Shown here in pieces: positions 1 to 64,000 of a stretch of 64,000 nt of DNA. Source of the DNA: Ostreococcus lucimarinus. Lineage: Eukaryota. The translations under genes were made by a program, and so were the position numbers. Below the pieces are notes generated by a model. It had not been told where the DNA came from and made no database searches. It was given only the letters and a program-made list of their open reading frames with translations. Numbering within the stretch: the first letter of the stretch is position 1; each line of letters begins with the position of its first letter. The DNA lies in the NCBI GenBank assembly GCA_000092065.1, contig CP000583.1. The stretch is one strand, 5' to 3'.

Positions 1-612
1 CGCGTTGGTGAGGACGTTGGAGTGAACCGGGTCCGCAACGTGGGATTGCCAGTTGGCGATCGGGCCTTCTTGGGTGGCGAGCGCTTGGAAGATGCAGCCC
101 AACCACGCGAACATGGACAAGCGGCAGTGCTTGAGCTCCTTGATCTTGAGTTCTTCAAGGTCGCCAGACTCGGCGAGGCCGAGCGGGTCGAAGCGTCCAC
201 CCGGGTTGACGTCACCGACGGTGAGGCCATCATCGAACGGAGAGTCGGAGATACCGGTACGGTACGCTTCCGCGGCGCCGACGAGAACGATCTCGATGAT
301 GAGAACGTTCCAGAAGGACGGGTAGCCAGAGCCTTCCGGCGCGAGCGGGGCGACGGCGCCCGGGAACTTGTCCGCGACGGCGGTGCAGTCATCCGGGGTG
401 CACAAGGTACCCGCGGTGAACCACGGGATGCCGGTGCCGTTTTCGGCGGCCCACGCACCGGTGACGCCAAGCATCGCCCAGCGGCCGTGGATCACTTCAC
501 GCTCGGCGTTCTTTTCGTCGCCGAACGGGATGATCGGGGATTCGCCACCGCCCGGGTAGGTACCGAATTCCGGGTAGATGTCAGCCTTGACCGTCGTGGA
601 GACAGACTTGGC
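1..612 (-). CDS. Lhcp: Lhcp chlorophyll a/b-binding protein, copy A, exon 2. The C-terminal ~10 codons are cut off by the window start.
   Basis: The reverse complement of 1..612 is identical to exon 2 of the plus-strand copy at 1979..2614; ORF-track peptides at 53..325 and 368..559 repeat exactly at 2266..2538 and 2032..2223. The encoded peptide (…AKSVSTTVKADIYPEFGTYPGGGESPIIPFGDEKNAEREVIHGRWAMLG…) has the LHC Chl-binding helix motifs. The acceptor AG lies at complement of 613-614. Confidence 0.8.
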
Positions 613-1086
613 CTGCGATCGAACGAAGTTTATATTCTCCAGTCAGTCTCGTCGTCTCGTGATCGCGCACGCCCATCCGTCGTCGTCCGCCGACGCGCCC
701 GCCGCTCTAAAAAGTCTGTTCCCCCCCCGATCCACGTTTTCACGGTTCACGACTCGTGCCGACCCCCATCCGCGGCGATAAGAGCGAAACCGTATCTCGC
801 GCGCGGCGTCCCGCCCGATCGCCCGCGTCGCGCGCGCGTCGCCCGCGACCGACGCCTCGACCCCCGACGTCGCGCGACGCGCGCGACACATTTCCAGCAT
901 CCACCGCGCGCCGTCCCGCGCCCGTCCGCGCGACACCGCCCGCGCGAGGGCGCCGCGCGCGATCGCCCACCGCGATCGATCGCCCGATCGTTCGTTCGTT
1001 CGTTCGACGCGCGCGCGTCGCGTCCCTCGCGCGCGTCGTCGTCCCGCGCGTCGTCGCGCGTCGCGCGAAGGCTAAAAAATACGCAC

Positions 1087-1152
1087 TTGGATCTTGGTCG
1101 CCTTGAAGGCGGCGACGCGGCCGACGAAGGAGGAAGCGAGAAGGGCAGACAT
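1087..1152 (-). CDS. Lhcp: Lhcp copy A, exon 1 (MSALLASSFVGRVAAFKATKIQ, transit-peptide start)
   Basis: The reverse complement of 1087..1152 equals 1489..1554. ATG is the complement of 1150-1152; the donor GTGCGT follows as complement of 1081-1086; phase 0. Confidence 0.75.
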
Positions 1153-1488
1153 TACGACTGAGTGTGCGTGAATGCCGCGCGCGGCGCGCCACCGGTGGCG
1201 GTCGAGGCGCGCGCGCGGGCGCGGCCTCGCGGCGAACGAGATCTTCCGTGATGGGCGAAATACGGCGTGGAATGCGTGAATATCTCGCGATCGGGGTGTT
1301 TTATGTTTTATGCGTCGCGGCGCGCGCGATCGAGATCGCGATCGACGCGTTCGGGTTCGCGCGTCGCGCGCGATCGATCGTGCGTCGATCGATCGCGCGA
1401 TCGATCGATCGATCGATGGCGCGCGATCGATGGCGCGCGATCTCGCGCGCGCGCGCGAGCGGCATACCTGCACACGCACATTTCTACA
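1153..1488. promoter_or_regulatory. Shared bidirectional promoter / 5'UTR region between two divergently oriented Lhcp genes. It has a dense cluster of CGATCG hexamers and a short tandem gttttat duplication.
   Basis: Only 336 bp separate the two ATGs (1152 minus, 1489 plus). CGATCG occurs more than a dozen times between ~1320 and 1450. Confidence 0.5.
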
Positions 1489-1554
1489 ATGTCTGCCCTT
1501 CTCGCTTCCTCCTTCGTCGGCCGCGTCGCCGCCTTCAAGGCGACCAAGATCCAA
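1489..1554 (+). CDS. Lhcp: Lhcp copy B, exon 1
   Basis: ATG at 1489. Twenty-two codons (MSALLASSFVGRVAAFKATKIQ) are followed by GTGCGT at 1555. Confidence 0.8.
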
Positions 1555-1978
1555 GTGCGTATTTTTTAGCCTTCGCGCGACGCGCGACGACGCGCGGGAC
1601 GACGACGCGCGCGAGGGACGCGATCGCATCGCGCGCCATCGATCGACGGCGTGAGATACGCGACATCGCGCGCGCGGCGCGCATCGCGTCGTCGCGACGC
1701 GGGACGTGCGACGCCGCGAAGGGCGTCGCGGGAAGCGATGTCGATGATTATTTGTGATCGCGACGCGACGCGCGTCGGCGTCGCGACGCGTCGCGACGGG
1801 CGAGCGGGCGCTCGATCGCCGCGGCGATAGGATAACCGCGATACGGATATTTTCTATCTGTTTGTTTGACTGGACGAAGCGCGGGCGCGGGGCGGAGGAC
1901 GCGGGTGATTGGATCGATCGTTCGAGCGAAGAGAGGAGACTGACGAAAGAAACGCGATGTGTTTTACGAAATGAACAG

Positions 1979-2614
1979 GCCAAGTCTGTCTCCACGACGG
2001 TCAAGGCTGACATCTACCCGGAATTCGGTACCTACCCGGGCGGTGGCGAATCCCCGATCATCCCGTTCGGCGACGAAAAGAACGCCGAGCGTGAAGTGAT
2101 CCACGGCCGCTGGGCGATGCTTGGCGTCACCGGTGCGTGGGCCGCCGAAAACGGCACCGGCATCCCGTGGTTCACCGCGGGTACCTTGTGCACCCCGGAT
2201 GACTGCACCGCCGTCGCGGACAAGTTCCCGGGCGCCGTCGCCCCGCTCGCGCCGGAAGGCTCTGGCTACCCGTCCTTCTGGAACGTTCTCATCATCGAGA
2301 TCGTTCTCGTCGGCGCCGCGGAAGCGTACCGTACCGGTATCTCCGACTCTCCGTTCGATGATGGCCTCACCGTCGGTGACGTCAACCCGGGTGGACGCTT
2401 CGACCCGCTCGGCCTCGCCGAGTCTGGCGACCTTGAAGAACTCAAGATCAAGGAGCTCAAGCACTGCCGCTTGTCCATGTTCGCGTGGTTGGGCTGCATC
2501 TTCCAAGCGCTCGCCACCCAAGAAGGCCCGATCGCCAACTGGCAATCCCACGTTGCGGACCCGGTTCACTCCAACGTCCTCACCAACGCGGCCAAGGGCT
2601 TCGGCTTCTACTAA
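1979..2614 (+). CDS. Lhcp: Lhcp copy B, exon 2: prasinophyte-type light-harvesting chlorophyll a/b-binding protein
   Basis: Acceptor cag at 1976-1978. The continuous frame reaches TAA at 2612-2614. The peptide carries EVIHGRWAMLG, GPFDPLGL-like and second-helix ELKHCRLSMFAWLG motifs typical of LHC. Confidence 0.85.
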   Translation, partial: AKSVSTTVKADIYPEFGTYPGGGESPIIPFGDEKNAEREVIHGRWAMLGVTGAWAAENGTGIPWFTAGTLCTPDDCTAVADKFPGAVAPLAPEGSGYPSFWNVLIIEIVLVGAAEAYRTGISDSPFDDGLTVGDVNPGGRFDPLGLAESGDLEELKIKELKHCRLSMFAWLGCIFQALATQEGPIANWQSHVADPVHSNVLTNAAKGFGFY

Positions 2615-2914
2615 GCGGTTCACCGCCTTGGTAGCTTCGTCATAGGGTAGCTTGATCGGCGGCCGTCGACTTCGCGTCTACGGTCACCTCCAAGATTTCT
2701 CTGACAGCGCTGGGAATTCCCGACTGCTTTTGGGGCTTTGTCTCTTCAATAACATTCGTTTTAATGATGCATCTCTCGATGTTTGATTACTCTTCGCCTC
2801 CGCGTCGCCGTCGCCGCGCTCTGGATAGCCCGCAGACGCGCGTCCCGGCATCTTGCCCCACACACGCGCGCGCGCGTTCCCTTCGCCCCCGTGGCCGGAT
2901 CGAACGCGAAGAAC

Positions 2915-4462
2915 ATGGCGACGACGATCGCTTCGCGCGCCGTCGCGGCGACGACGCCCCGCGCGCGCGCGCGCGCGCGAACGAATCCCCGCGCGTCGTC
3001 CACCTCGCGTCGGACCCGCGCGATCGCCGACGCCAACGCCGAGGCGACGGCCGAGGACGCGCGCGAGCTCGCGGCGTGGTTATCCTACGACAAGGGCGTG
3101 GACGCGAGCGGATTAGTGTTCAAAGAGGGCGCGAGAGGCGAGGTGGAGGTGGCCCTGCGCGGAGACGTCGACGCCGGGGCGCGCGTGCTCGCGGTGCCGC
3201 AAGACTGCGCGGTGACGTCCGTGGACGTCGACGCGCACCCGATCGTCAGCGGATTGGCCAAGGGGCGACCAGAGCTCGTCGGGTTGGCGCTGTGGTTGTG
3301 CGCGGAGCGCATCAAGGGTGGAGCGAGCGATTGGGCGCCGTACGTGAAGACGCTCGCGGCGAATCCAGACGCGCCGTTGTTTTGGACCGAGGCGGAAGAT
3401 TTCGCGCTGTTGAAGGGGTCGCCGATCGTGAATGATGCGGTAGAACGCTCGAGGAGCGCGAGGGAGGAATATGCGGCTATCGTGGAGGTCATTAAGGGTG
3501 ATCCCACGGCGTTTCCCGCGGAGGCGTACGAGTTTTTCACCGAGGAGCGCTTCGTGGACGCGCTGGCGACGGTGTGCGCCAAGGCGACTTGGTTACCCAC
3601 GGCATCGTGCTATGCGTTGGTGCCTTTGTTAGACGTCATCACGATTGCTGGATCTCCGGTGCCGGGCGTTTCACCGCCCTCGGCGAAGGATGGAATCGCG
3701 CGGTGCGCTGCGGATTACGACGTCGACAGCGCGTGCGTGGTTTTATCCGCCGTCGTCAAGGCGCCGGCGAACTCGCGAGTCGTACAGTTGGATCCGTTGC
3801 AAAGGAACAACGGTGAGCTGTTCTTGAACACTGGTCGCGTTGATCAGAAGCATCCAGGGGATTATTTGTACATGCGGACCGAGATTCAGCCCTCCGATCG
3901 CTTATTTTCGGCGAAGAAGCAAGTCCTCGAGGGTATGGGTTTCACCGCCGAAAACCAGTACTTTCCGGTGTATGAAGATCGTATGCCGACCCAGTTGTAC
4001 TCTTATCTTCGTTTTGCCCGCGTTCAAGATCCCGGTGAGATGATGGCGGTGTCGTTTGAGGAGGATAAAATCGTTTCGGTGATGAACGAATACGAAATTC
4101 TTCAGCTTCTCATGGGCGATTGTCGAGAGTTAATGTCTGAATACGACACGAATGAGGAAGACGAGCTGAACCTGTTGAAGCTCTCGGACACGATGCGCGT
4201 GCGAGAGATCGAGGCGGCCAAGCTTAGAATGTCCGAGAAGAAGCTCATCGGTTGCACGATGACGGCGGTTCGCAAGCGCTTGGCGCCGATTCGTGGCATC
4301 CCAACCAAGCAAGGCATGGAAGACCCGAACCAGGATCTTTTAGACATTTTCAACGCGATCGAGAGCATTCCAAATAAGCCAAAGGAAATGATGGAAGACT
4401 TCAAGAAGTGGGCGCGTGGGGACTACGAAGACATCCCCAAAGGCGGGGGTGGCTGCGGGTAG
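2915..4462 (+). CDS. SET-domain lysine methyltransferase, Rubisco LSMT / SETD3-like, with an Ala/Arg/Ser-rich N-terminal presequence
   Basis: First ATG in the ORF is at 2915. It has a SET-like core (…LFWTEAEDFALLKGSPI…) and a C-terminal Rubisco-LSMT substrate-binding-like region. Gene model is single-exon. Confidence 0.6.
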   Translation: MATTIASRAVAATTPRARARARTNPRASSTSRRTRAIADANAEATAEDARELAAWLSYDKGVDASGLVFKEGARGEVEVALRGDVDAGARVLAVPQDCAVTSVDVDAHPIVSGLAKGRPELVGLALWLCAERIKGGASDWAPYVKTLAANPDAPLFWTEAEDFALLKGSPIVNDAVERSRSAREEYAAIVEVIKGDPTAFPAEAYEFFTEERFVDALATVCAKATWLPTASCYALVPLLDVITIAGSPVPGVSPPSAKDGIARCAADYDVDSACVVLSAVVKAPANSRVVQLDPLQRNNGELFLNTGRVDQKHPGDYLYMRTEIQPSDRLFSAKKQVLEGMGFTAENQYFPVYEDRMPTQLYSYLRFARVQDPGEMMAVSFEEDKIVSVMNEYEILQLLMGDCRELMSEYDTNEEDELNLLKLSDTMRVREIEAAKLRMSEKKLIGCTMTAVRKRLAPIRGIPTKQGMEDPNQDLLDIFNAIESIPNKPKEMMEDFKKWARGDYEDIPKGGGGCG

Positions 4463-4505
4463 TTTTAGAAAATTTTAAGCGCGTTTATATTAATGTACCC
4501 ACTCT

Positions 4506-6242
4506 CTACTTGCTAATGTCTTCCTCGTCTTCGTCTTCGTCCTCGTCCTCGTCCTCGTCCGCACTTTTGTCGAAAATTTGTTCCAAAGCGTTGACGACGT
4601 CAGCGTTCGTATCCATCAAGAAGAAGAGATCGTCGAGTAACGCTTGCTGAGTCTCTTCTTCCGTTTCGAATTCACGCTGCGGCAGCTCCTCTAATTCCAT
4701 GAAGTCATTGATCTCGAGGTTGAAGTACGCCTGCTTCAGAGCCTTGACTTCATCTTCGCTCACGACGGAGGTTACTACGCCTGGGGCCATGGTACCGAGA
4801 CGCCCGCATCGACCGGCTCGATGTAAATAACTGCTCGTTGAAGGAGCGTCTAAACTATAAATGTGCTGAATATTTGGCATATCCAGCCCCCGCTCACTTT
4901 CAGACGTGCACACTAATATGCTAGCCTTGTTGTTCTTGAAATCTTGAACCGTTCGCAAAGCCTCGGTGCCCTCGGGGAGCAACATCAACAGCTTGTGTTC
5001 GCCCCAGAGCGCCTTCCGCACGGGCCCAGCCGTAACTTTCGCCGCTTCGCTATTCGGAACAAAAATGAACGTTCGCGGCGGTGGTGCATCTTCTCCTGCT
5101 TCTTCGAGATCTTTACGAAGCTGTCGCGTGAGTGCGATAAGCTTGCGAGAACGGTCCTTCACGACGAGCATTCGGTGCGTGATGCCCGGGGGCACGCGCA
5201 TACCGCCGCCCGTGGTGATCCAAATGGGATCCTTCATTAGACCTTTAGATGTGCACCGATCGACGATCTCTTGCGACAACGCCACGCCACTAAGACACAC
5301 GCATCGGTCCTCCATCACTGGCTCGTATGGTGACGGTTTGAGCAACACATCCATCGCATCTGGGTGCTTGTCGAAGAGCACATCCGCTTCGTCGGCGATG
5401 ATGAATTGTGCCAGATCCACCTCTAAATCTCCTTGTAGCTTCAAATCTTTGAGCTCTTCGGGCGTTCCGACGACGATTTCCGCGATGCATAAGTCGGGAT
5501 CCGGATTCAACACGTGCTTTTCAAAATCAAACGCGCCCTTCACCTTCACGCCGCGGGGACCGATGTATCTAAAGATGTTACCCGAATCTCCTGGTCTCTG
5601 CGTGCTCACGTTCCCTCCGAGTATGCGCCATATCAGCATAGAGTTCTGTACCACCAGTTCTCTCGTCGGCACGATCACCAGCAACTGCAGCATCCCTCTC
5701 CCCACGTAATTCAACCCGTCGATGCTCGGCATGAGGTACGCCAGCGTCTTCCCGCTCCCCGTCTGACTCGAAATAACCACGTCGTTCACGTTCATCATCG
5801 CCAGCGCCGCCCGTCGCTGAATCGCCGTGGGATATCGGAACCCTAAATCCTCCGCCCGAGACGCGATCCAGTTCGCCATTCCGAGCGACCGCCAATCGAG
5901 CAACTGCTCCCGCGGGTCCGTCATCCCTTGCACGCGCCGCAGCTTTTCCGACACCCTCTGCGCCAACCCGTAATCCTCCTCAAATATCGCCTTATTCAGC
6001 GCCGTGGTGAGAATGTTTTCATCCTCCGTCCCGTCCGCGTCGAACCCATCGAGCGCAGACGCGTCGCTCGCTCCGTCGTCACCGGTCCCGCCGTCACCGA
6101 ACGGCGCCGCGTCTCGCGCGCGCAATCGGTCGCCTCGCGCGCGCGGGCCCGCGCGCGGACGCGCGCGACGCGTCGATGACGACGCTCGCGACGTCCGCGC
6201 CCGTCGCGGGACGCTCGCGCGATGTCCGCTCGCGACGCGCAT
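4506..6242 (-). CDS. DEAD-box ATP-dependent RNA helicase with an Arg/Ser-rich presequence and acidic DEDEDE tail
   Basis: Q motif GFRYPTAIQ, motif I SQTGSGKT, VIVPTRELV, ADEAD, the SAT-equivalent, and HRAGRCGRLG. The ORF-track start is a GTG; the first real ATG is the complement of 6240-6242. Confidence 0.8.
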   Translation of the reverse strand: MRVASGHRASVPRRARTSRASSSTRRARPRAGPRARGDRLRARDAAPFGDGGTGDDGASDASALDGFDADGTEDENILTTALNKAIFEEDYGLAQRVSEKLRRVQGMTDPREQLLDWRSLGMANWIASRAEDLGFRYPTAIQRRAALAMMNVNDVVISSQTGSGKTLAYLMPSIDGLNYVGRGMLQLLVIVPTRELVVQNSMLIWRILGGNVSTQRPGDSGNIFRYIGPRGVKVKGAFDFEKHVLNPDPDLCIAEIVVGTPEELKDLKLQGDLEVDLAQFIIADEADVLFDKHPDAMDVLLKPSPYEPVMEDRCVCLSGVALSQEIVDRCTSKGLMKDPIWITTGGGMRVPPGITHRMLVVKDRSRKLIALTRQLRKDLEEAGEDAPPPRTFIFVPNSEAAKVTAGPVRKALWGEHKLLMLLPEGTEALRTVQDFKNNKASILVCTSESERGLDMPNIQHIYSLDAPSTSSYLHRAGRCGRLGTMAPGVVTSVVSEDEVKALKQAYFNLEINDFMELEELPQREFETEEETQQALLDDLFFLMDTNADVVNALEQIFDKSADEDEDEDEDEDEEDISK

Positions 6243-6561
6243 GCCGCGGTCGTTCGCGCGCGTCGAGTGACGTCGCGCCCGCGCGCTCGAGGCGACACGA
6301 GCGCGTCGCGGTTTCACCGCCTCGTCGTCGATCGACGGTCAAGGGTCGACGCGAAACTAGATCGTGAACCTAAAATGAGGTTCACATTCGTCGATGGCGT
6401 CGATCGATGGACGGTTTCGAGGCAACCTGCGCGCGCGAAACTGAAATGAGGTTCGGCGTCACCGATCGCCGTGATCGACGCGCAAACCTGGGGCGCGACG
6501 TCGAACCCGTCGCGGCGCGCGTCGAACCTGGGACGGCGCGCAATCATCGACGCGGGAAACT

Positions 6562-6924
6562 ATGCGCGCGTCGTCATCGCACGCGCGCGCGCGTGTCGGT
6601 AGAAATCATGTTCACGCGTCGCGCGCGCGCGCGCGTGGGGTGGACGGTGGACGGCCTTCGCGTGTGGCGACGGCGGAACCGTCGCTAATTCGGGAAGGAT
6701 TGGTGTCGAGCCGTGGGACGCGGGGCGGGGCGCGCGTGCTGGTTCAAACGGGCGCGATCGATCCCGCGAGCGCCGTGTCGGCGGTCCAGGGGTTCGTGCT
6801 CGACGGGTCGCCGGGTTTGCGTGCCGCGGCGATGGCGAATACCGCGGTGTTTACGAGCGGCTTCGGCGTCTTGCGACTCGGGTTGACGCTCGCGGGTATC
6901 GCGCACTCGTGGTTTCTCGGAACG
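6562..6924 (+). CDS. DUF92/TMEM19-family integral membrane protein, exon 1 (presequence plus first TM region)
   Basis: Frame-1 ORF ends …LTLAGIAHSWFLGT followed by GTGCGT at 6925. It joins in phase with exon 2 to give the DUF92 pattern G.LAAF.VGFL…FF.SSxLTK. Confidence 0.5.
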
Positions 6925-7195
6925 GTGCGTGAATCGCCAGAAACACGCGTGGCGATGCGCATTTAGATTTTTTGTCGCGAGTGCGACGCTCGAACGACCG
7001 TGGGAGGTGATGACAGATGACAGATACTTCCGAGCGCGCGCAACGCGGACCGACAATCGTCGGTGCAGCGACGGCCGCTCCGTGAGCGAGTATCAAAATA
7101 TTAGTTTTCAATCTGATCCCGGAGGTTTCTGATAGTTCTGAGACTCGTTTTTTGTGCGTTCGACAGACTGACTCGCTTTTCCCGCGCGCACGCAG

Positions 7196-7816
7196 GTCGT
7201 CATGGCGGCGTTTGGTGTCGGAGGATACGCTCTCGTGTGCGCCTACTTCATCGTCGGCAGTGCGGTGACAAAGATAAAATTGAAGGAAAAGCAAGCCGAG
7301 GGGATAGCGGAGGCGCGGGGAGGGCTTCGTGGCCCCGGAAGCGTGTGGGGGAGCGGGACGGCGGGGATTTTGTGCGCTATTGCGGCGCTTTCGGGATGGA
7401 CACCCGTGTCGTTGGAACTCTGGCGGATCGGTTTCGTGGCGAGCTTTTGCAGCAAACTCAGCGACACCACCGCAAGTGAGATCGGCAAGGCCTACGGCAA
7501 GACGACCTATATGAGCACGCCACCGTTCAAGTTAGTTCCCAGAGGTACGGAGGGCGCCGTTAGCGTCGAAGGAACCGTGGCTGGTATCGTCGTATCGGGT
7601 CTGTTCGCCGGGCTTGCGTTCATCATCGGTCAACTGGATGCCGTCGGCGTCGGTGTATGCGTCCTCGCTGCCTTCATCGCGACGACCTTCGAGAGCATGC
7701 TCGGGGCGGCTGTGCAGGGTAGAAAAGGATTTGATTGGATGTCTAACGACGTGGTGAACGGAATACAGATCACGCTCGCGGCTGGGGTGGCCATCGCGTT
7801 GAGAACAATCGTCTGA
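7196..7816 (+). CDS. DUF92/TMEM19-family membrane protein, exon 2
   Basis: Acceptor cgcag at 7191-7195. The peptide has YFIVGSAVTKIKLKEK…GGLRGPGSVWGSG… and SKLSDTTASEIGKAYG, matching the DUF92 conserved blocks; several TM helices. Confidence 0.65.
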   Translation, partial: VVMAAFGVGGYALVCAYFIVGSAVTKIKLKEKQAEGIAEARGGLRGPGSVWGSGTAGILCAIAALSGWTPVSLELWRIGFVASFCSKLSDTTASEIGKAYGKTTYMSTPPFKLVPRGTEGAVSVEGTVAGIVVSGLFAGLAFIIGQLDAVGVGVCVLAAFIATTFESMLGAAVQGRKGFDWMSNDVVNGIQITLAAGVAIALRTIV

Positions 7817-7946
7817 GTCGACTAGATTCGAATCATCGTCGCGACGACACTCGTAGTAAAATTTACAAACTAGATAGAATTTAACAGATGGCTAGTTCAG
7901 GACCCCTTTTCTGTCATCCGGCACGGATAATGAAAAATCTCGTTCC

Positions 7947-8885
7947 TCACGACCCCTCCGACGTCGCCGCCCTTTGTTTATCATCGCACCGCGTCACGAA
8001 ATCATGAACCTCGTCGGCAAACTTTTTCGGTTCTTCGAGGTACAACCAATGCCCACAGTTTTCGAAAATCTTCAACTCCGAATCGGGAATCATCTCAGCC
8101 ACCGCTTTGATGCCATCTATGGGAAATATTTTGGTTTCACGTCCCGCCAGGACGAGCGCCGGGATGGTCATGTGTCGACACTCGCTTCGCCAGTCTTGGT
8201 GCGTGTGGTCGTACATCAGCTCGCACAACGCCTCGGGACAGCACTCGAGCGTCTCGCTCTTCACCATGGCGAGCACGTCGGGATCAACGACACTGAGATC
8301 GTGAAAGCAAGCCTCGGCGTTACCATCCGCGAACGTAGACATATCTCTTCTCACAGCCGCCGCCAACGCCTCGTAACTCGCCGCGTCGTAACAACCCAAA
8401 CTCCCCAGCTCCCAATCCGGGCGTCTATTCTGCAACGGGGCCTGATCCACGAGCACCGCGCCGATGACGCTCACCTCGGTCGCATCGCTCCCCCCTCCGA
8501 CGCGCCATCGCGCGCCGCACAACTGTAAGAGCGACCAAACGACCGCGCATCCCATCGACGCGCCGACGAGCACGAACCCGCTCGGCGACAGTCTCGCCGC
8601 CGCCTGCTCCAGGACCTCCCGCAGGTCCATCGCCAGCCGCGCGACGGTGTGGCCGCGTCCCGGACGGTCGCTCCCGCCGTGCCCTCGAAGATCGAACGCG
8701 ATCGTCGCGGGAAAGTCGTCGCGCGCCGCGCGCATCGCCGGCGACCAGTACGCCGCCGTCCCGCTCCAACCGTGGACGAGGACGACGACGGGGCGATCGC
8801 GCGCGGGCGTAGCGCCGCCGACGACGGCGCGGAGGCGAACGCGGCCGCCGTCGACGGGGTCCAGGTCGAGCGCGGTCCACGGCAT
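7947..8885 (-). CDS. alpha/beta-hydrolase fold protein (AB hydrolase-1)
   Basis: PVVVLVHGWSG…GASMGC nucleophile elbow (G-x-S-x-G) and a C-terminal ENCGHWLYLEEP block. The first ATG (MPWTALD…) is the complement of 8883-8885; the ORF-track start is a TTG. Confidence 0.65.
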   Translation of the reverse strand: MPWTALDLDPVDGGRVRLRAVVGGATPARDRPVVVLVHGWSGTAAYWSPAMRAARDDFPATIAFDLRGHGGSDRPGRGHTVARLAMDLREVLEQAAARLSPSGFVLVGASMGCAVVWSLLQLCGARWRVGGGSDATEVSVIGAVLVDQAPLQNRRPDWELGSLGCYDAASYEALAAAVRRDMSTFADGNAEACFHDLSVVDPDVLAMVKSETLECCPEALCELMYDHTHQDWRSECRHMTIPALVLAGRETKIFPIDGIKAVAEMIPDSELKIFENCGHWLYLEEPKKFADEVHDFVTRCDDKQRAATSEGS

Positions 8886-8943
8886 CGCGCGTCGACGAGT
8901 GTTTGGGAGCGAGGTCGATTGCAAAGGGCGGCGTCGCTCGGTT

Positions 8944-11112
8944 CTAAAGACGAGATTTAATTTTGGTGTCCAACGGACCCTGAGCGAGGGTGCGACCCTG
9001 AATGGCGCAGTTCTCTAAGTAAGGACACGGTTGGTACAGACCGCCGTACTTGGTGGACCAAGCGCGGAGCTTGGCGGCGATCACGGCGGGGCCGACGGAG
9101 TCGCCCCAGTGGACGACGCCGCCTCGAAAGGCAGGGAAGCCCATGCCTAAGATTGCCGCGGTGTCGATATCGCCAGCCTTGACGACGATGCCTTCGGAAA
9201 GAACTCTGCACGCTTCGTTGACGACCGGGAAAAAGATCATCTCAGCGATCTCTTGCGGACTCAAGCCCGCCGGAATGGGCGAACCGTCGAGCGGAAGTTT
9301 GGACTGCGCTCGGGACGCGGCGATGAGCATCTCGACACCCTCGGAATCAGGCGTGGCCCGGCGCTTATTGTCGTACTTGTAAAATCCAGCACCGGACTTC
9401 TCGCCCAATCTTTTGTTCGCGAGCAACGATGGGATGAGGGGCGAGCGGTAGACTCGATCGGGGAAATCGTCGATGAAGTTCTGCCCGACGTGAACGCCGA
9501 CATCGTGACCGACCAAATCACCCAAACGGAACGGACCCATGGGCATTCCAAACATCATTATCGCACGATCGATGGCGTACGGATCGCACCCAATATCCAC
9601 GAGCACCGTCGCGCTCATGGTGTACGGAAAGAAGATACGGTTGACGGCGAATCCGGTGCAGTTTCCCACGACGACAGGCGTCTTCTTAATTTGTTTACTC
9701 AAGCCCAAGGTGTCCACCAAAATCTGCGCCGGAGTCGCGTCGGTACGAATAATTTCGAACAGCTGCATGACATGAGCAGGTGAAAAGAAATGAGCACCCA
9801 CGATGCGCTCTGGGTTCTTCATTTTGGCGGCGATTTTTGTAATGTCGATGGTACTCGTGTTCGTGCTCAAGATGCAATCAGGCTTGCAAATCCTCTCCAA
9901 CTCACAGAAGATCTTTTGCTTGAGAGGTAAGTTTTCAATGACAGCCTCGATGACCATATCACACTGACGGAAATCTTGATCTGTGAGTGTAGGCTTGACG
10001 AGCGACATCAGCTGGCGCGCCTTGTCTTCAGTCATCCTGCCTTTACGAACCATGCTCGTCAAGTTTGATTGAATGCGACCGACGCCCGCGTCCAAAAACT
10101 CTTGCTTGATCTCTTTCAACACGACTTGAATTCCAGCGAGCAAGCACGCCGTGGCGATTCCACTCCCCATCAAACCGCCTCCGACGACGCCGACTGACTT
10201 CATCGGTCGAGGCTTAAGGCCGACGTCCGTGATTCCCGGAACTACGTTCGTCGCGCGCTGAGCGAAGAAGAAGTGAACCAAACCTTTCGCGGCAGGCGAT
10301 GATACAGCCTTTTTAAAGTTTTCTGCCTCGCGCTTCAGTCCCTCTTCAGGGCCTTGGGCGAGTCCGACCGAGATGGCATCGACGCAAAGCGCCACGTGCG
10401 GCATCACTGACTGCACTCGCTTGGCCTTCTTGCTCGCCTCCTTGAGAATCATCTCCGTAGACTTGGGATCTGGTAGTTTGTCTTTACGATACATCGAAAG
10501 CTCCCGCTTCACGGAGCCACTCGCGATCGCCTTCGCCAACGCCGACGCCTCGGCGACGATTCTTGACGGGTCCGCAATTTTGTCAACCAATCCAAGTTTC
10601 AGCGCCTCCTCCGCCTTGATCGACTTGCTCTTCAGCATCATCTCCAGGGACTTCTCCAAGCCCACCAACCGCGGCAGGCGTTGAGTGCCACCAAACCCAG
10701 GAATCACTCCCAACTGAAGCTCAGGCAACCCCAACTGCGCCCTCGGCGTCGCCACGCGCGCGTTGCACGACATCGCCACCTCCAATCCCCCTCCTAGAGC
10801 CAAGTTTTCGATCGCCGCCACGCACGGCTTACTTCCACCCTCCACGTATCGGCACAGAATCGCGTTAAAATCGCCCACGTCGTTCGACGGCTTCCCCTGG
10901 GTCGACTTTCTCAATTGCGTAATGTCGAAACCGCCGCTAAACTTTCCGCCCGCCCCGTGGATGACGATCGCGCGCACGTTCGAGTTTGCCTGCGCGTCCT
11001 TTACCGCGCGCTCGAGTCCCTCGAGTACCGGCACCGCCAGCGCGTTCACCGGGGGGTTATTCAGCTCGATCACCGCCACGCCGTCGTCGATTTTCGTCGT
11101 CACCGGGGACAT
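8944..11112 (-). CDS. MFP: Peroxisomal multifunctional fatty-acid beta-oxidation enzyme (enoyl-CoA hydratase / 3-hydroxyacyl-CoA dehydrogenase), C-terminal PTS1 -SRL
   Basis: Crotonase fold (GGKFSGGFDI), Rossmann 3HCDH motif VGVVGGGLMGSGIA, 722 aa in one exon, and the protein ends KIKSRL*. Confidence 0.85.
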   Translation of the reverse strand: MSPVTTKIDDGVAVIELNNPPVNALAVPVLEGLERAVKDAQANSNVRAIVIHGAGGKFSGGFDITQLRKSTQGKPSNDVGDFNAILCRYVEGGSKPCVAAIENLALGGGLEVAMSCNARVATPRAQLGLPELQLGVIPGFGGTQRLPRLVGLEKSLEMMLKSKSIKAEEALKLGLVDKIADPSRIVAEASALAKAIASGSVKRELSMYRKDKLPDPKSTEMILKEASKKAKRVQSVMPHVALCVDAISVGLAQGPEEGLKREAENFKKAVSSPAAKGLVHFFFAQRATNVVPGITDVGLKPRPMKSVGVVGGGLMGSGIATACLLAGIQVVLKEIKQEFLDAGVGRIQSNLTSMVRKGRMTEDKARQLMSLVKPTLTDQDFRQCDMVIEAVIENLPLKQKIFCELERICKPDCILSTNTSTIDITKIAAKMKNPERIVGAHFFSPAHVMQLFEIIRTDATPAQILVDTLGLSKQIKKTPVVVGNCTGFAVNRIFFPYTMSATVLVDIGCDPYAIDRAIMMFGMPMGPFRLGDLVGHDVGVHVGQNFIDDFPDRVYRSPLIPSLLANKRLGEKSGAGFYKYDNKRRATPDSEGVEMLIAASRAQSKLPLDGSPIPAGLSPQEIAEMIFFPVVNEACRVLSEGIVVKAGDIDTAAILGMGFPAFRGGVVHWGDSVGPAVIAAKLRAWSTKYGGLYQPCPYLENCAIQGRTLAQGPLDTKIKSRL

Positions 11113-11447
11113 AATTCCAGGTTTCCGATTCGGTACGGATTATCGTCGACGCCGATCGCGCGCGGGCGCGTTCGAGGTCGCGCGTCGGTGTGAAGGCGCG
11201 AAAGGCGGTCACACTCGCGATCGGTCGTCGTCTGCGCGTCGCGAGGCGTCGAACGTCGTCGAGTGGCGGTGCTTCGACGGACGGCGACAGTTACGCAGTC
11301 ACGGCGTCGGCGACGCGACTGGCGACTGGAGCGACGGAACCGCGAGCGACGGAATGAGGGTAACAGCCTCGCGAACGGCGATATAATTTGAATTGAAACG
11401 GCGACGATTCGTCACGGGGCGATCGCGAATGAACTCTGAGGACGGAA

Positions 11448-13262
11448 TCACACGGCGAACGCGACCTTGGTCGCCGAAGCTGGCGCGGCGTCGGTCTGGT
11501 TGGGGTCCAACTCGGAATTCTTCTTTTTCAGCGCCGAGACGAGGTTCTTGTCGGAGAAAGACTGCATCGCTCGAGAATTATTTTGAACGGCTTCCACGGC
11601 GTATCGATCGCCGTCGATGAGACGGCGATCGAGGGCACGTCTCACGTAGAGCGTGACGCCGGAGACGAGTATCAGGCAGAGGGACACAATGGGGGAGACG
11701 TATCGCCACACTGCGACAAGAATCTCGATGAAGTCGATCGTTTCCTTGATTTCATCGTAAAACGCCTCGTCCATGTCGTACTCGAGGCTGGTCCAGGAGA
11801 TTGGAACGAGGGCTTCGTCACCGCTCGAGGCGCCGGACCAGAGCGTGGTGTAGAAAGTATCCGTCGGGTCAATTTTGAAGTTTTGTTGGATCGGAACTCG
11901 CATGCCCACGGTGTTACCGCTGCGCTCGTAAATCATGATCTCGATATCATGTATCGTGGCGTTCGGGGCGAACGGAGATGAAGAAGAGGTCGGATCGATG
12001 TACCCGCCGAAGACTCGGGGGTCGGCTCGATGACCGTGAGGAAGCGTGTACACACTCGGGATGAGCTCGAACCCGCTCACGTTGAACGTGCCGTGAAATT
12101 CCGTGTTGCGCCCACACGCAGTCTGATCTACTGGACAAGCCAAGAACTCTTCGTGCGCGATAGCGTACGTTTCGACAGAGACCTTGGAATTCTTCTTGAC
12201 CGTCTTGCCTTGCTGGTGTCGCAGCGTGAGGGAGCGTTTCAAATCTAATCCCATGCCAAAATCTGCCCAGGCAACGACATCAACTGAACTTCCGTGGATC
12301 TTAATAGCGTGATATTGTCCAGAAGCAATTGTTTTGCCTACGACGTTCTCGACATGCGACGTGTGAGGGTACGTGATTGGTCCCGCGGCGCCGTCAGAAC
12401 GGCGCAACACATTCGTCGCGTTCTCGGGCGAGTTCACGCCGGTTGCGATGCGATAGGGCGTAGATCCGTAGACATAAGCCCACGTAGAAGTATCATTCAC
12501 ACTCCACGGCACGTGATCGTCGTCGATCGTCGTCGCGTTGCGAATCTTTGTCACCGATCGAATGAGTCTTCTAGGATCGTTTGCCGCATACTGCGCGGAG
12601 ACGACGGGATCCTCGTATCCAAAAATCCACTCTCGAACGGTGCGTTTGATCAACATTCCGCTAGATTGTGGGCCAAGAGCGGGTCCAAGAGACGCTTGAA
12701 ACGCGTTCGCTCCGTAGGTCGACGAGATATGAGTCAGGTATCCTTTCCAAAGCTGCGCGTGAAGCGCCGAGATCGTAAACGTCGCCGCCAATGTCGTCGT
12801 GTCCATAGTCAGCATACCCACGGCTGTCATGCCCGTGGAATCGCCGACAACGGCCTGATACAGCGCACTCGACGTCGGCGAGCTTATCGCGACGACAGAA
12901 ACGGGCTGAGAAGCCTGAGTGGCGGCCCAAGATGCGTATTCAGGAACAGACGGGAAGCCGGTTAGAAACGCCGCCGGCACGCCCAAGGCAGCGAGTTGGG
13001 TCACCGATAGTCCCCCAAGAGGGCTCGCTGTGAAGATTTGTTCAACTGCAAGCGCCTGTAAAGCGGTAGGCCCTCCAAGAGCCGCCGCGACGAGGTTAGG
13101 AAACGCCGCCCCGAGCGTTGGGTCGTTCGCCATGGCGCCAAAAAGCTGAGTGATACCGCCGACCAACCCCGAGAGCGTTTGCGGGATTGCGGTGTACAGG
13201 ATGTTCGCTTCGCTCCCTGCCGTCTTCACCATGCCGATGTACGCCAAGTTGAAAGACACGAT
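11448..13262 (-). CDS. CD36/scavenger-receptor class B family protein, exon 2, including the C-terminal TM helix
   Basis: Continues in phase from exon 1 through a 55-nt intron (complement of 13263..13317, GTATAC…CATAG). C-terminal hydrophobic helix ILVAVWRYVSPIVSLCLILVSGVTLYV and multiple N-x-T sequons. Confidence 0.55.
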   Translation of the reverse strand: MVSFNLAYIGMVKTAGSEANILYTAIPQTLSGLVGGITQLFGAMANDPTLGAAFPNLVAAALGGPTALQALAVEQIFTASPLGGLSVTQLAALGVPAAFLTGFPSVPEYASWAATQASQPVSVVAISSPTSSALYQAVVGDSTGMTAVGMLTMDTTTLAATFTISALHAQLWKGYLTHISSTYGANAFQASLGPALGPQSSGMLIKRTVREWIFGYEDPVVSAQYAANDPRRLIRSVTKIRNATTIDDDHVPWSVNDTSTWAYVYGSTPYRIATGVNSPENATNVLRRSDGAAGPITYPHTSHVENVVGKTIASGQYHAIKIHGSSVDVVAWADFGMGLDLKRSLTLRHQQGKTVKKNSKVSVETYAIAHEEFLACPVDQTACGRNTEFHGTFNVSGFELIPSVYTLPHGHRADPRVFGGYIDPTSSSSPFAPNATIHDIEIMIYERSGNTVGMRVPIQQNFKIDPTDTFYTTLWSGASSGDEALVPISWTSLEYDMDEAFYDEIKETIDFIEILVAVWRYVSPIVSLCLILVSGVTLYVRRALDRRLIDGDRYAVEAVQNNSRAMQSFSDKNLVSALKKKNSELDPNQTDAAPASATKVAFAV

Positions 13263-13317
13263 CTATGATGAAGAGTGAGAAGTTATGAAACTAAATGAAG
13301 CGCTCTAGTTAGTATAC

Positions 13318-13737
13318 CTCGTCGTTCATTGAGCATCCGTCGCAAAAGTTTGCAGCGTCCATGTCCGCATAGAGCGTCGACACAAAGGATACTTCCGTGT
13401 CGTCGTTCGAAAAAGTAATATTCTGACGCTTGTTCACAGTGTTCGAAATAACGTACGGACCCACTTCCACGAGTGCCGGGGGATGAGTACCGGCGAGAAC
13501 TTGACTCGGGTTGGTGATGTTCCAGAAATAAATGCTCGCCTTGAGATTATTCTCGCATCTGGTGGTGCTGGTTACCCAGCACTTATCGCCCCGGTCAATC
13601 TTATAATCGGTGATCAAGCTCAGCGCAGGGACGTAGAGATACGCCAAACATAAGCTCGTGCCTAAAAATAACGTCGCACCGACTAAGACAGCCTGCAAAG
13701 TTGGTGTGAGCTCGCGTCGGCTGCGGTGAAGAAACAC
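13318..13737 (-). CDS. CD36/SCARB family protein, exon 1 (N-terminal TM plus start of the ectodomain)
   Basis: N-terminal TM helix AVLVGATLFLGTSLCLAYLYV, then …YFWNITNPSQVLAGTHPPALVEVGPYVISNTVNKRQNITFSNDDTEVSF…, matching the CD36 N-terminal signature (FxNxxNP…GPYxY…NITF…VSF). Confidence 0.6.
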
Positions 13738-13956
13738 ATGGCAAACTCACGTGACAGAAGAAATTTTTCCTGCTCGACTCCAAGCCACCGTACGTGCTGA
13801 GCACCTTGGTCGGCGCAGCACTCCGTTCATCGACCTCGATCGTGTCTAACGTGTCGTACTGGGTCGACATCGCGGCGTGCACTGAGGTTGATATTCTATT
13901 CTTGGCTCGCGACGTCGTCAACAATCGCGTCTTTGTTTTGTTACAAATCATGTTCC

Positions 13957-14940
13957 CTAGTCCTGCTTATCGTGCTCATCGGGCGTCGCCCAGTACTGCG
14001 GGGTGTCCAAATCAGTCATCAATCCCCAGCCGTACATCAAAGTGATGAGAAGGCCCCAGAAGATGATCACCCCCATCACGAGCTGCGCCTGCGTCTCGCA
14101 CAGCGCGCCGCACTCGGGCGCCTCCGATTGCTCCAGCGCCAGCAGCGCGCGCCCCGTGGCGCCGTCCTCGACCTCACCGCACTCGAGCGCGCTCGCACCG
14201 GCTGATTCATAAAACACGCCTACGGCGGCGATACCCTCGCGCTCGACCGTCTCCAAATCGTTCGCGAACGCCTCGCCCGCGCCTCGCGCGTCGTCCCCGC
14301 ACGTCGCCACCACCGCTCGCAGCCTCCCTCCCGCGGCGCCCTCGCGCGCGTCCAAGTACGCGCGCAACGGATCACGCGCGTACACGATCGTCTCCATCCC
14401 ATCGACGCTCGCCAGCTCATCCTCGCACTCGACCGACGCGAAGACGCGCCGCGCCCCGTCGCTCTCCTCGATCGCCCGCCGCACCGCGTCCGCCCTCACC
14501 CGCGCGTTCGGCGCGAACGTCCCGCGACGCTTCCCATCGCCCTCGCCGCGCACCCGTCGCAGCGCGTCCCTTCGCGCGTCCCCATCGTCGCCGAACCGTC
14601 CTCGTCGAACGAGCGCGAGCTCGGCCTCGTCGTCCTCCTCGTCCTCGTCGCGCGTCCCGATCGCCGCCGACGTCCTCGCGCGCGCGCCGACCCCTCGATC
14701 GCGCGTCCGATCGCCGTCGCGCGCGCCGACGACCGCGACGACGCCGTCGTCCATCGCGCGCGCGTCGTACGTCGTCTCGAACGCGTCGCCTCGATCGTTC
14801 GCCCGCGCGCTCTTCGCGCGCGCCGTTCGCGCGCGCACGAGCGCGCCGTCGCTCGCGCGCGCCGCGAGCGCGACCGCGACGACGAGGACGACGAGCGTCG
14901 CGCGCGTCGGCGTCGCCGCGCGTCGCGCGCCGCGCGGCAT
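13957..14940 (-). CDS. Hypothetical secreted/membrane protein with a signal peptide and a C-terminal TM helix
   Basis: Long ORF with GC3-rich codon usage. N-terminal hydrophobic signal (LVVLVVAVALAARA) and C-terminal helix VMGVIIFWGLLITLMYGWGLM. No recognisable domain. Confidence 0.35.
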   Translation of the reverse strand: MPRGARRAATPTRATLVVLVVAVALAARASDGALVRARTARAKSARANDRGDAFETTYDARAMDDGVVAVVGARDGDRTRDRGVGARARTSAAIGTRDEDEEDDEAELALVRRGRFGDDGDARRDALRRVRGEGDGKRRGTFAPNARVRADAVRRAIEESDGARRVFASVECEDELASVDGMETIVYARDPLRAYLDAREGAAGGRLRAVVATCGDDARGAGEAFANDLETVEREGIAAVGVFYESAGASALECGEVEDGATGRALLALEQSEAPECGALCETQAQLVMGVIIFWGLLITLMYGWGLMTDLDTPQYWATPDEHDKQD

Positions 14941-14948
14941 GCCGCGCG

Positions 14949-16019
14949 ATGCGTCGCGATGTGACGATTTCGCGGCCGCAGACCCGCGCGCGCATGCGCG
15001 CCGCGCTCGGACCGCGCGCGCGCGTCGCCATGTCCGTCGAGCGCGCGCGCGCGGACGCGCGCTCGGACCGCGCGCGCGCGCGACCGCGCGCGACCGCGGA
15101 CGCGCTCGAGGACCTGCGCGTGCGATGCGCGCACTGCGACGCCGTCTTCGCGCCGCGCGCGCTCGAATACGGCGCCGACGCGCGACGATTCGCGAGCGAG
15201 ACGCTGCGAGACGCGTTCGACGCGCTCGAGCGGGACGAGGAGACGAACGGGTTCTTGCTGCGAGGGCGCGAGCGCGGCGACGCGGCGCACCGGGGGCTGG
15301 CGCGGGCGTGCGACGAGCTGAGGAAGACGATGTCGCTCACGGAGGCGAACGCGACGCTGGGGCGAGGGGCGATGCACGTGTTCTCGACGAAACAGGCGAG
15401 GGCGCTGCTGACGAGCGCGGGGGCGGTCGGGGAGGGAGAGGGAAGGTTGAGATGGTTTTTGGACGTCGGCGCGGGGTGCGGCGAGGTGACGGAGACGCTG
15501 GCGAAGAATTTTGAAAAGACGTGCGCGACGGAGAGCTCGCGAGGGATGGCGAAGCGATTGAGAGAGCGTGGATTTGATGTCGTGCTCGAGAGCGACACGA
15601 TCGAGGACGTCGTGGGGGACGTGCGGCGGCTGGGGGAGGATTTGGACGAGGACGGGTTCGACGTCGTCGCGGCGTTGAACCTGTGCGATCGAATCGACGC
15701 TCCGGTGACGCTCATGTCGCAGTTAAAGCGCGCGTTGAAACCCGGGACCGGGGTTTTGATATTAGCCATCGTCGTTCCGTTCCGTCCATTCGTCGAGGGC
15801 GCGGACGGGACGCGAACGAAACCCAGCGAAACCGTCGACGCGCCGAGCTCGGGATCGTGGGAGGCGGGCGTCGAGGCGCTGTGGGAAAATTTAATCGCTC
15901 CCGCGGGATTCGAGCTCATCAGGCTCGCCCGGGTGCCGTACATATCCGAGGGCGATCACCTCTTCGACGCGTACGTCCTGGACGACGCCGTGTTCGTGTT
16001 GAGGGCGCCGGCTCGATGA
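14949..16019 (+). CDS. METTL9: METTL9/DREV-family SAM-dependent methyltransferase
   Basis: Motif I DVGAGCGEVT, the …TESSRGMAKRL… block, and the AALNLCDRIDAPVTLMSQLKRALKPGTGVLILAIVVPFRPFVEG block typical of DREV/METTL9. The true start may be an internal Met at 14994 or 15027. Confidence 0.6.
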   Translation: MRRDVTISRPQTRARMRAALGPRARVAMSVERARADARSDRARARPRATADALEDLRVRCAHCDAVFAPRALEYGADARRFASETLRDAFDALERDEETNGFLLRGRERGDAAHRGLARACDELRKTMSLTEANATLGRGAMHVFSTKQARALLTSAGAVGEGEGRLRWFLDVGAGCGEVTETLAKNFEKTCATESSRGMAKRLRERGFDVVLESDTIEDVVGDVRRLGEDLDEDGFDVVAALNLCDRIDAPVTLMSQLKRALKPGTGVLILAIVVPFRPFVEGADGTRTKPSETVDAPSSGSWEAGVEALWENLIAPAGFELIRLARVPYISEGDHLFDAYVLDDAVFVLRAPAR

Positions 16020-16115
16020 ACCGACGTCCCGAGCGCGCGAGCGGGACGCGCTGTAATTCAACGCTTCATTCCTAGCCTCCCCGCGCGCCCGCGCGCGCTT
16101 TCGCCGCGAGCGACG

Positions 16116-16262
16116 ATGTCGACGGCGTCCACGTCGTCGTCGTCGTCGACGTCGGCGCCGATGACGGCGAGCGAGATTCGCGCGCGCGTGCGACGCCAAA
16201 AAGTCGACCCGCGCGTGTCGCTGGACGTCTACTTCAGAACCGCCGAACACGTGCATCTACAG
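16116..16262 (+). CDS. OTU-domain protein, putative exon 1
   Basis: ATG at 16116 (Ser-rich N-terminus). The ORF is interrupted by CAG|GTGCGC at 16263. It joins in phase to 16495 after cgcag. Supported only by frame and splice-site fit. Confidence 0.35.
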
Positions 16263-16494
16263 GTGCGCGCGCGCTCGCGACGCGCTCGCGACGCGCGCCG
16301 ACGGTAGAACTCTCGAGCGCGCGCGCGCGAAGCGCGAGCGACGACGGCGACGACGGGAAAAGGGGACGCTCGATTGGATTGGGACGCGGCGTCGGTTGAC
16401 CGAACGCGAGCGACGCGCGCTCGCGACGCGCGGAACGACGGCGCCGCGAGACTGACGGCTCGCGATGCGATGTGCGCTCGTCGCGATCGCGCAG

Positions 16495-17586
16495 GCAAAG
16501 ATTTATAGGAGCGAAGGAAACTTGCCGCAGCTGTACAGGCTGTTGTACGCGTACGCGTCGGTGGTGTTGGATACGATGGCGGAGCACGGCGACTGGGACG
16601 ACGTAAAGTACGCCGAGCGGGTGAAACGGGAGAAAACGAGGACGGAGGAGGCGTTAGCGGAGATGGAGTCATTGAAACCGGTGATCGATGCGGAGGCGGA
16701 GGCGTGGAGACGATCGGCACCGCGGCGCGGGGCGAAGTCGGCGGCGGTCGGAGCCGCCGCCGGCGCGTCGTCGTCGTCCACAAAGGGCGCGACCGGGGGG
16801 GATGGGGACACGAACAGGAACACGACGGTACCTAAAGCGAGCGGAGAGACGCTGACGAAGCACTCGATGTTCGACGGGCGTCTACCGAGTGCCACGGACA
16901 CGGCGACGGCGGCTCGAACGGCGGCGGCGAACCCGAGCGGAGCCGTCGTCGAAAAGAGTACCACCGCGCCCGCACCGAGCGTGGGGACGCGACAAGAAAA
17001 CGCAGCGAGACACGCCCACTCGCTGTTACCTCCGCCGCCACCGCCGCCTCCAGCGCTCGGGGATGGGGACTCCGCGGCGTTTTCGCAGAGCCTGATGCGC
17101 AACGCGGCGAGCGTGGATTTCCAACCCAAAGTCATCGTCCAGATTCCCACCACGGACGAGGCGGCCACGGACCACACGCGCTTAGACACCCGTCTAAAGC
17201 TGTACAACCTGCGCGAGAAAGTCGTCCGCGGCGACGGGAACTGCCAATTCCGCGCCGTCGCCGATCAACTCTTTCGCGACCAAGAGCGTCACGCCGAGTG
17301 TCGCGCCGTCGTCGTCGATCAACTCCGCCGCGCCTCCGAAGACTACGCTCCCTACGTTCCCGAAGATTTCGACGCGTACGTCGAATCCATGGCCAAGGAC
17401 ACCGCGTGGGGCGATCACATCACCCTTCAAGCCGCCGCCGACGCCTACGGCGTTCGCATGTGCGTCATATCCAGCTACCGGGACAACTTTCTCGTCGAGA
17501 TCACCCCCAAGACGGCGCGCAGCGCGCGCGTGTGTTGGATCTCCTTCTGGGCCGAGGTACACTACAACTCCGTGTACCCCGCGTAG
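16495..17586 (+). CDS. OTU-domain cysteine protease (deubiquitinase-like), main exon
   Basis: Catalytic motifs DGNCQFRAVADQL (Cys box), WGDHITLQAAADAYG and HYNSVYP (His box) at the C-terminus. Confidence 0.75.
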   Translation, partial: AKIYRSEGNLPQLYRLLYAYASVVLDTMAEHGDWDDVKYAERVKREKTRTEEALAEMESLKPVIDAEAEAWRRSAPRRGAKSAAVGAAAGASSSSTKGATGGDGDTNRNTTVPKASGETLTKHSMFDGRLPSATDTATAARTAAANPSGAVVEKSTTAPAPSVGTRQENAARHAHSLLPPPPPPPPALGDGDSAAFSQSLMRNAASVDFQPKVIVQIPTTDEAATDHTRLDTRLKLYNLREKVVRGDGNCQFRAVADQLFRDQERHAECRAVVVDQLRRASEDYAPYVPEDFDAYVESMAKDTAWGDHITLQAAADAYGVRMCVISSYRDNFLVEITPKTARSARVCWISFWAEVHYNSVYPA

Positions 17587-17679
17587 TCTCCCAGCCCTCG
17601 TCGCGCTCGGTCCCTCGTCGCCGCCGCCGCCGCGCCGAGTCCCTCGTATCCACCGTTCACGACTCACGACGAATGCTGT

Positions 17680-18348
17680 ATGGGTAAACAGTATGCTTCA
17701 CGCCACGGTGCCGAGGCCGTGTTCGACGTCACCGCGCGCGTCACATCGCGCGCCATGTCCGCGACGGCGTGCAAGTTTTACCTCGCCGGCGCGTGCCGGA
17801 ACGGCGCGTCGTGTCGATTCTCGCACGACGCCGACGCGAGCGCGAGCGCGAGCGCGCGCGCGTCGACGGAGACGCGCGAGCGATGCAAATTCGTCGACGC
17901 CCCCGGTGGGTGCACGTTCGGCGATCGATGCAAGTACGCGCACGGCGCGAGCGACGCCGGCGCGAGCGACGTCGCGAGGGCGTTCAGTCGCGTGACGCTC
18001 GCCACCGGGGCGGGACGCGGGATGTCGGCGAGCGCGACGGCGTTCGCGCCGGGAGGGACGCGGGGGAACGCGAACGCGAACGGCGCCGAATACGAACACG
18101 GCGAAGAGGAGGACGAAGATTGGGGATACGTGGACGAACACGGGAATTGGGTGTCGTTCGACGACGAGGGCGAGGGCGCGAGGGAGTTTTTGGCGGCGCA
18201 GTTGCCGGACGAGGACGAGCTGTTGGGACTGACGAGCGAGGGGCCGAGCGGGGCGGGCGACGACGCGTGGGGGTTCTTCGACGAGGGCGGGAATTGGGTG
18301 TCGCTCGAGGGAGAGGGACAGCGGTACCTACAAACGCAGGAAGATTTG
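17680..18348 (+). CDS. MKRN: Makorin-like CCCH/RING zinc-finger protein, exon 1 (two C-x8-C-x5-C-x3-H fingers)
   Basis: CKFYLAGACRNGASCRFSH and CKFVDAPGGCTFGDRCKYAH. The exon ends …QEDL followed by GTGCGT at 18349. The true Met may be at ~17755 (MSATACKFY). Confidence 0.6.
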
Positions 18349-18522
18349 GTGCGTTGAGGACGATGGGCGTCGACGAGGAAGAGGGAGCGATGACGAGGAG
18401 GATGTACACTACGCGCGACGAAGTATTCGCCGCGACTGAATTCCGACGATTGTAATTTGATTCACGCAAGCGCTAACGATTATGCATGAGTCTGACGGCT
18501 TGCGCGTTTTCATTCCTCGCAG

Positions 18523-19119
18523 GGCATCGGTCGGGAGGACTCGTTCGTCGACGACGGCGTCGACGAAAGCGCGGATGAGGACGCGGAAGCGGAGGACGCG
18601 GAAGTCGCGCGACTCGAGGCTTCGCAAAATTTAGAGTGCGTGGTGTGTTTGGAAGTCGTCGTCGAGAAACCTCGCTTCGCGGATCGACGATTCGGGCTGT
18701 TGAACGCGTGCGAGCACTGCTTTTGCCTGAATTGCATTCGCGGATGGCGTCAGGGAGGAACGCAGCGAGGGGCCGAAGCGAGCGCTTCGAGCAACGAACA
18801 AGCGCGCATGTGCCCGATTTGTAGGACGACTTCTCACTTCATTACGCCGACGACGTCGTGGCCGAGAAACGACGAAGAAAAGACACAGATGATCGACTCG
18901 TACCGAGAACGGATGGGCAAAATACCGTGCAAACATTTCGACGGCGGCGACGGCACGTGTCCGTTTGGAACTTCGTGTTTCTACGAACACAGATACCGCG
19001 CTACGGGCGAGTTGGAGAGCGCCGAAGTACGGAAAAGCACCGCTTCAGACGGGAGTTTGAACATCCTCACTCCGGTTCGATTGAGCGATTTCATCCAGAC
19101 GTCGAGAAGGTTTAGATAG
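18523..19119 (+). CDS. MKRN: Makorin-like protein, exon 2 (C3HC4 RING plus a C-terminal CCCH finger)
   Basis: Acceptor ctcgcag at 18516-18522, in frame. RING CVVCLEVV…CEHCFCLNCIRGW…CPICR, then CKHFDGGDGTCPFGTSCFYEH. Confidence 0.6.
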   Translation, partial: GIGREDSFVDDGVDESADEDAEAEDAEVARLEASQNLECVVCLEVVVEKPRFADRRFGLLNACEHCFCLNCIRGWRQGGTQRGAEASASSNEQARMCPICRTTSHFITPTTSWPRNDEEKTQMIDSYRERMGKIPCKHFDGGDGTCPFGTSCFYEHRYRATGELESAEVRKSTASDGSLNILTPVRLSDFIQTSRRFR

Positions 19120-19213
19120 ATAGCGAACGTAGAGTTGATAAATGAAAAATGTTTACAATGCGTGGCAACTCGTTCGATGGTGGGTCTAAGGGTCGCGATT
19201 TCTTCGATCGTGT

Positions 19214-22200
19214 CTAAGGTTCATAACTCAAGTTCGGTCCCAACCAGCGTTGCACTTCAGAGAGCTCCATCTTTTTGCGGCCCGCGTATTCTTCAACTTG
19301 GTCAGACGTAAGCTTACCGACGTTGAAATATTCAGAGCACGCGCCTGCGAAGTACAAGCCAGAGACCGAGGCCGAGGGAAGCATGGCGAACGTCTCGGTA
19401 AGTTCGACGCCAATTTCTTCCTTGACCTTCATCAAGTCCCACATTGTCGCCTTTTCCGTGTGATCTGGCTGGGACGGATAACCCGGCGCTGGACGAATGC
19501 CTTGATATTTCACCTTGAGTAAGTCTTCGCAGTTGAAAGACTCATCCTTGGCGTAACCCCAGTCATCCTTACGGACGCGCTCGTGGAGCAACTCCGCGAA
19601 CGCTTCAGCGAGGCGATCAGCCAAGGCTTCCGCCATGATGTAGGAGTAATCGTCGTTCGCAGCCTTGAACTCGGCCGTAAGCTCATCGAGACCAAATCCA
19701 GCAGAGCACACGAACATACCGAGGTAATCCTTCACACCGCTATCCTTCGGGGCGATGAAGTCACTGAGCGCCATGTACGGCTCGTCGGTGTCTTTTTCGG
19801 CTTGCTGGCGGAGCGTGTAGAAAGTGTGGTGCGTCGTTGTCCGGCTTTCATCTGTGTAAACGACGATGTCATCGCCAACGGAGTTGGCCGGGTAGAAACC
19901 ATAAATACCCTTGAGAGTAAGTCTCTTGTTTTGCTTGATTTTTGTGATCATCGCGTTGGCCTCGTCGAAGAGCTTCTTCGCCTCGGGGCCGACAGTTTCA
20001 TCGTTGAAAATCTTCGGGTAGCCACGGTTCGGGTAGCGACCACGCAGCTGCCACACCTGGAAGAACGGATTCCAGTCAATGTACGGAAGCACATCGTCGA
20101 TCGACACCTCCATCGCCTTGGCTCCGCAGAACTTGGGAGTGACAGGGACATTCGGCGCGGCGGTGAAGTCCACCGGTTTCACAGTTGCTCTCGCCTTTTG
20201 GAGGGTAAGGTATTTACGATCCTCTAAACCAGCGTAAAATTCGTCACGCATCTCAGCGTACGTTTCATTGATGTCGTCCATGAAGTCAGCGTGCTTCCTC
20301 TTGTCCAACAAGGTCTGAGCCACTGGCACCGCACGCGAGGCATCGAGAACGTGAATCACACCGCCGGAGTAGTTTGGCGTCAGCTTCACCGCAGTGTGCA
20401 TCTTAGACGTCGTCGCACCGCCGATGAGAAGCGGGATTCTCATACCTGCCTTTTCCATCTCCTTTGCGACGGTCACCATCTCATCCAATGACGGTGTGAT
20501 CAAGCCCGAAAGACCCAAAATGTCAGCCTTGCTCTCTCTCACCGCATCTAAAATCTTTTCACAGGGACACATCACGCCAATGTCAATAACCTTGAAGTTA
20601 TTGCACCCTAAAACGACGGCAACAATGTTCTTACCGATGTCGTGCACGTCACCCTTCACCGTGGCGATCAAAAAGGTACCGGCGGTACTGGCTTCAGTGC
20701 TGCCGGTGAGAGCCTTTTCCGCATCCATGAAAGGGATAAGGTGGCCGACAGCCTTCTTCATCACACGGGCAGATTTAATAACTTGCGGCAAAAACATCTT
20801 ACCGGCGCCAAAGAGATCACCAACCACATTCATGCCGTCCATCAGTGGACCTTCGATGACTTCCAGGCAAGACTTGTACTTGTCGCCCACGCGGCACTCT
20901 TCCGTGTCAGCGATGCAGAACTCGTCAATCCCCTTGATGAGGGCATATTCGAGTCGCTTTTCGCACGGCTGGTTACGCCATTCCTTACCCGACCCAGCAG
21001 CCTTCACGGCACCACCGCCAGCGGCACCCTTCTTGCGAAGGTTGCAAGGAGTGGACTTCGGGTCAAGCGTCGCCGCAAATTCGAGCATGCGCTCAGTGGC
21101 GTTGGTGCATCTGTTCAAGAGCACGTCTTCGACGTATTCCAACAACTCCTTGTCCATCTTCTCGTACACATCCTCTTCGACTTGCGCGGCGTTCACGATA
21201 CCCATGTCCATACCGGCCTTGCAGGCGTGGTACAAGAAGGCGCTGTGGAACGCGCGGCGCACGGGCTCGTTGCCGCGGAAGGAGAAGGCCAAGTTGGACA
21301 CGCCTCCGCTGATTTTGCAACCAGGGCAGAGACGCTTGATCTCGCGAGTAGCGTTGATGAAGTCAACGCCGTAGTTGTTGTGTTCTTCCATGCCCGTGCC
21401 GATCGTAAGAATGTTCGGGTCAAAGATGATGTCTTGCGGGTTGAAGCCAAGCTGTTCGACCAAGAGCTTGTAAGCGCGGCAGCAAATGCGCACCTTCTCA
21501 GCTTCAGTCGCCGCTTGCCCTTCCTCGTCGAACGCCATCACGACGACGGCGGCGCCGTGACGCTTCACGATCTTCGCGTGATGCAAGAACTCTTCCTCAC
21601 CACCCTTGAGGGAGATAGAGTTCATGATGCACTTGCCTTGGCTGCACTTCAAGCCAGCCTCGACGACGTGGAACTTGGAAGAGTCAATCATGAAAGGAAC
21701 CTTGGAGGCGTCCGGCTCGGAAACGAGCAAGTTCACAAAGCGAGACATGGCAGTTTCGCCGTCGATCAAGCCGTCGTCCATGTTGATGTCAATGACGTGC
21801 GCACCGTGCTCGACTTGCTTGAGCGCGATGGCGAGAGCCTTCTCAAAGTTACCATCGACGATGGCCTTCTTGAAGATGGACGAGCCCGCAACGTTGCACC
21901 GTTCACCGAGGTTGATGAACGTCTTGCGGTAGTCATTTTCGTTCGGCACATAGTTGAACGGCTCGAGACCGGAGATGCGCATAATTTCTGGCACATCGTG
22001 CTTCTTGCGCGGCGTGTACGGTGCCACCATCTGGGCGAGAGCGCCGATGTGGTCATCCGTGGTGCCGCAGCAGCCACCGATGCCATTCAACAACCCCTTC
22101 TCGAGGAAGACGCGGCAGTCTTCGGCCATTTCAGCACCCTTTTGATCGTAACCACCCATGGCGTTCGGCAAACCGGCGTTAGGGTACGCGAACACCCAGC

Positions 22201-23131
22201 AGTCGGCGCACTTGCTCAAGTTCTCAATGTACGGGACCATGTCCTTGGCGCCGAGAGCGCAGTTCAAGCCAACAGCCATCGGCTTGGCGTGGCTGACGGA
22301 GTTCCAGAACGCCTCGTTCGTTTGGCCAGACAAGGTACGACCGGAGTTGTCGACGATGGTGCCGGAGATGAACAACGGAAGACGCGTACCGTAAGCCTCA
22401 AAGAACTTCTCAATGGCGAAAATCGCCGCCTTGGCGTTGAGCGTGTCAAAGATCGTTTCAACCAAAATCAAGTCCACACCACCCTCGACGAGTGCCTCAA
22501 TCTGCTCGTAGTACGCGTCAACAATCTCGTCGAACGTACACGCGCGGAACGCCGGGTTCTCGACGGATGGAGACACCGAGAGTGTTCTGTTCGTCGGACC
22601 AATGGCGCCGGCGGCAAAGCGCGGCTTGGCCGGATTTTGCTCCGTAAACTTCACGCACGCCGCCTTCGCCAAGCGAGCAGCGGCCAAGTTCATGTCGCGC
22701 ACTTCTTCCTTCTTGTCGAGCTCGTAGTCCGCCTGCGCGATCATCGTCGAAGAGAACGTGTTCGTCTCGATGATGTCGGCGCCCGCGGCGAGATACGCCT
22801 CGTGGATTTCAGAGATAACCTCCGGCTTCGTCAGCACCAAGATGTCGTTGTTCCCCTTCAAGTCATGCGTATGATTCTTGTAACGATCACCACGGAAGTC
22901 ATCCTCGCTCAGCTTGTACTTTTGCACCGCCGTTCCCATCGCGCCGTCGATCACCATCACGCGCTTTTGCATGATACCCTCGATGACGTCGAACGCCGCC
23001 GACTTCTTCAACGAATCCACCCACTTCGCGTACTTCGGCACCTTCGCTCTGTTTGTCTTCGGTTTCACCTTCGGGTACAAGTCGTAGTACCCCGGCGCGT
23101 CCCCGAACCGCTTCACCTCGTGCTCCTCCAT
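19214..23131 (-). CDS. METH: Cobalamin-dependent methionine synthase (MetH-type, 5-methyltetrahydrofolate-homocysteine methyltransferase)
   Basis: Collinear with MetH over about 1300 aa: Hcy-binding (GGCCGTT), pterin-binding, B12-binding ([11 protein letters not shown]) and AdoMet-activation domains. Start is taken at the ATG ([11 protein letters not shown]…) at complement of 23129-23131. The open frame continues upstream to 23968, but that part is Arg-rich with a hydrophobic segment and would run into the TIM50 3' end. Confidence 0.85.
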
Positions 23132-23694
23132 CGCCTCCGCCCCGCTCAGTTCCAGGGCGAACGCGGCGATGATGCCGATCGGCGCCAAGATCGGCGTCAA
23201 CACGACGAACAACGCGGCGAACAGCGCGGCTATGGGCCAGGTCGCTAAGATGATAATCGCCCCTCGCTTACCGCTCCGACGAGACGCGTTGTACCATCGC
23301 GCGTAGGCGAGTCTCAGCGCCGGACCGTCGATGGCCGTCATCACGCGGGCGAGCGGCGACGCCATGGTTTCGCGACTCACGGCGCGCGCGCGACGCCGCT
23401 CGGGAGGTCTTCGCGCGAGCGTTCGCGCGAAGAGAATTCCTTCGTGCCGCGGACGCGACGCGCGCGTGCGTGTGACGCGCGCGAGGGCGTCTGAGGGCGA
23501 CGCGCGCGCGGCCGCCGTCGCTCGAGGAGTCGCTTCGAGTGGATAGCGCCTGCGCCTGCGGAAAATCGAATTCGACGAGTCAGGACTCGTCGGCAGTCCC
23601 CGAATGACGTTTCTCCCGCGAGACGCGCGAGGGACGAGGGCGATTGAGGACGCGAAGCGTGGATCGGTGTGACAAAAACTAACGATTTGGCGCG

Positions 23695-24804
23695 TCACGT
23701 CGTCGCCTTGGTGGATTGCGAGGGACGACCGACGTCGTAGCCGCGAGTGATTTTGGGCGAACTCTTGAGCTTGTCGCGACGCTTGCGCTGAAACGCGAAT
23801 TGACGCTCGCGGAAAATCTGAGGAATGTCTTTTCCCGTGGTTTCCATCTCCTTCTTGTAGGATTCGAGCACGATTCGAACGTCTTGGACGTTTAAGCGGA
23901 CGATGGACTCGAGGAATGGCATCAAGTCCAGCAGGGCGGTGTCTTTGGAGCCGTCTTCGTACGTCCACGGTTTGATGGGAATGACGTTGGCGGCGTGAAG
24001 CTCGGCGCTTCTCGGTTTGCTGCTAATGTACAAAATCTGCCCCATGTCCCGATTGAGCTTGCTTAAATCTCTGATGTACTCTCCGTTCTTGTACTGCGCT
24101 GATTCCCGATACAAACGATGAGTGACGTATCTCGTCGGGTCCAAGCGTTCGATGATCGGGTCGCCGTACGTCATCAACTGATCCGTGAAAATCACCATCT
24201 CGTAAAACTGCGACATGTGCTTCAGGAACGCGTCCACTCCGGGTCTCTTGAAAACCCTCCACCCGCGCTCGCGCTTCCAATTGGAGTTTATCAGCGTATC
24301 ATCTAAGTCTAACACCAGCGTGTGCGGAATGTACTCGGCTTGCGCCGGGTGATCGGGCAGCAACTTATCGCTGATCGGATCGAGATAATTATGCGACTGA
24401 TCGTCCATCCACTGACGAAACTTCAACACTTGTTCGACCAATCCTCCGTACGCGCCCTCGAGCGGCGTCCCGCGCATCGTCGTCGGCACGTGTTCGCCCG
24501 CCTCGACGCGTTTCGCCAGTTCCTCCGTCGTGCTCGCGTACATCGACCCCCCCACCACGCACCCCACGCCCGCTCCGACCACGAGCGCCGCGGTTCCGAG
24601 TCCATCGGATATCTTACTCGCCGTCGTCGGCGCTTTCGCCGCTTCTTCGCGCGCATCGCCGAACCAGCGTCGTTTCGTTCCTCCGCGCCAAGGATTCGCC
24701 GTCGCGTTCGGCGAGCTCCCGCGCCCGATCGCGCGCTCGCGTCCGCTCGGCCCGCTCGCGACGCCGCGCGCGCATCGCGCGAGTCGATCGGCGACGCGTC
24801 GCAT
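23695..24804 (-). CDS. TIM50: Mitochondrial import inner-membrane translocase subunit TIM50 (FCP1/NIF-type phosphatase fold)
   Basis: Presequence-like N-terminus, TM segment [19 protein letters not shown], then …[14 protein letters not shown]…KRPGVDAFL…YEMVIFT… . ATG chosen at complement of 24802-24804, because the open frame upstream overlaps the divergent AMPK-beta start. Confidence 0.7.
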
Positions 24805-24940
24805 CGCCGCCGGTCTCGCGTCGCGTCGCGCGCGCGCGTTTTTGTGACGAATGCGCGAGTCGATCGTCGATCCCAATCGTGAATTCCGCACAAATACGCG
24901 CGCTCGCGCTCGCGCGCGTCTCTCGCGTCGCTCGTCGAGC

Positions 24941-25131
24941 ATGGGGAACGCGCAGAATAAGGCGCGAAACGCCTCGGACGGCGCGTCGGCGCCGGAGACG
25001 CGCGCGAGACGAAGCAGGGACGGGCGAGGGCGGGACGCGAGTCGGAGCAACGGCAGCGAGAGCGCGCGCGGCGCGGCGAGCGAGAGCGGCGAGCGAGGGC
25101 ACGGGGGATGGGAGGGCGCGGATGCGCTTTC
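24941..25131 (+). CDS. AMPK/SNF1/SnRK1 beta regulatory subunit, exon 1 (MGNAQNK… N-myristoylation-type start)
   Basis: ATG at 24941 gives MGNAQNKARNASDG…. The frame must shift to reach the CBM domain. A candidate donor GTACGG is at 25132 and an acceptor acag at 25271-25274; these exact boundaries are uncertain. Confidence 0.45.
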
Positions 25132-25274
25132 GTACGGGTGCGCGCGCGATCGCGACGGCGAACGAGGGAGGGAAACGCGCGCGGGGCGCGCGGGGAAGAG
25201 AGTCCCGAGCGCGAGGGCGCGGCGCGGCGACGCGCGGCGACGAGGACACGACTGACGAACGCGCGCGCGAACAG

Positions 25275-25926
25275 ACCGCAAACGCCCACGGTGCCGATAC
25301 CCGGCGGGGAGGGTGGAGGGGTGAATTACCCGGCGTGGGCGACGACGGAACCGGCGCTGGTGCCGGTGGCGATAAATTGGACCCAAGGCGGGAACAGCGT
25401 GGAGGTGGAGGGGAGCTTTGATAACTGGCAGTCTCGGCAGACGCTGCATCGGAGCGGGAACAGGGAGTTTGCGATCGTGATGTCGCTGCGACCGGGGGTG
25501 TATCAGTACAAGTTTATAGTGGATGGACAGTGGAAATACGCGCCGGATCAACCGGCGATGTACGACGAGATTGGCAACGTGAACAACGTGTTGGAGGTGC
25601 AGGAATACGTGCCAGAAATTTTGGATAGCTTGGATGCGTTTACGGCGCCGGCGTCGCCACCGGCGAGCTACGATTGCGCACCGTTTAACTCGGACGACTT
25701 TGCAAAGGAACCGCCACCGCTACCACCGCAGTTGCACATGACTCTGTTGAACATGCCCATGGTGCCCGACGCGCCGAATTTGCTCCCGCGACCGCAACAC
25801 GTGGTGCTCAATCACACGTATTGCGACGGGACAAAGTCGGAGAGCGGAGTGCAGGTGCTCGGAACGACGCACAGATATCGATCAAAGTACATCACGGTCG
25901 TCTTCTTGAAAGCCACGCAATCGTAG
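25275..25926 (+). CDS. AMPK/SnRK1 beta subunit, exon 2 (glycogen-binding CBM48 plus C-terminal ASC/interaction domain)
   Basis: PVAINWTQGGNSVEVEGSFDNWQ…PGVYQYKFIVDGQWKY…GNVNNVLEV (AMPK1_CBM) and …LPRPQHVVLNHTY…VQVLGTTHRYRSKYITVVFLK (AMPKBI). TAG at 25924-25926. Confidence 0.75.
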
Positions 25927-25969
25927 AATTGAGAATTCCAACTTCAACATCTAGCCTAAAAGCCTAAAT

Positions 25970-28555
25970 CTACGCGCACGTTCCCACGCACGCCGCCGCG
26001 CAGTCCGATTTCCATTCGTACTGACGCTCGTTCGCGTCGCCGACGCACATCCAACCGCCCGCGTTCTCGGAATCACGGAAAAATGCGTGCTCGAGCGCTC
26101 GACCCGCCGTCGGACGCTCGCTCGGATCCCAGGAGAGCAACTTGCGAAGCAGGCGCAGAGTCCAAACAGATTCAAAGCCGACGGAGAGGGGATCGCGCTC
26201 CTTGAAAACCTCCATCAACGCCGTCTCCGTGCAATCCCACGTCAGTAAAGGTGCGACTTGTGTGTTTGGAGGCACTATGCATAGTTCGAGCATCGCGCGC
26301 AGTCGGTAAGCGACCGCGCGAGCTTTTGGATGCACGCCGCGCAATTCTCGCTCGAGCGCCAATCGGGTCGTCTTGCGCGAGATTTGAGAAAACGCCTTGG
26401 GCGAGCCAAGCGCTAAAACTTCCGCCATCATCACGCCGAGCGACCACATGTCGTATTTTGACGTTCGCTCCACCCCACGATCATCACCGAAGAGAACTTC
26501 TGGAGGACTATATTCCGAAGTTTCTTGCGCCATGGACGGGCCGGAGGCTCCGTAAAGTTCCGAGCGACTACGAGCGTCCACGGCACTTCCGAAATCCCCG
26601 AGCCGAGCCTCGACGAAGTCGCCGTCAAGTTTGACGAATACGTTCGCAGGCTTAATGTCTCTGTGTACAATGCCAAATTTGGCGTGACTAACATCCACGG
26701 CGGCGAACACGTGCCTCAAAATTGTCTTCAGCGTTCGACGACCTTTGCGTTGAAGGCGCATGTCTCGCCACCATTCGCTTTGCGTGACAAGTTGCAAACC
26801 TTGCGATCCACCAACGGCTTCGGGGGCGTAAATGAGACGTTCGAGGGACTCGCCTTCGTCTTTGAAGACAAGCCATTGTTCGCTTCCACTCGATGGCGTT
26901 CTCTCAAAGGTGTGTACAAATCTCGCCAAGTGGGGTGACGAGCCGCAGAGCAGCCTTCCGAAGTACACCTCGCGCTCTGCGCTCAATCGTAAATCCGAGC
27001 CCTGATGCAACAGAATACGCTTCAAAATTACCCTGGACGATGCAAACGCATCTGATATTGTGTCAGGAGCGGGTTTACAATCCCATTCGTGCTCCGTCTC
27101 CCGCGACAACTTGCCACGCCACACCTCTCCGAAATGACCTCGAGCGAACGGGCGCTCGCCGGCGGCGAACGCATCTTCCTCGAAATTATCACCACTCGCA
27201 TCGACGATATCGACGTAAGAAGTGATGGCATTTGAGACACTCCCTTTTTCGCTCGTTCCAGGTGCTAACGCTAACGCTGCGAGCGCGCCTTCGATAGCAC
27301 TTTGCTCAAACGTCTTTCCGATGTCAGCCATCGGAAGTTCTTCGTAGTAATCGTCGTACCGGAACGGGATCTCTGCGGGTGAGTGAGGACCGGATGACCA
27401 TGCGATCATTTCCGTGATTTCATAAGCTGAAATACGCGCACCCACTCGGGGGATTTCAGCGACCAGGTCGGAAGGAGTGTGTTGAAGCGCCCCGTGCGCG
27501 ACGCTTTGAATTGGCCGACCCGAGGATAGCGCCCCGAGCGCGACGTTATCGGAGGCCCCAAGGCTAAGCGCACATTTGAGTGCGCGCTCGATTCCACTTC
27601 GCATGCCGCGTGTACTTGCTTCGCTAAACTCTATCGCATCCCAGCTCTCAGCAGCTTCATTTGCTGTGTCGGACCCGGCGTCGCCTCCGAGCGCGATGAC
27701 GGGAACGTTTTCGGCGCGTTCGCAGTCGTGTTTCCCATCGAACACGAACGCGCACGCATCGTCCGCGCGTAGAGCGTCGGTCGTTCCATCGCTTGTTAAT
27801 ATCAATCCCATTTCGTCCCTTTTCCATCGCCTGCGCATGATCTCCGGCGTGGCCACCACGCCAAACGCTTTATGCCTCGCGCCGCCGAGTGCGCGAGTGA
27901 CAAGAAGTTCTCCCCCCACGCGCAGTTTCCCACGCGCGCGCACTATCTTCACTCCTAGCGCATCTAATCGTTTTCTTTCGTTTTCGTTATCTAATCCATG
28001 ATCTTGTGTCAAACGTCGCGCCTTGGCGCGTCCTGACGAATCCGCAAAGCACGCGTACGCCGCGCTATCGCCCGCATGCGCCACCGCGAATCCATCCTCT
28101 CCGCTCGCCGCGAGCACCACCGTCGCCCCACCGCTCGAGCTCGACCGCGCCCAAAATTCGTCCAATTTCGCGATCGTCGTCTCCAGCGCTTTCGCGACGG
28201 CGCGTGACGCCGCCGCGGTCGCGCCGTCGCCGAGCGCGTCTTTGAAAATCTCCGCCGCCGCCAGCGTTGTCGACCTCGACGCCGCACCGCCGTCGTGCCC
28301 GTCGAACACGCCCACGAGATGGAGATGATGAGCACCACCGACGACGCACGCGTCTTCCTGAGCGCGACGGCGGCCTCGCGCGCGCGCGCACGCGCGTTCG
28401 AGTTCGAGCTCTGGGACAGCGGGCGCGTCGAGCGCGCGCAGCGCACCGATGACGAGCGCGATCGCGGCGACGAGCGAAGCGCGGGTGATGAGGAACGGCC
28501 TCAACGGTGCGACCTTCGTCGCCGGCGCGCGCGCCTCCGCGCGCGCGCGCGACAT
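25970..28555 (-). CDS. Fusion protein: N-terminal PP2C-type Ser/Thr phosphatase domain plus C-terminal protein kinase domain; N-terminal hydrophobic segment
   Basis: PP2C motifs GVFDGHDGG, AHAGDS, LTQDH, LILTSDG, GASDNVALGAL. Kinase motifs GHFGEVWRGKL (Gly loop), HRDIKPANVFV (catalytic loop), LGDFGSA (DFG), SKYDMWSLGV. One open frame of 861 aa. Confidence 0.75.
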   Translation of the reverse strand: MSRARAEARAPATKVAPLRPFLITRASLVAAIALVIGALRALDAPAVPELELERACARARGRRRAQEDACVVGGAHHLHLVGVFDGHDGGAASRSTTLAAAEIFKDALGDGATAAASRAVAKALETTIAKLDEFWARSSSSGGATVVLAASGEDGFAVAHAGDSAAYACFADSSGRAKARRLTQDHGLDNENERKRLDALGVKIVRARGKLRVGGELLVTRALGGARHKAFGVVATPEIMRRRWKRDEMGLILTSDGTTDALRADDACAFVFDGKHDCERAENVPVIALGGDAGSDTANEAAESWDAIEFSEASTRGMRSGIERALKCALSLGASDNVALGALSSGRPIQSVAHGALQHTPSDLVAEIPRVGARISAYEITEMIAWSSGPHSPAEIPFRYDDYYEELPMADIGKTFEQSAIEGALAALALAPGTSEKGSVSNAITSYVDIVDASGDNFEEDAFAAGERPFARGHFGEVWRGKLSRETEHEWDCKPAPDTISDAFASSRVILKRILLHQGSDLRLSAEREVYFGRLLCGSSPHLARFVHTFERTPSSGSEQWLVFKDEGESLERLIYAPEAVGGSQGLQLVTQSEWWRDMRLQRKGRRTLKTILRHVFAAVDVSHAKFGIVHRDIKPANVFVKLDGDFVEARLGDFGSAVDARSRSELYGASGPSMAQETSEYSPPEVLFGDDRGVERTSKYDMWSLGVMMAEVLALGSPKAFSQISRKTTRLALERELRGVHPKARAVAYRLRAMLELCIVPPNTQVAPLLTWDCTETALMEVFKERDPLSVGFESVWTLRLLRKLLSWDPSERPTAGRALEHAFFRDSENAGGWMCVGDANERQYEWKSDCAAACVGTCA

Positions 28556-29214
28556 GGCGTCGTGTGGCGTCGTCGCGCCGGGACAGTTACAGTCGAGTCG
28601 AGCGGCTAAATGGTACAGACTACATCGCTATGGCTATCGGACTACGCTGCGCGGTTTCTGGGTCTGCGTCGTCGACTACGACCTCATTCCGCAACAAAAC
28701 CCCCGCGAACGATGTGCCGATCGTCGCGAACGCAATCACGAGCCATATCCACCGCGGTGCTCGTCCGTGAGGCTTCTCTTCCGTCGTCGCTTCGTCCGCC
28801 GTCTGCGTTCGCGAGCTCCGCGTCAGTCTCGTCCCACTCGCGTCTCCGCGTCGCGTTCGATCGACCCGAGGTGTTCGTGGCAAAAAGTAGAGCGCACGGC
28901 GTGGTCTAAACCGCGCGCTCGTCGCAAGCCGACGAGCTGTTTGATGTATCCCGGATCATGAGTACGACCGCCATTTGTCGAGCGGCTATATAGATACACC
29001 GGGAAAACGAGACGAGACGCGCGTTCGAGGCGCGTTCGAGGCGAAGGAAAGACGCACATCGACGGTGGACGACATCGGAGGCGACGATCGAGCCCGCGCC
29101 CGAAGGCGGGTCGCGGGCTGGATTGTGGCGAACCAGGACGCGTCGGCGGGGTACCCTAGGCGCGGGCGGCGCTTACGTTTTGTTACAATGCCTGAGTGTG
29201 TGCTGCTGATCTGG

Positions 29215-30333
29215 CTAGGCTCGCTCGGTGGCAAACGCCATTTCTTCTGAGAATTCCCAAAGCTTGGACGCCAAGCGTGGGTCGCGGCTGGGAAGGCTCG
29301 ATTTCACCGGGAGACATTTGGAAAAGAACGTGCCCGGCGGAAGCTTGGGGGCGGTGAGGCAATACAGCGGCGTCACGACGGCGTCTTCGAGCGACGAAGT
29401 CACCGTAGATTTCAATAAACCCGAAAGAAATGAGCCGCCCGGGAACGCGAGAGATCGCTCGAGCTCGAGCTCCGTCATGCCCGGGGTCGCCGCGACGCAT
29501 CGAACGGGCGAACCATTCTTTGCCAATCTCTCCGACAACGTCCACGCATGCAAGAGATTGGCGAGTTTACTCTGTCCGTAAGAGTTTATCGGCGTGTATC
29601 CCATCTCACTGTTTAAGTTCACGAAATCGATCCCTCTGCTAGGTTTAATCGTCCCCTGTCGCACTCGATAGGTGAAGTGGTGCAAATTTGAGCTGAGGTT
29701 CACCACGCGTCCTTCTCGCCCCGACGCCGCCGCCGTGCGCACGAGCTCATCCATCAACAGCGCGGTCAATTTGAAATGTGCGAGATGATTCACCGCAAAC
29801 TGTCGCTCGATGCCATCGCTCGTGAGTCCAAACTCTACCATCGTCGCCGTCTCGGCGTTTAATATCCCATCTAACGCCCACGCCTTGGCGCAAAACGCCT
29901 TCACGAAGCTTTCGATCGTCTCCAACTTTTCCAGATCGCAGTACAACATCACCACTTCTCCCTCATTCGGCGACTCGCGCGTCGTCGCCTTCGCACCGTC
30001 TGCGTCGCCTTCTTCGTCTCGCGTCGTCGACTCCGTCGTCTCCGGTTCGCGCTCGAAGGCTCCCTCTCCCGCCTTGACGTCCGCGCACGCGCACACCACG
30101 CGCGCTCCCGCGCGCGTCAATCTTTTCGCGCACTCCACCGCGATCGCCGTCGTCGGTACGCCCGTGATGACGTACGTGCGTCCGCTCAAGTCGACCGATC
30201 GATTGCGTCCCAGCGCGTCGTTTTCATCGCCCTCGCGCGTCGCGCCGTCGCTCGATTCCCCGTCCAGCGCGCGCGCGGAGTACCCGGCGCATCCGGTGAA
30301 GCTGTCGCGCACGGCGCGCCACGCCGCGTCCAT
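29215..30333 (-). CDS. Short-chain dehydrogenase/reductase (SDR) family oxidoreductase
   Basis: Rossmann-type N-terminus (YVITGVPTTAIAV…), NLSS, and the catalytic YGQSKLAN (YxxxK), then a PGMTELE-type block. Confidence 0.6.
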   Translation of the reverse strand: MDAAWRAVRDSFTGCAGYSARALDGESSDGATREGDENDALGRNRSVDLSGRTYVITGVPTTAIAVECAKRLTRAGARVVCACADVKAGEGAFEREPETTESTTRDEEGDADGAKATTRESPNEGEVVMLYCDLEKLETIESFVKAFCAKAWALDGILNAETATMVEFGLTSDGIERQFAVNHLAHFKLTALLMDELVRTAAASGREGRVVNLSSNLHHFTYRVRQGTIKPSRGIDFVNLNSEMGYTPINSYGQSKLANLLHAWTLSERLAKNGSPVRCVAATPGMTELELERSLAFPGGSFLSGLLKSTVTSSLEDAVVTPLYCLTAPKLPPGTFFSKCLPVKSSLPSRDPRLASKLWEFSEEMAFATERA

Positions 30334-30455
30334 CGCGCGCGTCGCACTGCCGTCGGTCGCGTTCGCCCGGTTGTCCCACGGCGAGCGCTCGCTCGTCCGC
30401 GCACATCACCGCGCGCGCGCGTCGCGGCGCCCTCGCGCGCGCGCGCCGCGGCGGC

Positions 30456-33400
30456 ATGGGTCCGAATCGCGGCGGCGGCCGCCGCACGGGCGGCGGCGGG
30501 CACCAGGCGGGACAAAACGCCATGGACAAGGCGAAGCTGAAAAAGGAAAAGGAAAAGGCTGCGAAGCGCGGAAGCCGCGCGGAGGCGGCGGAGCGGGCGA
30601 ACAAGCCGGAATTTCTGCAGTCCAAGACGACCGGAAAGGGCTCAGGGACGAGGCCGGGGGCGGAGGGGCGAGGGGTGGAGGAGGTGGTGATGAGCGCGAA
30701 TTGCGCGGCGATGGTGACGGAGACGCTGCGGCGGCTGGACGTGTCGACGAACGCGATGCCGCGCGTCGGATCGAGCTCGAGCGTGGATGTCAGGCACGAC
30801 GTCGATAGGGAAGATGTACTGCGGAAGGCGGCGCAGGCGATCGGGAAGAAGGGGTTTAGTGAGGGATTGATTGAACGCGCGCTCGCGGCGACGCGGCGAG
30901 CGGCGGATGTCGAGCGAGACGCGTGCGAAGGATTTAATGAACAGAAACGACGAGCGATCGCGCGGGCGATGGATTGGTTGATATTGAATGCCGATAAAAA
31001 TGAACTTCCAGCTGCGTTACGACCGGAGGTGAAAGGAAAGACGAAAGGTAAAGGTGGTGACGAAGCCGCGGCGAAGGACGACGCCGAGGGCGCGATTGAG
31101 GCTTTTGTTCGCGCCGGTTTCACCGTCGACGCCGCTCGGACAGCCATGCGAGGAGCAAAGGGCGATGTCAGCCGCGCACTCGACGATCTGTGCGCCGCAC
31201 TCGGACCGAGTCGCGAGGAGGCGCTCGCGGAGGCGATGGAGGCGTTTGCGGACACAGGAGCGGATTCCGCGAGCGAGGACGACATTCGCGAAGTGTTGCG
31301 CAACGCACAGTACGATGAGTTGAGCGAACTCCCTCGCGATCTTTACAAGCAACGAGGGTATAACCCGGCGTCGGGCACGGCATCTATGGCTGTGGAGATC
31401 GCGGGTATCGTAGCTTTGGGTGCCGCCAAGCAGTATGCCGCGGACTTTTACGTGAGTTTCAAGGACGCGCCGCTGTACCCATTCGAGCTTCCACGCTTGT
31501 CGTTTTCTCATCCCACGCTAGACACGGAACGATCGATCGCAGTCTCGGTGGCGATGATGCGACACGCTGCGTCCCTTGTAGGACAGCCCATGATCGACGA
31601 CATCATAGAGTGGCTTCAAGGGAGCGGTCCTTTGGAGGCGATAGAGGAAGCGCGCGAACGCGCGATGGCGCCCGCGCTCGAGCCAGCGAAGAAGAAAGTT
31701 ACAGGCGCGAAGGCGATTCCAGCACCAAAAGGAGGCATTCTGGCTCCACCAACGCAGACCAAAGAAGAGCGCAAGAGAGAACTCGAGCGTCGACGCGAAC
31801 TTGCAGCCGAAGCCGAGAAGACGAGAGCGCGAGTCGAGGCGCAGACAGAGGCGGAGGCACAGACGATTGCCGAAGCGAAGACGAAGAAACTCGCCGAGGC
31901 AATCTTAAAGGAGGAAGAGAAGCGCGCGAACGACCCGCGCGTGATCGCCGAAAGCGAGCGACTGAAAACGGAGTTGACCAAATTCTGGAACGATAAGAAG
32001 GACTCTCCGATACTTAAACAGCGTCAACGTCTTCCGGCGTGGGCAAAGCAACAAGAACTCATCGACGCCGTCGAGCGCAACCAAGTGCTCATCGTCGCCG
32101 GCGAAACGGGTTGTGGTAAGACTACACAGCTGCCGCAGTTCATTCTTGATAACGCTATCTGGCAAGGACGTGGAGCGATGACAAACATGATTTGCACACA
32201 GCCGCGTCGAATCAGCGCCACGAGCGTGGCGAGTCGCGTGGCGAGTGAGCGAGGTGAACAAATTGGCAAAACAGTGGGCTATAAAATCCGTCTTGAAGGC
32301 TCGATGAGCTCGAGCACGCGAATTTTGTTTTGCACCACGGGCGTGTTACTGCGTCGTTTAACCGAAGACCCTTTACTGAGCGGTACGAGTCACGTGATAG
32401 TCGACGAAGTCCACGAGCGCTCGCTCGATTCTGATTTCTTACTCGTCTTGTTGCGCGATATTTTGCCGCATCGACCGACACTCAAAGTGGTGCTGATGTC
32501 AGCCACGTTGAATGCGCTCGCGTTTGAAGACTATTTCAAGGGCGTTTCTGCGGTGAGCAAAATCCCTGGGTTCACTTATCCGGTGAACGAGCATTATCTC
32601 GAGGACATCTTACAAGTGACCGAGTATCAACCAAACCCAGGGACGGAGTATTTTAAAAAGGCGCCGCGACGCAGGGACAACTTTGACGCCTCTAGTCGAC
32701 CGGTGTCAAGTAAGGATGGCGACATACCGGATGAAGACTCGTTCAACATTACGTTGCGGGACAAGGGCTACGGTGACAACGTCGTTCGCGCTCTCCGAAA
32801 CCTCGAACAGGGTTTGATCAATTACGAGTTGATGACGCTTTTAATCTCGCACATTTGCGAGTCGATGGACGAAGGCGCAATACTGGTATTTATGCCCGGT
32901 TTGGCGGAGATCACGAAGCTTTACGAGGCGTGTGGGGCGAATCCTACGATCAACGCGGCAACGTCTGGAGGAAAATACCTGATTGCTTTGCACAGCACGC
33001 TGAGCACGGCCGAGCAGAGCATCGTATTCGATCACGCCCCAGACAGCGTGCGTAAGATAGTCATCGCAACAAATATCGCAGAGACGTCGATCACGATCGA
33101 CGATGTCGTGTACGTAGTCGACAGTGGCAAGTGCAAAGAAAACGGCTACGATCCAAACACTCGAATGCAGCTGCTTCTCGAGCAGTGGGTGTCTCGTGCG
33201 AGCGCTCGACAGCGTCGCGGTCGCGCGGGACGCGTGCAAGCCGGCCGATGCTTCCGAATGTACACGCGTCACGTGCACGATACGGTCTTCGCTGAACACA
33301 CGCTTCCTGAAATCAGACGCGTGCCTCTAGAAGGCTTGTGCTTGCAGATTCAGCTACAACGCATGGCTGGGGGCATCGCCGGATTTCTCGGCAAGGCGTT

Positions 33401-34475
33401 GGAGCCTCCGAAGGTTGAGTCTGTGGAGGCGGCGGTGGCGTCTCTCAAACGCCTTGGTGCTTTGGATGAGCGTGAATGCCTGACCCCACTCGGTCAACAC
33501 TTGGCTACGTTACCCGTGGATGTTCGCGTGGGTAAGATGCTCCTCTACGGCTCCATGCTTGGGTGCCTGGATCCCGTGCTCACGATTGCTGCCGTCTTGA
33601 GCGGTCGTTCGCCGTTTGTGGCGCCGCTCGACAAACGCGACGAAGCAGATCTCGCCAAAAAGCTCTTCGCCGAAGATCAATCGGATCATCTCACGATTCT
33701 GAATGCCTATAATGGCTGGCAAGATGCGAAGAAGCAAGGACGATCGTCTGAGTTCGCGTTCACCCGCGAAAACTTTCTCTCGTGGAGAGCACTCGAGGGC
33801 ATCGCAGATCTGCGGAACCAATTTACACAACTTCTGAATGAATCAGGTTTCCTGGGATCGTCGTCGAAGAAGAAAGGTGGTGGACGGTATCGCGGTCGCC
33901 AGCGCGGTAATGTCTTGGAAACCGACGTAGATTGGATTCGAGCGAATCGAAACTCGGAGAATAAACGACTGTTAAAGTCGGTTCTCGTGGCTGGGTTGTA
34001 TCCAAACCTCATCAAAGTCGACCCCGGTTCTCGTCCAGATGCCCCACCCCGTCTGTCTTTCCTCGCCGAGAACGGGCGGACGGAAAAAATCCAAATTCAT
34101 CCATCGAGCATCAACTTCGAGGCGAAGAAGTTTATCACCAAGTGGCTGGTGTACCACGAGCGCGTGCAGACGACGGCAATCTTCGTGCGCGATTGCACGG
34201 CGGTGACGCCTTATCAACTTCTATTGTTCGGGGGGAAAATCGAAGTGCAACACACGCAAGGAACGATAAGTATCGATCGCTGGGCGACGTTCCAAGCTCC
34301 AGCAAAAGTAGGAGTTTTGCTCAAAGAGATCCGAAACCAGCTTGACCGCGTGCTGGCGCAAAAAATTGAAAACGTCGGCAAGGACGTCGGCGAACTTTCC
34401 AACCCTCTCGTGCTCACGATTCTCGAGCTTCTCGATTCGGAGAAGATCGCGAAGATGTCCACAAAACCAAATTAG
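30456..34475 (+). CDS. DEAH-box ATP-dependent RNA helicase (DHX57/DHX29-like) with an N-terminal UBA-like segment
   Basis: GETGCGKTTQLPQFIL (motif I), VIVDEVHERS (DEVH), SATLNA, TNIAETSITIDDVVYVVD, QRRGRAGR, and the HA2 and OB-fold regions. 1339 aa in a single ORF. Confidence 0.85.
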   Translation: MGPNRGGGRRTGGGGHQAGQNAMDKAKLKKEKEKAAKRGSRAEAAERANKPEFLQSKTTGKGSGTRPGAEGRGVEEVVMSANCAAMVTETLRRLDVSTNAMPRVGSSSSVDVRHDVDREDVLRKAAQAIGKKGFSEGLIERALAATRRAADVERDACEGFNEQKRRAIARAMDWLILNADKNELPAALRPEVKGKTKGKGGDEAAAKDDAEGAIEAFVRAGFTVDAARTAMRGAKGDVSRALDDLCAALGPSREEALAEAMEAFADTGADSASEDDIREVLRNAQYDELSELPRDLYKQRGYNPASGTASMAVEIAGIVALGAAKQYAADFYVSFKDAPLYPFELPRLSFSHPTLDTERSIAVSVAMMRHAASLVGQPMIDDIIEWLQGSGPLEAIEEARERAMAPALEPAKKKVTGAKAIPAPKGGILAPPTQTKEERKRELERRRELAAEAEKTRARVEAQTEAEAQTIAEAKTKKLAEAILKEEEKRANDPRVIAESERLKTELTKFWNDKKDSPILKQRQRLPAWAKQQELIDAVERNQVLIVAGETGCGKTTQLPQFILDNAIWQGRGAMTNMICTQPRRISATSVASRVASERGEQIGKTVGYKIRLEGSMSSSTRILFCTTGVLLRRLTEDPLLSGTSHVIVDEVHERSLDSDFLLVLLRDILPHRPTLKVVLMSATLNALAFEDYFKGVSAVSKIPGFTYPVNEHYLEDILQVTEYQPNPGTEYFKKAPRRRDNFDASSRPVSSKDGDIPDEDSFNITLRDKGYGDNVVRALRNLEQGLINYELMTLLISHICESMDEGAILVFMPGLAEITKLYEACGANPTINAATSGGKYLIALHSTLSTAEQSIVFDHAPDSVRKIVIATNIAETSITIDDVVYVVDSGKCKENGYDPNTRMQLLLEQWVSRASARQRRGRAGRVQAGRCFRMYTRHVHDTVFAEHTLPEIRRVPLEGLCLQIQLQRMAGGIAGFLGKALEPPKVESVEAAVASLKRLGALDERECLTPLGQHLATLPVDVRVGKMLLYGSMLGCLDPVLTIAAVLSGRSPFVAPLDKRDEADLAKKLFAEDQSDHLTILNAYNGWQDAKKQGRSSEFAFTRENFLSWRALEGIADLRNQFTQLLNESGFLGSSSKKKGGGRYRGRQRGNVLETDVDWIRANRNSENKRLLKSVLVAGLYPNLIKVDPGSRPDAPPRLSFLAENGRTEKIQIHPSSINFEAKKFITKWLVYHERVQTTAIFVRDCTAVTPYQLLLFGGKIEVQHTQGTISIDRWATFQAPAKVGVLLKEIRNQLDRVLAQKIENVGKDVGELSNPLVLTILELLDSEKIAKMSTKPN

Positions 34476-34530
34476 CAGACAAACACATTGATTGAATTGA
34501 TACAACACACTATACATAGTAATCTAGTCC

Positions 34531-35244
34531 CTATGACCAACTTCTCGTCTTCGCGTGCACGCGAGCCACATCCGTCATGTAATCCCCGCTCAATCGAGCG
34601 TACGCCGTGCGATTCGCGCGCTCGATCTCTCGTCGAGCGCGCTCCTCGTCACCATTAATCTCATAAAATAACCCCAAATATAACGCGCTATAAAACTCAT
34701 CGCTCGCGTTCGAGCGTCCGGCTTCGCGCAGGCGCGTCGCCGCCTCTTCCGATCCCTCCGCGAACAGCGCGAAAACGCTCGACATCACCGGTCTCGAATC
34801 CCGACCGGTGATCAACATATTTTCTCTCGCGTACGCGATCCCTTTCTCCGGATCCATCGCCTCCGAGGCGAAGCACCACACGCTCTCCTCCGTATCGTTC
34901 GGGTTCTGCGCCACGTCCAGTCGAAACTGCTTCGCCGCCTCCTCGTACGCCCCCGCGTAGTACAGCGCCAGCCCGCGCTGCCACATGTACGCGCTAAACC
35001 TCTCATCGCTCGCGATGGCGTCGTCGAACGCGTCGATCGCGCCTCTGACGTCGCCTCTGATAAACTCCCTCGCGCCGCGCTTGATCTTTTCGCTCGCCAC
35101 CGATGCGTTCGCTCGCTCCGCGCGCGCGCACGTCGCCACGATCGCCGCCGCGACGCCGCGCAGAGCGTCGCGACGATTCGTTCGTCGTCTCGCGTCGCGC
35201 GTCGCGCACGCACGCGGCGCGCGCGCGCCGCGAGCGGCGGACAT
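34531..35244 (-). CDS. TPR-like repeat protein with a twin-arginine-type presequence (possible thylakoid-lumen targeting)
   Basis: RRTNRRDALRGVAAAIVATCARA, then helical repeats with W/Y/A periodicity (AYMWQRGLALYYAGAYEEAAKQF…). Only weak family assignment. Confidence 0.4.
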   Translation of the reverse strand: MSAARGARAPRACATRDARRRTNRRDALRGVAAAIVATCARAERANASVASEKIKRGAREFIRGDVRGAIDAFDDAIASDERFSAYMWQRGLALYYAGAYEEAAKQFRLDVAQNPNDTEESVWCFASEAMDPEKGIAYARENMLITGRDSRPVMSSVFALFAEGSEEAATRLREAGRSNASDEFYSALYLGLFYEINGDEERARREIERANRTAYARLSGDYMTDVARVHAKTRSWS

Positions 35245-35248
35245 TTAG

Positions 35249-35312
35249 TGACGTGTGGATGTTATCCACACGTCACTAATTCCGACACACTAATTCCGAC
35301 ACACTCCGACGC
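35249..35312. promoter_or_regulatory. Perfect 14-bp-arm palindrome (agtgacgtgtggat gtt atccacacgtcact) followed by a direct repeat (ctaattccgacaca x2), in the bidirectional promoter between the TPR gene and sufC
   Basis: Read directly from the sequence at 35247-35300. ACGT cores lie within the arms. Confidence 0.45.
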
Positions 35313-35432
35313 GCCGTTCGCGCGCTCGCCGTTCGCGCGCTCGCCGTTCGCGCCCACGCGCGCGCAAGTCCGCCCGCGACACTCTCGCGCCGCTCGCGCG
35401 CGCTCGAACGCCTCGAGCGACGCGCGCGCGCG

Positions 35433-36305
35433 ATGTCCCGATGCGCAACCACGACGGTGACGGCGCGCGCGCCGACGCGCGTCCGCGCGCCGTCGAACGC
35501 GATCGCGCGACGCGCGAGCGCGCGATCGGTGCAGACACACGCCGGTCAGGGTAAAGTGCTGCTCGAGGTGAAGGACCTGCACGCGAAAGTCGCGGAGACG
35601 GGAGAGGAGATCCTGAAGGGGGTGAACCTGACGATTCGCGAGGGCGAGACGCACGCGGTGATGGGCAAGAATGGCTCGGGGAAGAGCACGCTGACGAAAG
35701 TGCTGGTCGGACACCCGGCGTATGAAGTCACGAGTGGTAGCGCGACGTTCAAGGGCGAAGCGCTGTTCGAGATGGAACCCGAGGAACGCGCGCGAAGCGG
35801 GTTGTTTTTGTCGTTTCAGTCGCCCATCGAAGTCCCGGGGGTGTCGAACACCGATTTCCTGAGAATGATGTGCAACGAACGAAGAAAGGCGCGCGGGGAG
35901 GAGGAATTGGATCCTTTGGAGTTTTATGGATATCTCACGCCCAAGTTGGAGGCGTTGAACATGGATCCGAGCTTCTTGACGCGCAACGTCAACGAAGGGT
36001 TCTCCGGTGGCGAAAAGAAGCGAAACGAAATTTTGCAGTTGGCCGTGATGGAGAGCGAGATGAGCATTTTGGATGAGATTGATTCCGGTTTGGACGTCGA
36101 TGCGTTGAGAGACGTGGCCAAGGCGGTGAACTTGTTGAGACAAGGCGACAAGGGCTTGCTCCTCATCACGCACTACCAGCGTCTTTTGGACGCCATTCAC
36201 CCCAATTTCGTGCACATCATGCAAAAGGGGCAAATCGTGCAAACCGGGGGAGTCGAGATCGCGACGCAGCTCGAGGAGGGTGGTTTCGCGTCGCTCGCGC
36301 AGTAG
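35433..36305 (+). CDS. sufC: Plastid Fe-S cluster assembly ATPase SufC (ABC-type) with a transit peptide
   Basis: [12 protein letters not shown]…[28 protein letters not shown] (Walker A), [13 protein letters not shown] (ABC signature), [11 protein letters not shown]. Closely collinear with SufC. Confidence 0.85.
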
Positions 36306-36351
36306 TTACAACATAAACGATTCATTTAATGATAACACACGATATCACAAA

Positions 36352-37231
36352 TCACTCGAGCGACCACAGTTCGATGCGAGCCGTCCTGAACATGTTCTCC
36401 GAAGCCAAGGGCGGGGACTGAAAAGTCTCGCACTCTCCGCTCGAACCTTGAAGTAAATCCTCTTCTAAACGAATCGCGTGCGCGCTACCACCGCCGACGG
36501 ATAACGAGTCAGCGGCGCCGAACATGTAGTAATCGTTCGCCCCGCTCCACGCGTACTTGACGCCCTCGGGCGCGAGCGTGAACACGAAACTCTCACCCGT
36601 GCCGCCGTATCGCGAGTGCACCTTCCACGCCTCGGTGCAAAACGCGCCAAAAATAGCCCCACCACTATCGCTCACGAGGAGCACCGTGTTCGCCTTCCCG
36701 CTCGCGCGTCTGTAAAGACTCTTCAACGAAATCCCGTCGCGCTTGGTGCTGTACGCCAACGCCCACTCCCGCATGCGATACATCGCCGGCAGCGCCTCCC
36801 GCAGCGTCTCCATCTGTTCGACCGTCACTATATCACTCTTCCCATTCATTTTCATCTCCGTCTTGATCGTCCTCTCCGCCGACGTCGACAACTCGCTCGC
36901 GCCTCGCCGTCGACGCCTCGCCGTCCCGTTCCCCTCCCCCTCCTCCCTCGTCGTCCCCTCTCCCTCCTCCTCCGCCTCCATCGTCGCCGTCCACGATTCC
37001 AGCACCTTCCCTAAAAACCCCTCGTGCGCGTCGTCCGCTCGCACCCGCGCGCTCGTCGCCTTCCCGGCGCTCGTTCGATACAGCACGTCCACCGTCCCGT
37101 CGCCGTCCTCGCCGCGCACGACGCCCACGAATGACCGTTTATTAATCTCCGGGTGCTTCACCCTCGGATCCAGCACCGCGCGCGCGTCTCCCTCGCCCGC
37201 GCGCGTCGGTCGCTCGATTCGCACGCAGTTC

Positions 37232-37266
<35 letters not shown>

Positions 37267-37308
37267 CCCGAGGACGTCCCGCCAAAACGTCCCGAACACC
37301 TCCTCCAT
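36352..37308 (-). CDS. TLDc-domain protein (OXR1/NCOA7-like) with a poly-Asp tract
   Basis: C-terminal TLDc: LLVSDSGGAIFGAFCTEAWK…YGGTGESFVFTL…KYAWSGANDYYMFG…SLSVGGG…CETFQSPPL. ATG (MEEVFGTFW…) at complement of 37306-37308. The longer ORF-track model reads through Arg-rich low-complexity sequence. Confidence 0.7.
37239..37270. repeat. (GTC/GAC)10 trinucleotide microsatellite encoding poly-Asp in the TLDc protein
   Basis: gtcgtcgtcgtcgtcgtcgtcgtcgtcgtc read directly. Confidence 0.9.
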
Positions 37309-37687
37309 TTCGCGCCCTTCGTCGTCGTTCGTCGTCGTTCGTCGTCGTTCGTCCGGCGTTCGTTCGTTCGCTCGCTCGTTCGTTCGTCCGGCGTTCGTCC
37401 GTCGTCGTCGCGCCGCGCGACGCGCCGTGTCGCGCCGGTTCGCGCGCGCGATTGGCGCCCGAGACACCCGGAAGTGGCGCGGCCGCCCGAGACACCCGGA
37501 AGTGAGAAAAGCGCCGAAAAAGAGGGGAGACGAAGAGACACAATGACGACGCGAACGACGACGGCGCGCGCGCGGCGACGGACACACGGCGACGCGCGCG
37601 CGAGGACCGGGCGGTGACGATCGCTTCGATCGATCGTCGCGGGCGTCGATCGACGACGACGACGGCGAAACGCGGTGGTGGACGAGG

Positions 37688-40084
37688 ATGACGACGACGA
37701 CGACGACGGCGCGGACGCGCGGGACGAAGGCGGAGGACGACGACGCGACGCGCGGCGAGGAGACGGCGAGCGAGGGACGATGGCGAGCGACGCGAAGAAA
37801 GGAGCGGTCGATGTCGGTGGAGGCGGCGATCAGCGCGGCGATGCGGTCGATGCAGGGAGGGGCGATGACGCCGACGCCGAGGTGGCGGGCGGTCGGGGAC
37901 GTGGCGAGCGCGTGGGCGTTGATGACGGCGCACGAGTTGGATTGGCTCGGCGCGTCGGGGGCGCTCGGGAGCGCGGTGTGGGGGACGGCGATCGTGGGGG
38001 CGATGGTGCACTTGGTGTGCGGGTTCGCGCGGTACGCGTCGTACACGCACGCGATGGTGGACGGGTGCGCGCTGGCGGCGGCGGCGGCGGATCGGGCGCT
38101 TTCGCGAGGAGACGCCGCGGTGTGGGCGCTCGTACGACCGTTCATTCGGCTCGCGTTGCTCACGCGCGTGTGCGCGGCAAGTGCGCTCTGCATGGACGCC
38201 GGGACGTGGGCGGTGCTGAACGGGAGAGGCGTGCGAGGTGTGTTTCATCGACTCGAGCACGCCGGCGCGGTGAACATCGCGGTGTGCGTCAGCGTGGGAA
38301 TCATTTCTCTCGGTCCCGTCGCGACGGCGCAACACCGGCTCGGCGCGGAAATTCTCACGCGTTACTTTCACGTGAGAGTCGACGATGAGGTTCTTCGCGC
38401 GATCAAACGCATGGAACAGGTGTTCGCCGCCGCTGCCGCGGCGACGGCGTTCAACGCCTTGTTCAACCTCACGCGCCGATCATTACTCGGTCGTCCGCTG
38501 CAAGGAATCATCGAAACTCTCGAGTATCACGCCAAGCAGGTGTTAACCGACTTGGAGTTACGACCTGGTGAGGTGCAATCTTTGGACATCGGCGTGTTGG
38601 GATATGTGCTCGACAAGATGAGCCACATCGTCAAACGAAACGAATCCGACAACGGCGGACCGGCGCTCATCGAAGCCATTCTGGAAGATCACGAAGACGT
38701 CGACGGACGCACTCGCGAATGGTTGGTGAGTTACGAAGCGAGTAACGTCAAATATGGAAAATCAGCGTCGGTGAATTCGCAAGGAGTGAACGTGTTCAAG
38801 TCGGTGGTTTCATCCTTTGCGCGCATGTCAGACGCCGGGGGGCCGTATCTGAGCGTCGACGGGGACGCGCTCAACTCTTGGTCGTTCGATGTGTTCACCG
38901 TAGGGGAAAACAAGGAGCTATTTCCGTACGTCGTGCGCATGTTTCACGAAATGAACATGTTTGAGCTCGTCGATCAGTTCAAGTTTCGTCGCTTCTTATC
39001 TGAGGTCGAAGGCATGTACCGGGATAATCCGTACCACTGCTTCAAGCACGCCGTCGACGTCACGCACACGACGTATTTATACATTTGCGCGGTGAAAGAG
39101 CAAGTCAGTATGACGCAAGTAGAAATATTCTCTCTCCTCGTTGCCGCTTTGGTGCACGATTTGGATCATCCCGGGGTTACGAACGGGTATCTCATCGCCA
39201 CGCACGATAACATAGCGCTGACGTACAACGACGAGAGCGTGTTGGAGAATCTTCATCTCTCGCGGTTCTTTTCTTTGTGTCAAAACAACGAAGACGCAAA
39301 CATTCTCTCTGCATTTGACGAGAGTACGTACAAAGAGATTCGTCGATCTATTATAAGTTGCGTGCTACACACAGACATGGCGCATCACTTCAAGCTCGTC
39401 TCGCGATTGAACGAACTCGTCGCTCTGGGTAAGAAGAACAACATCATCAACGGTTCACCGATGAAATCGACAGTCATAACGAGCACTCGTGATGATGATC
39501 CGATAAATGTGAGCGTGACGTTCAAGACAGACGACGAGCGTCAGCTGATGCTGAATGTTCTCCTGCACTGCGCGGACATCTCCAACGCCGTCAAGCCAAA
39601 CGAGCTTTGCGTCAAGTGGGCATCGCGGGTGCTGGAAGAGTTCTTCAATCAAGGCGATCGCGAACGTTCAAGAGGAATGTCGATCAGTCCTATGATGGAT
39701 CGCGAGACCACGTCGGTGGGGCTATCGCAGATAAACTTTATTGAGTTTGTTATCGCGCCTCTCTACGTGCAATTTGTGGCGGTGTTCCCAGCCCTGAACG
39801 GCCTCTTGACGCGACTGATCGAAAATCGTCGATACTATCAGGAGACGTATGAAAACGAACTCGCCGACATGACTAAAGGCGATGGCACCGATCGCTCTCC
39901 AGAGAAAGAATCACTTCGCGCGCGATTCCGCACGCTCATCGAAAAGCACTCGCTGCGTCGCTTCGTGGATGAAAGCGATAATCTCATGAAGGCCATTCTA
40001 TCGCTTCCACACACGCGACGGTCGAGCGCGACTCGTTCTTTCAACGCGATGCTTTCATCGCCGTCGAAGAAGAAAACGATGTGA
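37688..40084 (+). CDS. 3',5'-cyclic-nucleotide phosphodiesterase (class I PDE catalytic domain) with an N-terminal multi-TM region
   Basis: YHCFKHAVDVTHT…LVAALVHDLDHPGVTN…LHTDMAHHF…LLHCADISNAVKP (HD-type metal-binding PDEase_I signature). The N-terminal ~250 aa are hydrophobic helices. Start may be 37688 or 37811. Confidence 0.75.
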   Translation: MTTTTTTARTRGTKAEDDDATRGEETASEGRWRATRRKERSMSVEAAISAAMRSMQGGAMTPTPRWRAVGDVASAWALMTAHELDWLGASGALGSAVWGTAIVGAMVHLVCGFARYASYTHAMVDGCALAAAAADRALSRGDAAVWALVRPFIRLALLTRVCAASALCMDAGTWAVLNGRGVRGVFHRLEHAGAVNIAVCVSVGIISLGPVATAQHRLGAEILTRYFHVRVDDEVLRAIKRMEQVFAAAAAATAFNALFNLTRRSLLGRPLQGIIETLEYHAKQVLTDLELRPGEVQSLDIGVLGYVLDKMSHIVKRNESDNGGPALIEAILEDHEDVDGRTREWLVSYEASNVKYGKSASVNSQGVNVFKSVVSSFARMSDAGGPYLSVDGDALNSWSFDVFTVGENKELFPYVVRMFHEMNMFELVDQFKFRRFLSEVEGMYRDNPYHCFKHAVDVTHTTYLYICAVKEQVSMTQVEIFSLLVAALVHDLDHPGVTNGYLIATHDNIALTYNDESVLENLHLSRFFSLCQNNEDANILSAFDESTYKEIRRSIISCVLHTDMAHHFKLVSRLNELVALGKKNNIINGSPMKSTVITSTRDDDPINVSVTFKTDDERQLMLNVLLHCADISNAVKPNELCVKWASRVLEEFFNQGDRERSRGMSISPMMDRETTSVGLSQINFIEFVIAPLYVQFVAVFPALNGLLTRLIENRRYYQETYENELADMTKGDGTDRSPEKESLRARFRTLIEKHSLRRFVDESDNLMKAILSLPHTRRSSATRSFNAMLSSPSKKKTM

Positions 40085-40304
40085 ACGCAGACGATATTTC
40101 TATTGCGCTGCGTTTTGAGTTTGCATTGTCAATGCAAAATGTCTTTTCATGTCCTCTCGTGTCCCGCACTCCTTTGTTAGCGTGTTGACCTCGTCCCATC
40201 GAGCGCGCGAGTTAACGGATTCGGCCTAAGGACGCGACTTCGAAAAGCGAACAACCGTTCGAAACGTTCTCGTCGCCGAGAGATCGCGTTCGCGGTCGCG
40301 CGTC

Positions 40305-41002
40305 GTGGTCACGTCTCGAAATGAGCGATCGATTACCTCAGTCTGCAGCGCGTCAACGGCGCGCATGACGCCCGCGCGACTGACGCGAGCGGGCACGAGG
40401 CGCGAGCACAGCGACTATCACACTTCTCCGCGATCGCGAGCTTCAAACGCGCGCGACACTCGCAATGAAACGCGCGTCAGTATGAAACTCTCCGACGATG
40501 CCGCACCAGGCAGCATCGCGAGCGTCCGCGCGTCGACGCGTGCGTCGCGCAAGCGGTCGAGAGACGTCGTAATTGAGTCGGCGCAATTGTTCGTAAAATC
40601 GTCGCGTCGCCGTGCGGCGGTTTCGGACGACGAGGACGAATCAGACGTCGTCGCGACGGTTCGAGCCGCGGACGGCGGCGACGACGCGACGCCCCCGGCG
40701 AGGCGGGAGACTCCTGTCGAATCTTCCTTGGTGTGCGCGCCGCGCACGCGACGTGAAACCAAAGACCACGCTTTTCGCAAAGCTAACGAGGCGCAGAGCG
40801 CGTTGCTCGGAACGCTCTGCGAGGATGCATTGTGGAAAGTGTGCGAGTTCCTGCCGGCGAAGGACTTGGCGTCGTTGGAGTGCGCGAGCTCGTATTTCCA
40901 TCGCCCTATGCGACGCGCCGATCGAGGACTAGGGATCGCCGAGCGCGTCGCTAGAGTACGTATCAGAGGCGCGCAGATGGCCGACATGCCGCCATTTTAC
41001 AG
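40305..41002 (+). CDS. F-box-like protein, exon 1
   Basis: …LLGTLCEDALWKVCEFLPAKDLASLECASSYFHRP… (F-box-like). The exon ends at CAG|GTAAGA (donor at 41003). The ORF-track start is GTG; the true ATG is probably 40366 or 40480. Confidence 0.5.
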
Positions 41003-41093
41003 GTAAGAATCCGTCAAAGATTTCCTCGGTCAACTCGACCTTGTCGCAAAGCTGGCGCGCGTTGACTAACACTTGCTCTTCGCTTGGCTCTAG

Positions 41094-41439
41094 GAAACTT
41101 TCGTGGAAGCGAAAGCTTGAAATATTTGAAAAGCGAGCGCAACCATTGAGCGCAAACGAACTAATTCCGGGGATGTGGGTCAGGGTCAAGTCCGACACGG
41201 AAGAGGTTAAGCGCATGTGCACCGGCGCAGACAAGGGTGTTTTCGGCTACCCGGTCGGATGGGAGCCTGGGATGGAGGAGACGTGTGGGAAGTGCTTTCG
41301 AGTGTGCGTCGTGAGTCTCGATTACAGACAGACGCCTGTTGTCGGCTTGTCCGTTTCTGGCGGACTCGTAGCGATTTCCCGCGGAAAGACGCCGACCTAT
41401 GGCTGGTACTTCCCATTCGAGTCGTTGACGCATCTGTAA
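41094..41439 (+). CDS. F-box-like protein, exon 2 (uncharacterised ~110-aa C-terminal domain)
   Basis: Intron 41003..41093 with GTAAGA donor, TGACTAAC branch-like element and TAG acceptor. In-phase join (AG|G = Arg). Confidence 0.5.
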
Positions 41440-41515
41440 ATGTTCGCTGGAAGCATCTTTTGTATTAATACGCTAAAAATCTGCTGCTAGTCAAGTCAAT
41501 CAACGCATCACCAAA

Positions 41516-44500
41516 CTAAATCGTTTCACCCGTGGCCTTCTCGTATTGCGTCTTGAGAGCGACGACGAGACGCCAATCATCCTTCGTCAATTCTTCACGG
41601 AAGCTTTCCTTCAACATGTCGATCGACTCGCGCGTCATTCTCGATACGAGCTGATCTTTATGATCAAAATGGCGACCGTAAAGTCGCGAAGATTCACTGG
41701 GCGTTCTCGGTTCGATCTTCATCGCCACAGATTGACCGGCAGTTGCCTTCTTCACCTCCTTGTGGTTGAGTTCCATCGAAGCAATCTTACCAATGTCGAT
41801 GTAACCTTGCGATGGGATGCAAATTTGCGTCCCCACGCGAGCGACCCCCTTGACAATGTCAACACCAACGACGATGGGATCGCGCTTGTTGAACACGCAG
41901 TTGGGCATGATTTGCAAGATGCAAGGGAAGTTGACGTGCTGCGACGCGGCTTCACGCTTGTCTGCCTTGACCTTTTCCATGTACGCCGTGAATTGATCAA
42001 ACAAGTGGTAGATGATGTCGGCGGTGAAGATGCGAACGTTGAGCTCTTCGCCCATTGCGTGCGCCTCCTTCGTCACCGGCACGTCAAAAGCCAGAATAGT
42101 AGCATACTCGGGCTTTTTGCGCTCGTGCATGACGCTCGCACCCATGACGTCCCGTTTGTTTACCGGGCCAATGGCGATGCCGGCGACGGGAATTTTGACC
42201 GCGTCAGATTTCAAGAACTCCAACAAGGCTTCCAAAGAACCGAGCGTAGACGCCTGCACGTACACGCCTTCGCCACTCTTATCAACACGAGCAAGCACGC
42301 CCTTCATATCACTTAAAACCTCTTCCCTGAGTTCCATTTCGTCGTCTTCAGGATCGAGCACCAAAAGAGACGTACCTGCGACAGCTTTCTCTAATCCAGT
42401 GGCGACGATCTTGATCCCTTGAGCGCCTTCGATTTCCTTGTGATGAATGTAGCTTCCCTTCACCCGCATCTCTCGCATGGGCTGCGGTGTAAGTAATGCA
42501 CGAATTTGAGTCGTAATCGCCCCCTCTAACCCAGCAACGACGATTGTCTGTCCTTCCTTGAGCTTACCGTTGATGAGAATGACGTCAACGCTCGTACCGA
42601 GACCTTCGATCATCTTCACTTCAAGCACGGTACACTGTACGGCAGGCACGTATTGAATGCGCTCGTTCATGCGATTTTGGCACAAGTCAACAAGCGTTTG
42701 CAAAATGTCCGGCATCCCCTCACCCGTAATAGCAGAGGTTGGGATGATGTTGATGAAAGTACGTGGGTCCGGGTTCTCCCAGTACTTCGCCACGTTCAAA
42801 CCTTGCTCAGCAAACTCGATGACGATCTTGTCGTAACGATCTTGGAACTCGCGTCGAGCGTGATCCTTTTGTAAGGACAAAGTCTCCTGTGTTGGGAAGT
42901 TGGTATTTTCCGTCCAGTCGTACATGCGATCGATTTTGTTGAGCGCAATCACAAAAGGCGTCTTTCGCGATCGAAGCATGTTCAACGATTCTATCGTTTG
43001 CGGCTCTAAGCCGTGCATGATATCAACGACGAGAATGGCGAGATCACAAAGTGACGAACCTCTCGAACGCAAGTTTGTGAAAGACTCGTGTCCTGGGGTA
43101 TCGATAACGAGCAAACCGGGAACTCGCAAGTCCCATTCACCCTTGTTTAGCTGCGCCGTTCGCTCGAGGAGAGACTCCTTGGGAATAAAAGTCGCACCAA
43201 TTTGCTGCGTAATACCGCCAGCTTCTCCGTCTTGGACGTTGGTTCGTCGAATGTTATCCAATATCTTCGTCTTACCGGTATCAACGTGCCCCATGATGCA
43301 TATAATTGGGCAACGAAGCTTGCTTGGACTGCGCTTTGCCTTGGCCAACTCGAAGCGTGCCAAACGCGCAATCTTTGCCGCCTCCATGCGCTCTTCGTGT
43401 TCACGTTGACGGACGTCATCGCTATCCTCGCGGTAATCCGAGCTATCGGAGTACTCAGAGCTGTCGCTGTCGGAATCAGAGTCAGAATCAGAGCCAGAAT
43501 CAGAGCCAGATCCTTCGTCAGATTCTTCGTCAGAGCCCGAAGCGTCAGCAGCTTCCTTGGCTGCGGCGGCCTTTTCCTTGGCTTCCTTGGCCCACGGCTT
43601 TTCAGCCGCAATCTTCGCCTTGATCGCCTTCTCCGCCGCGAATTTGGCCGCAGCCTCAGCCGCTTTCTTCTCCGTCTCGTGACGTTTCTGCTCGGCGGCC
43701 TCTTTCTCCGCCTTTTCCTTAGCCAAGCGCTCCTCCTCTTCTTTCTGACCCGGAAGGATAATCTCCTTGTCGTCCCAGTCTTCCGCTTCCCAGTCATCGG
43801 CAGCGTCGTCATCTTCAGCTTCGGCGGCGAGTCGGGCTTCTTCTTCAGCTTTAGCCTTCGCTTCAGCCTCAGCACGCTCTTGTTGTTGCTTTCGACGCTC
43901 TTCCATCTCTTTCTTCTTTTTGCGATCGTCGTAAACCGGACGTTTCGGCTTGATAACTTCGTCGAGTTTATCTGCGTCAATCCCAGACTTGGCTAACATT
44001 TGCTGGCGCATCGCGGCTAAACGCGCTTGTTCCGCCTTTTGCTTGTTGCTGAGAAGTTTGCCTTCGGCACGGAGGCGCTCCTTCTTCTCCTTCTCTTTTT
44101 GTTTCTTTGCCTCGCGACGCGCTTCCTCCTCTTCTTCTTTTTGTTTCTCAAGACGTTCAGCCTCCTCCGCCGCGGCTCTTGCCTCGGCTTCAGCTTTGGC
44201 TTGAGCCTCTTCCACCTCCTTACGCTTTTGCATTTCTGCTTGAAGGGCGAGAATTCTCGCACTTGGCGCGCCGGCAGACTTTTGCTTCTTCTCCGCCTCT
44301 GCCGCCGCCTTGGCCTTGGCTTCCTTTTCTTTTTGCTTCTTCTTGAGCTTCTTCTTTTGCGACGCCGAAAGCTCTTTGCCATCTTCAAGCGCATCGCCGT
44401 CATCATCATCATCATGATTATTGCCATCGGTAGCAGGCGCCGCATCGGCGGCATCACCGCCAGCTGCGGCTTCCGCGGCTTCGCGCTCGGCTTTCAATCG

Positions 44501-45778
44501 GCGCTTCTTTGCCGCTTTACTCTCGCCAGCCGGCTCTTCTGGCTTGGCCTCGATTTTGATGTCAAGCTCGGCCAAAAGAGCGTCGAGGTCTTCCTCGTCG
44601 TCGGCCGCTTGCTTACCACCTTTTTTCTTTTTCTTCTTGTCCTTCTTCGAGCCACCAGTTTCGTTGGCGACGAGTTCGGGTTCGGGTTCGGGTTCGGGTT
44701 CGGGCGTCTTTTCCTTCTTCGTCGTCCCGGGCGCTTTCAAAGGCACATCATCGCCGATGGAAAAAGCAGACTTATCGAGCTCGTACACGCCATCCGCGCT
44801 ATCGGCCCAACCCATCTCCACCGCGCTGAGAATCATACCTTCACTCATGACGCCGCGCAACGGCGTCTTGTCGATGACTTGGCCGCTGGCGGGGATTTTC
44901 ACGCCGACGCCTGCAAAAATCACCAACAAACCTTTTCTGGCGTTGGCACCACCGCACACGCACCGTTTCGGTTCGTCGCCGCCGAAATCGACGGTGCAAA
45001 CTTGCAGACGATCCGCCATCGGGTGCTTGCTGCATTCGATGATCTTACCCACGACGAGTTCGGGTTCGGCGACGAGCTTTTTCTTTTTCTTCTTTTTGAG
45101 ATCAATCGCGACTTCCACCGCCGCGGCTTCCTCGTCGGCATCCATGAGATCGGCAAAGCTTCCCTTCTTCTTCTTCTTTTTGTCTTTCGTGTCCGCGGTG
45201 CGAGACTCCGAGGCTTCTTCGTCGTCCTCCGCGTCCTCGTCTTCGTCGTCCGCCATCAAAGCCGCGAAGCCGCCCTTTTTGGATTTCTTCTTTTTATCCT
45301 TCTTCGGCTTGACATCCGCCTCCATCTCCTCTTCCTCGTCGTCATCATCGCCACCACCCATCAACGGATCGTTCACGTCGTCGTCCGACCCCATCAACGC
45401 CGCGAAACCACCTTTTTTGGATTTCTTCTTCTCCTTCTTCGGCTTCGTCGCCGCCGCCGCCGCGCGCACCTCCTCCTCCGACGCGTCGTCCGCGTCATCC
45501 GCGTCGTCATCCGACCCCATCAACGCCGCGAAACCTCCCTTTTTAGACGTTTTCTTCCCCTTCCTCGGTTTCACCGCGCGCGTCTCCCCCTCGTCCGCCT
45601 CCTCTTCGTCCGCCTTCTTCGCCGCCGCCGCCAGAGGGTCCAAATCCTCGTCCGAGTCCTCCCCTCGTCCTCTCCCGCCCCGCCCGCCCTTGCCCTTCGC
45701 CGCCTTTCGCGCCTTTTTCATCTCCGTCTTCGACATCGCTCTCGCGCCGTCGTCCGCGTCTTTCGCGCCGTCGTCGCG

Positions 45779-45816
<38 letters not shown>

Positions 45817-45898
45817 CCGAGGGATCGACCCCGTCGTCGTCGTCGCTCGAATCGTCCCCTCGCTTGCCCTTGCGCCCGGCTCGCTTGCCCTTCGCCAT
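41516..45898 (-). CDS. EIF5B: Translation initiation factor eIF5B (IF2 family GTPase) with a long K/E/D-rich N-terminal region that contains an EMAP/Myf-type tRNA-binding OB domain
   Basis: G domain IICIMGHVDTGKT, DTPGHESF, NKIDR; domains II-IV are collinear with eIF5B to the C-terminus. A Myf-like block LVVGKIIECSKHPMADRLQVCTVDFGGDEPKRCVCGGAN…RGVMSEGMILSAVE sits in the same open frame. ATG (MAKGKRAGRKGKRG…) at complement of 45896-45898. Confidence 0.85.
45145..45550. repeat. Four tandem peptide repeats (K-rich-GGFAALMGSDDD-acidic) inside the eIF5B N-terminal region
   Basis: SKKGGFAALMGSDDD occurs three times plus a degenerate GSFADLMDAD copy in the translated minus frame. Confidence 0.7.
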
Positions 45899-46034
45899 CG
45901 CGCGGCGCGCGGGAACGTTCTCTCTCGCGCGCCGTCCGTCGTCGGCGCGCGCTCGCGCGTCGCGCGCGCGTCGCGGTGTGTCCATCGCGCCGTCGCATCT
46001 TTTAAACGTCGAGACATCGCGACGCGCGCGCGCG

Positions 46035-46496
46035 ATGCGCGCCGACGCGCGCGCGCTCGGCGGCGACGACGACGCGCGCGACGTCGCGCGCGACGTCGAC
46101 GACGGCGACGCGACGCGCGCGATGGCCGACGCCGACGCCGACGCCGACGACGCGCGCGAGGACGCGACGACGACGACGACGACGACGCCGCCGACGAACG
46201 AACGACGCGACGCGCGCGAGCGCGCCGGCGACGTCGCGCGCGCGTCGCTCGCGATCGCGCTGCTCGCGGTCGCCCTCGCGAGGCTGCGACGGTGGGCGAG
46301 GGGCGACGGCGACGCGCGCGGCGGCGCGCCGGGACGCGTCAGCAGGCGCTTCGCCGCGCGGCACAGGAAGTGTAATCGATGCGGCGCGCGCGGGTCGGCG
46401 GTCAAGGTGAAGTGCGAGCGGTGTAAAAGGTGCTGGTACTGCTCGCAGACGTGCAAGAAAGCGGCGTGGGCGCTGGAAATTTGCGAGTGTTGTTGA
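46035..46496 (+). CDS. Hypothetical small protein with one TM helix and a C-terminal Cys-rich (MYND-like) zinc-finger motif
   Basis: ATG at 46035. …SLAIALLAVALARL… then CNRCGARGSAVKVKCERCKRCWYCSQTCKKAAW…CECC. Low-complexity Ala/Arg/Asp-rich middle. Confidence 0.3.
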   Translation: MRADARALGGDDDARDVARDVDDGDATRAMADADADADDAREDATTTTTTTPPTNERRDARERAGDVARASLAIALLAVALARLRRWARGDGDARGGAPGRVSRRFAARHRKCNRCGARGSAVKVKCERCKRCWYCSQTCKKAAWALEICECC

Positions 46497-47473
46497 CGCC
46501 GGCGCCGGCGGCGCGGCGTTTGAAATCGCGCGCGCGGCGTCGCGCGACGCGTGAACGATCGCGTGCTCGTGCATTGTAATCGTCGCGAACGCGAATGCGT
46601 CTAAATGCGTCGCGTTTCTGCGTTCACCGAGTGCGTTTCACGGCTCGACGCGTTCGCGTTCGCGTCGGCGCGCGCGTTCGCGGCGTCGCGAACCGACCCC
46701 CCCTCCGAGCGCCGCGGCGCGCCGCACATCGCCGCGTCGAGCCATGAGCGACAAGATCGTCGAGGCGCAGAAGGTGCGACGGACGACGCGCGCGCTTCGC
46801 GACGCGCGAAAACGGCGCGACGCGCCATCGCGACGTCGGATAAAGCGTCAACGATTCGATCGCGACGCGCTAGGGCTCGACCGCGAGCGACGACGCGCGC
46901 GCGGACGACGCGCGCGCGACGCGGACGACGACGCACCTCGAGGCGCGCTAGCGCTCGACCGAACGACTGACGAGACGCGCGCGCGGCGTCGCGGCGCCGC
47001 TCGACAGTTTTTTCAATCCCGAAAGGGATTCGTGCACCTGAAGCGAGGCGGCGTCGATCGCGTCACGAGCGTGTTGATACCCGTCGGCGCGGTGTGCGTC
47101 ATGAGCGCGATGCTCGCGAAAGGTGCGCGAAACGTCAAAGCGCGGCCCGTCGACGCGCGTCGACGGCGCGACGGAAGCGCTTCCGTCGGTGGTTTCGAAG
47201 ACGCGACGGATGGGCGAGCGGGACGGGACGGCGAGACTGACGACGACGGATCGACGCGCGATCGATCGCAGGCGTGATGGATCTCACCACGGGGCGAAAT
47301 AAGAAGGAAGGGTTCTGATCGCGATCGACGCGAACGATCGAGGGCGTCGAGCGACGCGTTGTAATTACAATCGACTAGCGTAACCGAACGGCGCGACGGA
47401 CGACGACACACCTCGACGCGACGCGACGTCGATGCCGTCCGACGTCGTCGCGCGCGCGTGAAGGCGCGCGGGG

Positions 47474-50191
47474 ATGTCGACGCGCGCGAAATCGATCGCC
47501 GCGGCGACGCTCGGCGTCGTTTTCGTCGCGCTGTGCGCTGTGCGCGCTGATGGATTCGCAATCGAGCCGCGGTGCGTCGACGACGCGCGACGCTACGACG
47601 ACGTCACGCGACGCGCGCTGACGACGCGGGCGACGTGCGCGGACATCGCGCGCGGCGCGGAGGCGCTCGAAGCGCTCGGAGCGTCGACGTGCGGTGCGGT
47701 GGGCGCGCGCGCGCGATTTCTGGCGGCGAAGCTCAACGCGGCGACGGGCGCGTGGGACGACGCGAAGCGCGCGCTCGCGGGCGACGAGACGAGCGAATTA
47801 TGGAAAACAATAGATGAGATGTCGCGCGCGGCGCGGGTGGGGTCGGAGGCGGGAAGACGAGGGGATTGGGTGAAGGCGTACGCGGCGGCGAACGCGGCGG
47901 TTGAGGCGAGCGCGTGCGCTTTGGATCCGAGGACGTTTCAAGCGCGCGCGCGCGCGGCGTTGAAGTTGGCGATGCACGGAAGGGCGTTCGTGGATGCGAA
48001 ACGCGCGCTCGCGCTGGGGGGGGGGAAGTCAGAGGCGTACGAGACGATGGCGACGGCGTTGAGCGAGTTGGCGGATTCCGCCGAGCGGTTAGCCGACGCC
48101 GAGACGCTGGCGCGGCGTTGTTTGCGGTACAGCCCGGACAACGTCGAGTGTTTGGTAGTTAGAAAAAATATTAGGCGAGCGCTGTTGGTTTGGCGCGAAG
48201 CGAGCGATGCGGAATCGCTCGGGGATTGGAGTTCGGCGATCGACGCTCTGAGGGAGCTGCGAAACGCGACGCGCGGCGGCGCGTTTGAGGCGTTGAAATT
48301 CGACGCGCTCGTCGCGTCGTGTCGCGTGAATGGTAAACGAGAACGCGCGCGTTGGGAGACCAGCACGACGAGAAAGAGGGTTCCCGCCAAACTCGTCGCG
48401 GATGCGATCGATCAGTGCACAGACGCGTTGTCCGAGCTCATGTCGCGCTGCGGCGAAAGTCGCGTCGACGACGTCCCGAATTCGTATTACGCTCGCGCGT
48501 GGATGCGCGCGCTGAGCGCGAACGTAGATGGTGCGATGGCCGACGTAGCGGGGATTGAACGTTCGGTAGATGTATCGTCCGACGATTGGAAGGCGAACGT
48601 TGAGGCGTTGCGAAAAGCCATCGAAGAGGCGCGCGAAGCAAACGCTCCAAAGGATTTATACGCGATTCTGGGATTGACGCGCGAAGATGCACAAGCGGAA
48701 GATTGGCTTCGTGTTTTGAAACGTGCGTACAGAAAGCTGGCACTACTATTACATCCCGATAAAAATCCGGCGGTCGATAAAGAGGAGGCGGAGGAGAAAT
48801 TCGATGAACTCGTCAAGGCGTACAAGATTCTGTCAAGCGAGACGCTTCGTCGCGAATACGACGAGACCGGCAAGGTGAACTTGGGCGTTGACGCGCAAGC
48901 GACGAACGACTGGTTCGACAGTCACGCCGATAGCCGTCGCACGAATGACGGTCAACCGCCAAACGATGGACTTAACGAGGATGATTACATCTTCCGGTTT
49001 GATAAGCGCGACGCCGGGGCGGATGGCCGAGCGGCTGGTCAGTACGTGCACAAAGAAACGGGCGAACGGGTATTCGGTGAACGCGACGTGCGCCCAGAAG
49101 AAGATCAACAGGACGACGTCTGTGCGAAGAAAAAAGGATACTGCATCGCCGGACGAGGCGGCGCCGAGGCTCCGTCGCGCGCCAAGCACGTTCCGGGGGT
49201 CGAATCGCTCGAGGTGAAAATCGTTACGCCGAATCTGCTCCCGGGAGATACCGTGGCGGCGAGGCTCGTTCGAAACATCTTTGGACTTCACAAGCTTGAG
49301 TTCATCTTTGCTTTTGACGTCGAGTTACCGAGCGAAGAAGTTCGCGACAAGACTTTTCAAGACGCAGCGAAAACGCGTTTGAGAAGACTCGTGCGTACCC
49401 TGCACGCGTCCCTCGTCGGCCGCGACGGGGCGTCGACGCTCACGAGCATGATTGAAGAGCACATCGTGAGTTCGTCGTCTTCAGAAGACGATTCGATCGT
49501 AGACTACGTGGCATCCGCGATGAGCGGTCGCGCACCACGCGTCGGATCGCCTCACGAGACGCGGGATCTTCTGGATCGCTTTGCGTCGCGCGCCACGCGC
49601 GAGATGAGACGGCTCGGCGCCTTGGGACTCAATTCCGACGATCGCACCGATAATTTCGTGCGCGTCGCGCGTGACTTGATGTTCAACCCCTTGGTATCGT
49701 CTCACTTGCTCTCATTCACCGCCGACGACGCCGAAGACGCCTCACAGGTTCGAAGTCTCGTCGCCCTCTGGCGCGACGACGTCCCCAGCCGCGTCCTCGT
49801 CGACGGCGACGTCCTCTCCTACGAAATCAAATTCGTCGATTCCGACAAGTCTCCCGACGCCGTGCGAGCGATGTGCGCCACCTTAGACTTCGAAACCACC
49901 GCGGGCGACCGCCTCAGCGCCTTCCCCGACGCCATCGATCAATTCGGCCTCGCCGCCGCCGTCGCCGCCGTCAATTTCCGCGACGTCCTCGCGCGAGACG
50001 CCGTAAACGGTTGGATCTCGCGTCGCATCCCCATCCCTTCCGGCCTCATCGGCGCGCGCGTTTCGTCCTGGTTCATCGTCGCCGCCCGCATCGACGCCGG
50101 TCGCGCGTCCACGCGCGTCCGCGAGGTCAAAATCATCAACGCCTTCGCGGACGCCGACGACTTCGCCATCCTCGAGCCGCGCGGACCCTGA
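47474..50191 (+). CDS. DnaJ (J-domain) protein with an N-terminal signal peptide and a TPR-like helical region (DNAJC3/P58IPK-like architecture) plus a long C-terminal extension
   Basis: Signal-like MSTRAKSIAAATLGVVFVALCAVRADG. J domain DLYAILGLTREDAQ…AYRKLALLLHPDKNP…KFDELVKAYKILSSETLRREYD with the HPD motif. Confidence 0.65.
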   Translation: MSTRAKSIAAATLGVVFVALCAVRADGFAIEPRCVDDARRYDDVTRRALTTRATCADIARGAEALEALGASTCGAVGARARFLAAKLNAATGAWDDAKRALAGDETSELWKTIDEMSRAARVGSEAGRRGDWVKAYAAANAAVEASACALDPRTFQARARAALKLAMHGRAFVDAKRALALGGGKSEAYETMATALSELADSAERLADAETLARRCLRYSPDNVECLVVRKNIRRALLVWREASDAESLGDWSSAIDALRELRNATRGGAFEALKFDALVASCRVNGKRERARWETSTTRKRVPAKLVADAIDQCTDALSELMSRCGESRVDDVPNSYYARAWMRALSANVDGAMADVAGIERSVDVSSDDWKANVEALRKAIEEAREANAPKDLYAILGLTREDAQAEDWLRVLKRAYRKLALLLHPDKNPAVDKEEAEEKFDELVKAYKILSSETLRREYDETGKVNLGVDAQATNDWFDSHADSRRTNDGQPPNDGLNEDDYIFRFDKRDAGADGRAAGQYVHKETGERVFGERDVRPEEDQQDDVCAKKKGYCIAGRGGAEAPSRAKHVPGVESLEVKIVTPNLLPGDTVAARLVRNIFGLHKLEFIFAFDVELPSEEVRDKTFQDAAKTRLRRLVRTLHASLVGRDGASTLTSMIEEHIVSSSSSEDDSIVDYVASAMSGRAPRVGSPHETRDLLDRFASRATREMRRLGALGLNSDDRTDNFVRVARDLMFNPLVSSHLLSFTADDAEDASQVRSLVALWRDDVPSRVLVDGDVLSYEIKFVDSDKSPDAVRAMCATLDFETTAGDRLSAFPDAIDQFGLAAAVAAVNFRDVLARDAVNGWISRRIPIPSGLIGARVSSWFIVAARIDAGRASTRVREVKIINAFADADDFAILEPRGP

Positions 50192-50273
50192 AACGTCATT
50201 CCAATTCATTCCGTTCGCCCATCGCGTCACTTCGCGTCGCGTCCGCGGTCGACCGGCGTCCCGATCGCGCGCG

Positions 50274-51095
50274 ATGCACGTCGCCCTCGCGAACCTCGCG
50301 CTGTGCCCGCGCGCGCGCGCGTCGTCCGTCGTCGCGCGCGACGTCGCGAGCGGTAGGTCAACTTTCGCGGGCGTCCCCGTCGTCGTCGCGCGCGCCGCGC
50401 GCGCGCCGAGCGCCCCGCGCGCGCGCGGGATGACGCCCGTCACCGCGCGGTTCGGCGGACGCGGCGGACGCGGCGGCGGCGGACGCTCGTTCGGTGGACG
50501 TGGACGCGGCGGGGGCGGGCGCGGGCGAGGCGGACGCGGACGAGGTCGCGGACGACCGCAGATGGACCGAGGACCGATGCGAAACGAAGACATCGAGTTC
50601 GATGAATTGCGGGTGCTGGACGAGGATAAAGAGATGCTCGGGGTGATGTCCACGGACGAGGCGCTGGAACTCGCGGCGGAGAAGGAATTGGATTTGGTGG
50701 TCATGAGCCCGGACGCGGAGCCGCCGTTGGCGCGAATCATGAATTACTCAAAGTACAAGTACGAAAAGGAAAAGAAGGATCGGGAGGCGAGGAAGAAGGC
50801 GGCGGCGGTGCGCGTGGACATCAAAGAATTGAAAATGAGGTACAACATCGATACGCACGATTACGGGGTGCGACTGAGGGCGGCGCAAAAGTTTTTGGAG
50901 GGCGGGGACAAGGTTAAGGTGATTTGTCAGTTTCGCGGGCGCGAGAACGACTTCCGGGAGATTGGGCGGGAGATGTTCGCTCGATTCGTAGAGGACGTTG
51001 GCGAGGTGGGCTCGCTCGAGAGCAAGCCTAGCATGGAAGGGAACTCGATGACGATGTTACTCGCACCCACGGTCGCCAAGGGCGACAGCAAGTAA
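50274..51095 (+). CDS. infC: Organellar translation initiation factor IF-3 (infC-type) with a presequence and a Gly/Arg-rich (RGG) region
   Basis: …IEFDELRVLDEDKEMLGVMSTDEALELAAEKELDLVVMSPDAEPPLARIMNYSKYKYEKEKK… and the C-terminal IF3_C region (VKVICQFRGRE…). Confidence 0.75.
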   Translation: MHVALANLALCPRARASSVVARDVASGRSTFAGVPVVVARAARAPSAPRARGMTPVTARFGGRGGRGGGGRSFGGRGRGGGGRGRGGRGRGRGRPQMDRGPMRNEDIEFDELRVLDEDKEMLGVMSTDEALELAAEKELDLVVMSPDAEPPLARIMNYSKYKYEKEKKDREARKKAAAVRVDIKELKMRYNIDTHDYGVRLRAAQKFLEGGDKVKVICQFRGRENDFREIGREMFARFVEDVGEVGSLESKPSMEGNSMTMLLAPTVAKGDSK

Positions 51096-51214
51096 CGAGT
51101 CGCGCGCGCGTTTGGATATCGTAATTTTTAAGACACCACACAAAAGAAATTATTGTTTTTTTATTCAACGATGAATCCCGAATGGGTCGCGCTAAAATGT
51201 ACACTTTCATTCGT

Positions 51215-54200
51215 TCACGCATTCGCGATGCGTTTTGGCGGCAGACCGCTCGGAAACGCCTGTTCTCCTTCGCCCGGGAGCACCGCTTCGGCGAACATTT
51301 CGACTTGCAACTTTGCGTTACTCAGCACGGCTTGCGTGATGTGTCTACAGGGTCGATGTTCTCGCGTGATGCCCGCATCGGAGAAAAATCTGTCCCAGAT
51401 ATCACACACCGCTTCCATTTCTCGGATGTCTTTGAGGTGAATTTTCACTTGCAGCAAGTGAGCGACGTCAGTGCCGGCCATCACGAGGAGTCTGACCAAA
51501 TTATCAAACACACGGCGCATTTGTCCCGTGAACGTGGGTTCGACCACACCGCCACAAGTAATACCAGAAAGCCACACTTGTCGTCCCCAGGTGACAACTG
51601 GAGAGCAATCCAAGCCACCAGGATTGTGGTACACGACCTGCGTGTTTGCGTCTGGCGCGTGCAACGCCAGCGCTCCACGCCCGGCGCCACGACGACGATC
51701 GCCACCTTGTGACGTACCGCTTTCTAACACCGCAATTCGATCCTCGTACTGAACGTTCGTTCGCGTTGCGATTTCATGCGAGCGCGCAAGCTCTTCGTGC
51801 GAGCGCACGAGTTCTTTGTGCGCTGCAGAAAGTTCTTTGAACGAGTTTACGAGTTGCTGGAAATTTTTCACCTCGACGATTTCGTTACCCGGTAACGCGT
51901 CGTCCAGCTCACGCGTCATTCTCTTCACTGGAACCAAGGCATGCGTTTCATCCTCCGCAGTAACGCTCGCAGCTCGAGATCTCTTACGTCTGCTCGGCGG
52001 CTCAACGGGGATGGGAATCGTCTTGTGCTTCATCCTCATGTGCGTGCACAAACCCCTATGTTGCTTCGCTTTGAACTCGCACTCTGGACATTGGAGTTGG
52101 TCCGTTAAAATTTCCATGTGTTTGGTACTAGAATGGACTCCCTTGTCGTGGACTACCGTCTCATCCACTTCCTCCATGTCAGTCTGATTGAGTGCCACCC
52201 GATCTTCGATGACGGCTGCCGCCGCAATCAGTTCAACGTTGTGTTCTTTCTTGTAGTGCGTGCAAAGCTGTCTGAACGACTTGCATTTGAAATCTCCAGC
52301 CGCACACTCGTCGCAAAACCGAACGCCAGGATCCATCTCTTTCGTGCGAGGAGGTCCCGGGAAACTAACTCCGACGTTCAGGGGCTCTTCTTCGAGTGGT
52401 GAGGTTTGGGGGTGCTTCAACTTGCAGCTGCGCAGATGAGCTGCAAACCCTGCATTCCAGAAACCCGTGTACGTCTGACAGTACTCGCACGTTATCTGCG
52501 TCTTTTTCGATTTACCACTCGGACGATCGGTATCTCTCGTCTCATGTGTGAGCTTATTCGGTTTTGACAACGAAGGTTTCGGCTCTGAAGTTGGCAACGA
52601 CGCATCACTCGACGAGTTCATCAACGCCTCCGCCTCTTTAAACTCTTTCGCGGTAATGAATGCCCGTACATTGTGCGCGTCTTTGTAGTGAGCGATCAGC
52701 CCTGAATTGTTTGGAAACTTGGCCGAGCACTCTGCACAACTTCTTTGCGTGTGAAAGATGCGTAAGATTGTCGTTTCTGTTTGCGGTCGAACGGACTGTT
52801 CTTCGACGGCAGGCTCGTCGCCGGGTGACTCTCCTTGTGCAGACTGTTTACCAATTCGCGTGACTTTAACGCCGTGTTCCACCTGCATGTGTCGCACTAA
52901 ATCATCGAAAGAAGTACCTTTGAACTCGCAACCGCTTTCTTCTCGAAGTAAACATTTTCTACTCTTCGCGCCGACGGATAGCTCTTTGAGCGGCGTGTGA
53001 GCTTCAGACGCAATTTTTGGAGGCGCCTTATCTGTTGCCTTCGTGACCACTTGGGCATTAGGGACGCTCGTAGCGGCTGATTTCGCTCCTTTGCACCATC
53101 GCGCTTTGTGCGTCACGAGCCCGGCTGGCGACTTAACTGAAACTCCACACACATCGCAAGCCGTCGAATGATTGGTGACGATGACAGACGCTTGCGTTTT
53201 GTTTTTCTTCTCTACCGCACCAGCGGTCAAAGGCACGATTAGTTCGCCGCGATGCTTCATCTTGCTCTGATGTATTTTTAGCGAGTGCGCATTCTTGAAC
53301 GACTTTCCACACTCAGTGCACGCACATTCCTGCGACTCGTTCGTAGACTTGTCGATGTCACGACCTCTGCTCGCTGCTCGCTCGTCTTCGTCGTCGATAC
53401 CTACGGTGTAACGCGAAGGTCTCGCGGCTGTTCGCCGCTTTCGATTGGGTTCAGTAGACTCGTTCGCAGTCAGCTTGTCGTCAACATTCGATACGTCGTC
53501 AAAAAGATTTTCAGGTGTCTTGAGAAGCGCAGCCTTGTTCGCTGGTCGATCATCATCGCTGTCTGCGTTGTGCGTAGCCTCTGCTTCAGCACGATGCTTC
53601 ACTGTATCGCTTCTCGGCCCATCGTCGTCGGCGTCGCTGTCGCGATCCGTCTCATCCTTGTCGTTCTCGTCCTCCATCACGAATGCGCTCACCATCTCGG
53701 CTTGGTCCATGGCGGGTTGCTCGGCCCAATACTTTTCGACGTGCTGCTGATACTCGGCGAAAGTCTCTTCGGGCTTGGCGCTGCAGTAACTCACGACGTG
53801 TTTCTTGAACGCGAGGTATCCGTTAAACTTTTTCTGCGCGCCGCAAAAGCAACACTCGATATCCTTGTAGATCTTGTACTCTCTGTTACCGTCCGGGCTC
53901 ATCTGGTCGACCCCGCGCGGCGTCGGCACTTCAACATCTATCGTCGTCGGACTCGAAACCGCGAGCGCTGGTGCCGGCGTGCGCGCCGGCGCCTCGTTCG
54001 CGACTTCGCCGTCCTTCGTCGTCTTGTCGCTATTCGGACTTCCATTCGCGCCCTGCCCCGGGCTCCGCGCCGGCGTCGCCGTCTGCACCTCGTTCCCATC
54101 ACCCGCGCCCGCGTCCACTTTCCCATCGCTCACCACCGCCGCGACCTCGCTCGCGGGCGGTTGACCCGGTAAACCTCCCTCCGCCGACATCGCGCCGTCG

Positions 54201-54289
54201 CGTCGACCTCCGCGCTCGCCTTCGCCGTCCTCCCCGCGTCGATTCGACCGTCTCGATCGAGTCCTGCGCGCGTCCGCGTCGTCAGTCAT
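51215..54289 (-). CDS. Multi-C2H2 zinc-finger protein carrying a C-terminal RidA/YjgF/endoribonuclease L-PSP-like domain
   Basis: At least 7 C2H2-type fingers (e.g. CTECGKSFKNAHSLKIHQSKMKH; CPECEFKAKQHRGLCTHMRMKHK). The C-terminal ~130 aa (…SPVVTWGRQVWLSGI…GQMRRVFDNLVRLLVMAGTDVAHLLQVKIHLKD…FAEAVLP) are collinear with RidA. One uninterrupted frame. The start ATG is tentatively 54289 or 54190. Confidence 0.6.
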   Translation of the reverse strand: MTDDADARRTRSRRSNRRGEDGEGERGGRRDGAMSAEGGLPGQPPASEVAAVVSDGKVDAGAGDGNEVQTATPARSPGQGANGSPNSDKTTKDGEVANEAPARTPAPALAVSSPTTIDVEVPTPRGVDQMSPDGNREYKIYKDIECCFCGAQKKFNGYLAFKKHVVSYCSAKPEETFAEYQQHVEKYWAEQPAMDQAEMVSAFVMEDENDKDETDRDSDADDDGPRSDTVKHRAEAEATHNADSDDDRPANKAALLKTPENLFDDVSNVDDKLTANESTEPNRKRRTAARPSRYTVGIDDEDERAASRGRDIDKSTNESQECACTECGKSFKNAHSLKIHQSKMKHRGELIVPLTAGAVEKKNKTQASVIVTNHSTACDVCGVSVKSPAGLVTHKARWCKGAKSAATSVPNAQVVTKATDKAPPKIASEAHTPLKELSVGAKSRKCLLREESGCEFKGTSFDDLVRHMQVEHGVKVTRIGKQSAQGESPGDEPAVEEQSVRPQTETTILRIFHTQRSCAECSAKFPNNSGLIAHYKDAHNVRAFITAKEFKEAEALMNSSSDASLPTSEPKPSLSKPNKLTHETRDTDRPSGKSKKTQITCEYCQTYTGFWNAGFAAHLRSCKLKHPQTSPLEEEPLNVGVSFPGPPRTKEMDPGVRFCDECAAGDFKCKSFRQLCTHYKKEHNVELIAAAAVIEDRVALNQTDMEEVDETVVHDKGVHSSTKHMEILTDQLQCPECEFKAKQHRGLCTHMRMKHKTIPIPVEPPSRRKRSRAASVTAEDETHALVPVKRMTRELDDALPGNEIVEVKNFQQLVNSFKELSAAHKELVRSHEELARSHEIATRTNVQYEDRIAVLESGTSQGGDRRRGAGRGALALHAPDANTQVVYHNPGGLDCSPVVTWGRQVWLSGITCGGVVEPTFTGQMRRVFDNLVRLLVMAGTDVAHLLQVKIHLKDIREMEAVCDIWDRFFSDAGITREHRPCRHITQAVLSNAKLQVEMFAEAVLPGEGEQAFPSGLPPKRIANA

Positions 54290-54859
54290 CCCATCGCGCG
54301 CGCGTTCCGTCGTTCCGACCCGCGCGCGCCGCGCGCCGCGCGCGTCGACCGCTCGCGCGGGTCGAAATTCTCCAATTTCAACCTCCGACCGATTCCCCGC
54401 GGTGTTCCGCGCGTCGCCGTCGCGCGCCCGACCGTCGCGCGCCCCCTCGCCCGCGCGCGATCGCCCGCGCGCGATCGCCCGCGCGCGTCCGCCCGCGCGC
54501 GCGGCGCGTCTCGCGCGCGCGCGACCGCGCGAGCGCTCGACGACGCGCATTTGACCTCGCGACCGCGGCGACCGCGCGCGCCGATGCGCCGCGCGCGCGC
54601 GCGCGAGATCGATGCGTCGCGCTCGCGCGCGCGAAGACGTCGGTCGTGATCCGTACCTCGCGTTGGATTCGCTCGCGGGGCGCGCGCGCGCGTCGAGGAG
54701 TGCGCATTGGGCGCGCATTCGATGCGGAGACGACGAGACGCCGCGAGGCGTCGCGCGAAGCGTCGCGCGAGGGCGAACGCGCGCGACGCGGCGACGACGA
54801 GAGGGAACGACGCGTCTGGACGACGCGGCGCTGATGATGATGCGTGACTAGTGAGAAAT

Positions 54860-55588
54860 CTAGCGCTGGCTAAGAGCGCGCGCGGGCGGCGGCGGTTGGG
54901 ACGCGCGCTCGCGAACGACGCGACGCTTGCGAACGCAGCCGCAACAGGAGGTTTCCTCCTCGACGGTTTCGACGAACGGCGACGGGTCGCTCGGACCCGG
55001 TGCGGTCGGCGCGGGATCGCTCGCGGGATTGAGCTCGGACGCGGCGTCGGCGTGGAGCTTGGCGCGGGCTTTGGCGGCCCATCGGTCGAGGGATCGCGCG
55101 CGCGCGAACGGCTTGGCCGCGTCGTCGGCGGCGTTCGTCGTCTCGGCGTTCGTGGTGGTGGTGGTGGTGGTGGTGGTCGTCGATCCATCGGTGAGATCGA
55201 GCTTCGTTCGCGCGACTGGGGTATCCAGAAACGACAGCGCGCGCGGCGTCGCGGGCGCGCGCGCGTCCGCGGTCGCCGGTGCGAACTCGAAGCTCGCGTC
55301 CGCGTCCTCCGTCGGCGTCGCCGCCGGCGTTCGTCGTTTGTTCTCGCTCACCGCGCTCAGCTCGTTCGGCACCAATCGCTCGCTCATCGTCTCACGCTCG
55401 CTCACGGACGCCCTGCCGTCCCCCGGGCGGTTCAAAGGCGTCGCGCCCTCGCCCCGCCGTCGAACCGACGCGTGCGCCTTGACGCGCTGCGCCTCGACGC
55501 GCGCCGCGTACGCGTCGTACTCCTCCAACGCCGCCGACCCATTCTTCGCCACGTACGCGTGAAACCATCGCAATAAATTATTATTTTC
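54860..55588 (-). CDS. EB1: EB1-family microtubule plus-end-binding protein, exon 2 (linker and C-terminal region with a poly-Thr tract)
   Basis: Begins after a TAG acceptor: …ENNNLLRWFHAYVAKNGSAALEEYDAYAARVEAQ…, which matches EB1 …DNFEFVQWFKKFFDANYDG…DPVAAR. A canonical EBH motif was not clearly recognised, so the 3' structure is uncertain. Confidence 0.45.
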   Translation of the reverse strand, partial: ENNNLLRWFHAYVAKNGSAALEEYDAYAARVEAQRVKAHASVRRRGEGATPLNRPGDGRASVSERETMSERLVPNELSAVSENKRRTPAATPTEDADASFEFAPATADARAPATPRALSFLDTPVARTKLDLTDGSTTTTTTTTTTNAETTNAADDAAKPFARARSLDRWAAKARAKLHADAASELNPASDPAPTAPGPSDPSPFVETVEEETSCCGCVRKRRVVRERASQPPPPARALSQR

Positions 55589-55823
55589 CTACGTTCGCAA
55601 ACGCCCCCCGCGCGGTCGATCGATCGATCGTCAGTCGCGCGTTCGCTCGCGCTCGCGCCTCGCGCTCGAATCCCAACCGCCTCGACTCGCCCGCGCGTCG
55701 TCGTCGTCGCCCGATCCGATCCCCGTCTTCACCGACGCCGTCCATCGCCCCCAAACGCGAGCGCGACTTCCATCCCACGCTTCCCGCGCCTCGCTCGTCG
55801 CGTCGCGTCGTCGTTTCGCGCAC

Positions 55824-56177
55824 CGTGAACTTCCCCTTGGCCAACGCGTCGAAATCCACGTCGACGCGCGTCCCGAGCGCGCGCATCGTCTGCGCCAGCA
55901 CCCGCACGTTCCGCTCGTTATCCCCGACGAACCGCGCGTTGAAATCAAACCTATGCAGCGGCACCTTCCCCGGGTGCATCGCGTCGAGCAGCTGCGCGTA
56001 CGCGACGCCGTCGCCGCACTCTTGCACCGAGGCGTAATCGCTCCGAAGCGCGCGATTGAGCCACGCGACGAGCTCGAGCCGTCCCATCGAGCGCGACGTC
56101 GACGCCGTCGTCGTCGTCGCCGTCGGCGTCGTCGCGCGCGCGGCGCTCGCGCGTCGTCGCGTCGCGGGCGTCGACAT
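55824..56177 (-). CDS. EB1: EB1-family protein, exon 1 (calponin-homology microtubule-binding domain)
   Basis: …GRLELVAWLNRALRSDYASVQECGDGVAYAQLLDAMHPGKVPLHRFDFNARF…VRVLAQTMRALGTRVDVDFDALAKGKFT, then the GTGCGC donor. Confidence 0.7.
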
Positions 56178-56219
56178 CGTCGTCGAGGAGTGACGCGGAC
56201 GCCATTCGCGCGCGCCACC

Positions 56220-56331
56220 ATGGCGAGCGCGCGCGGGTTCTGCGAACGCTGCGGCGCGCGCCTGCGGCTGACGACGCGCGCGCCCGACGTGCGGTGCGAC
56301 GCGTGCGGCAGGGCGCGCGCGCTCGAGGACG
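56220..56331 (+). CDS. RPA12: RNA polymerase I subunit RPA12 (ZNRD1-like), exon 1 (N-terminal zinc ribbon)
   Basis: MASARGFCERCGARLRLTTRAPDVRCDACGRARALED. The frame must change to reach the C-terminal ribbon. Proposed intron 56332..56474 (GGTGCG…CCGCAG). Confidence 0.55.
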
Positions 56332-56395
56332 GTGCGACGCCGACGCGACGACGGACGAAGCGGCGGCGGCGAGGAAAAGCGACGAAAAGAAAGAC

Positions 56396-56435
56396 GCGAC
56401 GCGACGCGACGCGACGCGACGCGACGACGGTGAAC
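56396..56435. repeat. (GCGAC)8 pentanucleotide microsatellite inside the proposed RPA12 intron
   Basis: gcgacgcgacgcgacgcgacgcgacgcgacgcgacgcgac read directly. Confidence 0.9.
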
Positions 56436-56474
56436 GCGGACTGACGACGCGCGATGACCGCGATGACGCCGCAG

Positions 56475-56740
56475 CGTTCGGGGACGGCGAGCGCGAGCTC
56501 ACGGCGGGGGCGAGGGAGTTTAAGTTTCATCACGGCGTCGAGGCGAGACATCCGAACGGGACGCGCGTGGGCGCGACGGAGGAGGTGACGCGAGAGCGCG
56601 CGACGGTGGACGAAAAGTGTCCGAAATGTAAGCATAAGGGGTTAAACTTTTACACGATGCAGTTGAGGAGCGCGGATGAGGGGCAGACGGTGTTTTATGA
56701 GTGTCCGAAGTGCTCGCACACGTTTTCGCAAAACAACTGA
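56475..56740 (+). CDS. RPA12: RPA12 exon 2 (TFIIS-type C-terminal zinc ribbon)
   Basis: CPKCKHKGLNFYTMQLRSADEGQTVFYECPKCSHTF contains the Q-x-RSADE-GQTVFY signature characteristic of the RPA12/RPB9/RPC11 C-ribbon, closest to RPA12. Confidence 0.7.
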
Positions 56741-56915
56741 GCGCGGGGACGAGGCGAGGCGACGCCGTGTAGTAAAAGTAGCGACGAAATTTTGTCAGTG
56801 ACGCATCGAAAGCGCGTGGTAGCTCATCGAAAGCGCGACGCGCGCGGTAAAAAAGGTGTGTGAGTGATTTTTACAGCGGGAAGAGAGCGCGTGTTCGCGT
56901 CGACGTCGTCGTCGC

Positions 56916-57725
56916 CTACTCCGGGTTACCCCAACTATTGACAACCTTGCACGAACCGTCGCCACCGTCGGGTCCGTACTGACGCCAGCCCGCGCTTCCT
57001 TCCTTGTAAAAGGCGCTCGCGTCGGTGCCGGTACCGTCGGCCAAGGATGCGTCGCATCCGTTCGCGTTCCCGCTCGAACCGATGTGCCACAAGTCGCTCG
57101 TCCAGTACTTGTTGACGCCGTCGCACTCGAATTCCCCGTCGCATTCCTCCTTGACGTGCTTCCAATCCGTCGCTTCGTCGTTGATGTTCGCCTTGTAGAA
57201 CAAGCACGACAACAACCACGTATCCTTGCGACAATACCGCGTCGCTCCCGACGCCGGAACTTGCGCGTGCGCCGCCGCCGCCAAATCGACCGCGCCCGAC
57301 TGCGCCATCGCCGCCGCGTCCGCCGCCATCTCCTGACCGAACTGTTGCATCGGTTCCTGTCCCAGCATCGCGATCGAGCGCCACGAGCCCCTTTCTTCGC
57401 GCTCACCGACGCACATCAAGCTAAACTTTGACGCGTGTCCGCACGCGTCCAGGTGCGCGTCCCTCGTCAGCCCCCTCGGCGCCGCCAGCGCGAACCGCGA
57501 GCTCCCGAGCGCGGCCTCGCTCGACGTCCAACCGCGACCTCTCGCGTACTGCGCTCCATTCAGCGCCAAGCTCGCGACGAGCGCGCCCGACAGCGCCCCG
57601 ATCGTTCGTCGCGCGGTCGACCCGCGATTTTGGTGTTCGCGCCCTTCGCCCTCGCTCGCCACGTCCAATCGCAGCGACGCGTCGTCGGCCGCGCGCAGCA
57701 GGCTCCCGCGTTCGTCTTCGCTCAT
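56916..57725 (-). CDS. Hypothetical membrane protein with a Cys-rich C-terminal domain
   Basis: TM segment IGALSGALVASLALNGAQY, then a Cys-containing region (…YCRKDTWLLSCLFYKANINDEATDWKHVKEECDGEFECDGV…NGCDASL…GSCKVVNSW). The upper part of the long ORF is antisense to the sulfotransferase gene, so the start is uncertain. Confidence 0.35.
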   Translation of the reverse strand: MSEDERGSLLRAADDASLRLDVASEGEGREHQNRGSTARRTIGALSGALVASLALNGAQYARGRGWTSSEAALGSSRFALAAPRGLTRDAHLDACGHASKFSLMCVGEREERGSWRSIAMLGQEPMQQFGQEMAADAAAMAQSGAVDLAAAAHAQVPASGATRYCRKDTWLLSCLFYKANINDEATDWKHVKEECDGEFECDGVNKYWTSDLWHIGSSGNANGCDASLADGTGTDASAFYKEGSAGWRQYGPDGGDGSCKVVNSWGNPE

Positions 57726-59022
57726 GTCTGCGCGCTTCGCGTCGCGTTCGCGCGCTCGCGCGTTCGCGCGCGCGCGTTTCTGCCGATCGGCTCTGACTTT
57801 TAGTGTTGGCGCGACGGTGCCGTCGGCGACCGACCGCGGCACATCGCGCGGCATGGCGACGCCGACGGTGATCGAGTGCCGCGTGCGCGGCGCGTACTGG
57901 CACGTGAAAAACCACCCGATGTCCGGCGTCACGCTCGTCGGGTGGGCGAGGACGCTCTGGGCGCACGGACGGTCGATCGATGCGGTGGCGTTCGCGCCGA
58001 GGCTGATGTTTCTGACGTGCATGGCGCTCGCGAACACGCTGGCGGCGATCGCGGACGGCGCGCTGCGCCCGAGGTGGGGTCGGACGAAAGTGCGAGACGA
58101 CCCGGTGTTCGTGCTGGGACATCCGAGGACGGGGACGACGCACTTGCATAATATATTGGCGAAAGACGAGACGCGCTTCGCCGCGGCGACGACGTTCGAC
58201 GTCGGGTTTCCGAGCGGGTTTCTCTCGAGCGGGTTCGTGAAGCCGTACCTGGCGAAAATGATGGATTCGACGAGACCGATGGATAACATGGCGCTGACGA
58301 TGGACACGCCGCAGGAGGACGAGCTGGCGACGAATCAATTGAGCGGGTGCGCGTCGCCGTACGCGCCGCTGATGTTTATGCGAGACGAGGCGAAATTTCG
58401 CAAGTATTACGAGCTTCGAGAGGATCACGACGAGTATCCCATCGAGCGCGCAGAGCTGGAGGCGTGGAAATCGGCGTTCATGACGTTCATGACAAAGTTG
58501 CAGTACAAGCACGGGGAGCACAAGCGGTTGGTGTTGAAGTCGCCCGTGCACGCGGCGCGCGTCGAGGTGCTTCGCAAACTCTTTCCGCGAGCGCAATTCG
58601 TGTTCATTTCTCGTCACCCGTACGATGTTTTCAGATCTGCGGTAAACATGGCGGACAAGTACTACTGGCAGTGCTTTTTGCAACGCCCCACCGTGGCGGA
58701 CGTGCAGGAATTCATCCTCAAGCAGGGAGAAATTTTACACGACGCGTACGTGCGAGACTCGAAGTCGCTCCCGCGCGAAGCCTTGTTTGAGACGCGATTC
58801 GACGATCTCGACGCCGATCCCGTGGGCACGTTGTCGAAAATTTATAAACATTTCGGATGGGATGGATTCGACGAAACGGTCGCGCCGGTGTTGAAGGAAT
58901 ACGCGACGTCGCTCGCCGACTTTAAAAAGAATAGCTTTGCCGAGCTCTCCGACGACGCCAAGGAGGTGATCAACAGTCGCTGGGCGCGCTGGTTCACCGA
59001 CTTGAACTACGAGAAACGATAG
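57724..59022 (+). CDS. Sulfotransferase-family protein (P-loop PAPS-binding type)
   Basis: 5'-PSB-like VFVLGHPRTGTTHLHNILA and 3'-PB-like …FISRHPYDVFRS… . Alternative start ATG at 57853 (MATPTVIECRV…). Confidence 0.65.
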   Translation: MSARFASRSRARAFARARFCRSALTFSVGATVPSATDRGTSRGMATPTVIECRVRGAYWHVKNHPMSGVTLVGWARTLWAHGRSIDAVAFAPRLMFLTCMALANTLAAIADGALRPRWGRTKVRDDPVFVLGHPRTGTTHLHNILAKDETRFAAATTFDVGFPSGFLSSGFVKPYLAKMMDSTRPMDNMALTMDTPQEDELATNQLSGCASPYAPLMFMRDEAKFRKYYELREDHDEYPIERAELEAWKSAFMTFMTKLQYKHGEHKRLVLKSPVHAARVEVLRKLFPRAQFVFISRHPYDVFRSAVNMADKYYWQCFLQRPTVADVQEFILKQGEILHDAYVRDSKSLPREALFETRFDDLDADPVGTLSKIYKHFGWDGFDETVAPVLKEYATSLADFKKNSFAELSDDAKEVINSRWARWFTDLNYEKR

Positions 59023-59062
59023 CGCTGTAGCGTAGAAATAACAGTAGAAAGAAGATTGCTCA

Positions 59063-59746
59063 TTAAAGGAGCTTTTTCCGCTCAAAGAAACCCTTGAGAT
59101 AGACGATTTGCCAGACGCACATCCCGACGCACACGCTCAGGCTCAGCACGCTCAACCACGCGACTTTCGCGTTCGTCGATTCATTCATATCGCGCATCTC
59201 CGCCTCTAACGCTCGCAAATTCAACATACCATCGTGCACTTCTCTCAAATCCGCCTCTAACGCCCGCAACGTCCGCGTAAACGCGTCCAAATCCGTCGCC
59301 TTGGCCAGGCTCTTCCACTCCGTCGCCGCGACGCCGTGTTTCCAATCTACGCGCACCCTGTGCTTCGCCAGCGCCGCAGCCTTCGCCTTTTCGTCCCCCA
59401 GCGACGTCAACTCCGGTTTATAAAAGCACGCTCGGTGTTCTCCCTCCGTCTCGCTCGTGAATCCGTGCCTTCCGCTCGTCGCGTCGTTCTTCTCCCACGC
59501 CACCTTCCCCTTCGCGTCGAACACCTTCACGCTCACCTCATCTCCCTCCATCACCGTCTCGAACGCGAACAGCACCACCGCGTTCGCGTGTATGTCTTCG
59601 CTCACGCACTTCATGTCGTCGTACGCGCCGTCGCCGCGGTGCACCAGATCGATCTCCAGCGCCGTCGCCGTCGTCGTCGAAATCATCATCATCATCGCCC
59701 CACCGACGACCGCGGACGCGATCGACGCGCGTCGCGCGCGCGCCAT
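59063..59746 (-). CDS. TMED: emp24/gp25L/p24 (TMED) cargo receptor: signal peptide, GOLD domain, TM helix, C-terminal KKxx-like tail (…RKKLL)
   Basis: GOLD-domain pattern (…ANAVVLFAFETVMEGDEVSVKVFDAKG…), a coiled coil, TM helix WLSVLSLSVCVGMCVWQIVYL, and a KGFFERKKLL* ending. Confidence 0.8.
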   Translation of the reverse strand: MARARRASIASAVVGGAMMMMISTTTATALEIDLVHRGDGAYDDMKCVSEDIHANAVVLFAFETVMEGDEVSVKVFDAKGKVAWEKNDATSGRHGFTSETEGEHRACFYKPELTSLGDEKAKAAALAKHRVRVDWKHGVAATEWKSLAKATDLDAFTRTLRALEADLREVHDGMLNLRALEAEMRDMNESTNAKVAWLSVLSLSVCVGMCVWQIVYLKGFFERKKLL

Positions 59747-60469
59747 CGCCGCACTACGCGCGCTTCACCGCCGATGACGCGGCCAAGCCGCTCGCGCGTC
59801 GCGGAACGCCGCGATTCGTGACGCGATTCATCCGCGCGCGTCCTCGCGCGTTCGATGCCCGACGACGTCGTCGTCGCGCGCGCGCGATGTCCCGCGCGCG
59901 CGCTCGCGCTGACGGCGACGATCACCGCGCGCGGCGCGCGCGCGACGATCGAGGTCGCGCGCGAGGCGCGGTCGCGTCGCGTCGCTTTCGCGCGCGGTCT
60001 CGCGGTGGCGACGCTGACGCGCGTCGCGCTGGCGCTGACGCGCGCGCGCGCGCGCGACGCGTGGCTCGCGAGCGCGATGGCGTGCGCGATGGCGACGCGC
60101 GCGATGGGACGCGCGCGCGCGGTGGCGCGGGCGACGATGGATCGAGCGTTGGGCGCGCGGTGCGCGGACGGGACGGCGGTGCCGCGCGAGGACGCGCGCG
60201 GGTTCGAAGTCGCGGAGAGGCTGAGCGCGACGGACGCGTGGTATCAGGTGGTGTGCGCGAGGGGGGGTGGGAGAGGACGCGTGGACGTCCTGGGAGGGAC
60301 GCGGTGCTCGGGAGAGATGGCGCGGGTGGTGATGGCGACGGCGCGGCGGTGCTTCGAAGACGGTTAGGGGATGGATTGAAAAAATCGTAGATTCGGCGGG
60401 GACGGGGGTTTTAATGATGGATGGATAGATGGACTGGCTAGATCTAGGAGAGGGAGGATGAATCGTTCG

Positions 60470-61567
60470 TTACTCCTCGCGCGCGAGCGCGCGCTCGTCG
60501 TCGAAGCGCTCGACGTCGAAGCGCTCGTCGTCGAGCGCGAGCGCGGGCTCGATGCTCGCCGCGGGTTCGAAAAACTCGAGAGCGCGCCACCACAGGTACG
60601 TCACCGCCGCGACGCACCACAACATCTTTCCGAACACGACGCCGCGGCGGTACAGCCTGTAAAGACGCCCCATGAACGTGTCCCACGTGTCGTACGCGCG
60701 GTCGTACGCGAGCTCGACGCGATGGGCGACGTCGTCCCAGTTGTACAACGCCTCGACGCGCTCGTGAATCCGCCACGGATCGGCGCGCGGGAGCGCTTCG
60801 AGACACTCGTCGAGAGCGTCCAGGATGGACTGCACGTCCGGCTTCGCTAAGAACATGATATCTTCTGGTAATACCTCTGGAACGCCTCCCACCGCGGTGG
60901 CGACGACGAGACATCCGCACGACGCCGCTTCGAGGACGGCGATGCAAAACGACTCCGTGAGCGAGGCGTTGAGGAACACGTCGCCTCGACGAAGCACTTC
61001 TGGGACCTTGTCGTGCGACACGCTCCCGAGAATGGTGACGCGCTCGGTCAAACCCGCATCTTCGATCGCCTTCTCCAAATGCTTCCGCATCGATCCATCG
61101 CCCGCGATTAGGAAATCTAAATCGTCGTGCTCGGCGCACGCGAGCGGAATCACCCCCGCCAACAGATGCACGCCCTTGCGATACATCAATCTCGACGTCA
61201 CCACCACCGTCCTGCGTCCTTTCTTCCGCTTCGTCACATCCGGCGTGAATCTCACGGAGTCCACGGCGTTCGGGATGACGCTCACGCGCTCCGGCGCCAA
61301 ACCTGGCTCGCCCCCGAGCAAGTACCCGCTCCGCAAAACCGTATTCTCCTTCGCCGTGTGACTGACGCAAATCGCGTGCTGCGTGTCCGCCAACGTCATG
61401 TCCAATAACTTGTTCGTGTGAATCGCCCCGACGTCCGCGAAACCAAACAACGAGTGATCGGTGAACACGCACTTCATTCCCATCGTTCGCGCGTACAGTA
61501 TGCCCTCGTGCGACATCGTGCACCCTTGGTGCGCGTGCACCAGCGTCACGCCTTCGCGAACGCACGT
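60470..61567 (-). CDS. PIGA: Phosphatidylinositol N-acetylglucosaminyltransferase subunit A (PIG-A, GPI-anchor biosynthesis, GT4), exon 2
   Basis: …CVREGVTLVHAHQGCTMSHEGILYARTMGMKCVFTDHSLFGFADVGAIHTNKLL…VVVTSRLMYRKGVHLL…FLNASLTESFCIAVLEAASCG… is collinear with PIG-A. Acceptor TAG at complement of 61568-61570. Confidence 0.8.
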   Translation of the reverse strand, partial: TCVREGVTLVHAHQGCTMSHEGILYARTMGMKCVFTDHSLFGFADVGAIHTNKLLDMTLADTQHAICVSHTAKENTVLRSGYLLGGEPGLAPERVSVIPNAVDSVRFTPDVTKRKKGRRTVVVTSRLMYRKGVHLLAGVIPLACAEHDDLDFLIAGDGSMRKHLEKAIEDAGLTERVTILGSVSHDKVPEVLRRGDVFLNASLTESFCIAVLEAASCGCLVVATAVGGVPEVLPEDIMFLAKPDVQSILDALDECLEALPRADPWRIHERVEALYNWDDVAHRVELAYDRAYDTWDTFMGRLYRLYRRGVVFGKMLWCVAAVTYLWWRALEFFEPAASIEPALALDDERFDVERFDDERALAREE

Positions 61568-61650
61568 CTAATTCGAATCAGAATTCGCGCGTCAGTCGAC
61601 GCGAACGAAACGAACGAGCGAACGAAACGAAAGAAACTTCGCGCGCGCGC

Positions 61651-61690
61651 GTCGCCGTCGCCGTCGTCGTCGTCGTCGTCGTCGTCGTCG
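61651..61690. repeat. (GTC)n trinucleotide microsatellite within the PIG-A intron
   Basis: gtcgccgtcgccgtcgtcgtcgtcgtcgtcgtcgtcgtcg read directly. Confidence 0.9.
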
Positions 61691-61693
61691 CAC

Positions 61694-62026
61694 CTTTCTA
61701 AATAACTTGAACCCGCCGAGAAAATTTGGAAACGTACAGTTGTCGTACATGACCACCCTCGGCACGTGATACACCTTGATCCCGCGCGTGATCCACCGCA
61801 CGCCCACGCGTCCGGGATGCGCGTGCGTGTACACCACCACCTTGTGTCCGCGCGCGCGCAATCTCGCGGCGAGGGCGTAGATGTGGAGCTCGACGCCGCC
61901 GATCGACGGCAGGAAAAAGTCGCTCAGCATCAAGACGCAGTGCTTCCGACGCGCGACGACGGGCGACGACGCCGACGTCGATGGCGCGTCGTCGGCGTCG
62001 TTCGGGGCGCGACGCGCGCGCGTCAT
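61694..62026 (-). CDS. PIGA: PIG-A exon 1
   Basis: MTRARR…HCVLMLSDFFLPSIGGVELHIYALAARLRARGHKVVVYTHAH…NFLGGFKLFRK, then the donor GTGCGA (complement of 61688-61693). Confidence 0.75.
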
Positions 62027-62239
62027 GGCGCGCGCGCGGCGGCGTGTGCGGCGGCGCGGTGCGAAAGTGAGTCGTCGTCGTGAAAAAGTTTGAGGACAAA
62101 GATGCGATTTTTCGGGCGCGCCGGCGGAGGAGGGAGACGGAGGACGAGACGACGAGGGAACGCGCGATTCGACGCGGGATGCGCGTGGAATGAATCTGAC
62201 TATTATGAACGATCGCTGAGATTCAAAATCATTCGGGAT

Positions 62240-64000
62240 TCAAAATCCTTTGGCGGCGCGAGAACGCGGGAGGATGTCGCCTCGACCGCGCTTGAGCCAT
62301 AGGTTGATGGAGGCGCGGTGCGCGCGCGTGACGTATTTCAAAACCTCGTCGATGAAGATGACGGGAATGGAGAACCAAAACACCGCGCGCCACTCTTCGT
62401 AGTTGAGCGCGGTGATGGTGAACGTCTTCGCGAAGGATGGGACGTACATGATGATGAAATGGAGCCACATGCTGATGACGATGGAGACGAGCAACCAGAC
62501 ATTCGTCGTCGGCGGGTGGGAGAATAACGATTTGTTCTCGCTCAGTGAGTTCAACGCGTTGAACATTTCGATCAATACTAGGGTCGACATCGCCATCGTG
62601 CTCGGTCGACGATCTTTGAAGGATTCACACGCGTCTCCGATGCATCGCGAGGCGCTCGTGAGCTCTGCCCACGTCATTTGCGGGCCGCCGGGGTACGACA
62701 TAAACCACCATCCGAACGACCCAACGGTCGCTATGCCGACGTAAACGCCGATAATGAGGTACCGAATCAGTAACCATCGATCAACGATCTGCTCACGCGG
62801 ACTCCGAGGTCGTTGACGCATGATGTCACCATCCGCGCGGTTGAAACCAAGCGCGGTGGCGGGTAATCCGTCGGTGACGAGATTAACCCACAAAAGTTGC
62901 ACCGGAACGAGCGTCTCCGGGAACCCAAGGGCGGCGGCGATAAAAATACACACCACTTCGCCGATATTTGAGCTCACCATGTAGCGAATAAATTGCTTCG
63001 TATTGTTGTAGATTGCGCGACCCTCCGCGACGGCTTCGACGATGGTGCTAAAGTTATCGTCTGCGAGCACCATATCGGCGGCGCCTTTGGCAACCGCGGT
63101 ACCGCTTCCCATGGCAATCCCGATGTCCGCGCATTTGAGTGCCGGAGCATCATTCACACCATCGCCCGTCATCGCGACGATGTTGTCCTGCCGCTTCAAA
63201 ATCTCGACGAGCTTGCTCTTTTGCGCGGGCTCGACGCGAGAAAAGACGCACATCGTCCGCGCCGCTTCTTCGCGCTGCTCGATCGTCATCGCCTCAAACT
63301 CCACACCGGTGAAAGATTTTCCCTTGAAACTATTTTGAGTTGAACCACCCGTCAAAGGATCGATCGAGTTGCTCAAGCCAATCTGCGATGCGATGGCTTC
63401 TGCGGTTTGTTGGTTGTCGCCGGTGACCATGATGACGCGAATACCCGCGTCTTTGCACGTTTGTAACGAATAACGCACCTCCGGGCGCGGTGGATCAATC
63501 ATTCCAACAAGACCAATGAATGTGAGATTGTTTTCGTCCGTCTCAGAGCACGTCGTTACGCCTCGACCCATGGGGCGCATCGCGAGCGCCAACACGCGTA
63601 GGGCGTCATTGGCGTAGCCTCGCATTTGCTCCGCCACTTGTTCGCGAACTTGATCCGTCATTCTTTCCGCTCGGCCGTTGCGATTAGACATAACCGACGT
63701 GCAAAGTGACAGAACACTCTCCGGTGCACCTTTGACGAATAGAATGGATTCATCATTTCGAGAGCATAGCGTTGACATGCGCTTGCGTTCGCTCGTAAAC
63801 TCCGCCGTCGCGAGCTTTGTAAATTCCGAATCCCAATATTGTGTGCTATGCATGTCCTGGTCGCTCTGAGCTCGCCCGAGTATTCCGGAATCCGAAGGTA
63901 GTCCAATCTTTTCCGTGAGCACGCGAAGAGCAATCTCTGTCGCTTCTCCAATCTTCTCAAAAGATCCCTTTTCCTTGTCGAAATTCAGCGTGGAATCGTT
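62240..64000 (-). CDS. SERCA/ECA-type P-type Ca2+-transporting ATPase, 3' part only; the gene continues beyond the window end
   Basis: …EFTSERKRMSTLC…FVKGAPE… and the hinge region VAMTGDGVNDAPALKCADIGIAMGSGTAVAKGAADMVLADDNF, then TM7-10. The frame is open to position 64000. Confidence 0.85.
   Translation of the reverse strand, partial: NDSTLNFDKEKGSFEKIGEATEIALRVLTEKIGLPSDSGILGRAQSDQDMHSTQYWDSEFTKLATAEFTSERKRMSTLCSRNDESILFVKGAPESVLSLCTSVMSNRNGRAERMTDQVREQVAEQMRGYANDALRVLALAMRPMGRGVTTCSETDENNLTFIGLVGMIDPPRPEVRYSLQTCKDAGIRVIMVTGDNQQTAEAIASQIGLSNSIDPLTGGSTQNSFKGKSFTGVEFEAMTIEQREEAARTMCVFSRVEPAQKSKLVEILKRQDNIVAMTGDGVNDAPALKCADIGIAMGSGTAVAKGAADMVLADDNFSTIVEAVAEGRAIYNNTKQFIRYMVSSNIGEVVCIFIAAALGFPETLVPVQLLWVNLVTDGLPATALGFNRADGDIMRQRPRSPREQIVDRWLLIRYLIIGVYVGIATVGSFGWWFMSYPGGPQMTWAELTSASRCIGDACESFKDRRPSTMAMSTLVLIEMFNALNSLSENKSLFSHPPTTNVWLLVSIVISMWLHFIIMYVPSFAKTFTITALNYEEWRAVFWFSIPVIFIDEVLKYVTRAHRASINLWLKRGRGDILPRSRAAKGF

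Follow-up and report, generated by a model that had tools for sequence, protein, structure and literature searches.

Two copies of Lhcp2 in Ostreococcus lucimarinus, a very small marine green alga, lie head-to-head on opposite strands, are divergently transcribed and encode the same 233-aa protein. Comparison with other Mamiellales makes it very probable that they are an old divergent pair, the exons of which are kept identical by gene conversion together with selection. This exon-only identity points to concerted evolution by gene conversion, an implication that the first-pass annotation missed. The locus is an ordinary, already annotated gene pair rather than a new kind of element, and the pattern of exon identity is textbook concerted evolution that points to no new mechanism.

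Lhcp2 gene models and the interrupted inverted repeat

Chlorophyll-ligand motifs of the form E-x-x-H/N-x-R in helices 1 and 3 define the LHC family, and the translation carries EVIHGR at residues 60-65 and ELKHCR at residues 181-186 in these two helices. It matches PF00504, the chlorophyll a/b-binding domain, with 88.1 bits against a gathering cut-off of 22.3 (E 1.2e-24). Its best structure match is 7yca_P, O. tauri Lhcp2 (522.9 bits), with 228 of 233 residues identical and 5 different. The scores of 7yca_Q (Lhcp1; 406.7 bits) and of plant and Chlamydomonas LHCII chains (approximately 90 bits) place the protein closer to Lhcp2; chains P and Q of 7yca are Lhcp2 and Lhcp1, respectively (PMC10097422). 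On these sequence matches, both arms are Lhcp2, the major prasinophyte-specific chlorophyll a/b antenna protein. Additionally, the protein exactly matches O. lucimarinus CCE9901 proteins ABO95040.1, ABO95332.1, ABO96997.1 and ABO99981.1, although for the CCE9901 reference copies outside the window (the whole stretch of 64,000 nt that was analysed) identity is established for the protein only. An exact-protein look-up returned metatranscriptome contigs only. Public databases also hold artificial 286-aa "intron plus exon 2" proteins, which were made by prokaryotic gene callers.

Each gene consists of a 66-nt exon 1, one phase-0 intron and a 636-nt exon 2 (Table 1). The final 8 codons of copy A with the stop lie just past the window edge, and their completion is seen in contigs L019-L024. 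Together with the PF00504 and 7yca_P matches, these GT..AG models bear out two earlier proposals, namely that two Lhcp genes occupy opposite strands and that they are transcribed divergently, gene A on the minus strand and gene B on the plus strand. In the six long metagenome contigs that span the pair, the genes run in the order Cupin - MFS_5 - Lhcp2(-) - Lhcp2(+) - Rubis-subs-bind - helicase - DUF92. An Rfam scan of the whole window at the gathering threshold found no RNA genes in the introns or the spacer.

Table 1. Coordinates of the Lhcp2 pair, its repeat blocks and its spacer elements in the window
Feature	Position	Strand	Remarks
Long block, left arm	1..615	.	Partner 1976-2590, 615 nt, 100% (repeat search)
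Copy A exon 2	1..612	-	Cut by window edge; translation same as copy B; tblastn match 621-1
Copy A intron	613..1086	-	474 nt, GT..AG, phase 0 after codon 22
Short block, left arm	1018..1153	.	Exon 1, 69 nt of intron and 1 nt upstream of ATG
Copy A exon 1	1087..1152	-	22 codons, transit peptide start
Intergenic spacer, divergent	1153..1488	.	336 nt between ATGs; both promoters inside
Proximal motif CATTCACGCACAC, copy A	1162..1174	-	10-22 nt upstream of ATG; candidate core-promoter or transcription-start element
Simple repeat (GATC)n / (CG)n	1357..1458	.	In spacer; self-complementary, length varies among wild contigs
Proximal motif CATACCTGCACAC, copy B	1463..1475	+	14-26 nt upstream of ATG
Short block, right arm	1488..1623	.	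Partner 1018-1153, 136 nt, 100%
Copy B exon 1	1489..1554	+	Spliced transcript contigs L013-L017 join 1554 to 1979
Copy B intron	1555..1978	+	424 nt, GT..AG; first 69 nt and last 3 nt same as copy A
Long block, right arm	1976..2625	.	Mirrored in window to 2590; to 2625 in wild contigs
Copy B exon 2	1979..2614	+	Stop TAA 2612-2614
Copy B 3' UTR	2615..2828	+	At least 214 nt; transcript contigs L013, L014, L015 and L017 reach 2780-2828

The first-pass annotation had described a continuous palindrome of approximately 2.6 kb with near-identical arms and start codons 336 bp apart. The distance is exactly 336 nt (1153-1488), and both blocks are 100% identical when the window is compared with its own reverse strand; an inverted repeat that is perfect over 615 nt goes far beyond chance. 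The palindrome is not continuous, however, but interrupted, with a gap of 334 nt between the 136-nt arms and of 1360 nt between the 615-nt arms. Most of the spacer is unrelated between its two sides, and so are the intron interiors at 616-1017 (402 nt) and 1624-1975 (352 nt), which give CG-rich low-complexity matches only. Of the mirror said to take in the exons and approximately 80 nt of intron, the exon part holds, whereas the intron part shrinks to 69 nt at the 5' end and 3 nt at the 3' end. Likewise, the suspected extension past the window edge exists but amounts to 35 nt only, that is, 24 nt of coding sequence with the stop followed by 11 nt of 3' flank, as read from wild contigs at least 99% identical to the window. 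In line with this, the 3' UTRs of A and B have in common only 11 nt after the stop (2615-2625 in copy B). On the other hand, the entire copy B intron is the same as the intron of a dispersed copy C in contig L025. An introner-like repeat was considered for the intron interiors and rejected, as comparison with each other and with the rest of the window gave only short CG-rich low-complexity matches.

The pair is real and not an assembly artefact. It is covered from flank to unique flank, always in one orientation, by six contigs (56-213 kb) of four ENA metagenome assemblies, which represent four samples. That assembly had falsely doubled or mirrored one Lhcp2 gene could be suspected from contig L009, which stops at window position 2596, from L041-L043, which break within exon 2, and from the chimeric L051 and L053, in which the upstream flank of copy C is joined to the downstream flank of a copy D. 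Short-read contigs thus do break or chimerise here, as had been anticipated. Yet the copies differ in intron, 5' UTR and 3' flank, and the reference genomes of O. tauri and Micromonas commoda have the genes arranged in the same way. Together with the six long contigs, these differences leave an artefact with next to no probability, and this reading is effectively refuted.

Age of the pair and exchange between its exons

In O. tauri, the chromosome 3 pair (CEF97268.1 / CEF97269.1, CAID01000003.2) occupies the same orthologous locus, head-to-head and with the same intron position. Its spacer measures 342 nt, compared with 336 nt in O. lucimarinus, and its flanks match, with Rubis-subs-bind on one side and MFS_5, Cupin and RPL5 on the other. 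Over 682 nt, the exon-2 arms match at 100%, and the exon-1 block is 94% identical over 123 nt with an identical CDS part, whereas that of O. lucimarinus is 100% identical. Identity at the 3' end of the intron covers 35 nt in O. tauri versus 3 nt in O. lucimarinus, and the introns and spacer centre are unalignable between the two species.

In M. commoda, the LHCP2 multigene family comprises LHCP2.1-2.7, of which LHCP2.1 and LHCP2.2 are indistinguishable by RNA-seq reads (PMC5344333). This genome resembles O. lucimarinus in having several near-identical Lhcp2 genes, but holds two head-to-head pairs instead of one, both with the two-block inverted repeat; one adjoins MFS_5 and the other alpha-amylase. 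Spacer length is greater, at 581 and 615 nt, exon 1 measures 63 nt, and arm identity is 99%, compared with 100% in O. lucimarinus. Additionally, a solo Lhcp2 copy beside a BRCT gene is common to Ostreococcus-like contigs and Bathycoccus. The flanking genes are homologous between genomes (tblastn). Judged from gene order, the pair is an old inverted duplication that predates the Ostreococcus/Micromonas split and has kept the same MFS_5 neighbour.

A recent, lineage-specific inverted duplication would explain the identity of the copies by youth, with no need for conversion, and it would fit both the 100% identity over 615 and 136 nt and the identity of B and C including the whole intron, which may reflect either a recent duplication or a long conversion tract. 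The A/B intron interiors and spacer halves are unalignable, however, as they could not be in a young duplicate. The orthologous position, beside MFS_5 in Micromonas and with MFS_5 and Rubis-subs-bind on either side in O. tauri, speaks against it as well, and so does the presence in both Ostreococcus species of two identical copies that are 26 nt apart between species. We consider such a recent origin very unlikely.

Within the old pair, paralogs in one genome are closer to each other than orthologs are between genomes. Specifically, CDS differences within a genome number 0/699 among O. lucimarinus A, B and C, 0/699 in O. tauri and 1-3/693 in M. commoda, compared with 26/699 between O. lucimarinus and O. 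tauri (19 synonymous codons) and 105-109/693 between either Ostreococcus and Micromonas. The duplication preceded speciation, and the paralogs sit in conserved syntenic positions. The edges of identity are sharp, since it runs through 69 nt of intron and through 11 nt of 3' UTR, after which the sequences become unalignable. In some wild contigs, synonymous differences cluster in a tract-like patch at exon-2 144-237 that is partly in the O. tauri state; these are short-read contigs, in which the patch is not phasable by copy of origin. We infer concerted evolution by gene conversion of old paralogs, the dispersed copies included, whose identity rests partly on short-read metagenome contigs that chimerise at this repeat.

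Purifying and codon-usage selection alone, with no exchange of sequence, could be held to keep the copies identical, as Lhcp2 is a very abundant protein and in the six wild haplotype contigs 8,280 exon nt contain 0 substitutions, compared with 102 in approximately 9,200 non-coding nt (roughly 1%). Against this, all 19 synonymous codon differences between O. lucimarinus and O. tauri are common to both paralogs within each species, and synonymous variants do occur in wild contigs. Moreover, identity enters the intron (69 nt in O. lucimarinus; 35 nt at the 3' end in O. tauri), beyond the reach of codon selection. Selection as the sole cause is therefore highly improbable. Codon-usage selection does add to the invariance of the exons, to an extent not quantitatively separable from conversion.

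Taken together, we propose that A, B and at least one (probably two to three) further dispersed Lhcp2 copies, with exons identical including synonymous sites, would be homogenised by repeated DNA-level gene conversion, which strong selection on this very highly expressed gene, both purifying and on codon usage, may reinforce. Conversion tracts would end in the intron interiors, spacer and flanks, which are no longer homologous, and this would produce two sharp-edged blocks of 100% identity.

The divergent spacer and the stability of the repeat

With ATGs 336 nt apart, the two genes lie within the <1 kb between transcription starts that defines a divergent pair. Conservation of the spacer, both between copies and between species, is confined to approximately 35-45 nt beside each ATG, and the spacer centre is the most variable part of the locus and the most polymorphic segment in wild contigs. 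Apart from approximately 35 nt beside each ATG and the self-complementary GATC/CG repeat, the spacer has no symmetry about its centre. The CATTCC-YGCACAC motif has just two matches in the 64-kb window, which are mirror images of each other, and it recurs ahead of Lhcp2 copies in both O. tauri and M. commoda. Support for the motif lies in its position and in this recurrence across species, as its frequency within the window is not significant by itself (at least two matches in 39 of 100 shuffles). We infer a promoter role for this motif, and the two genes may be co-regulated.

Because each gene has its own mirrored proximal motif and the spacer centre is variable, a pair of mirrored core promoters is likelier than a single shared element. 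In Ostreococcus, each copy would keep its own proximal element 10-30 nt upstream of ATG, and the two elements would face apart across a variable, simple-repeat-rich spacer of approximately 290 nt. Co-regulation from one shared promoter is plausible on the geometry, which fits a bidirectional promoter. No light or clock elements are common to the spacers of O. lucimarinus, O. tauri and Micromonas; isolated elements are one AATATCT core (O. lucimarinus), one G-box (O. tauri) and one AAAAATCT (a Micromonas spacer).

The sequence directly ahead of ATG is copy-specific, copy A ending in ...CACTCAGTCGTA-ATG and copy B in ...CGCACATTTCTACA-ATG. Transcript contigs lose homology 9-25 nt upstream of ATG, which suggests a 5' UTR of approximately 9-25 nt for B-type copies. 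Among the spliced wild transcript contigs are some with the 3' UTR of copy B and some with that of dispersed copy C, and the copy A 3' UTR is in none of the six transcript contigs read. A metagenome scan with the copy A 3' UTR junction gave four genomic contigs, none spliced.

The first-pass annotation had further expected cruciforms and recombinational instability. The inverted repeat might indeed destabilise the locus or act as a structural element, with a cruciform or hairpin that affects regulation, replication or recombination. When 1018-1623 is folded as single-stranded DNA, a 136-bp stem forms (-337 kcal/mol, z = -28), and short-read contigs L003, L007 and L044 join intron B to the copy A flank, which is what an arm-to-arm crossover inverting the centre would give. 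However, palindromes that form cruciforms have near-perfect arms with no or a very short spacer, and cruciform extrusion and palindrome fragility drop steeply with spacers beyond tens of bases, whereas the perfect arms here are separated by 334 and 1360 nt. The architecture also persists across genera, having arisen before the Ostreococcus/Micromonas split, and the reference and all six long contigs are in one orientation. The discordant short-read joins are explained more simply as chimeras like L051 and L053. Furthermore, no transcript is expected across both arms, since all flanking genes are oriented outwards. Cruciforms are unlikely to form, and a structural role for the repeat or an unstable locus has a very low probability. 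The expectation of instability is thus not sustained.

A wider proposal, which we regard as unlikely, is that Mamiellales Lhcp2 represents unusually long-lived, exon-bounded concerted evolution, in which the pair is a self-correcting palindrome, and a donor hub for the dispersed copies, with a flipping centre. If so, paralogs in positions older than the Ostreococcus/Micromonas/Bathycoccus split would still be homogenised to 0-3 nt across chromosomes; the 1.36-kb centre might invert through arm-to-arm crossover at no cost, given the symmetry of the unit, and the contigs joining intron B to the copy A flank would be real isomers, not chimeras. When the spacers of O. lucimarinus and O. tauri are compared, a flipped centre is favoured by global alignment and a syntenic one by local alignment. 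One O. tauri intron matches both O. lucimarinus introns alike (z 7.0 and 7.9), probably through base composition.

Relation to known systems and significance

In human Y-chromosome palindromes and plastid inverted repeats, arm-to-arm gene conversion keeps inverted duplicates identical. The Lhcp2 pair resembles them in its identical inverted duplicates and proposed intrachromosomal conversion; however, their arms are identical over the full length, including non-coding DNA, and span tens of kb to Mb, whereas identity in Lhcp2 is restricted to exon-centred blocks and copies on other chromosomes are involved. Histone pairs (H2A-H2B, H3-H4) are divergent, with bidirectional promoters that have defined shared elements, and encode two different partner proteins. 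They are likewise head-to-head, highly expressed and a few hundred bp apart, but the Lhcp2 pair is the same gene twice, each copy seemingly with its own mirrored core element. In 1986, Leutwiler et al. reportedly described three linked Arabidopsis Lhcb1 (CAB) genes with identical mature proteins, two of them divergently transcribed. Such plant clusters are also partly divergent groups of major-antenna genes with concerted coding-sequence evolution, yet they belong to another LHC subfamily (Lhcb1, not Lhcp), lack an intron and are more widely spaced. A literature search that left aside Six et al. (2005, Mol Biol Evol) and Derelle et al. (2006) found neither the head-to-head layout of Lhcp2 nor its concerted evolution described.

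One of the most abundant groups of marine picophytoplankton has Lhcp2 as its dominant antenna protein. RNA-seq reads can be assigned to an Lhcp2 copy through the UTRs only, short-read and metagenome assemblies break or chimerise at the pair, and a knock-out or edit of Lhcp2 must hit several identical genes. The pair offers a clean example of concerted evolution in an old, positionally conserved gene family of a very compact genome.

Architecture and assembly of the Lhcp2 pair

Translation with GT..AG splice sites yields two divergent genes, copy A and copy B, and a repeat search of the window returns two mirrored blocks. The 233-aa product bears a chlorophyll a/b-binding domain (PF00504, E 1.2e-24) and is identical at 228 of 233 residues to chain P of PDB 7yca, which is Lhcp2 in the O. 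tauri PSI-LHCI-Lhcp supercomplex (Ishii et al., PMC10097422); chain Q (Lhcp1) scores clearly below chain P. Given the perfect blocks, gene models, domain and Lhcp2 match, the head-to-head Lhcp pair of the first-pass annotation is real and rightly named, including its near-identical arms and its 336-bp distance between start codons.

Features of the window (window positions)
Feature	Position	Strand	Details
Long mirrored block	1-615 / 1976-2590		615 nt, 100%
Short mirrored block	1018-1153 / 1488-1623		136 nt, 100%
Gene A exon 1, intron, exon 2	1152-1087, 1086-613, 612-1	-	intron 474 nt
Gene B exon 1, intron, exon 2	1489-1554, 1555-1978, 1979-2614	+	intron 424 nt
ATG-to-ATG gap	1153-1488		exactly 336 nt
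CATTCC-YGCACAC	1162-1174	-	
CATTCC-YGCACAC	1463-1475	+	
Antisense ORF	22-1161	+	379 aa
Exon-2 variant cluster	2122-2215		exon-2 positions 144-237
Rubis-subs-bind gene	2915-4462	+	515 aa, PF09273
Kinase ORF	25970-28555		
ARAGORN "tRNA-???"	35122-35215	-	four-base anticodon
Large ORF	41516-46456	-	1646 aa
Tandem repeat	45376-45604		126 nt
CG-rich arrays	46018-46254		

Mirroring does continue into the 5' end of the intron, but over 69 nt rather than the ~80 nt first proposed, with 3 nt more at the 3' end. The interiors of the two introns (402 nt for A and 352 nt for B) and the spacer match only in short CG-rich stretches of low complexity. Because these parts are unrelated, the supposed 2.6-kb palindrome is an interrupted inverted repeat, of whose span the mirrored blocks make up ~60%. 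The window edge falls 8 codons short of the copy A stop. In six wild contigs (L019-L024), copy A ends 24 nt outside the window and A/B identity stops 11 nt past the stop codon, so the repeat continues past the edge, as anticipated, and the full structure measures ~2,660 bp. The ORF antisense across exon 2, intron and exon 1 of copy A is almost certainly spurious, a by-product of GC-rich DNA.

A misassembly could in principle produce such a pair. However, all six of these contigs (56-213 kb, from four ENA metagenome assemblies) carry both copies, not one, between unique flanks, in the order Cupin - MFS_5 - Lhcp2(-) - Lhcp2(+) - Rubis-subs-bind - helicase - DUF92 and with the A-type intron on the MFS_5 side; their "contig_N" names and sizes suggest a long-read assembler. 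The pair is therefore not an artefact. The assembly problems predicted for the repeat do occur in short-read data: contig L009 stops within exon 2 at window position 2596, L041-L043 break there likewise, and L051 and L053 are mis-joined at the repeat. These two JGI contigs (11.3 and 10.4 kb) read RibD_C - ANAPC8 - Lhcp2 - alpha-amylase, running from the sequence upstream of one dispersed copy (the BRCT-flanked one) into that downstream of a different dispersed copy. They are probably chimeras across an identical gene; were they genuine, they would amount to a translocation via ectopic crossover. Additionally, a 286-aa "protein" (P0002, P0003, P0155; loci L001-L008 and L019-L028), in which 75 in-frame intron B codons are fused to exon 2, stems from prokaryotic gene callers on metagenomes and is a database artefact, not a genuine isoform; P0155 alone is listed for >100 contigs.

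Elsewhere in the window, the kinase ORF shares a 90%-identity cluster with O. lucimarinus ABO95341.1; together with the exact Lhcp2 protein matches, this places the window in the nuclear genome of O. lucimarinus. The 1646-aa ORF, probably a low-complexity repetitive protein, lies in a strand-biased region (especially 44000-46300; GC skew -0.23 and AT skew -0.44 at 44-46 kb) that holds the tandem repeat and CG-rich arrays. Rfam at gathering score found no tRNA in the whole window, and the ARAGORN call likely reflects either a false positive or a tRNA with an intron.

Homogeneity of the Lhcp2 copies

O. lucimarinus has at least four Lhcp2 genes with identical products, the exact 233-aa sequence standing under four CCE9901 accessions (ABO95040.1, ABO95332.1, ABO96997.1 and ABO99981.1). 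We compared spliced coding sequences codon by codon, taking copy A from contig L020 and the dispersed copy C from L025. Within species, copies A, B and C differ at 0/699 nt, the two O. tauri copies at 0/699 and the four M. commoda copies, on two chromosomes, at 1-3/693. Between species, O. lucimarinus and O. tauri differ at 26/699 nt (19 synonymous and 3 non-synonymous codons), and either Ostreococcus differs from Micromonas at 105-109/693.

Recent duplication cannot explain this identity, because the introns are unalignable and the genomic position of the pair is conserved. Purifying or codon selection would be in keeping with the six wild contigs, which show 0 substitutions in 8,280 nt of exon versus 102 in ~9,200 nt of non-coding sequence. 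Selection alone, however, cannot produce the pattern: each between-species difference is common to all paralogs of a species, synonymous variants do arise in wild contigs, and A/B identity reaches into the intron and 3' UTR. The best-supported mechanism, judging from these comparisons, is repeated gene conversion, which would homogenise the copies at the DNA level in tracts bounded by lost homology in introns, spacer and flanks, with strong purifying and codon selection superimposed.

The synonymous variants include a cluster in exon 2, with 2-5 within 94 nt in L001, L026, L028, L012 and L013; two match the O. tauri state, and the contigs mostly end in the BRCT flank. This cluster may reflect a conversion mosaic particular to a paralog or a strain. 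Copy C equals copy B across both exons and the whole intron, which suggests either a long tract or more recent copying between the two loci, with the caveat that L025 is a short-read contig.

Transcripts and putative promoters

Six metatranscriptome contigs encode exactly the 233-aa protein, spliced 1554|1979; four carry the copy B 3' UTR, reaching 2780-2828, and one that of copy C. Their similarity to the genome ends 9-25 nt upstream of the ATG, which suggests that the 5' UTR is very short. In three contigs (L013-L015), unrelated AT-rich sequence is joined 9-15 nt before the Lhcp2 ATG, with hardly any variation in position; these fusions look like assembly chimeras at the true mRNA 5' end.

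Just upstream of the point where similarity ends lies the motif CATTCC-YGCACAC, present at copies A, B and C of O. lucimarinus, at the O. tauri pair and, slightly varied, at all four M. commoda copies. Its only two occurrences in the 64-kb window mirror each other, a count not significant by itself. The spacer centre is the most polymorphic stretch of the locus, has a length-variable GATC/CG simple repeat and is unalignable between species. Two mirrored core promoters would fit this layout better than one shared bidirectional element, and co-regulation of copies A and B is plausible. PMC2850359 cites a footprinting study that likewise reported few bidirectional regulatory elements in Ostreococcus.

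Conservation and stability of the arrangement

On O. tauri chromosome 3, a head-to-head Lhcp2 pair has the same neighbours, a 342-nt spacer and 682-nt exon-2 arms that are 100% identical. In Micromonas commoda RCC299 there are two pairs of this kind, one adjoining MFS_5 and the other alpha-amylase; both show the same two-block repeat, with a long block of 653-713 nt (99%) and a short one of 89 nt (90-96%). Solo copies in Ostreococcus-like contigs lie between ANAPC8 and a BRCT gene or adjoin alpha-amylase, and the ANAPC8-Lhcp2-BRCT context is found again in eight Bathycoccus assemblies. Since these contexts recur and the flanking genes are homologous by tblastn (MFS_5, 64% between O. lucimarinus and O. 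tauri and 43% to Micromonas; alpha-amylase, 62%; BRCT, 31-40%), the paralogs already occupied these positions before the genera diverged.

Copy B is followed directly by the gene for a protein with a Rubisco LSMT substrate-binding domain, an adjacency kept in O. tauri but not in Micromonas. In another Ostreococcus-like lineage (L049, JGI Ga0494229_02097, 75 kb), the MFS_5 - Lhcp2 pair - Rubis-subs-bind locus has two exon 2 copies ~2.3 kb apart; the Rubis-side copy is without the B-type intron ORF, and therefore introns and spacer turn over fast while exons stay fixed.

The inner block, when folded as single-stranded DNA, forms a 136-bp stem. Cruciform extrusion is improbable with perfect arms separated by 334 and 1360 nt, so the cruciforms first envisaged are not expected, and the arrangement is stable across genera. 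Because the neighbouring genes all face away from the centre, no transcript is expected across both arms. Three short-read contigs (L003, L007 and L044) connect intron B to the flank of copy A, as an inversion of the centre by crossing over between the arms would do; these are more simply read as chimeras, and orientation comparisons between species contradicted one another.

The literature searched, which did not include Six et al. 2005, the main paper on this family, contained no explicit account of the head-to-head arrangement. Taken together, the window holds a conserved and already annotated pair of divergently transcribed Lhcp2 genes, evolving in concert with their paralogs. The locus is of a known kind, nothing new in type, and serves well for teaching and as a practical caution for read mapping and assembly.

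Follow-up and report, generated by a model that had tools for sequence, protein, structure and literature searches.

The two head-to-head LHCP2-type chlorophyll a/b-binding genes read from the sequence at positions 1-2614 of the window (that is, the whole 64-kb stretch of DNA that was analysed) very probably form an old pair, in a Micromonas-like mamiellophyte alga, in which recurrent interlocus (non-allelic) gene conversion, acting on the inverted copies through two blocks of homology, has preserved the identity of the exons. Conversion with other LHCP2 loci has probably contributed as well. Substitutions relative to a sister lineage are common to both copies inside the identical tracts, whereas the intron interiors follow the opposite, orthologous pattern.

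An inverted gene pair with identical exons and diverged introns

The two genes, here copy A and copy B, face away from each other across a short intergenic region, and a tblastn search with the spliced protein found only these two Lhcp copies within the 64-kb window (G+C content, 60.6%). The features of the locus, in window coordinates, are as follows.

1..612, minus strand: copy A exon 2, its 3' end lying off the window start; 100% identical to 1979-2590 and matched by tblastn
1086..613, minus strand: copy A intron (474 nt), GT..AG
613..615, minus strand: last 3 nt of the copy A intron, the CAG acceptor; the sole intron 3' bases in common with copy B
616..1017, minus strand: copy A intron interior, A-type (402 nt), which appears to escape conversion
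1018..1086, minus strand: first 69 nt of the copy A intron, within a 136-nt perfect arm; apparently co-converted with exon 1
1087..1152, minus strand: copy A exon 1 (66 nt, 22 codons, start of the transit peptide), identical to 1489-1554
1153..1488, no strand: divergent intergenic region (336 nt) holding both 5' leaders; presumed bidirectional promoter
1162..1174, minus strand: copy A upstream motif CATTCACGCACAC, one of two matches to CATNCNNGCACAC in 64 kb
1463..1475, plus strand: copy B upstream motif CATACCTGCACAC, the other of these two matches
1489..1554, plus strand: copy B exon 1, from sequence reading, the inverted arm and tblastn
1555..1978, plus strand: copy B intron (424 nt), read from the sequence
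1555..1623, plus strand: first 69 nt of the copy B intron, in the inverted arm; apparently co-converted with exon 1
1624..1975, plus strand: copy B intron interior, B-type (352 nt), which appears to escape conversion
1976..1978, plus strand: copy B CAG acceptor, in the inverted arm
1979..2614, plus strand: copy B exon 2, including the stop codon TAA at 2612-2614; ORF 1754..2614, Pfam Chloroa_b-bind

The spliced product of 233 aa matches the Pfam family Chloroa_b-bind (PF00504; E=1.2e-24, 88 bits against a cutoff of 22.3) and is 90% identical over 99% of the query to a Micromonas commoda 'prasinophyte specific chlorophyll a/b-binding protein'; matches from Bathycoccus reach 82-89% identity. Among annotated NCBI genomes it has no full-length match at 100%. 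The predicted splice junction KIQ/AKS (ATKIQ/AKSVS, the slash marking the junction) is spanned by two 233-aa proteins from close relatives, each 97% identical to the product: P0001, the closest full-length protein, which is transcriptome-derived (from a contaminated Siedleckia transcriptome), and P0124, a JGI sequence that is possibly transcript-derived. The gene downstream of copy B encodes a Rubisco-LSMT-like methyltransferase (hereafter LSMT).

A repeat search resolved the similarity between the copies into two inverted arms, both 100% complementary. The longer (1-615 with 1976-2590, 615 nt) comprises exon 2 and the terminal CAG of the intron; the shorter (1018-1153 with 1488-1623, 136 nt) comprises 1 nt before the ATG, the 66-nt exon 1 and 69 nt of intron. 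In a global alignment of the copies, identity ends abruptly at the arm borders: the interiors (616-1017 against 1624-1975) show about 46% mismatches in aligned columns together with 76 gap columns, and the 5' leaders of the two copies are likewise about 46% mismatched. The interiors retain a weak colinear similarity (local score z=3.5, a value that two of 300 dinucleotide shuffles also reached; in the reverse-complement control z was 1.3), and the two halves of the 1153..1488 intergenic region showed no significant mutual similarity (z=1.75). The 64-kb window contains no further long repeat, and as its remaining 'repeats' are merely CG-rich low-complexity matches at 60-85% identity, the identity of copies A and B lies far beyond chance. 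The initial annotation had read the exons and the 5' end of the intron as identical between the copies, and the intron interiors and 5' UTRs as diverged. Both readings were borne out: pairwise alignment of the introns limits their identity to the first 69 and last 3 nt (that is, they are not near-identical throughout), the intron lengths of 474 and 424 nt that it gave are exact, and the two antisense-frame peptides that it had used to place the divergence (...DLACDRTKF... and ...DLACSFRKTH...) are both present in the ORF list. A refinement concerns the leaders, which despite their divergence keep a short motif in common.

In the window this motif, CAT[T/A]C-NN-GCACAC, precedes each of the two ATGs by 15-27 nt. 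The pattern CATNCNNGCACAC is matched twice in 64 kb against 0.12 matches expected, both times upstream of an Lhcp ATG, and a related form, CAT[T/C][C/T]-N2-3-GCACAC, precedes all four M. commoda copies (an exact fit in three, with one extra base in the plus-strand copy on chromosome 3) and both copies of the sister-lineage contig described below. It is the sole non-coding block conserved across species, and we regard it as a candidate core-promoter or leader element.

Age of the pair and concerted substitution of its exons

A 248-kb contig from a sister lineage (L019, ENA) is 93-95% identical to the window and carries the gene order MFS_5, Lhcp-A, Lhcp-B, LSMT. Its A-type interior is orthologous to that of the window (10.6% diverged), as is its B-type interior (8.3% diverged), and both 5' leaders are recognisably orthologous between the two (intergenic region 1153..1488 corresponding to L019 8396-8723). 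When copies A and B of the window (WA, WB) and of L019 (SA, SB) were placed in a four-way alignment, 107 intron-interior sites had WA=SA differing from WB=SB and no interior site had the concerted pattern. The same interior types recur in other assemblies, the A-type in L026 (99.75% identity) and the B-type in the metagenome contigs L001-L008 and L030-L031 (99-100% identity). Given that both interior types are orthologous between the window and L019, the duplication is older than the split of these two lineages. It is probably older than the split from M. commoda, too, as judged from gene arrangement and from a dS of 0.60 relative to the window gene. M. commoda RCC299 has two head-to-head Lhcp pairs, one of which (on CP001328) adjoins an MFS_5 gene in the same relative orientation as in L019 (E=1.5e-99 between the MFS proteins); the synteny extends to the MFS side only, the opposite flank there being a DEK_C gene. 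The alpha-amylase and BRCT flanks of exon 2 found in metagenome contigs correspond to the second M. commoda pair and to a single-copy locus in other lineages.

These observations bear directly on one alternative, a recent whole-gene inverted duplication after which interiors and leaders were rapidly scrambled by indels or slippage in CG-rich low-complexity sequence, or replaced by insertions. Exons that are 100% identical would fit such an event, as would CG-rich, low-complexity interiors with residual colinear similarity. However, A-type and B-type interiors and both leader types were already present in L019, 8-11% diverged, and because each type is orthologous in the sister lineage, the difference between A and B is long older than the identity of the exons. 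A head-to-head pair flanked by MFS occurs in M. commoda at a dS of about 0.6, and no repeat or introner-like family matching the interiors was found in the window. We therefore consider a recent duplication extremely improbable. The initial annotation had likewise held that this was not a very recent whole-segment duplication; the orthologous intron types and the M. commoda pair both support it. An introner or other repeat origin of the interiors was considered separately and rejected, as no repeated family was detected within the 64-kb window.

Inside the identical tracts the four-way alignment gives the opposite picture from that in the interiors. Of the ten substitutions between the window and L019, exon 1 holds one, exon 2 two and the 69-nt intron piece the remaining seven; every one is common to both paralogues of each genome (WA=WB differing from SA=SB), and no singleton or orthologous-pattern site was found in the tracts. 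Paralogues differ at no tract site in the window and at none in L019. The exons have a dS of 0 between paralogues, 0.018 between the window and L019 and 0.60 between the window and M. commoda, and the values between lineages mean that the zero between paralogues does not arise from frozen synonymous sites. Purifying selection alone is insufficient, as it cannot yield zero synonymous differences between old paralogues. That every tract substitution is common to the paralogues is, on this comparative evidence, concerted evolution by gene conversion, which is one of the two processes that the initial annotation had proposed. The comparison is phylogenetic and involves a single sister lineage and a single distant species.

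The distant species points to a wider process. M. commoda carries four copies on two chromosomes; these show 0-2 differences over the 633 sites of exon 2 and 0-2 over the 63 sites of exon 1, and their introns (348, 359, 143 and 329 nt) are unalignable. Four near-identical copies imply that homogenisation is family-wide and acts between chromosomes, not just within a pair. Consistent with this, M. commoda LHCP2.1 and LHCP2.2 have been reported to be identical over the region mapped by RNA-seq (PMC5344333). A conversion-tract analysis of the LHCP2 family was not found in the literature searched, outside which the key 2005 Lhcp paper lay. One possible conversion mosaic (P0007/L013, in which a B-type intron is joined to the 3' half of exon 2 of another LHCP2 variant) was left unused, a short-read chimera being an equally likely origin.

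Assembly error deserves separate consideration, as repeat collapse or consensus polishing could make slightly different exons look identical. Among short-read contigs, L020-L022 break off at exon 2 and others attach the B-type intron to four different flanks; L019 itself, and possibly the window, come from metagenome or unannotated assemblies in which short-read polishing could have homogenised paralogues. Against this, the copies are identical within each of three independently assembled sequences (the window, L002 and L019), while the sites that separate the window from L019 are the same in both copies. In the genome assembly published for M. commoda RCC299 the four copies have 0-2 differences, and as this finished genome shows the same pattern, the concern is limited. 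Nor would an artefact create a sharp border 69 or 82 nt into an otherwise unique intron. We judge such an artefact very improbable, and favour conversion as the source of the identity.

The same contigs show varied arrangements of the introns. The B-type intron adjoins LSMT in the window, L030 and L019, and adjoins the MFS flank, which belongs to copy A in the window lineage and L019, in two independent metagenome assemblies (L003 from ENA and L031 from JGI). In L005 the B-type intron has flanks of the second pair on both sides, and L025, L027 and L028 share the upstream region of L005 with a different (C-type) intron. It is conceivable, though rather unlikely, that the identical exon-2 arms (at least 636 nt) form a recombination switch that flips the 1.36-kb centre (introns, first exons and promoter) to give two isomers in the population, and that introns are swapped among LHCP2 loci by long conversion tracts. 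The arrangement in L003 and L031 could represent an inversion between the exon-2 arms or, equally, an assembly chimera. Short-read contigs of the LHCP2 family are visibly unreliable: L002 is a clear example of a mis-join, and the contigs of the LSMT homologues P0168 and P0172 end at the repeated Lhcp exon 2. Scanning metagenomes for a pattern taken out of the intergenic region gave no match, and a scan with the exon 1/intron junction gave seven loci, ascertained on the first 16 intron bases, that comprise paralogues and variants.

The 69-nt intron stub and the tract borders

The 69 nt of intron that adjoin exon 1 help to distinguish conversion from selection. Between the window and L019 this piece differs at 7 of 69 sites (10.1%), a divergence equal to that of the interiors (8.3-10.6%) and about 25 times that of the exons (3 of 702 sites, or 0.4%, with dN=0). 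None of the four M. commoda copies has an equivalent: divergence of their introns begins 3-6 nt past the donor, and only the donor consensus GTG[C/A]G is shared with the window. Its predicted folding was no better than that of shuffled sequences (z=-0.99 and -0.30), the minimum-free-energy structures differ between the lineages, and scans of the window gave no Rfam match and nothing relevant among tRNAs. No copy of the piece, or of either interior, was found at a second locus within the 64-kb window. Given the neutral rate, the absence from M. commoda and the lack of a fold signal, the piece represents spill-over of the tract rather than a functional sequence; on these comparisons it is neutral sequence within the exon-1 conversion block that has been dragged along.

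The initial annotation had proposed, as its other process, purifying selection on the exons plus a splice-proximal element, and the two parts of this proposal fare differently. Selection on the exons stands (dN=0, and a dS of 0.018 against about 0.1 in the introns, that is, evolution about five times slower between lineages). The element does not, its 10.1% divergence, missing M. commoda counterpart and lack of a fold all speaking against it. On that idea the 69 nt would constitute, for example, an intron-mediated or splicing enhancer kept by purifying selection and not by conversion. In highly expressed genes, a first intron close to the promoter often raises expression, and a sharp border of identity inside the intron would suit such an element, as the other three borders hug coding sequence. 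Other paralogues of this lineage (L025, L027 and L028) also match over some 57 nt at the start of the intron (88-91% identity), a similarity that is biased by a search demanding the first 16 nt. Yet the piece diverges at the rate of the unconstrained interior; all seven changes are common to both paralogues, which selection alone does not predict; and the border lies at 69 nt in the window but at 82 nt in L019. Moreover, the two copies in L031 (a contig that is possibly chimeric) differ at 2 of the 69 sites. Taken together with the absence of the piece from M. commoda and its shuffle-like, lineage-specific folding, these points make a functional element very improbable, and we retain conversion as the explanation of the stub.

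Tract borders are discrete and differ by lineage.

Window pair: 69 nt into the intron 5' end; 3 nt into the intron 3' end; copy A 3' end off the window
L019 pair: 82 nt into the intron 5' end; 3 nt into the intron 3' end; 12 nt past the stop
M. commoda chromosome-3 pair: 5 nt into the intron 5' end; 29 nt into the intron 3' end; 31 nt past the stop
M. commoda chromosome-2 pair: 3 nt into the intron 5' end; 5 nt into the intron 3' end; 3 nt past the stop

The 82-nt border of L019 arises because its copy A carries 13 B-type bases. Three of the four borders lie 1-12 nt from coding sequence, which is tighter than simple homology erosion necessarily predicts. Borders at exon edges could also be produced by RNA- or cDNA-templated repair from spliced transcripts, and these genes are presumably very highly transcribed. 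A spliced template, however, would delete the intron or leave it unhomogenised, whereas intron sequence has been co-converted over 69-82 nt in the window and L019 and over 29 nt at the intron 3' end in the M. commoda chromosome-3 pair. The 5' UTR, although part of the mRNA, has been homogenised by 1 nt only. We give repair from transcripts scarcely any credence and continue with conversion between the genes themselves.

Proposed mechanism and comparison with known systems

We propose that conversion would be confined to two blocks, as heteroduplex formation needs similarity. The first (136 nt) would comprise exon 1 and the 69 nt of intron next to it; the second would start at the acceptor CAG, take in exon 2 and stop about 12 nt beyond its stop codon (as seen in L019), each block presumably ending where homology ends. 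Purifying and codon-usage selection may keep the coding sequence similar enough for heteroduplexes to form, so that conversion persists. Loss of homology would have switched conversion off in the 5' leader, the intron interior and the 3' UTR, leaving the copies to evolve independently there; non-coding stretches that fall under the similarity threshold would be released permanently. The molecular route may be double-strand-break repair by synthesis-dependent strand annealing without crossover. Copies of the short exon 1 (63-66 nt) are identical where 69-82 nt of intron homology adjoin it and show at most 2 of 63 differences where they do not (M. commoda); tentatively, the stub may thus help exon 1 to stay convertible. 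Selection contributes substantially to the similarity of the exons, and its share is not exactly separable from that of conversion.

The stub shows conversion without selection, as it evolves at the neutral rate between lineages and is identical within the genome, and the adjoining exons reflect both forces. As a practical matter, LHCP2 paralogues are indistinguishable by coding sequence in RNA-seq data or metagenomes, LHCP2 gene trees will mis-date duplications, and short-read assemblies break or mis-join at these genes. The pair is a clean new instance of a well-known process in a family already known for identical copies, and reveals no new mechanism and no new regulatory element.

Within the LHCP2 family of Micromonas (LHCP2.1-2.7) and other Mamiellophyceae, the window genes share the Chloroa_b-bind domain at 90% amino acid identity. 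In common with those of M. commoda, they have two exons and a phase-0 intron after an exon 1 of 21-22 codons, and are paired head to head, one M. commoda pair having the same MFS neighbour. Proteins flanking the pair are only 43-57% identical between the window lineage and M. commoda or other homologues, the far flank of the pair is LSMT in the window lineage and DEK_C in M. commoda, and the co-converted sequence of 69-82 nt at the intron 5' end is present in the window lineage and missing from M. commoda. The introner elements of Micromonas (PMC4540971) offer another case of intron sequence that is identical between different genes; unlike these elements, the 69-nt piece joins exon 1, occurs only in Lhcp paralogues and is not a whole intron.

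Primate red/green opsins and gamma-globins, examples of conversion between inverted or tandem duplicates, likewise combine paralogue-like tracts with adjacent orthologue-like segments (PMC3924837). In the opsins, however, homogenisation affects the introns and spares a selected exon; in the Lhcp pair it affects the exons and spares the intron interiors. A further parallel is found in yeast, in which concerted evolution of duplicates from the whole-genome duplication is limited to coding regions, homology having been lost from non-coding sequence, a pattern that has been attributed to purifying selection preserving the similarity that conversion requires (PMC3924837). These ribosomal-protein and other duplicates resemble the Lhcp pair in being old paralogues with identical or near-identical coding sequence and unalignable non-coding flanks, and the same explanation has been offered for them (PMC3924837). 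Unlike the yeast duplicates, the Lhcp genes have an intron, by which the converted region is split into two blocks, and one of these blocks holds a neutral intron stub in which the signal of conversion is visible free of selection.

Combinations of flank, intron and exon at Lhcp loci

In two independent metagenome assemblies (L003, from ENA, 1-5332; L031, from JGI, 1-4733), the MFS flank adjoins the B-type intron (that is, the one with the interior of copy B's) and exon 2, whereas this flank belongs to copy A in both the lineage of the window and the sister-lineage contig L019 (compared across window 1555-4462, L030, which carries the B-type intron beside the LSMT gene, and L019). There are two readings of the arrangement in L003 and L031: crossover between the inverted exon-2 arms of 636 nt would have given an inversion isomer, or the assemblies are chimeric here.

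In the contig L005 (1-2369), a B-type intron lies between the upstream region of a third Lhcp locus and an amylase-type downstream flank. Three further contigs (L025, L027 and L028) share the upstream region of L005 but carry a different, 'C-type' intron, which has only ~57 nt in common with the start of the A-type and B-type introns (88-91% identity). Possibly, a long conversion tract has swapped introns between loci; alternatively, L005 is a double chimera. The contigs L013 (P0007) and P0009 combine a B-type intron with an exon 2 that, compared with window 1979-2614, is identical over its initial ~140 nt but has a 3' part from another LHCP2 variant (75 differences); such an exon is either a mosaic of the kind that conversion among paralogues would give or a short-read chimera.

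The gene downstream of copy B and other features of the window

Directly 3' of copy B lies a gene whose homologues carry the Pfam domain Rubis-subs-bind:

2915-4462, + strand, Rubisco-LSMT-like SET-domain methyltransferase gene

In the protein collection, identity to its product is just 81% for the next-best homologues and ~53% for those encoded on the longest contigs (up to ~1.7 Mb), so that no named genome there is a close relative of the window's lineage.

Elsewhere, at 35122-35215 (- strand), ARAGORN called a 'tRNA-???' of 94 nt, giving the anticodon loop as four bases (aacg). This stretch had no Rfam tRNA match at the gathering threshold; the call probably reflects a false positive or a tRNA with an intron. 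A 110-nt unit recurs in three tandem-like copies at 45231-45604 (69-75% identity, spacing 126-138 nt), near CG-rich triplet-repeat tracts at 37190-37750 and 46030-46220; these are probably repeats within coding sequence.

A motif upstream of LHCP2 genes

Both Lhcp ATGs in the window are preceded, at a distance of 15-27 nt, by the motif CAT[T/A]C-NN-GCACAC (frequent form, GGCATTC..GCACAC):

1162-1174, - strand, motif upstream of the copy A ATG
1463-1475, + strand, motif upstream of the copy B ATG

These are the only two matches in the 64-kb window, against 0.12 expected. The motif, or a variant one base longer, stands 5' of each Lhcp ATG in L019, L009 and L010, and of all LHCP2 copies examined across three lineages. 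As a candidate element, it may belong to the core promoter, the TSS or the leader.

What the first reader, a model, noticed from the sequence alone, without database searches (positions are those of the whole stretch)
44740..45080. EMAP/Myf-type tRNA-binding OB domain embedded in the N-terminal region of eIF5B
A ~105-aa block (LVVGKIIECSKHPMADRLQVCTVDFGGDEPKRCVCGGAN…LRGVMSEGMILSAVE…) matches the Myf/Trbp111/EMAP-II/Arc1p tRNA-binding fold. That fold is normally found on aminoacyl-tRNA-synthetase cofactors. Here it lies in the same uninterrupted frame as the eIF5B GTPase, flanked by Lys-rich linkers. I am not aware of eIF5B normally carrying a dedicated tRNA-binding OB domain. If real, it suggests direct initiator-tRNA capture by this lineage's eIF5B.
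Basis: partly seen in the sequence, partly recalled or inferred. Interest (0 to 1): 0.75.

Follow-up and report, generated by a model that had tools for sequence, protein, structure and literature searches.

The report
Bacterial-type tRNA-binding domain inside algal eIF5B
The translation start factor eIF5B of this Ostreococcus-like green alga, and of green algae in general but not land plants, fungi or animals, carries in its floppy N-terminal arm a well-conserved small RNA-binding domain most similar to one from bacterial phenylalanyl-tRNA synthetase; this looks like an undescribed tethered tRNA/RNA-binding accessory on a core ribosome factor.

Summary
Window 44747-45058 (minus strand) encodes a ~105-aa OB domain. 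It matches Pfam tRNA_bind (E 1.9e-17, 63.6 bits, cutoff 27). It lies in one uninterrupted 1460-codon ORF (45898-41516) with the eIF5B GTPase core.

The interpretation needs three corrections.
1. The domain is of the bacterial PheRS beta-subunit B2 / YtpR type (about 40% identity, TM 0.78). It is not of the EMAPII/Arc1p/Trbp111 type (18-24% identity, TM 0.55-0.61).
2. The fusion is not specific to this lineage. It occurs in Mamiellophyceae, Trebouxiophyceae, Chlorophyceae and the zygnematophytes Mesotaenium and Closterium, including ORFs derived from transcriptomes. It is absent from Spirogloea, all ~100 land plants sampled, fungi and animals.
3. Nothing indicates specificity for initiator tRNA. 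Part of the Trbp111 pocket for the tRNA 3'-CA end is kept (S82, M85, G79), but the critical Arg75 is not.

The domain is under purifying selection (dN/dS 0.06-0.10; flanks 0.16-0.52). It is the only globular fold in an otherwise disordered or helical 860-aa N-terminal arm, and a poly-Lys run precedes it, as in Arc1p.

Most likely it is a tethered, non-specific tRNA-acceptor-end or RNA-binding accessory. I found no paper describing it. I rate it a new variant of a known kind, of moderate interest.

The parts
41516..45898 (-). Complete eIF5B coding sequence: 1460 codons plus stop, with no interruption
   Evidence: ORF list and start-codon mapping. The N-terminus MAKGK is shared with relatives P0001, P0004 and P0005. 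The protein is 99% identical to metagenome proteins that JGI names 'translation initiation factor 5B'.
45143..45556 (-). Four repeats of a Lys-rich + GGFAALM/GSFADLM + acidic motif (aa 115-252), within the disordered N-terminal 278 aa
   Evidence: Regex mapping. pLDDT is below 50 for aa 1-278. Similar K-rich/FAAL motifs recur in other green-algal eIF5Bs.
45077..45097 (-). Poly-lysine run (KKKKKKK, aa 268-274) six residues upstream of the OB domain
   Evidence: Sequence. It is conserved as K-runs in the Ostreococcus, Mantoniella-type and Bathycoccus-like relatives. It parallels the Lys-rich middle domain that Arc1p needs together with its OB to bind tRNA (PMC11286949).
44747..45058 (-). OB-fold tRNA_bind domain (aa 281-384), PheRS-beta B2 / YtpR type, with a family-specific MGW signature
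   Evidence: Pfam PF01588 E 1.9e-17. E. coli PheT 3pco_B E 2.4e-18; YtpR-like 3bu2 E 1.9e-13. NCBIfam pheT_bact 1.6e-27 and YtpR 6.2e-26. AF2 pLDDT 87.6. Foldseek TM 0.78 to PheT and YtpR. dN/dS 0.06-0.10 with no indels.
44675..44704 (-). (Pro-Glu)5 repeat linker after the OB domain
   Evidence: Regex. pLDDT below 50 for aa 391-436.
44564..44590 (-). Conserved DLDALLAEL short helix (aa 437-445), a near-invariant N-terminal motif in all aligned green-algal eIF5Bs
   Evidence: Near-invariant columns D437, D439, A440, L441, A443, E444, L445. Helix 435-444 in the model.
43556..44365 (-). Lys/Glu-rich long helices (aa 512-781) linking the N-terminal arm to the core
   Evidence: AF2 helices 512-534, 547-611, 618-638, 656-693, 716-766 and 771-781, with pLDDT mostly 70-90. 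Conserved KKKLKKK and EGKLL motifs.
43424..43555 (-). Acidic Ser/Asp-rich disordered segment (aa 782-825)
   Evidence: Composition and SD repeat. pLDDT below 50 for aa 767-825.
42677..43309 (-). GTPase (G) domain; the G1 motif GHVDTGKT is at 43268-43291
   Evidence: Pfam GTP_EFTU E 1.2e-36. Motif mapping.
42371..42598 (-). eIF5B domain II
   Evidence: Pfam GTP_EFTU_D2 E 3.8e-07, 30.9 bits against a cutoff of 30.3.
41990..42322 (-). eIF5B domain III (IF-2 family domain)
   Evidence: Pfam PF11987 E 7.7e-20.
41705..41926 (-). eIF5B domain IV, the canonical binding site for the acceptor end of Met-tRNAi
   Evidence: Pfam GTP_EFTU_D4 E 6.2e-14. The function is assigned from established knowledge of eIF5B/IF2 (e.g. 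PMC4236685 abstract).

Best explanation
The gene encodes a bona fide eIF5B whose long, mostly disordered or helical N-terminal arm carries one folded module. That module is a monomeric OB domain of the bacterial PheRS-beta B2 / YtpR type, preceded by a poly-lysine run.

I propose that it works as a tethered, sequence-unspecific tRNA/RNA-binding accessory. In this model the OB pocket holds a single-stranded 3' end, most plausibly the universal CCA end of a tRNA, while the adjacent Lys-rich segments contact the RNA body, as in Arc1p. About 480 residues of linker and charged helices let the module reach anywhere on the ribosome. The effect would be to raise the local concentration of tRNA around eIF5B, or to keep eIF5B near tRNA-loaded ribosomal complexes.

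Shown here: the fold, the subfamily, the fusion, its conservation across green algae, and purifying selection. Inferred: RNA/tRNA binding, the 3'-end binding mode, and any effect on initiation. The module was probably acquired from a bacterial-type (possibly organelle-derived) pheT/ytpR gene in an early green alga and lost on the way to land plants; this origin is also inferred.
For: - Fold and family: Pfam tRNA_bind above the gathering cutoff. AF2 gives an OB barrel with pLDDT 87.6. The best structural and sequence matches are PheRS-beta B2 and YtpR. A profile of 22 algal domains hits about 790-aa bacterial PheT proteins at residues ~40-150 with ~120 bits, directly after the eIF5B-type hits.
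- Single gene: one ORF. RefSeq O. tauri eIF5B holds the OB at residues 122-247. Transcriptome-derived ORFs of Stichococcus (P0064), P0327 and Mantoniella (origin assumed) hold OB and GTPase together.
- Functional constraint: dN/dS of the OB is 0.063 and 0.096, against 0.22-0.52 (N-terminus) and 0.16 (linker), with no indels. Eight columns are invariant and ten nearly invariant across chlorophytes and streptophyte algae.
- Binding pocket: S82, G79 and G84 are invariant. M85 is kept in 21/22 sequences. Position 77 is hydrophobic in 22/22, position 78 is R/K in 22/22, and the K33 equivalent is R/K in 18/22 when aligned to Trbp111. In Trbp111 these residues hold C75 and A76 of tRNA (PMC11286949).
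- Lys-rich segment next to the OB: Arc1p needs the same arrangement for tRNA binding.
- Anatomy: the OB is the only globular domain in the N-terminal 860 aa.
- Portability: the B2 domain is also fused to TyrRS and LysRS in CPR bacteria (PMC5370408). An OB of the same MGW-bearing subfamily occurs three times, probably fused behind an ABC-F translation ATPase, in another eukaryote.
- Context: the mammalian eIF5B N-terminal region already has an RNA-linked role in granules and IRES use (PMC10680144).
Against: - No binding data exist for this domain or, to my knowledge, for the isolated PheRS B2 domain. From memory, not checked here, B2 does not contact tRNAPhe in the T. thermophilus PheRS-tRNA complex.
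- The Trbp111 residue whose loss nearly abolishes binding (R75) is Thr in the window and R/K in only 3 of 22 family members.
- Similarity to Trbp111 itself is weak (hhalign probability 88.7%, 21% identity). The pocket comparison rests on a sequence alignment, not a superposition.
- YtpR's only experimental link is a protein partner, GatB.
- Land plants and Spirogloea lost the domain without obvious consequence, so it is dispensable in some contexts.
- eIF5B domain IV already binds the acceptor end of Met-tRNAi, so a second CCA-binding site on the same tRNA would compete rather than cooperate.
Confidence: 0.45

Rival explanations
1. The OB selectively binds Met-tRNAi and lets green-algal eIF5B deliver initiator tRNA itself, in the manner of bacterial IF2 and independently of eIF2.
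For: eIF5B/IF2 factors do recognise the initiator acceptor end. eIF5B can substitute for eIF2-dependent delivery in special cases (PMC6208778 and PMC4236685 abstracts). The OB belongs to a tRNA-binding superfamily. The Trbp111-type pocket may tolerate an aminoacyl group.
Against: The only solved complex of the superfamily reads the universal 3'-CA, and Arc1p's OB served six tRNAs equally, so there is no basis for initiator specificity. The OB and domain IV would compete for the same CCA-Met end. The key Arg75 is not conserved. The closest relatives, PheT B2 and YtpR, have no link to tRNAi.
Confidence: 0.1
2. The OB binds rRNA, mRNA or other RNA rather than tRNA. It serves as a ribosome or RNA tether or a condensate driver, increasing ribosome affinity or RNA-granule formation by the charged N-terminal arm.
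For: The mammalian eIF5B N-terminal region nucleates RNA-containing granules and promotes IRES use. The OB sits among highly charged low-complexity repeats. R75 is not conserved, so the CA-specific pocket may have been remodelled. The family has gained an invariant Trp (W94) that is absent from E. coli PheT in the printed alignment.
Against: The conserved residues are those of the PheT-B2/YtpR signature and of the A76 pocket (S82, M85). All characterised homologues sit in tRNA-handling proteins.
Confidence: 0.22
3. The OB is a protein-protein interaction or oligomerisation module. It recruits a partner, such as an aminoacyl-tRNA synthetase or amidotransferase-like protein, or it dimerises eIF5B.
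For: B. subtilis YtpR, one of the two closest relatives, was found in complex with GatB by cross-linking MS and AlphaFold (PDB 9a77). Trbp111 and CsaA are obligate dimers, and CsaA is a chaperone.
Against: In YtpR the tRNA-binding domain is still assumed to hold tRNA. The domain here matches the monomeric PheT-B2 form through its C-terminal strand (query residues 11-115 align to PheT 45-147). It lacks an EMAPII-type pseudo-dimer extension, because the sequence after it is a disordered PE repeat.
Confidence: 0.1
4. The N-terminal arm is cleaved off, and the OB-containing fragment acts separately from eIF5B, in the way EMAPII is released from p43/AIMP1.
For: Stand-alone N-terminal proteoforms of eIF5B were reported in human, Arabidopsis and Chlamydomonas native proteomics (PMC11297038). 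EMAPII is released by cleavage (reference list shown).
Against: There is no evidence on where the algal cleavage lies relative to the OB. The fusion has been kept in cis across very deep divergences, which argues that linkage to eIF5B matters.
Confidence: 0.08
5. The fusion is an artefact: the OB belongs to a separate gene or transcript, or is removed by splicing.
For: No RNA-seq of this organism was available. Some metagenome gene callers split the region into short proteins (for example P0364, 213 aa).
Against: The frame stays open for 1460 codons. The same architecture occurs in more than 70 eIF5B clusters, in RefSeq O. tauri and in transcriptome-derived ORFs. The linkers between the OB and the GTPase carry conserved eIF5B motifs.
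Confidence: 0.02

Closest known systems
[quoted passage not shown] E. coli 3PCO/6OZ5 chain B residues ~45-147
   Same: This is the best sequence and structure match: about 41% identity, phmmer E 2.4e-18, Foldseek TM 0.78. It shares the HP-AD(K/R)L-VC-VD-G ... (L/I)(R/K)G-x-x-S-x-GM-x-S signature and the C-terminal 'G-x-x-EL' strand. It is also used as a portable add-on fused to other tRNA enzymes.
   Different: Here the host is a translational GTPase, not a synthetase. The domain is embedded in a disordered arm instead of being packed against B1 and B3. The family has gained an invariant Trp in the 'MGW' motif. The protein does not reach the full-length cutoffs of pheT_bact (96 bits against 403), so it is not a PheT.
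YtpR family tRNA-binding proteins (B. subtilis YtpR; S. saprophyticus 3BU2)
   Same: Nearly as close as PheT-B2: NCBIfam YtpR E 6.2e-26; 3bu2 and 9a77_B at TM 0.77-0.78 and 40% identity.
   Different: YtpR is a free-standing ~200-aa bacterial protein with its own N-terminal domain. Its function is unproven; it is a GatB partner. The score here (91.4) is below the family's equivalog cutoff of 100.
Arc1p / AIMP1(p43)-EMAPII / Trbp111 / MetRS C-terminal domains (classical 'Myf/EMAPII-like' tRNA_bind OB folds)
   Same: They belong to the same Pfam family and OB fold. They follow the same logic of an OB appended in cis to translation proteins. Arc1p likewise combines a Lys-rich segment with the OB for tRNA binding. 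S82, M85 and G79 of the 3'-CA pocket are conserved.
   Different: They are much more distant: 18-24% identity, TM 0.55-0.61, hhalign probability 88.7%. The domain here has no EMAPII C-terminal pseudo-dimer domain. Arg75 is not conserved. Its partner is an initiation-factor GTPase, not a synthetase complex.
Canonical eIF5B (human, yeast Fun12, land-plant eIF5B) and bacterial IF2 N-terminal extensions
   Same: The GTPase core (G, II, III, IV) is the same. There is the same long, charged, largely disordered N-terminal region with the conserved DLDALLAEL and EGKLL motifs.
   Different: None of the sampled land-plant (~100), fungal or animal eIF5Bs has a folded OB in the N-terminal region. A 2026 survey of IF2/eIF5B extensions lists only helical termini for eIF5B.

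Membership tests
Pfam PF01588 tRNA_bind (tRNA-binding OB superfamily) | Profile score above the curated gathering threshold | tested here: met
   63.6 bits against a cutoff of 27, E 1.9e-17, profile positions 1-90 of 96.
Pfam PF01588 tRNA_bind (tRNA-binding OB superfamily) | Beta-barrel OB fold | tested here: met
   The AF2 model has pLDDT 87.6 and strands at 12-21, 29-34, 41-45, 55-60 and 75-87. Foldseek probability is 1.00 to more than 50 solved tRNA_bind domains.
Pfam PF01588 tRNA_bind (tRNA-binding OB superfamily) | Actual binding of tRNA | not testable with these tools
   No biochemical data exist. Only partial conservation of the pocket could be shown.
PheRS-beta B2 / YtpR subfamily of the OB | Closest sequence and structure relatives, and shared signature motifs | tested here: met
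   PDB phmmer: the top five hits are PheT and the sixth is YtpR-like. NCBIfam: the top two are pheT_bact and YtpR. Foldseek: the top 21 are PheT or YtpR. In the profile search, ~790-aa PheT proteins follow the eIF5B hits directly.
PheT (phenylalanine--tRNA ligase beta subunit) or YtpR as whole proteins | Full-length equivalog score and the accompanying domains (B3/4, B5, FDX-ACB; or the YtpR N-terminal domain) | tested here: not met
   96.1 bits against a cutoff of 402.65 for TIGR00472, and 91.4 against 100 for NF045760. No B3_4, B5 or FDX-ACB hits in the protein.
Trbp111/EMAPII-type 3'-CA recognition (PMC11286949) | Conservation of pocket residues K33, R75, I77, F78/R78, S82 and M85 | tested here: inconclusive
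   S82 is kept in 22/22 sequences and M85 in 21/22. Position 77 is hydrophobic in 22/22, position 78 is R/K in 22/22, and the K33 equivalent is R/K in 18/22. The R75 equivalent is Thr in the window and R/K in only 3/22. The comparison rests on a sequence alignment only.
EMAPII / Arc1p / AIMP1 architecture | OB followed by a C-terminal pseudo-dimer domain, or a Trbp111-like dimer | tested here: not met
   The OB is followed by a disordered PE repeat with pLDDT below 50. EMAPII 1fl0 aligns at only TM 0.55. The oligomeric state itself cannot be tested.
eIF5B / IF2 translational GTPase | G domain with the GHVDxGKT motif, plus domains II, III (IF-2) and IV, in order | tested here: met
   GTP_EFTU 1.2e-36, D2 3.8e-07, IF-2 7.7e-20, D4 6.2e-14. 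Core identity to fungal, plant and animal eIF5B is 55-63%.

The most novel reading that the evidence does not exclude
Green algae have kept, since before the chlorophyte-streptophyte split, a bacterial or organelle-derived PheRS-B2-type tRNA 3'-end-binding module on eIF5B. This module gives the factor a second, tethered tRNA site. The site would be used either to recruit (initiator) tRNA to the 40S subunit independently of eIF2, or to sense or clear deacylated tRNA on recycled ribosomes. The same module was fused independently to an ABC-F ribosomal ATPase in another eukaryote, which would mark it as a general 'tRNA handle' for ribosome-bound factors. Land plants would then have lost this layer of initiation control.
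Probability: 0.15. Interest if true: 0.8.

Novelty: new variant of a known kind. Interest (0 to 1): 0.55.

Why it matters
eIF5B is a universally conserved core factor. Its N-terminal region is usually dismissed as disordered and dispensable. A folded RNA-binding domain under purifying selection in that region, conserved across green algae and lost in land plants, gives a concrete and genetically tractable handle (Chlamydomonas, Ostreococcus) on what the N-terminal arm does. It extends the rule that 'tRNA_bind OB domains are appended to synthetases and their cofactors' to a ribosomal GTPase, and apparently to an ABC-F factor. It also offers a possible remnant of a bacterial-type PheRS beta subunit in a lineage whose cytosolic PheRS lacks that domain (the last point is from general knowledge, not tested here). 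If the domain does bind tRNA 3' ends, green algae would have an initiation or recycling step with no counterpart in the standard eukaryotic model.

Tried and rejected
- A domain-only profile search in the 90%-clustered database returned only short proteins and fragments. It found none of the full-length eIF5Bs and no new taxa, so it did not help with distribution.
- Literature searches for eIF5B combined with tRNA-binding domain/EMAP, Chlamydomonas, PF01588 or green algae/OB-fold found no description of this architecture. A search for PheRS 'B2 domain' found no paper on B2-tRNA contacts. The statement that B2 does not touch tRNAPhe therefore rests on my memory.
- The Foldseek search against AFDB50, meant to widen taxon sampling and find other architectures, was unavailable.
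- I could not determine the donor lineage (cyanobacterial or other), because the representative library carries no taxonomy. PheT and YtpR score almost equally.
- I considered and rejected the idea that the OB is a separate gene or is removed by an intron.
- I considered and rejected filing the domain as EMAPII/Arc1p-type.
- The antisense and out-of-frame ORFs listed over this region are low-complexity by-products of the GC- and Lys/Glu-codon-rich sequence, so I did not pursue them.
Full report
**1. What is in the sequence**

One ORF runs from 46456 to 41516 without a stop. The conserved start is the ATG at 45898 (MAKGKRAGRKGK...), which gives a 1460-aa protein. The quoted peptide LVVGKIIECSKHPMADRLQVCTVDFGG... 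starts at 45058, and the domain ends near 44747.

Pfam finds tRNA_bind (PF01588) at aa 281-377 with E 1.9e-17 and 63.6 bits, against a gathering cutoff of 27. In the same protein it finds GTP_EFTU, GTP_EFTU_D2, IF-2 and GTP_EFTU_D4, the four domains of the eIF5B/IF2 core.

**2. Which kind of OB domain it is**

All tests place it instead with the bacterial PheRS beta-subunit B2 domain and the YtpR family.

| Test | PheT-B2 / YtpR | Classical EMAPII-like group |
|---|---|---|
| PDB phmmer | E. coli PheT 3pco_B, E 2.4e-18 (residues 45-147); four further PheT chains; YtpR-like 3bu2, E 1.9e-13 | MetRS-C 1mkh, E 5e-06; Arc1p 4r1j, E 4e-04 |
| NCBIfam | pheT_bact 1.6e-27; YtpR 6.2e-26 | metG_C_term 1.3e-05 |
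| Foldseek on the AF2 model | PheT and YtpR, TM 0.75-0.78, 38-42% identity | EMAPII, Arc1p, Trbp111, TM 0.55-0.61, 18-24% identity |

The AlphaFold2 model was built on an alignment of 22 green-algal copies and has pLDDT 87.6. A profile of those 22 copies, searched against 1.84 billion representative proteins, returns a handful of eIF5B-type hits. Straight after them come ~790-aa bacterial PheT proteins matched at residues ~40-150, at about 120 bits.

The protein does not reach the full-length cutoffs of PheT or YtpR and has none of their other domains. It has borrowed the module and is not a member of those protein families.

**3. Is the fusion real, and how widespread is it?**

A search with the whole protein found more than 70 eIF5B clusters that carry PF01588. 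The named ones are listed below.

| Group | Taxa or sequences with the OB |
|---|---|
| Mamiellophyceae | Ostreococcus tauri (RefSeq XP_022838602.1, OB at residues 122-247); Mantoniella antarctica |
| Trebouxiophyceae | Coccomyxa, Symbiochloris, Elliptochloris, Parachlorella, Trebouxia, Stichococcus |
| Chlorophyceae | Volvox africanus |
| Zygnematophyceae (streptophyte algae) | Closterium, Mesotaenium |

The window protein is 99% identical to marine-metagenome proteins and 74-76% identical to the O. tauri type. The window therefore comes from an Ostreococcus-clade alga.

Three full-length ORFs of relatives hold the OB and the GTPase P-loop in one ORF. Two are explicitly transcriptome-derived: Stichococcus MMETSP1473 (P0064) and MMETSP Transcript_11304 (P0327). 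The third is Mantoniella P0054, whose transcriptome origin I assume. This is indirect transcript evidence against a split gene or a spliced-out block.

Absences are equally clear. I scanned 116 top hits of a second search with the domain HMM. These were liverworts, a moss, ferns, Ginkgo, a conifer and about 90 angiosperms. Only six sequences have the OB: Mesotaenium, Closterium, two Trebouxia and two unnamed sequences. Spirogloea muscicola lacks it. Fungal and animal eIF5Bs lack it as well.

The simplest history is a gain in an early green alga and a loss before or at the origin of land plants. The fusion is thus not a peculiarity of 'this lineage'.

**4. Evidence that it is functional**

I compared the window with two relatives whose DNA I fetched (L001, O. 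tauri type; L002, 93% identity).

| Region | dN/dS vs L001 | dN/dS vs L002 |
|---|---|---|
| OB domain (no indels) | 0.063 | 0.096 |
| N-terminal 279 aa (24 and 4 unalignable residues) | 0.22 | 0.52 |
| Downstream linker | not computable | 0.16 |
| GTPase core | 0.02 | ~0 |

- Across the chlorophyte-streptophyte divergence, eight columns are invariant: L28, V44, G62, G79, S82, G84, W94 and G112. Ten more are nearly invariant.
- An AlphaFold2 run on the whole N-terminal 877 aa shows the OB (pLDDT 73-89) as the only globular domain.
  - aa 1-278 and 391-436 are low-confidence, i.e. probably disordered.
  - aa 512-781 form long Lys/Glu helices.
  - aa 782-825 are acidic and disordered.
- The OB is therefore a folded bead on a very long flexible arm, about 480 residues from the G domain.

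**5. How it probably works**

The only solved complex of this superfamily is Trbp111 with tRNA (PMC11286949). There the OB grips the universal 3'-terminal C75-A76 through K33, R75, I77, F78, S82 and M85. The paper also shows that Arc1p needs an adjacent lysine-rich segment as well as the OB.

I aligned the algal family to Trbp111, after confirming that my recalled Trbp111 sequence is 100% identical to 1pyb_A. The result is below.

| Trbp111 position | State in the 22 algal sequences |
|---|---|
| S82, G79, G84 | invariant |
| M85 | kept in 21/22 |
| 77 | hydrophobic in 22/22 |
| 78 | R/K in 22/22 (as in MetRS/EMAPII-type domains, from my recollection of those sequences) |
| K33 equivalent | R/K in 18/22 |
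| R75 equivalent (its mutation nearly abolishes Trbp111 binding) | Thr in the window; R/K in only 3/22 |

A KKKKKKK run sits six residues upstream of the OB. This reproduces the Arc1p arrangement of a 'basic segment + OB'.

My best reading (confidence about 0.45) is a tethered, non-specific binder of a tRNA acceptor end or other RNA 3' end, working together with the Lys-rich flanks. It would concentrate tRNA near eIF5B, or eIF5B near tRNA-loaded ribosomes. The fold, the fusion and the selection are shown. The binding and its consequences are inferred.

The known binding mode reads a feature common to all tRNAs. In addition, eIF5B domain IV already occupies the Met-CCA end.

The rival explanations are:
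- an rRNA, mRNA or condensate tether; the mammalian N-terminal region drives RNA granules and IRES use (PMC10680144);
- a protein-interaction module; YtpR binds GatB;
- release of the arm by proteolysis; N-terminal eIF5B proteoforms were seen in Chlamydomonas (PMC11297038);
- a gene-model artefact, which is now very unlikely.

**6. Supporting context: the module is portable**

The B2 domain is also fused to TyrRS and LysRS in CPR bacteria (PMC5370408). Some PheT proteins carry two copies.

The single best hit of the algal OB profile is a eukaryote-like transcript contig, L003. It encodes three tandem OB copies that share the algal 'MGW' signature, embedded in Lys/Ser/Glu repeats. They lie directly downstream of an ABC-F ATPase half (ABC_tran x2 + ABC_tran_Xtn). 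The two parts are separated only by a 100-N scaffold gap that falls inside identical repeat units. If that contig is one protein, the same OB subfamily has been attached to two different ribosome-binding translation factors. That fits a role on the translation machinery.

**7. Novelty and score**

The architecture is visible in precomputed Pfam annotations and in RefSeq proteins. I found no paper that mentions it. A 2026 survey of IF2/eIF5B extensions, based on 12 eIF5Bs, lists only helical termini.

It is a new variant of a known kind: a tRNA_bind OB domain appended in cis, but to a translational GTPase rather than to a synthetase or its cofactor. Interest is moderate (0.55). The finding is solid, unexpected for initiation specialists and directly testable in model algae. 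Its mechanism, however, is inferred by homology to a subfamily (PheT-B2/YtpR) whose own function is poorly defined.

Noticed in passing
L003 (JGI 3300017250, Ga0186120_100187) 30-1685 and 1645-4212: A transcript-like contig encodes an ABC-F ATPase half (ABC_tran x2 + ABC_tran_Xtn), then Lys/Ser/Glu repeats, then three tandem OB domains of the same MGW-bearing subfamily (P0121 aa 304-420, 454-570, 652-761). The two parts are separated only by a 100-N gap inside identical repeat units. This is probably a second translation-factor fusion of the module, in an unidentified eukaryote.
   Followed up: partly
window 45143-45556 (-), aa 115-252: Four copies of a short linear motif, K-rich + (G)GFAALM / GSFADLM + acidic run, precede the OB. 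Similar 'K-rich + xFAAL + acidic' repeats recur in Volvox (KDMSSLFAALEEDA, at least 4 copies), Parachlorella and others. Land plants and Spirogloea have related repeats (FSGKKKxKKGKKG..DDDEYE; MDALLAELGG). Their function is unknown.
   Followed up: partly
window 44564-44590 (-), aa 437-445: The DLDALLAEL motif is nearly invariant in all aligned green-algal eIF5Bs. From my recollection of the human sequence (DIDLDALAAEIEG near the N-terminus), it resembles the extreme N-terminus of animal eIF5B. If so, the ~430 aa upstream of it, including the OB, would be an N-terminal extension added to the ancestral arm.
   Followed up: partly
window ~45780-45815 (-), aa 29-40: An (Ala-Thr)n microsatellite-like repeat, ATATATATATAT, differs in length and sequence from the 99%-identical metagenome protein P0001 (ATATATARAT; 1458 vs 1460 aa). 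This is population-level indel polymorphism in the disordered N-terminus.
   Followed up: no
P0128, P0140, P0142 (representative library hits): Some ~910-940-aa bacterial PheRS beta subunits carry two tRNA_bind (B2) copies instead of one.
   Followed up: no
P0417 (Spirogloea muscicola SM000001S04473, 1726 aa): This zygnematophyte eIF5B lacks the OB, although Mesotaenium and Closterium have it. It keeps repeated K-rich + MDALLAELGG motifs. This implies either loss within Zygnematophyceae or an incomplete gene model.
   Followed up: partly
window 47474-50191 (+): The neighbouring, divergently oriented ORF (905 aa) contains a J-domain signature (DLYAILGL...LLLHPDKN) after an Ala-rich, TPR-like region. 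It is probably a DnaJ-family co-chaperone and unrelated to the finding.
   Followed up: no
window 45500-47000: GC content rises to 0.71-0.74 across the 5' end of the eIF5B gene and the intergenic region, against 0.49-0.57 over the rest of the gene. The many long antisense or out-of-frame ORFs listed there are composition artefacts.
   Followed up: no

Follow-up and report, generated by a model that had tools for sequence, protein, structure and literature searches.

Does a frame on the minus strand of Ostreococcus lucimarinus CCE9901, a minute green alga of the sea, encode a single protein in which zinc fingers are joined to a Rid domain, and what might such a protein do? The locus lies in a window of 64,000 nucleotides, i.e. 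the whole stretch of DNA that was analysed. A sequence-only reading had proposed a RidA domain at the C-terminus of a large multi-C2H2 zinc-finger protein, with a splice from an upstream exon as the alternative. RidA is a small standalone housekeeping enzyme. To our knowledge, studies of Rid proteins have dealt almost wholly with small free-standing enzymes for the detoxification of reactive enamines or imines, and the physiological roles of the non-RidA subfamilies are mostly unknown. The in-frame C-terminal fusion of a Rid/YjgF-family domain to a large multi-zinc-finger protein is supported here and is a new architecture of a known domain; our statements on its architecture and homology are close to certain.

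Reading frame and gene model

The ORF at 51215..54190 (minus strand) runs through 991 codons without interruption. The larger minus-strand frame 51215..54289 is likewise free of stop codons, including, as had been read, the part between fingers and Rid block, and extends openly upstream as far as 54718. The start had been taken at 54289, which yields a translation of 1,024 aa, but Met 54190 (MSAEGGLPGQ), 33 codons further inside, is where orthologue conservation sets in and where the public gene model starts.

51215..54190, minus strand: complete single-exon CDS of the zinc-finger/coiled-coil/Rid protein, 991 aa plus stop (continuous ORF; conservation from this Met)

P0006, in the cluster of the 100%-identical match, is this 991-aa protein, named XP_001417056.1 / UniProt A4RV11, and the fusion is already contained in this public gene model. 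The longest stop-free run in 500 shuffles comprised 293 codons, so the 991-codon ORF is far beyond chance. GC3 is uniform (0.57-0.59) over fingers, linker and Rid domain. Judged by its sequence, 51215..54190 is one intron-less gene of the expressed type.

No second Rid gene occurs elsewhere within the 64-kb window. An origin from a transposon or retro-element was rejected, since the window contains one copy of the gene, which is syntenic in relatives; the only transposon-like signals are a Retrotrans_gag match (E = 0.12) and a generic IMG 'transposase-like' label on P0256. A literature search found no paper on this gene or on a zinc-finger/Rid fusion.

Zinc fingers and N-terminal region

The 991-aa protein has a Pro/Ser-rich N-terminus, with acidic and basic motifs between its fingers. 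Eight fingers were detected in a pattern scan (C-x2-9-C ... H-x3-5-H/C). The description as a multi-finger protein thus holds for all eight, and as C2H2 for five of them, the other three being C2HC.

53888..53929, minus strand: N-terminal conserved motif VPTPRGVDQMSPDG with Pro-directed Ser/Thr sites, near-invariant in six Ostreococcus-type sequences
53783..53854, minus strand: zinc finger 1 (C2HC) CCFCGAQKKFNGYLAFKKHVVSYC, from the pattern scan; C146/C149/H164/C169 (1024-aa numbering) invariant
53408..53440, minus strand: basic motif KRRTAARPSRY, candidate NLS or DNA contact; R283, R285, R286, R290, P291, R293 and Y294 invariant
53252..53326, minus strand: zinc finger 2 (classical C2H2) CTECGKSFKNAHSLKIHQSKMKH; Pfam zf-C2H2 25.7 bits (cutoff 25.2)
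53093..53158, minus strand: zinc finger 3 (C2HC) CDVCGVSVKSPAGLVTHKARWC, also a zf-met match (21.4 bits, cutoff 21.2; aa 378-394 of the 1024-aa translation)
52874..52954, minus strand: zinc finger 4 (C2H2, long first spacer), from the pattern scan; ligands invariant
52673..52738, minus strand: zinc finger 5 (C2H2), from the pattern scan; ligands invariant
52424..52489, minus strand: zinc finger 6 (C2HC), from the pattern scan; ligands invariant
52241..52315, minus strand: zinc finger 7 (C2H2), from the pattern scan; C626, C629 and H645 nearly invariant family-wide
52025..52090, minus strand: zinc finger 8 (C2H2) CPECEFKAKQHRGLCTHMRMKH; C701, C704 and H717 invariant in 13 sequences

All eight metal-ligand sets are invariant in six Ostreococcus-type sequences, and three of them are conserved throughout the 13-member family. 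Finger 8 is the only finger invariant through the whole family (13 sequences, ~20% overall identity), while C345, C348 and H361 of finger 3 are nearly so. Finger 2 combines the C2H2 ligand pattern C-x2-4-C ... H-x3-5-H with a family HMM match, and is the one finger above the zf-C2H2 cutoff, as finger 3 is for zf-met. Wide gaps separate the fingers, and the tandem linkers typical of DNA-reading arrays are missing. Weak Zn_SUZ12 and zf-H2C2_5 matches were also seen in Pfam for finger 8.

Distribution of the architecture

All 5 of the 5 clusters (90% identity) found with the full protein contain a finger together with PF01042. Fingers, helical linker and Rid domain share one ORF in four divergent syntenic orthologue clusters (89-35% identity) and in at least eight more distant lineages; the conserved neighbours are DnaJ, IF3, CH, sulfotransferase, EMP24 and PIGA. 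Exhaustive HMMER searches recovered long proteins, of 911-1646 aa, that carry the Rid domain at the C-terminus, and Pfam detected C2H2-type fingers in all of them; word-indexed searches with Rid-domain profiles had yielded fragments only. PF01042 scores 38.9-60.7 bits in the distant members. The WRC domain (PF08879) is above its cutoff in P0077 (29.2 bits) and P0080 (46.1 bits) and just below it in P0081 (26.5 against 28.6 bits); the Pfam search gave no WRC match in the O. lucimarinus protein. Several relatives show weak zf-C2H2_jaz matches. As predicted from these ORFs, the zinc-finger/Rid architecture constitutes a family in at least 12 lineages of marine picoeukaryotes, including uncultured picoplankton.

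Helix, linker and junction

Three features lie between the last finger and the Rid domain.

51920..51991, minus strand: basic patch RRKRSR (putative, NLS-like), then an ALVPVKR motif, with ALVPVK invariant in six sequences
51719..51865, minus strand: predicted long alpha-helix/coiled coil, about aa 776-824 (AF2 model; heptads; L, S, H, E and R positions invariant)
51653..51718, minus strand: Gly/Arg-rich flexible linker, non-conserved, in frame (gapped and variable among orthologues)

The predicted helix spans ~50 residues, with His at three successive heptad 'a' positions and a hydrophobic fraction at a/d of 0.67-0.75 in seven lineages. In the AF2 model of the C-terminal 241 aa it occupies residues 27-75, with a pLDDT of ~70 only in its centre; the AF2 model of coiled coil plus Rid domain, built on a five-sequence alignment, reached a pLDDT of 52 and was left out of the fold comparison. 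A trimeric coiled coil is not clearly indicated by the heptads, which carry Leu at d and His or Asn at a.

It is at this junction that an artefact of annotation or reading would have to lie, with the Rid domain as an independent gene in frame behind a zinc-finger gene. The Rid block had been described as having no start Met before it; an in-frame Met does occur (MTRELDD, 51899..51919), 234 codons before the C-terminus, and gene calls on metagenomes in some cases begin at or close to this Met (P0007, P0063). Furthermore, L009, L010 and L011 change frame between fingers and Rid domain. However, the internal Met is Ile or Leu in orthologues, and no start codon is conserved ahead of the Rid block. 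The Gly/Arg-rich linker differs in length among orthologues with the frame kept, and lineages as far away as 35-40% and ~20% identity still have a single ORF. The linker region is conserved and under purifying selection, with dN/dS between L004 and L005 of 0.07 in the Rid domain, 0.23 in the linker and 0.28 in the fingers, and below 1 everywhere between the window and L001, junction included. Transcript P0072 (MMETSP, from a relative) crosses the junction with last finger, linker and Rid domain in one ORF, which is the only transcript-level evidence, and the uniform GC3 argues in the same direction.

Apparent standalone coiled-coil/Rid genes (P0063 and P0066, 229-245 aa; P0007, 234 aa) were rejected as pieces of the same long ORF: P0063 (245 aa) and P0066 go back to an internal GTG call and a frameshift-ridden long-read assembly, P0007 to a call at the internal Met. 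An intron at the junction of L009 was rejected as well; relative to the intact P0070 (948 aa, 32 cluster members), the change is a 19-nt insertion in the Gly/Arg-rich stretch, without GT..AG ends, and hence an indel or assembly variant. The frame changes in L010 and L011 (70-72% GC) represent introns or errors. An independent Rid gene is exceedingly improbable, and neither a mis-join nor separate splicing, the upstream-exon alternative included, is supported, given finger plus PF01042 in 5/5 clusters and the conserved synteny and linker.

The Rid domain: fold and subfamily

The last ~145 residues of the 991-aa protein form the Rid region.

51275..51652, minus strand: Rid-superfamily domain, Rid2/YoaB-like (Pfam, AF2, Foldseek, profile against PDB)
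51344..51346, minus strand: codon of Arg949, equivalent of RidA Arg105, in an RPCR motif (aligned with E. coli RidA R105; invariant in 13/13)
51299..51301, minus strand: codon of Glu964, equivalent of RidA/TdcF Glu120 (invariant in 13/13; spaced 15 residues from the Arg, as in RidA)
51218..51274, minus strand: C-terminal tail GEGEQAFPSGLPPKRIANA, in the Ostreococcus-type clade only (E, A, G and PP positions invariant in six sequences)

The Pfam model Ribonuc_L-PSP/YjgF/Rid (PF01042) gives clear support: it scores 46.5 bits (gathering cutoff 27.3, E = 4.5e-12) over 109 of 121 profile positions, at residues 896-1003 of the 1024-aa translation (51281..51604). The RidA-like peptides quoted in the sequence-only reading are present in the translation, and its block 51215-51640 is essentially right, because the domain with its conserved N-terminal strand and C-terminal tail spans 51218..51652 in tblastn. 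The tail is missing or different in distant family members. Conservation peaks in the Rid domain, where mean column identity is 55%; over the full length of the protein it is 23%.

The AF2 model of the domain alone (13-sequence alignment) has a pLDDT of 87.6 and a pTM of 0.84; its secondary structure, E E E H E H E E, corresponds to the chorismate-mutase-like beta-alpha-beta-alpha-beta-beta fold. A Foldseek search against PDB returned 165 matches at E <= 1e-3, and the best 50 of these 165 are all of the Rid family, with target TM up to 0.87. The top matches are PA5083, PSPTO_0102, NMB1025 and YoaB (target TM 0.80-0.87).

While membership in the Rid/YjgF family holds, the assignment to RidA proper does not: TIGR00004, the model of the RidA subfamily, scores the window domain at 33.7 bits and three other members at 29-37 bits, far from the cutoff of 106.25. 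By these profile scores, the Rid domain of the zinc-finger protein is not an archetypal RidA. The family profile run against PDB scores highest with PSPTO_0102 (66.8 bits), PA5083 (55.6 bits) and YoaB (52.3 bits), RidA types reaching at most 51, and its top four matches are Rid2-type structures. The beta2-alpha1 loop is short and of the Rid2 type, with 4-5 residues fewer than in RidA. Among 1.84 billion representatives, the closest standalone proteins are 116-122 aa long, and P0160, one nearest standalone protein, matches Rid2 structures at 1e-24 to 1e-26. A literature search on structures of the Rid2 proteins returned nothing relevant.

In a neighbour-joining tree, the zinc-finger/Rid family forms its own clade, sister to Rid2. 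The domain thus appears nearest to bacterial Rid2/YoaB among the labelled references, which comprise RidA and Rid2. It is not filed as a Rid2 member, because its clade is a separate one and the Asn that the Rid2 references conserve is missing. Rid2 is defined by the NCBI CDD model YjgF_YER057c_UK114_like_2 (Niehaus et al. 2015), and Rid1-7 are described as prokaryote-only (PMC5619798).

The putative ligand pocket

Residues were compared with E. coli RidA, whose reference sequence was verified against 1qu9. The predicted pocket keeps both residues that mark catalytically competent Rid proteins, i.e. the equivalents of Arg105 and Glu120. Arg105 of RidA binds the carboxylate and is catalytically essential (PMC4433059, PMC5619798); its presence is also reported to predict deaminase activity, and imine deamination by Rid2 proteins has been shown in vitro (PMC5619798, PMC4433059). 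Asn88, which RidA and the Rid2 references conserve, is replaced in 13/13 family members. At the Tyr17 position, O. lucimarinus has Cys, the Ostreococcus-type clade as a whole Cys, Phe or Ser, and nine distant members Tyr. With Asn88 replaced in all and Tyr17 in the Ostreococcus-type members, no characterised Rid enzyme has such a pocket, which may lack catalytic function.

The Rid domain might accordingly be a pseudo-enzyme that serves as an oligomerisation scaffold, its pocket having no ligand or catalytic role and regulation coming from elsewhere. Besides the two replacements, this would fit the TIGR00004 scores of 29-37 bits, low even in comparison with Rid2 proteins (54-74 bits), and a dN/dS of ~0.49 in the Rid domain between the window and L001, a fairly relaxed value from the closest pair with few substitutions. 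Rid proteins are, moreover, obligate trimers with the ligand site at subunit interfaces (PMC4433059), so the fold is a ready-made trimerisation unit. Yet a scaffold needs neither Arg105 nor Glu120, and both are invariant over lineages at ~20% overall identity; the Rid domain is also the most conserved region of the protein, with the low L004/L005 dN/dS given above, and characterised Rid2 deaminases likewise lack Tyr17. We regard a scaffold-only domain as unlikely.

Proposed role

The fusion, shared by related uncultured picoplankton, suggests a protein that binds nucleic acids and carries its own module for handling a metabolite. On the likeliest reading, the protein would be nuclear and bind nucleic acids, and its Rid domain would oligomerise and bind or hydrolyse an imino or 2-oxo acid. 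The C-terminal Rid domains would form a trimer with ligand pockets at the subunit interfaces, by analogy with structurally characterised Rid proteins, and this trimer, perhaps aided by the preceding helix, would combine three finger arrays in a single particle that binds nucleic acids. The pocket would bind an alpha-carboxylate metabolite (imino or 2-oxo acid) via the invariant Arg and may hydrolyse it. Because the trimeric finger arrays would carry a metabolite-binding pocket, amino-acid/nitrogen metabolite status could be coupled to what the protein does on DNA, with transcriptional regulation as the likeliest case, or on RNA. One fusion gene encoding a metabolite-coupled nucleic-acid-binding trimer is the best explanation overall, and we incline towards it; the specific mechanism, a trimeric nucleic-acid-binding protein with a functional alpha-carboxylate pocket, is put forward tentatively, as a possibility at less than even chances.

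Nucleic-acid targeting is suggested by the eight conserved fingers, the basic patches and the WRC domain of relatives, while the zf-met and zf-C2H2_jaz matches hint at RNA rather than DNA. In that case the fingers would bind RNA, and the Rid domain would be an L-PSP-type ribonuclease or an adaptor in an RNA-decay complex, as mammalian HRSP12/RIDA is. Finger 3 exceeds the zf-met cutoff, zf-C2H2_jaz is a dsRNA-binding finger, the wide spacing lacks the linkers of DNA-reading arrays, and the Pfam family was historically named Endoribonuclease L-PSP. The zf-met and jaz scores are marginal, however, and WRC, which is DNA-binding and nuclear in plant GRF factors, occurs in three distant members, counting the one just below the cutoff (P0081). 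Ribonuclease activity of Rid proteins is disputed, and the conserved residues in this family belong to the deaminase pocket (PMC4433059, PMC5619798). An RNA-directed protein of this kind seems quite improbable.

What the metabolite-coupled trimer would mean depends on the pocket. In this conserved eukaryotic family, a Rid2-like domain that keeps key pocket residues sits on a zinc-finger scaffold, joined by WRC in some lineages. If the pocket is functional, this would be a rare recruitment of a metabolite-damage-control fold into nucleic-acid-directed regulation and a new context for Rid biology, and Ostreococcus, a genetically tractable minimal alga, would gain a candidate direct link from amino-acid/nitrogen metabolism to gene expression. 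If it is dead, the family would still illustrate clearly how an enzyme fold can be taken over for oligomerisation. The proteins might even represent an unrecognised class of eukaryotic metabolite-coupled regulators, in which a Rid2-type trimerising sensor or hydrolase links amino-acid/nitrogen state to gene regulation, which we consider unlikely. Such a class would occur in the smallest free-living photosynthetic eukaryotes with a Rid2-type domain thought to be confined to prokaryotes, and the replaced Asn88 together with the new invariant Arg of 'FGR' would mark a ligand specificity unseen in characterised Rid proteins.

Comparison with known systems

The best structural matches are the Rid2 proteins PSPTO_0102 of P. 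syringae (9bk1), PA5083 of P. aeruginosa (9bjv) and YoaB of S. enterica (3gtz), with target TM 0.81-0.87. Rid2 and the present family both have a short beta2-alpha1 loop that lacks the RidA insertion, and both carry the equivalents of Arg105 and Glu120; a residue other than Tyr at the Tyr17 position is common to Rid2 and, within this family, to the Ostreococcus-type members only. Rid2 proteins deaminate imines in vitro, iminoarginine included (PMC5619798). They are standalone bacterial proteins of ~114-117 aa, whereas here the domain is eukaryotic and stands at the end of a zinc-finger and helix scaffold of ~850 aa. The family differs from Rid2 furthermore in a 5-6-residue insertion after helix 2, the replaced Asn88, the invariant Arg gained in 'FGR' and, in Ostreococcus, a conserved C-terminal tail.

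Archetypal RidA proteins (E. coli YjgF/RidA, 1qu9; TdcF, 2uyj; plant plastid RidA, 5hp7; mammalian UK114/HRSP12) have the same fold and belong to the same superfamily. The family resembles them in the Arg105 and Glu120 equivalents and, in its nine non-Ostreococcus members, in Tyr17, but it lacks the RidA loop insertion and Asn88 and falls widely short of TIGR00004.

Rid domains do occur in multidomain proteins, as the tandem 3x-RidA proteins demonstrate (Niehaus et al. 2015; PMC4433059). Many three-domain Rid matches of ~400 aa, as well as P0135 (3xRid plus HAD), were seen in our homologue search. These 3x-RidA and 3xRid-HAD proteins are of prokaryote type and join Rid to itself or to a metabolic enzyme, none of them carrying zinc fingers or WRC.

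Plant-lineage C2H2 factors and GRF-type WRC nuclear factors share with the present proteins C2H2 and C2HC fingers, basic NLS-like patches and acidic stretches. Unlike them, the zinc-finger/Rid proteins have neither a QLQ domain nor a tandem-linker finger array, and we know of no zinc-finger/WRC factor family with a Rid domain at its C-terminus. A precedent for a Rid protein in gene regulation beside a DNA-binding protein is the RidA-type YabJ of B. subtilis ('purine regulatory protein'), which reportedly acts together with the PurR repressor. There, two distinct polypeptides supply the Rid and the DNA-binding part, and the effect may run indirectly through metabolism; here, the two are covalently joined.

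Gene and reading frame

The zinc-finger/Rid gene occupies window 51215..54190 on the minus strand (991 codons). As the sequence-only reading had stated, the frame 51215..54289 runs without a stop codon, and it stays open upstream to 54718. Shuffling the same bases 500 times gave no stop-free run longer than 293 codons, which puts a run of 991 codons far beyond chance. The start taken at 54289 lies 33 codons too far upstream, as the public model begins with MSAEGGLPGQ at window 54190, the same point at which conservation among orthologues sets in. A 100%-identical database cluster includes XP_001417056.1 / ABO95349.1 / UniRef100_A4RV11 (991 aa, Ostreococcus lucimarinus CCE9901); this model runs from the fingers through the Rid domain and thus already holds the fusion. 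A4RV11 is labelled 'predicted protein' or 'C2H2-type domain-containing protein', and IMG copies 'enamine deaminase RidA'. The stretch upstream (window 54286..55600, both strands, 71% GC) contains long overlapping Arg/Ala/Pro-rich ORFs in several frames, among them the upstream part of the zinc-finger ORF that reaches 54718; the orthologue alignment shows no conservation of these ORFs, which look like composition artefacts, not genes.

Evidence for a single fused gene

A whole-protein search returned five 90%-identity clusters (100, 89, 39, 39 and 35% identity), all of which combine a finger domain with PF01042 in one ORF of 963-1111 aa. GC3 is even over fingers, linker and Rid domain (0.57-0.59). 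In the L004/L005 pair, dN/dS is 0.28 for the fingers, 0.23 for the linker and 0.07 for the Rid domain, while the window/L001 pair gives about 0.5 throughout, a value resting on few substitutions. An unrecognised splice, or an independent Rid gene, had been offered as the alternative; it is contradicted by the single ORF of the five clusters, by the conserved linker and by P0072, a MMETSP transcriptome ORF of a more distant relative, which spans last finger, linker and Rid domain. The supposed absence of a start Met ahead of the Rid block is not literally correct, as a single in-frame Met occurs (MTRELDD, 51899..51919), but orthologues carry Ile/Leu there and the position is not conserved. Several independent lines therefore say that the fusion is real, and finger and Rid parts as two separate genes are effectively excluded.

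Short 'standalone' versions proved to be pieces of the same long ORF, cut out by gene callers or broken by frameshifts in the assembly. The metagenomic contig L009 carries a 19-nt insertion (GAAACTCGCGTCGCACGCG, L009:1301-1319) in the variable linker, which puts Rid out of frame relative to P0070, an intact protein of the same lineage (948 aa, 32 cluster members). The insertion has no GT..AG ends and is therefore not an intron; an indel, a disrupted allele and an error of assembly are the readings that fit. In two contigs of 70-72% GC (L010:1-1800 and L011:3000-7400) the finger and Rid coding parts lie in different frames, and many database members of these lineages are only 50-190-aa fragments. 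This pattern points to short introns in those species or, for the polished long-read assembly L011, to assembly errors.

Neighbouring genes

Orthologue contexts are syntenic with the window, with IF3 and DnaJ-protein genes downstream on the opposite strand and CH/EB1, sulfotransferase, EMP24 and PIGA genes upstream.

Genes and ORFs near the zinc-finger/Rid gene in the window
41516..46456, minus strand: eIF5B/IF-2-type translation GTPase ORF
47474..50191, plus strand: DnaJ-domain protein, 905 aa, upstream of IF3
50274..51095, plus strand: IF3, bacterial/plastid-type (IF3_N and IF3_C), with a Gly/Arg-rich N-terminal extension
55581..56177, minus strand: CH/EB1-like ORF; a CH gene also lies upstream of orthologues
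56294..56740, plus strand: ORF ending in a TFIIS-type zinc ribbon (CPKC...CPKC)

The IF3 gene is convergent to the zinc-finger/Rid gene, their stop codons being 119 bp apart, and IF3 and DnaJ neighbours are kept in every orthologous locus long enough to include them. TFIIS-type zinc ribbons are typical of small RNA-polymerase subunits. The eIF5B-type ORF possesses a very long Lys/Glu/Asp-rich region, which accounts for the pronounced skew in GC and AT at 44-46 kb, and an EMAP-type tRNA-binding domain (PF01588 in the L001 orthologue; the 'VGKIIECSKHPMADRLQVCTVDFGG' stretch in the window), a domain that looks unusual on eIF5B.

Zinc fingers and linker

A pattern scan detected eight finger units (five of them C2H2, three C2HC), whose metal ligands are all invariant across six related sequences. 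Pfam recognises one classical C2H2 finger (25.7 against a cutoff of 25.2) and one zf-met finger (21.4 against 21.2). According to the orthologue alignment, the segment between last finger and Rid domain is conserved as an ALVPVK(R/K) motif and a helix of ~50 residues in which certain Leu, Ser, His, Glu and Arg positions never vary; a short Gly/Arg-rich stretch, which keeps the frame, is its sole variable piece. The predicted helix has heptads with Leu at d and Phe, His or Asn at a, a pattern that does not tell its oligomeric state. At window 51719..51865 (minus strand) His occupies three successive 'a' positions (AH..L..SH..L..SH), invariant in six Ostreococcus-type sequences and not so in distant family members. 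As pure speculation, these His could build layers that respond to metal or pH within an oligomeric coiled coil.

Identity of the Rid domain

PF01042 (Ribonuc_L-PSP, YjgF/Rid family) matches residues 896-1003 of the 1024-aa translation (window 51281..51604) with 46.5 bits against a gathering cutoff of 27.3, essentially where a C-terminal RidA domain had been predicted from the sequence alone. Membership of the Rid superfamily thus stands; RidA proper does not, as TIGR00004 (NCBIfam RidA subfamily, cutoff 106) scores 33.7 bits on the window domain, 29-37 on three other members and 54-74 on standalone Rid2-like proteins. By sequence the domain is not an archetypal RidA. The best PDB matches of the family profile are PSPTO_0102 (66.8 bits), PA5083 (55.6) and Salmonella YoaB/3gtz (52.3), all experimentally studied Rid2 proteins (PMC5619798), with RidA-type proteins at ≤51 bits. 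The same three are the best structural matches (target TM-scores 0.81-0.87) of a confident AlphaFold model of the domain (pLDDT 87.6, pTM 0.84). The nearest single-domain proteins among 1.84 billion representatives have 116-122 aa, and the one example tested (P0160) matches Rid2 structures at 1e-24 to 1e-26.

The family was aligned jointly with E. coli RidA (sequence checked against 1qu9), V. vulnificus RidA and three Rid2 references. Its beta2-alpha1 loop is short and Rid2-type. No member departs from Arg and Glu at the positions equivalent to Arg105 and Glu120 (Arg949 and Glu964 in the 991-aa numbering). At the Tyr17 position nine distant members keep Tyr, but the Ostreococcus-type clade has Cys, Phe or Ser; the Rid2 references likewise lack Tyr here. 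Asn88 is present in all RidA and Rid2 references but replaced in every family member. An Arg within an 'FGR' motif is specific to the family and never varies, and 5-6 residues are inserted behind helix 2.

The wider family

The Rid-domain profile was run exhaustively with HMMER against 1.84 billion representative proteins. Directly below the Ostreococcus-type matches came long proteins that match at their C-terminus (911, 1002, 1076, 1305 and 1371 aa; an additional cluster member has 1646 aa). Pfam finds C2H2-type fingers in all long zinc-finger/Rid homologues. Three of them, P0077, P0080 and P0081 (1076-1371 aa), also contain WRC domains of the plant type (PF08879), one or two each, above cutoff in P0077 and P0080 and just under it in P0081; a Pfam scan found none in the O. 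lucimarinus protein. GRF transcription factors are known to have WRC domains. Contigs of the lineages have a GC content of 54% to 72%; judging from WRC domains and sampling sources, the lineages are probably related green picoplankton. Across 13 aligned sequences, which share ~20% identity overall, the positions that never vary are the finger 8 ligands and some twenty Rid residues; with a mean column identity of 55% against 23% for the whole protein, the Rid domain is the family's most constrained part. Matches also include many ~400-aa triple-Rid proteins and another uncommon fusion, P0135 (842 aa), in which a HAD-type hydrolase domain comes after three Rid domains in tandem.

Possible function

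Conserved in the protein are its eight fingers and a Rid fold that keeps the Arg105 equivalent; it also has basic patches and a predicted long helix. This architecture is nearly certain. Rid proteins form trimers whose pockets lie where subunits meet (PMC4433059), so the C-terminal domain would be expected to oligomerise the protein and gather several finger arrays. Arg105 is reported as necessary for, and predictive of, imine-deaminase activity (PMC4433059, PMC5619798). Given the invariant Arg and Glu, the pocket may still bind an alpha-carboxylate ligand (imino or 2-oxo acid) and perhaps hydrolyse it; these two residues speak against a scaffold-only pseudo-enzyme with no active pocket, a rival kept alive by the loss of Asn88 and Tyr17. 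Fingers, NLS-like patches and the WRC domains of relatives point to a nuclear, nucleic-acid-directed role. An RNA-directed protein also stays in competition, in line with marginal zf-met and jaz-type finger matches and the Rid family's old 'endoribonuclease' label, though the WRC domains argue otherwise. The best reading, held tentatively as to its mechanism, is a metabolite-coupled regulator.

Relation to known Rid proteins

Domain, fingers and gene model are each already known; the combination exists in public annotation, and a literature search turned up no paper that mentions, describes, analyses or tests it. The combination is conserved in many lineages and brings a Rid2-like domain into the eukaryotes. 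Neighbour-joining (tree without support values) groups the family as a single clade, sister to Rid2. As the comparison covered RidA and Rid2 references, the domain is termed 'Rid2-like, not RidA' and is not filed as a Rid2 member. Rid1-7 are stated to occur in prokaryotes only in the abstract of PMC5619798, and against that statement a Rid2-like clade in a eukaryote is a modest surprise.
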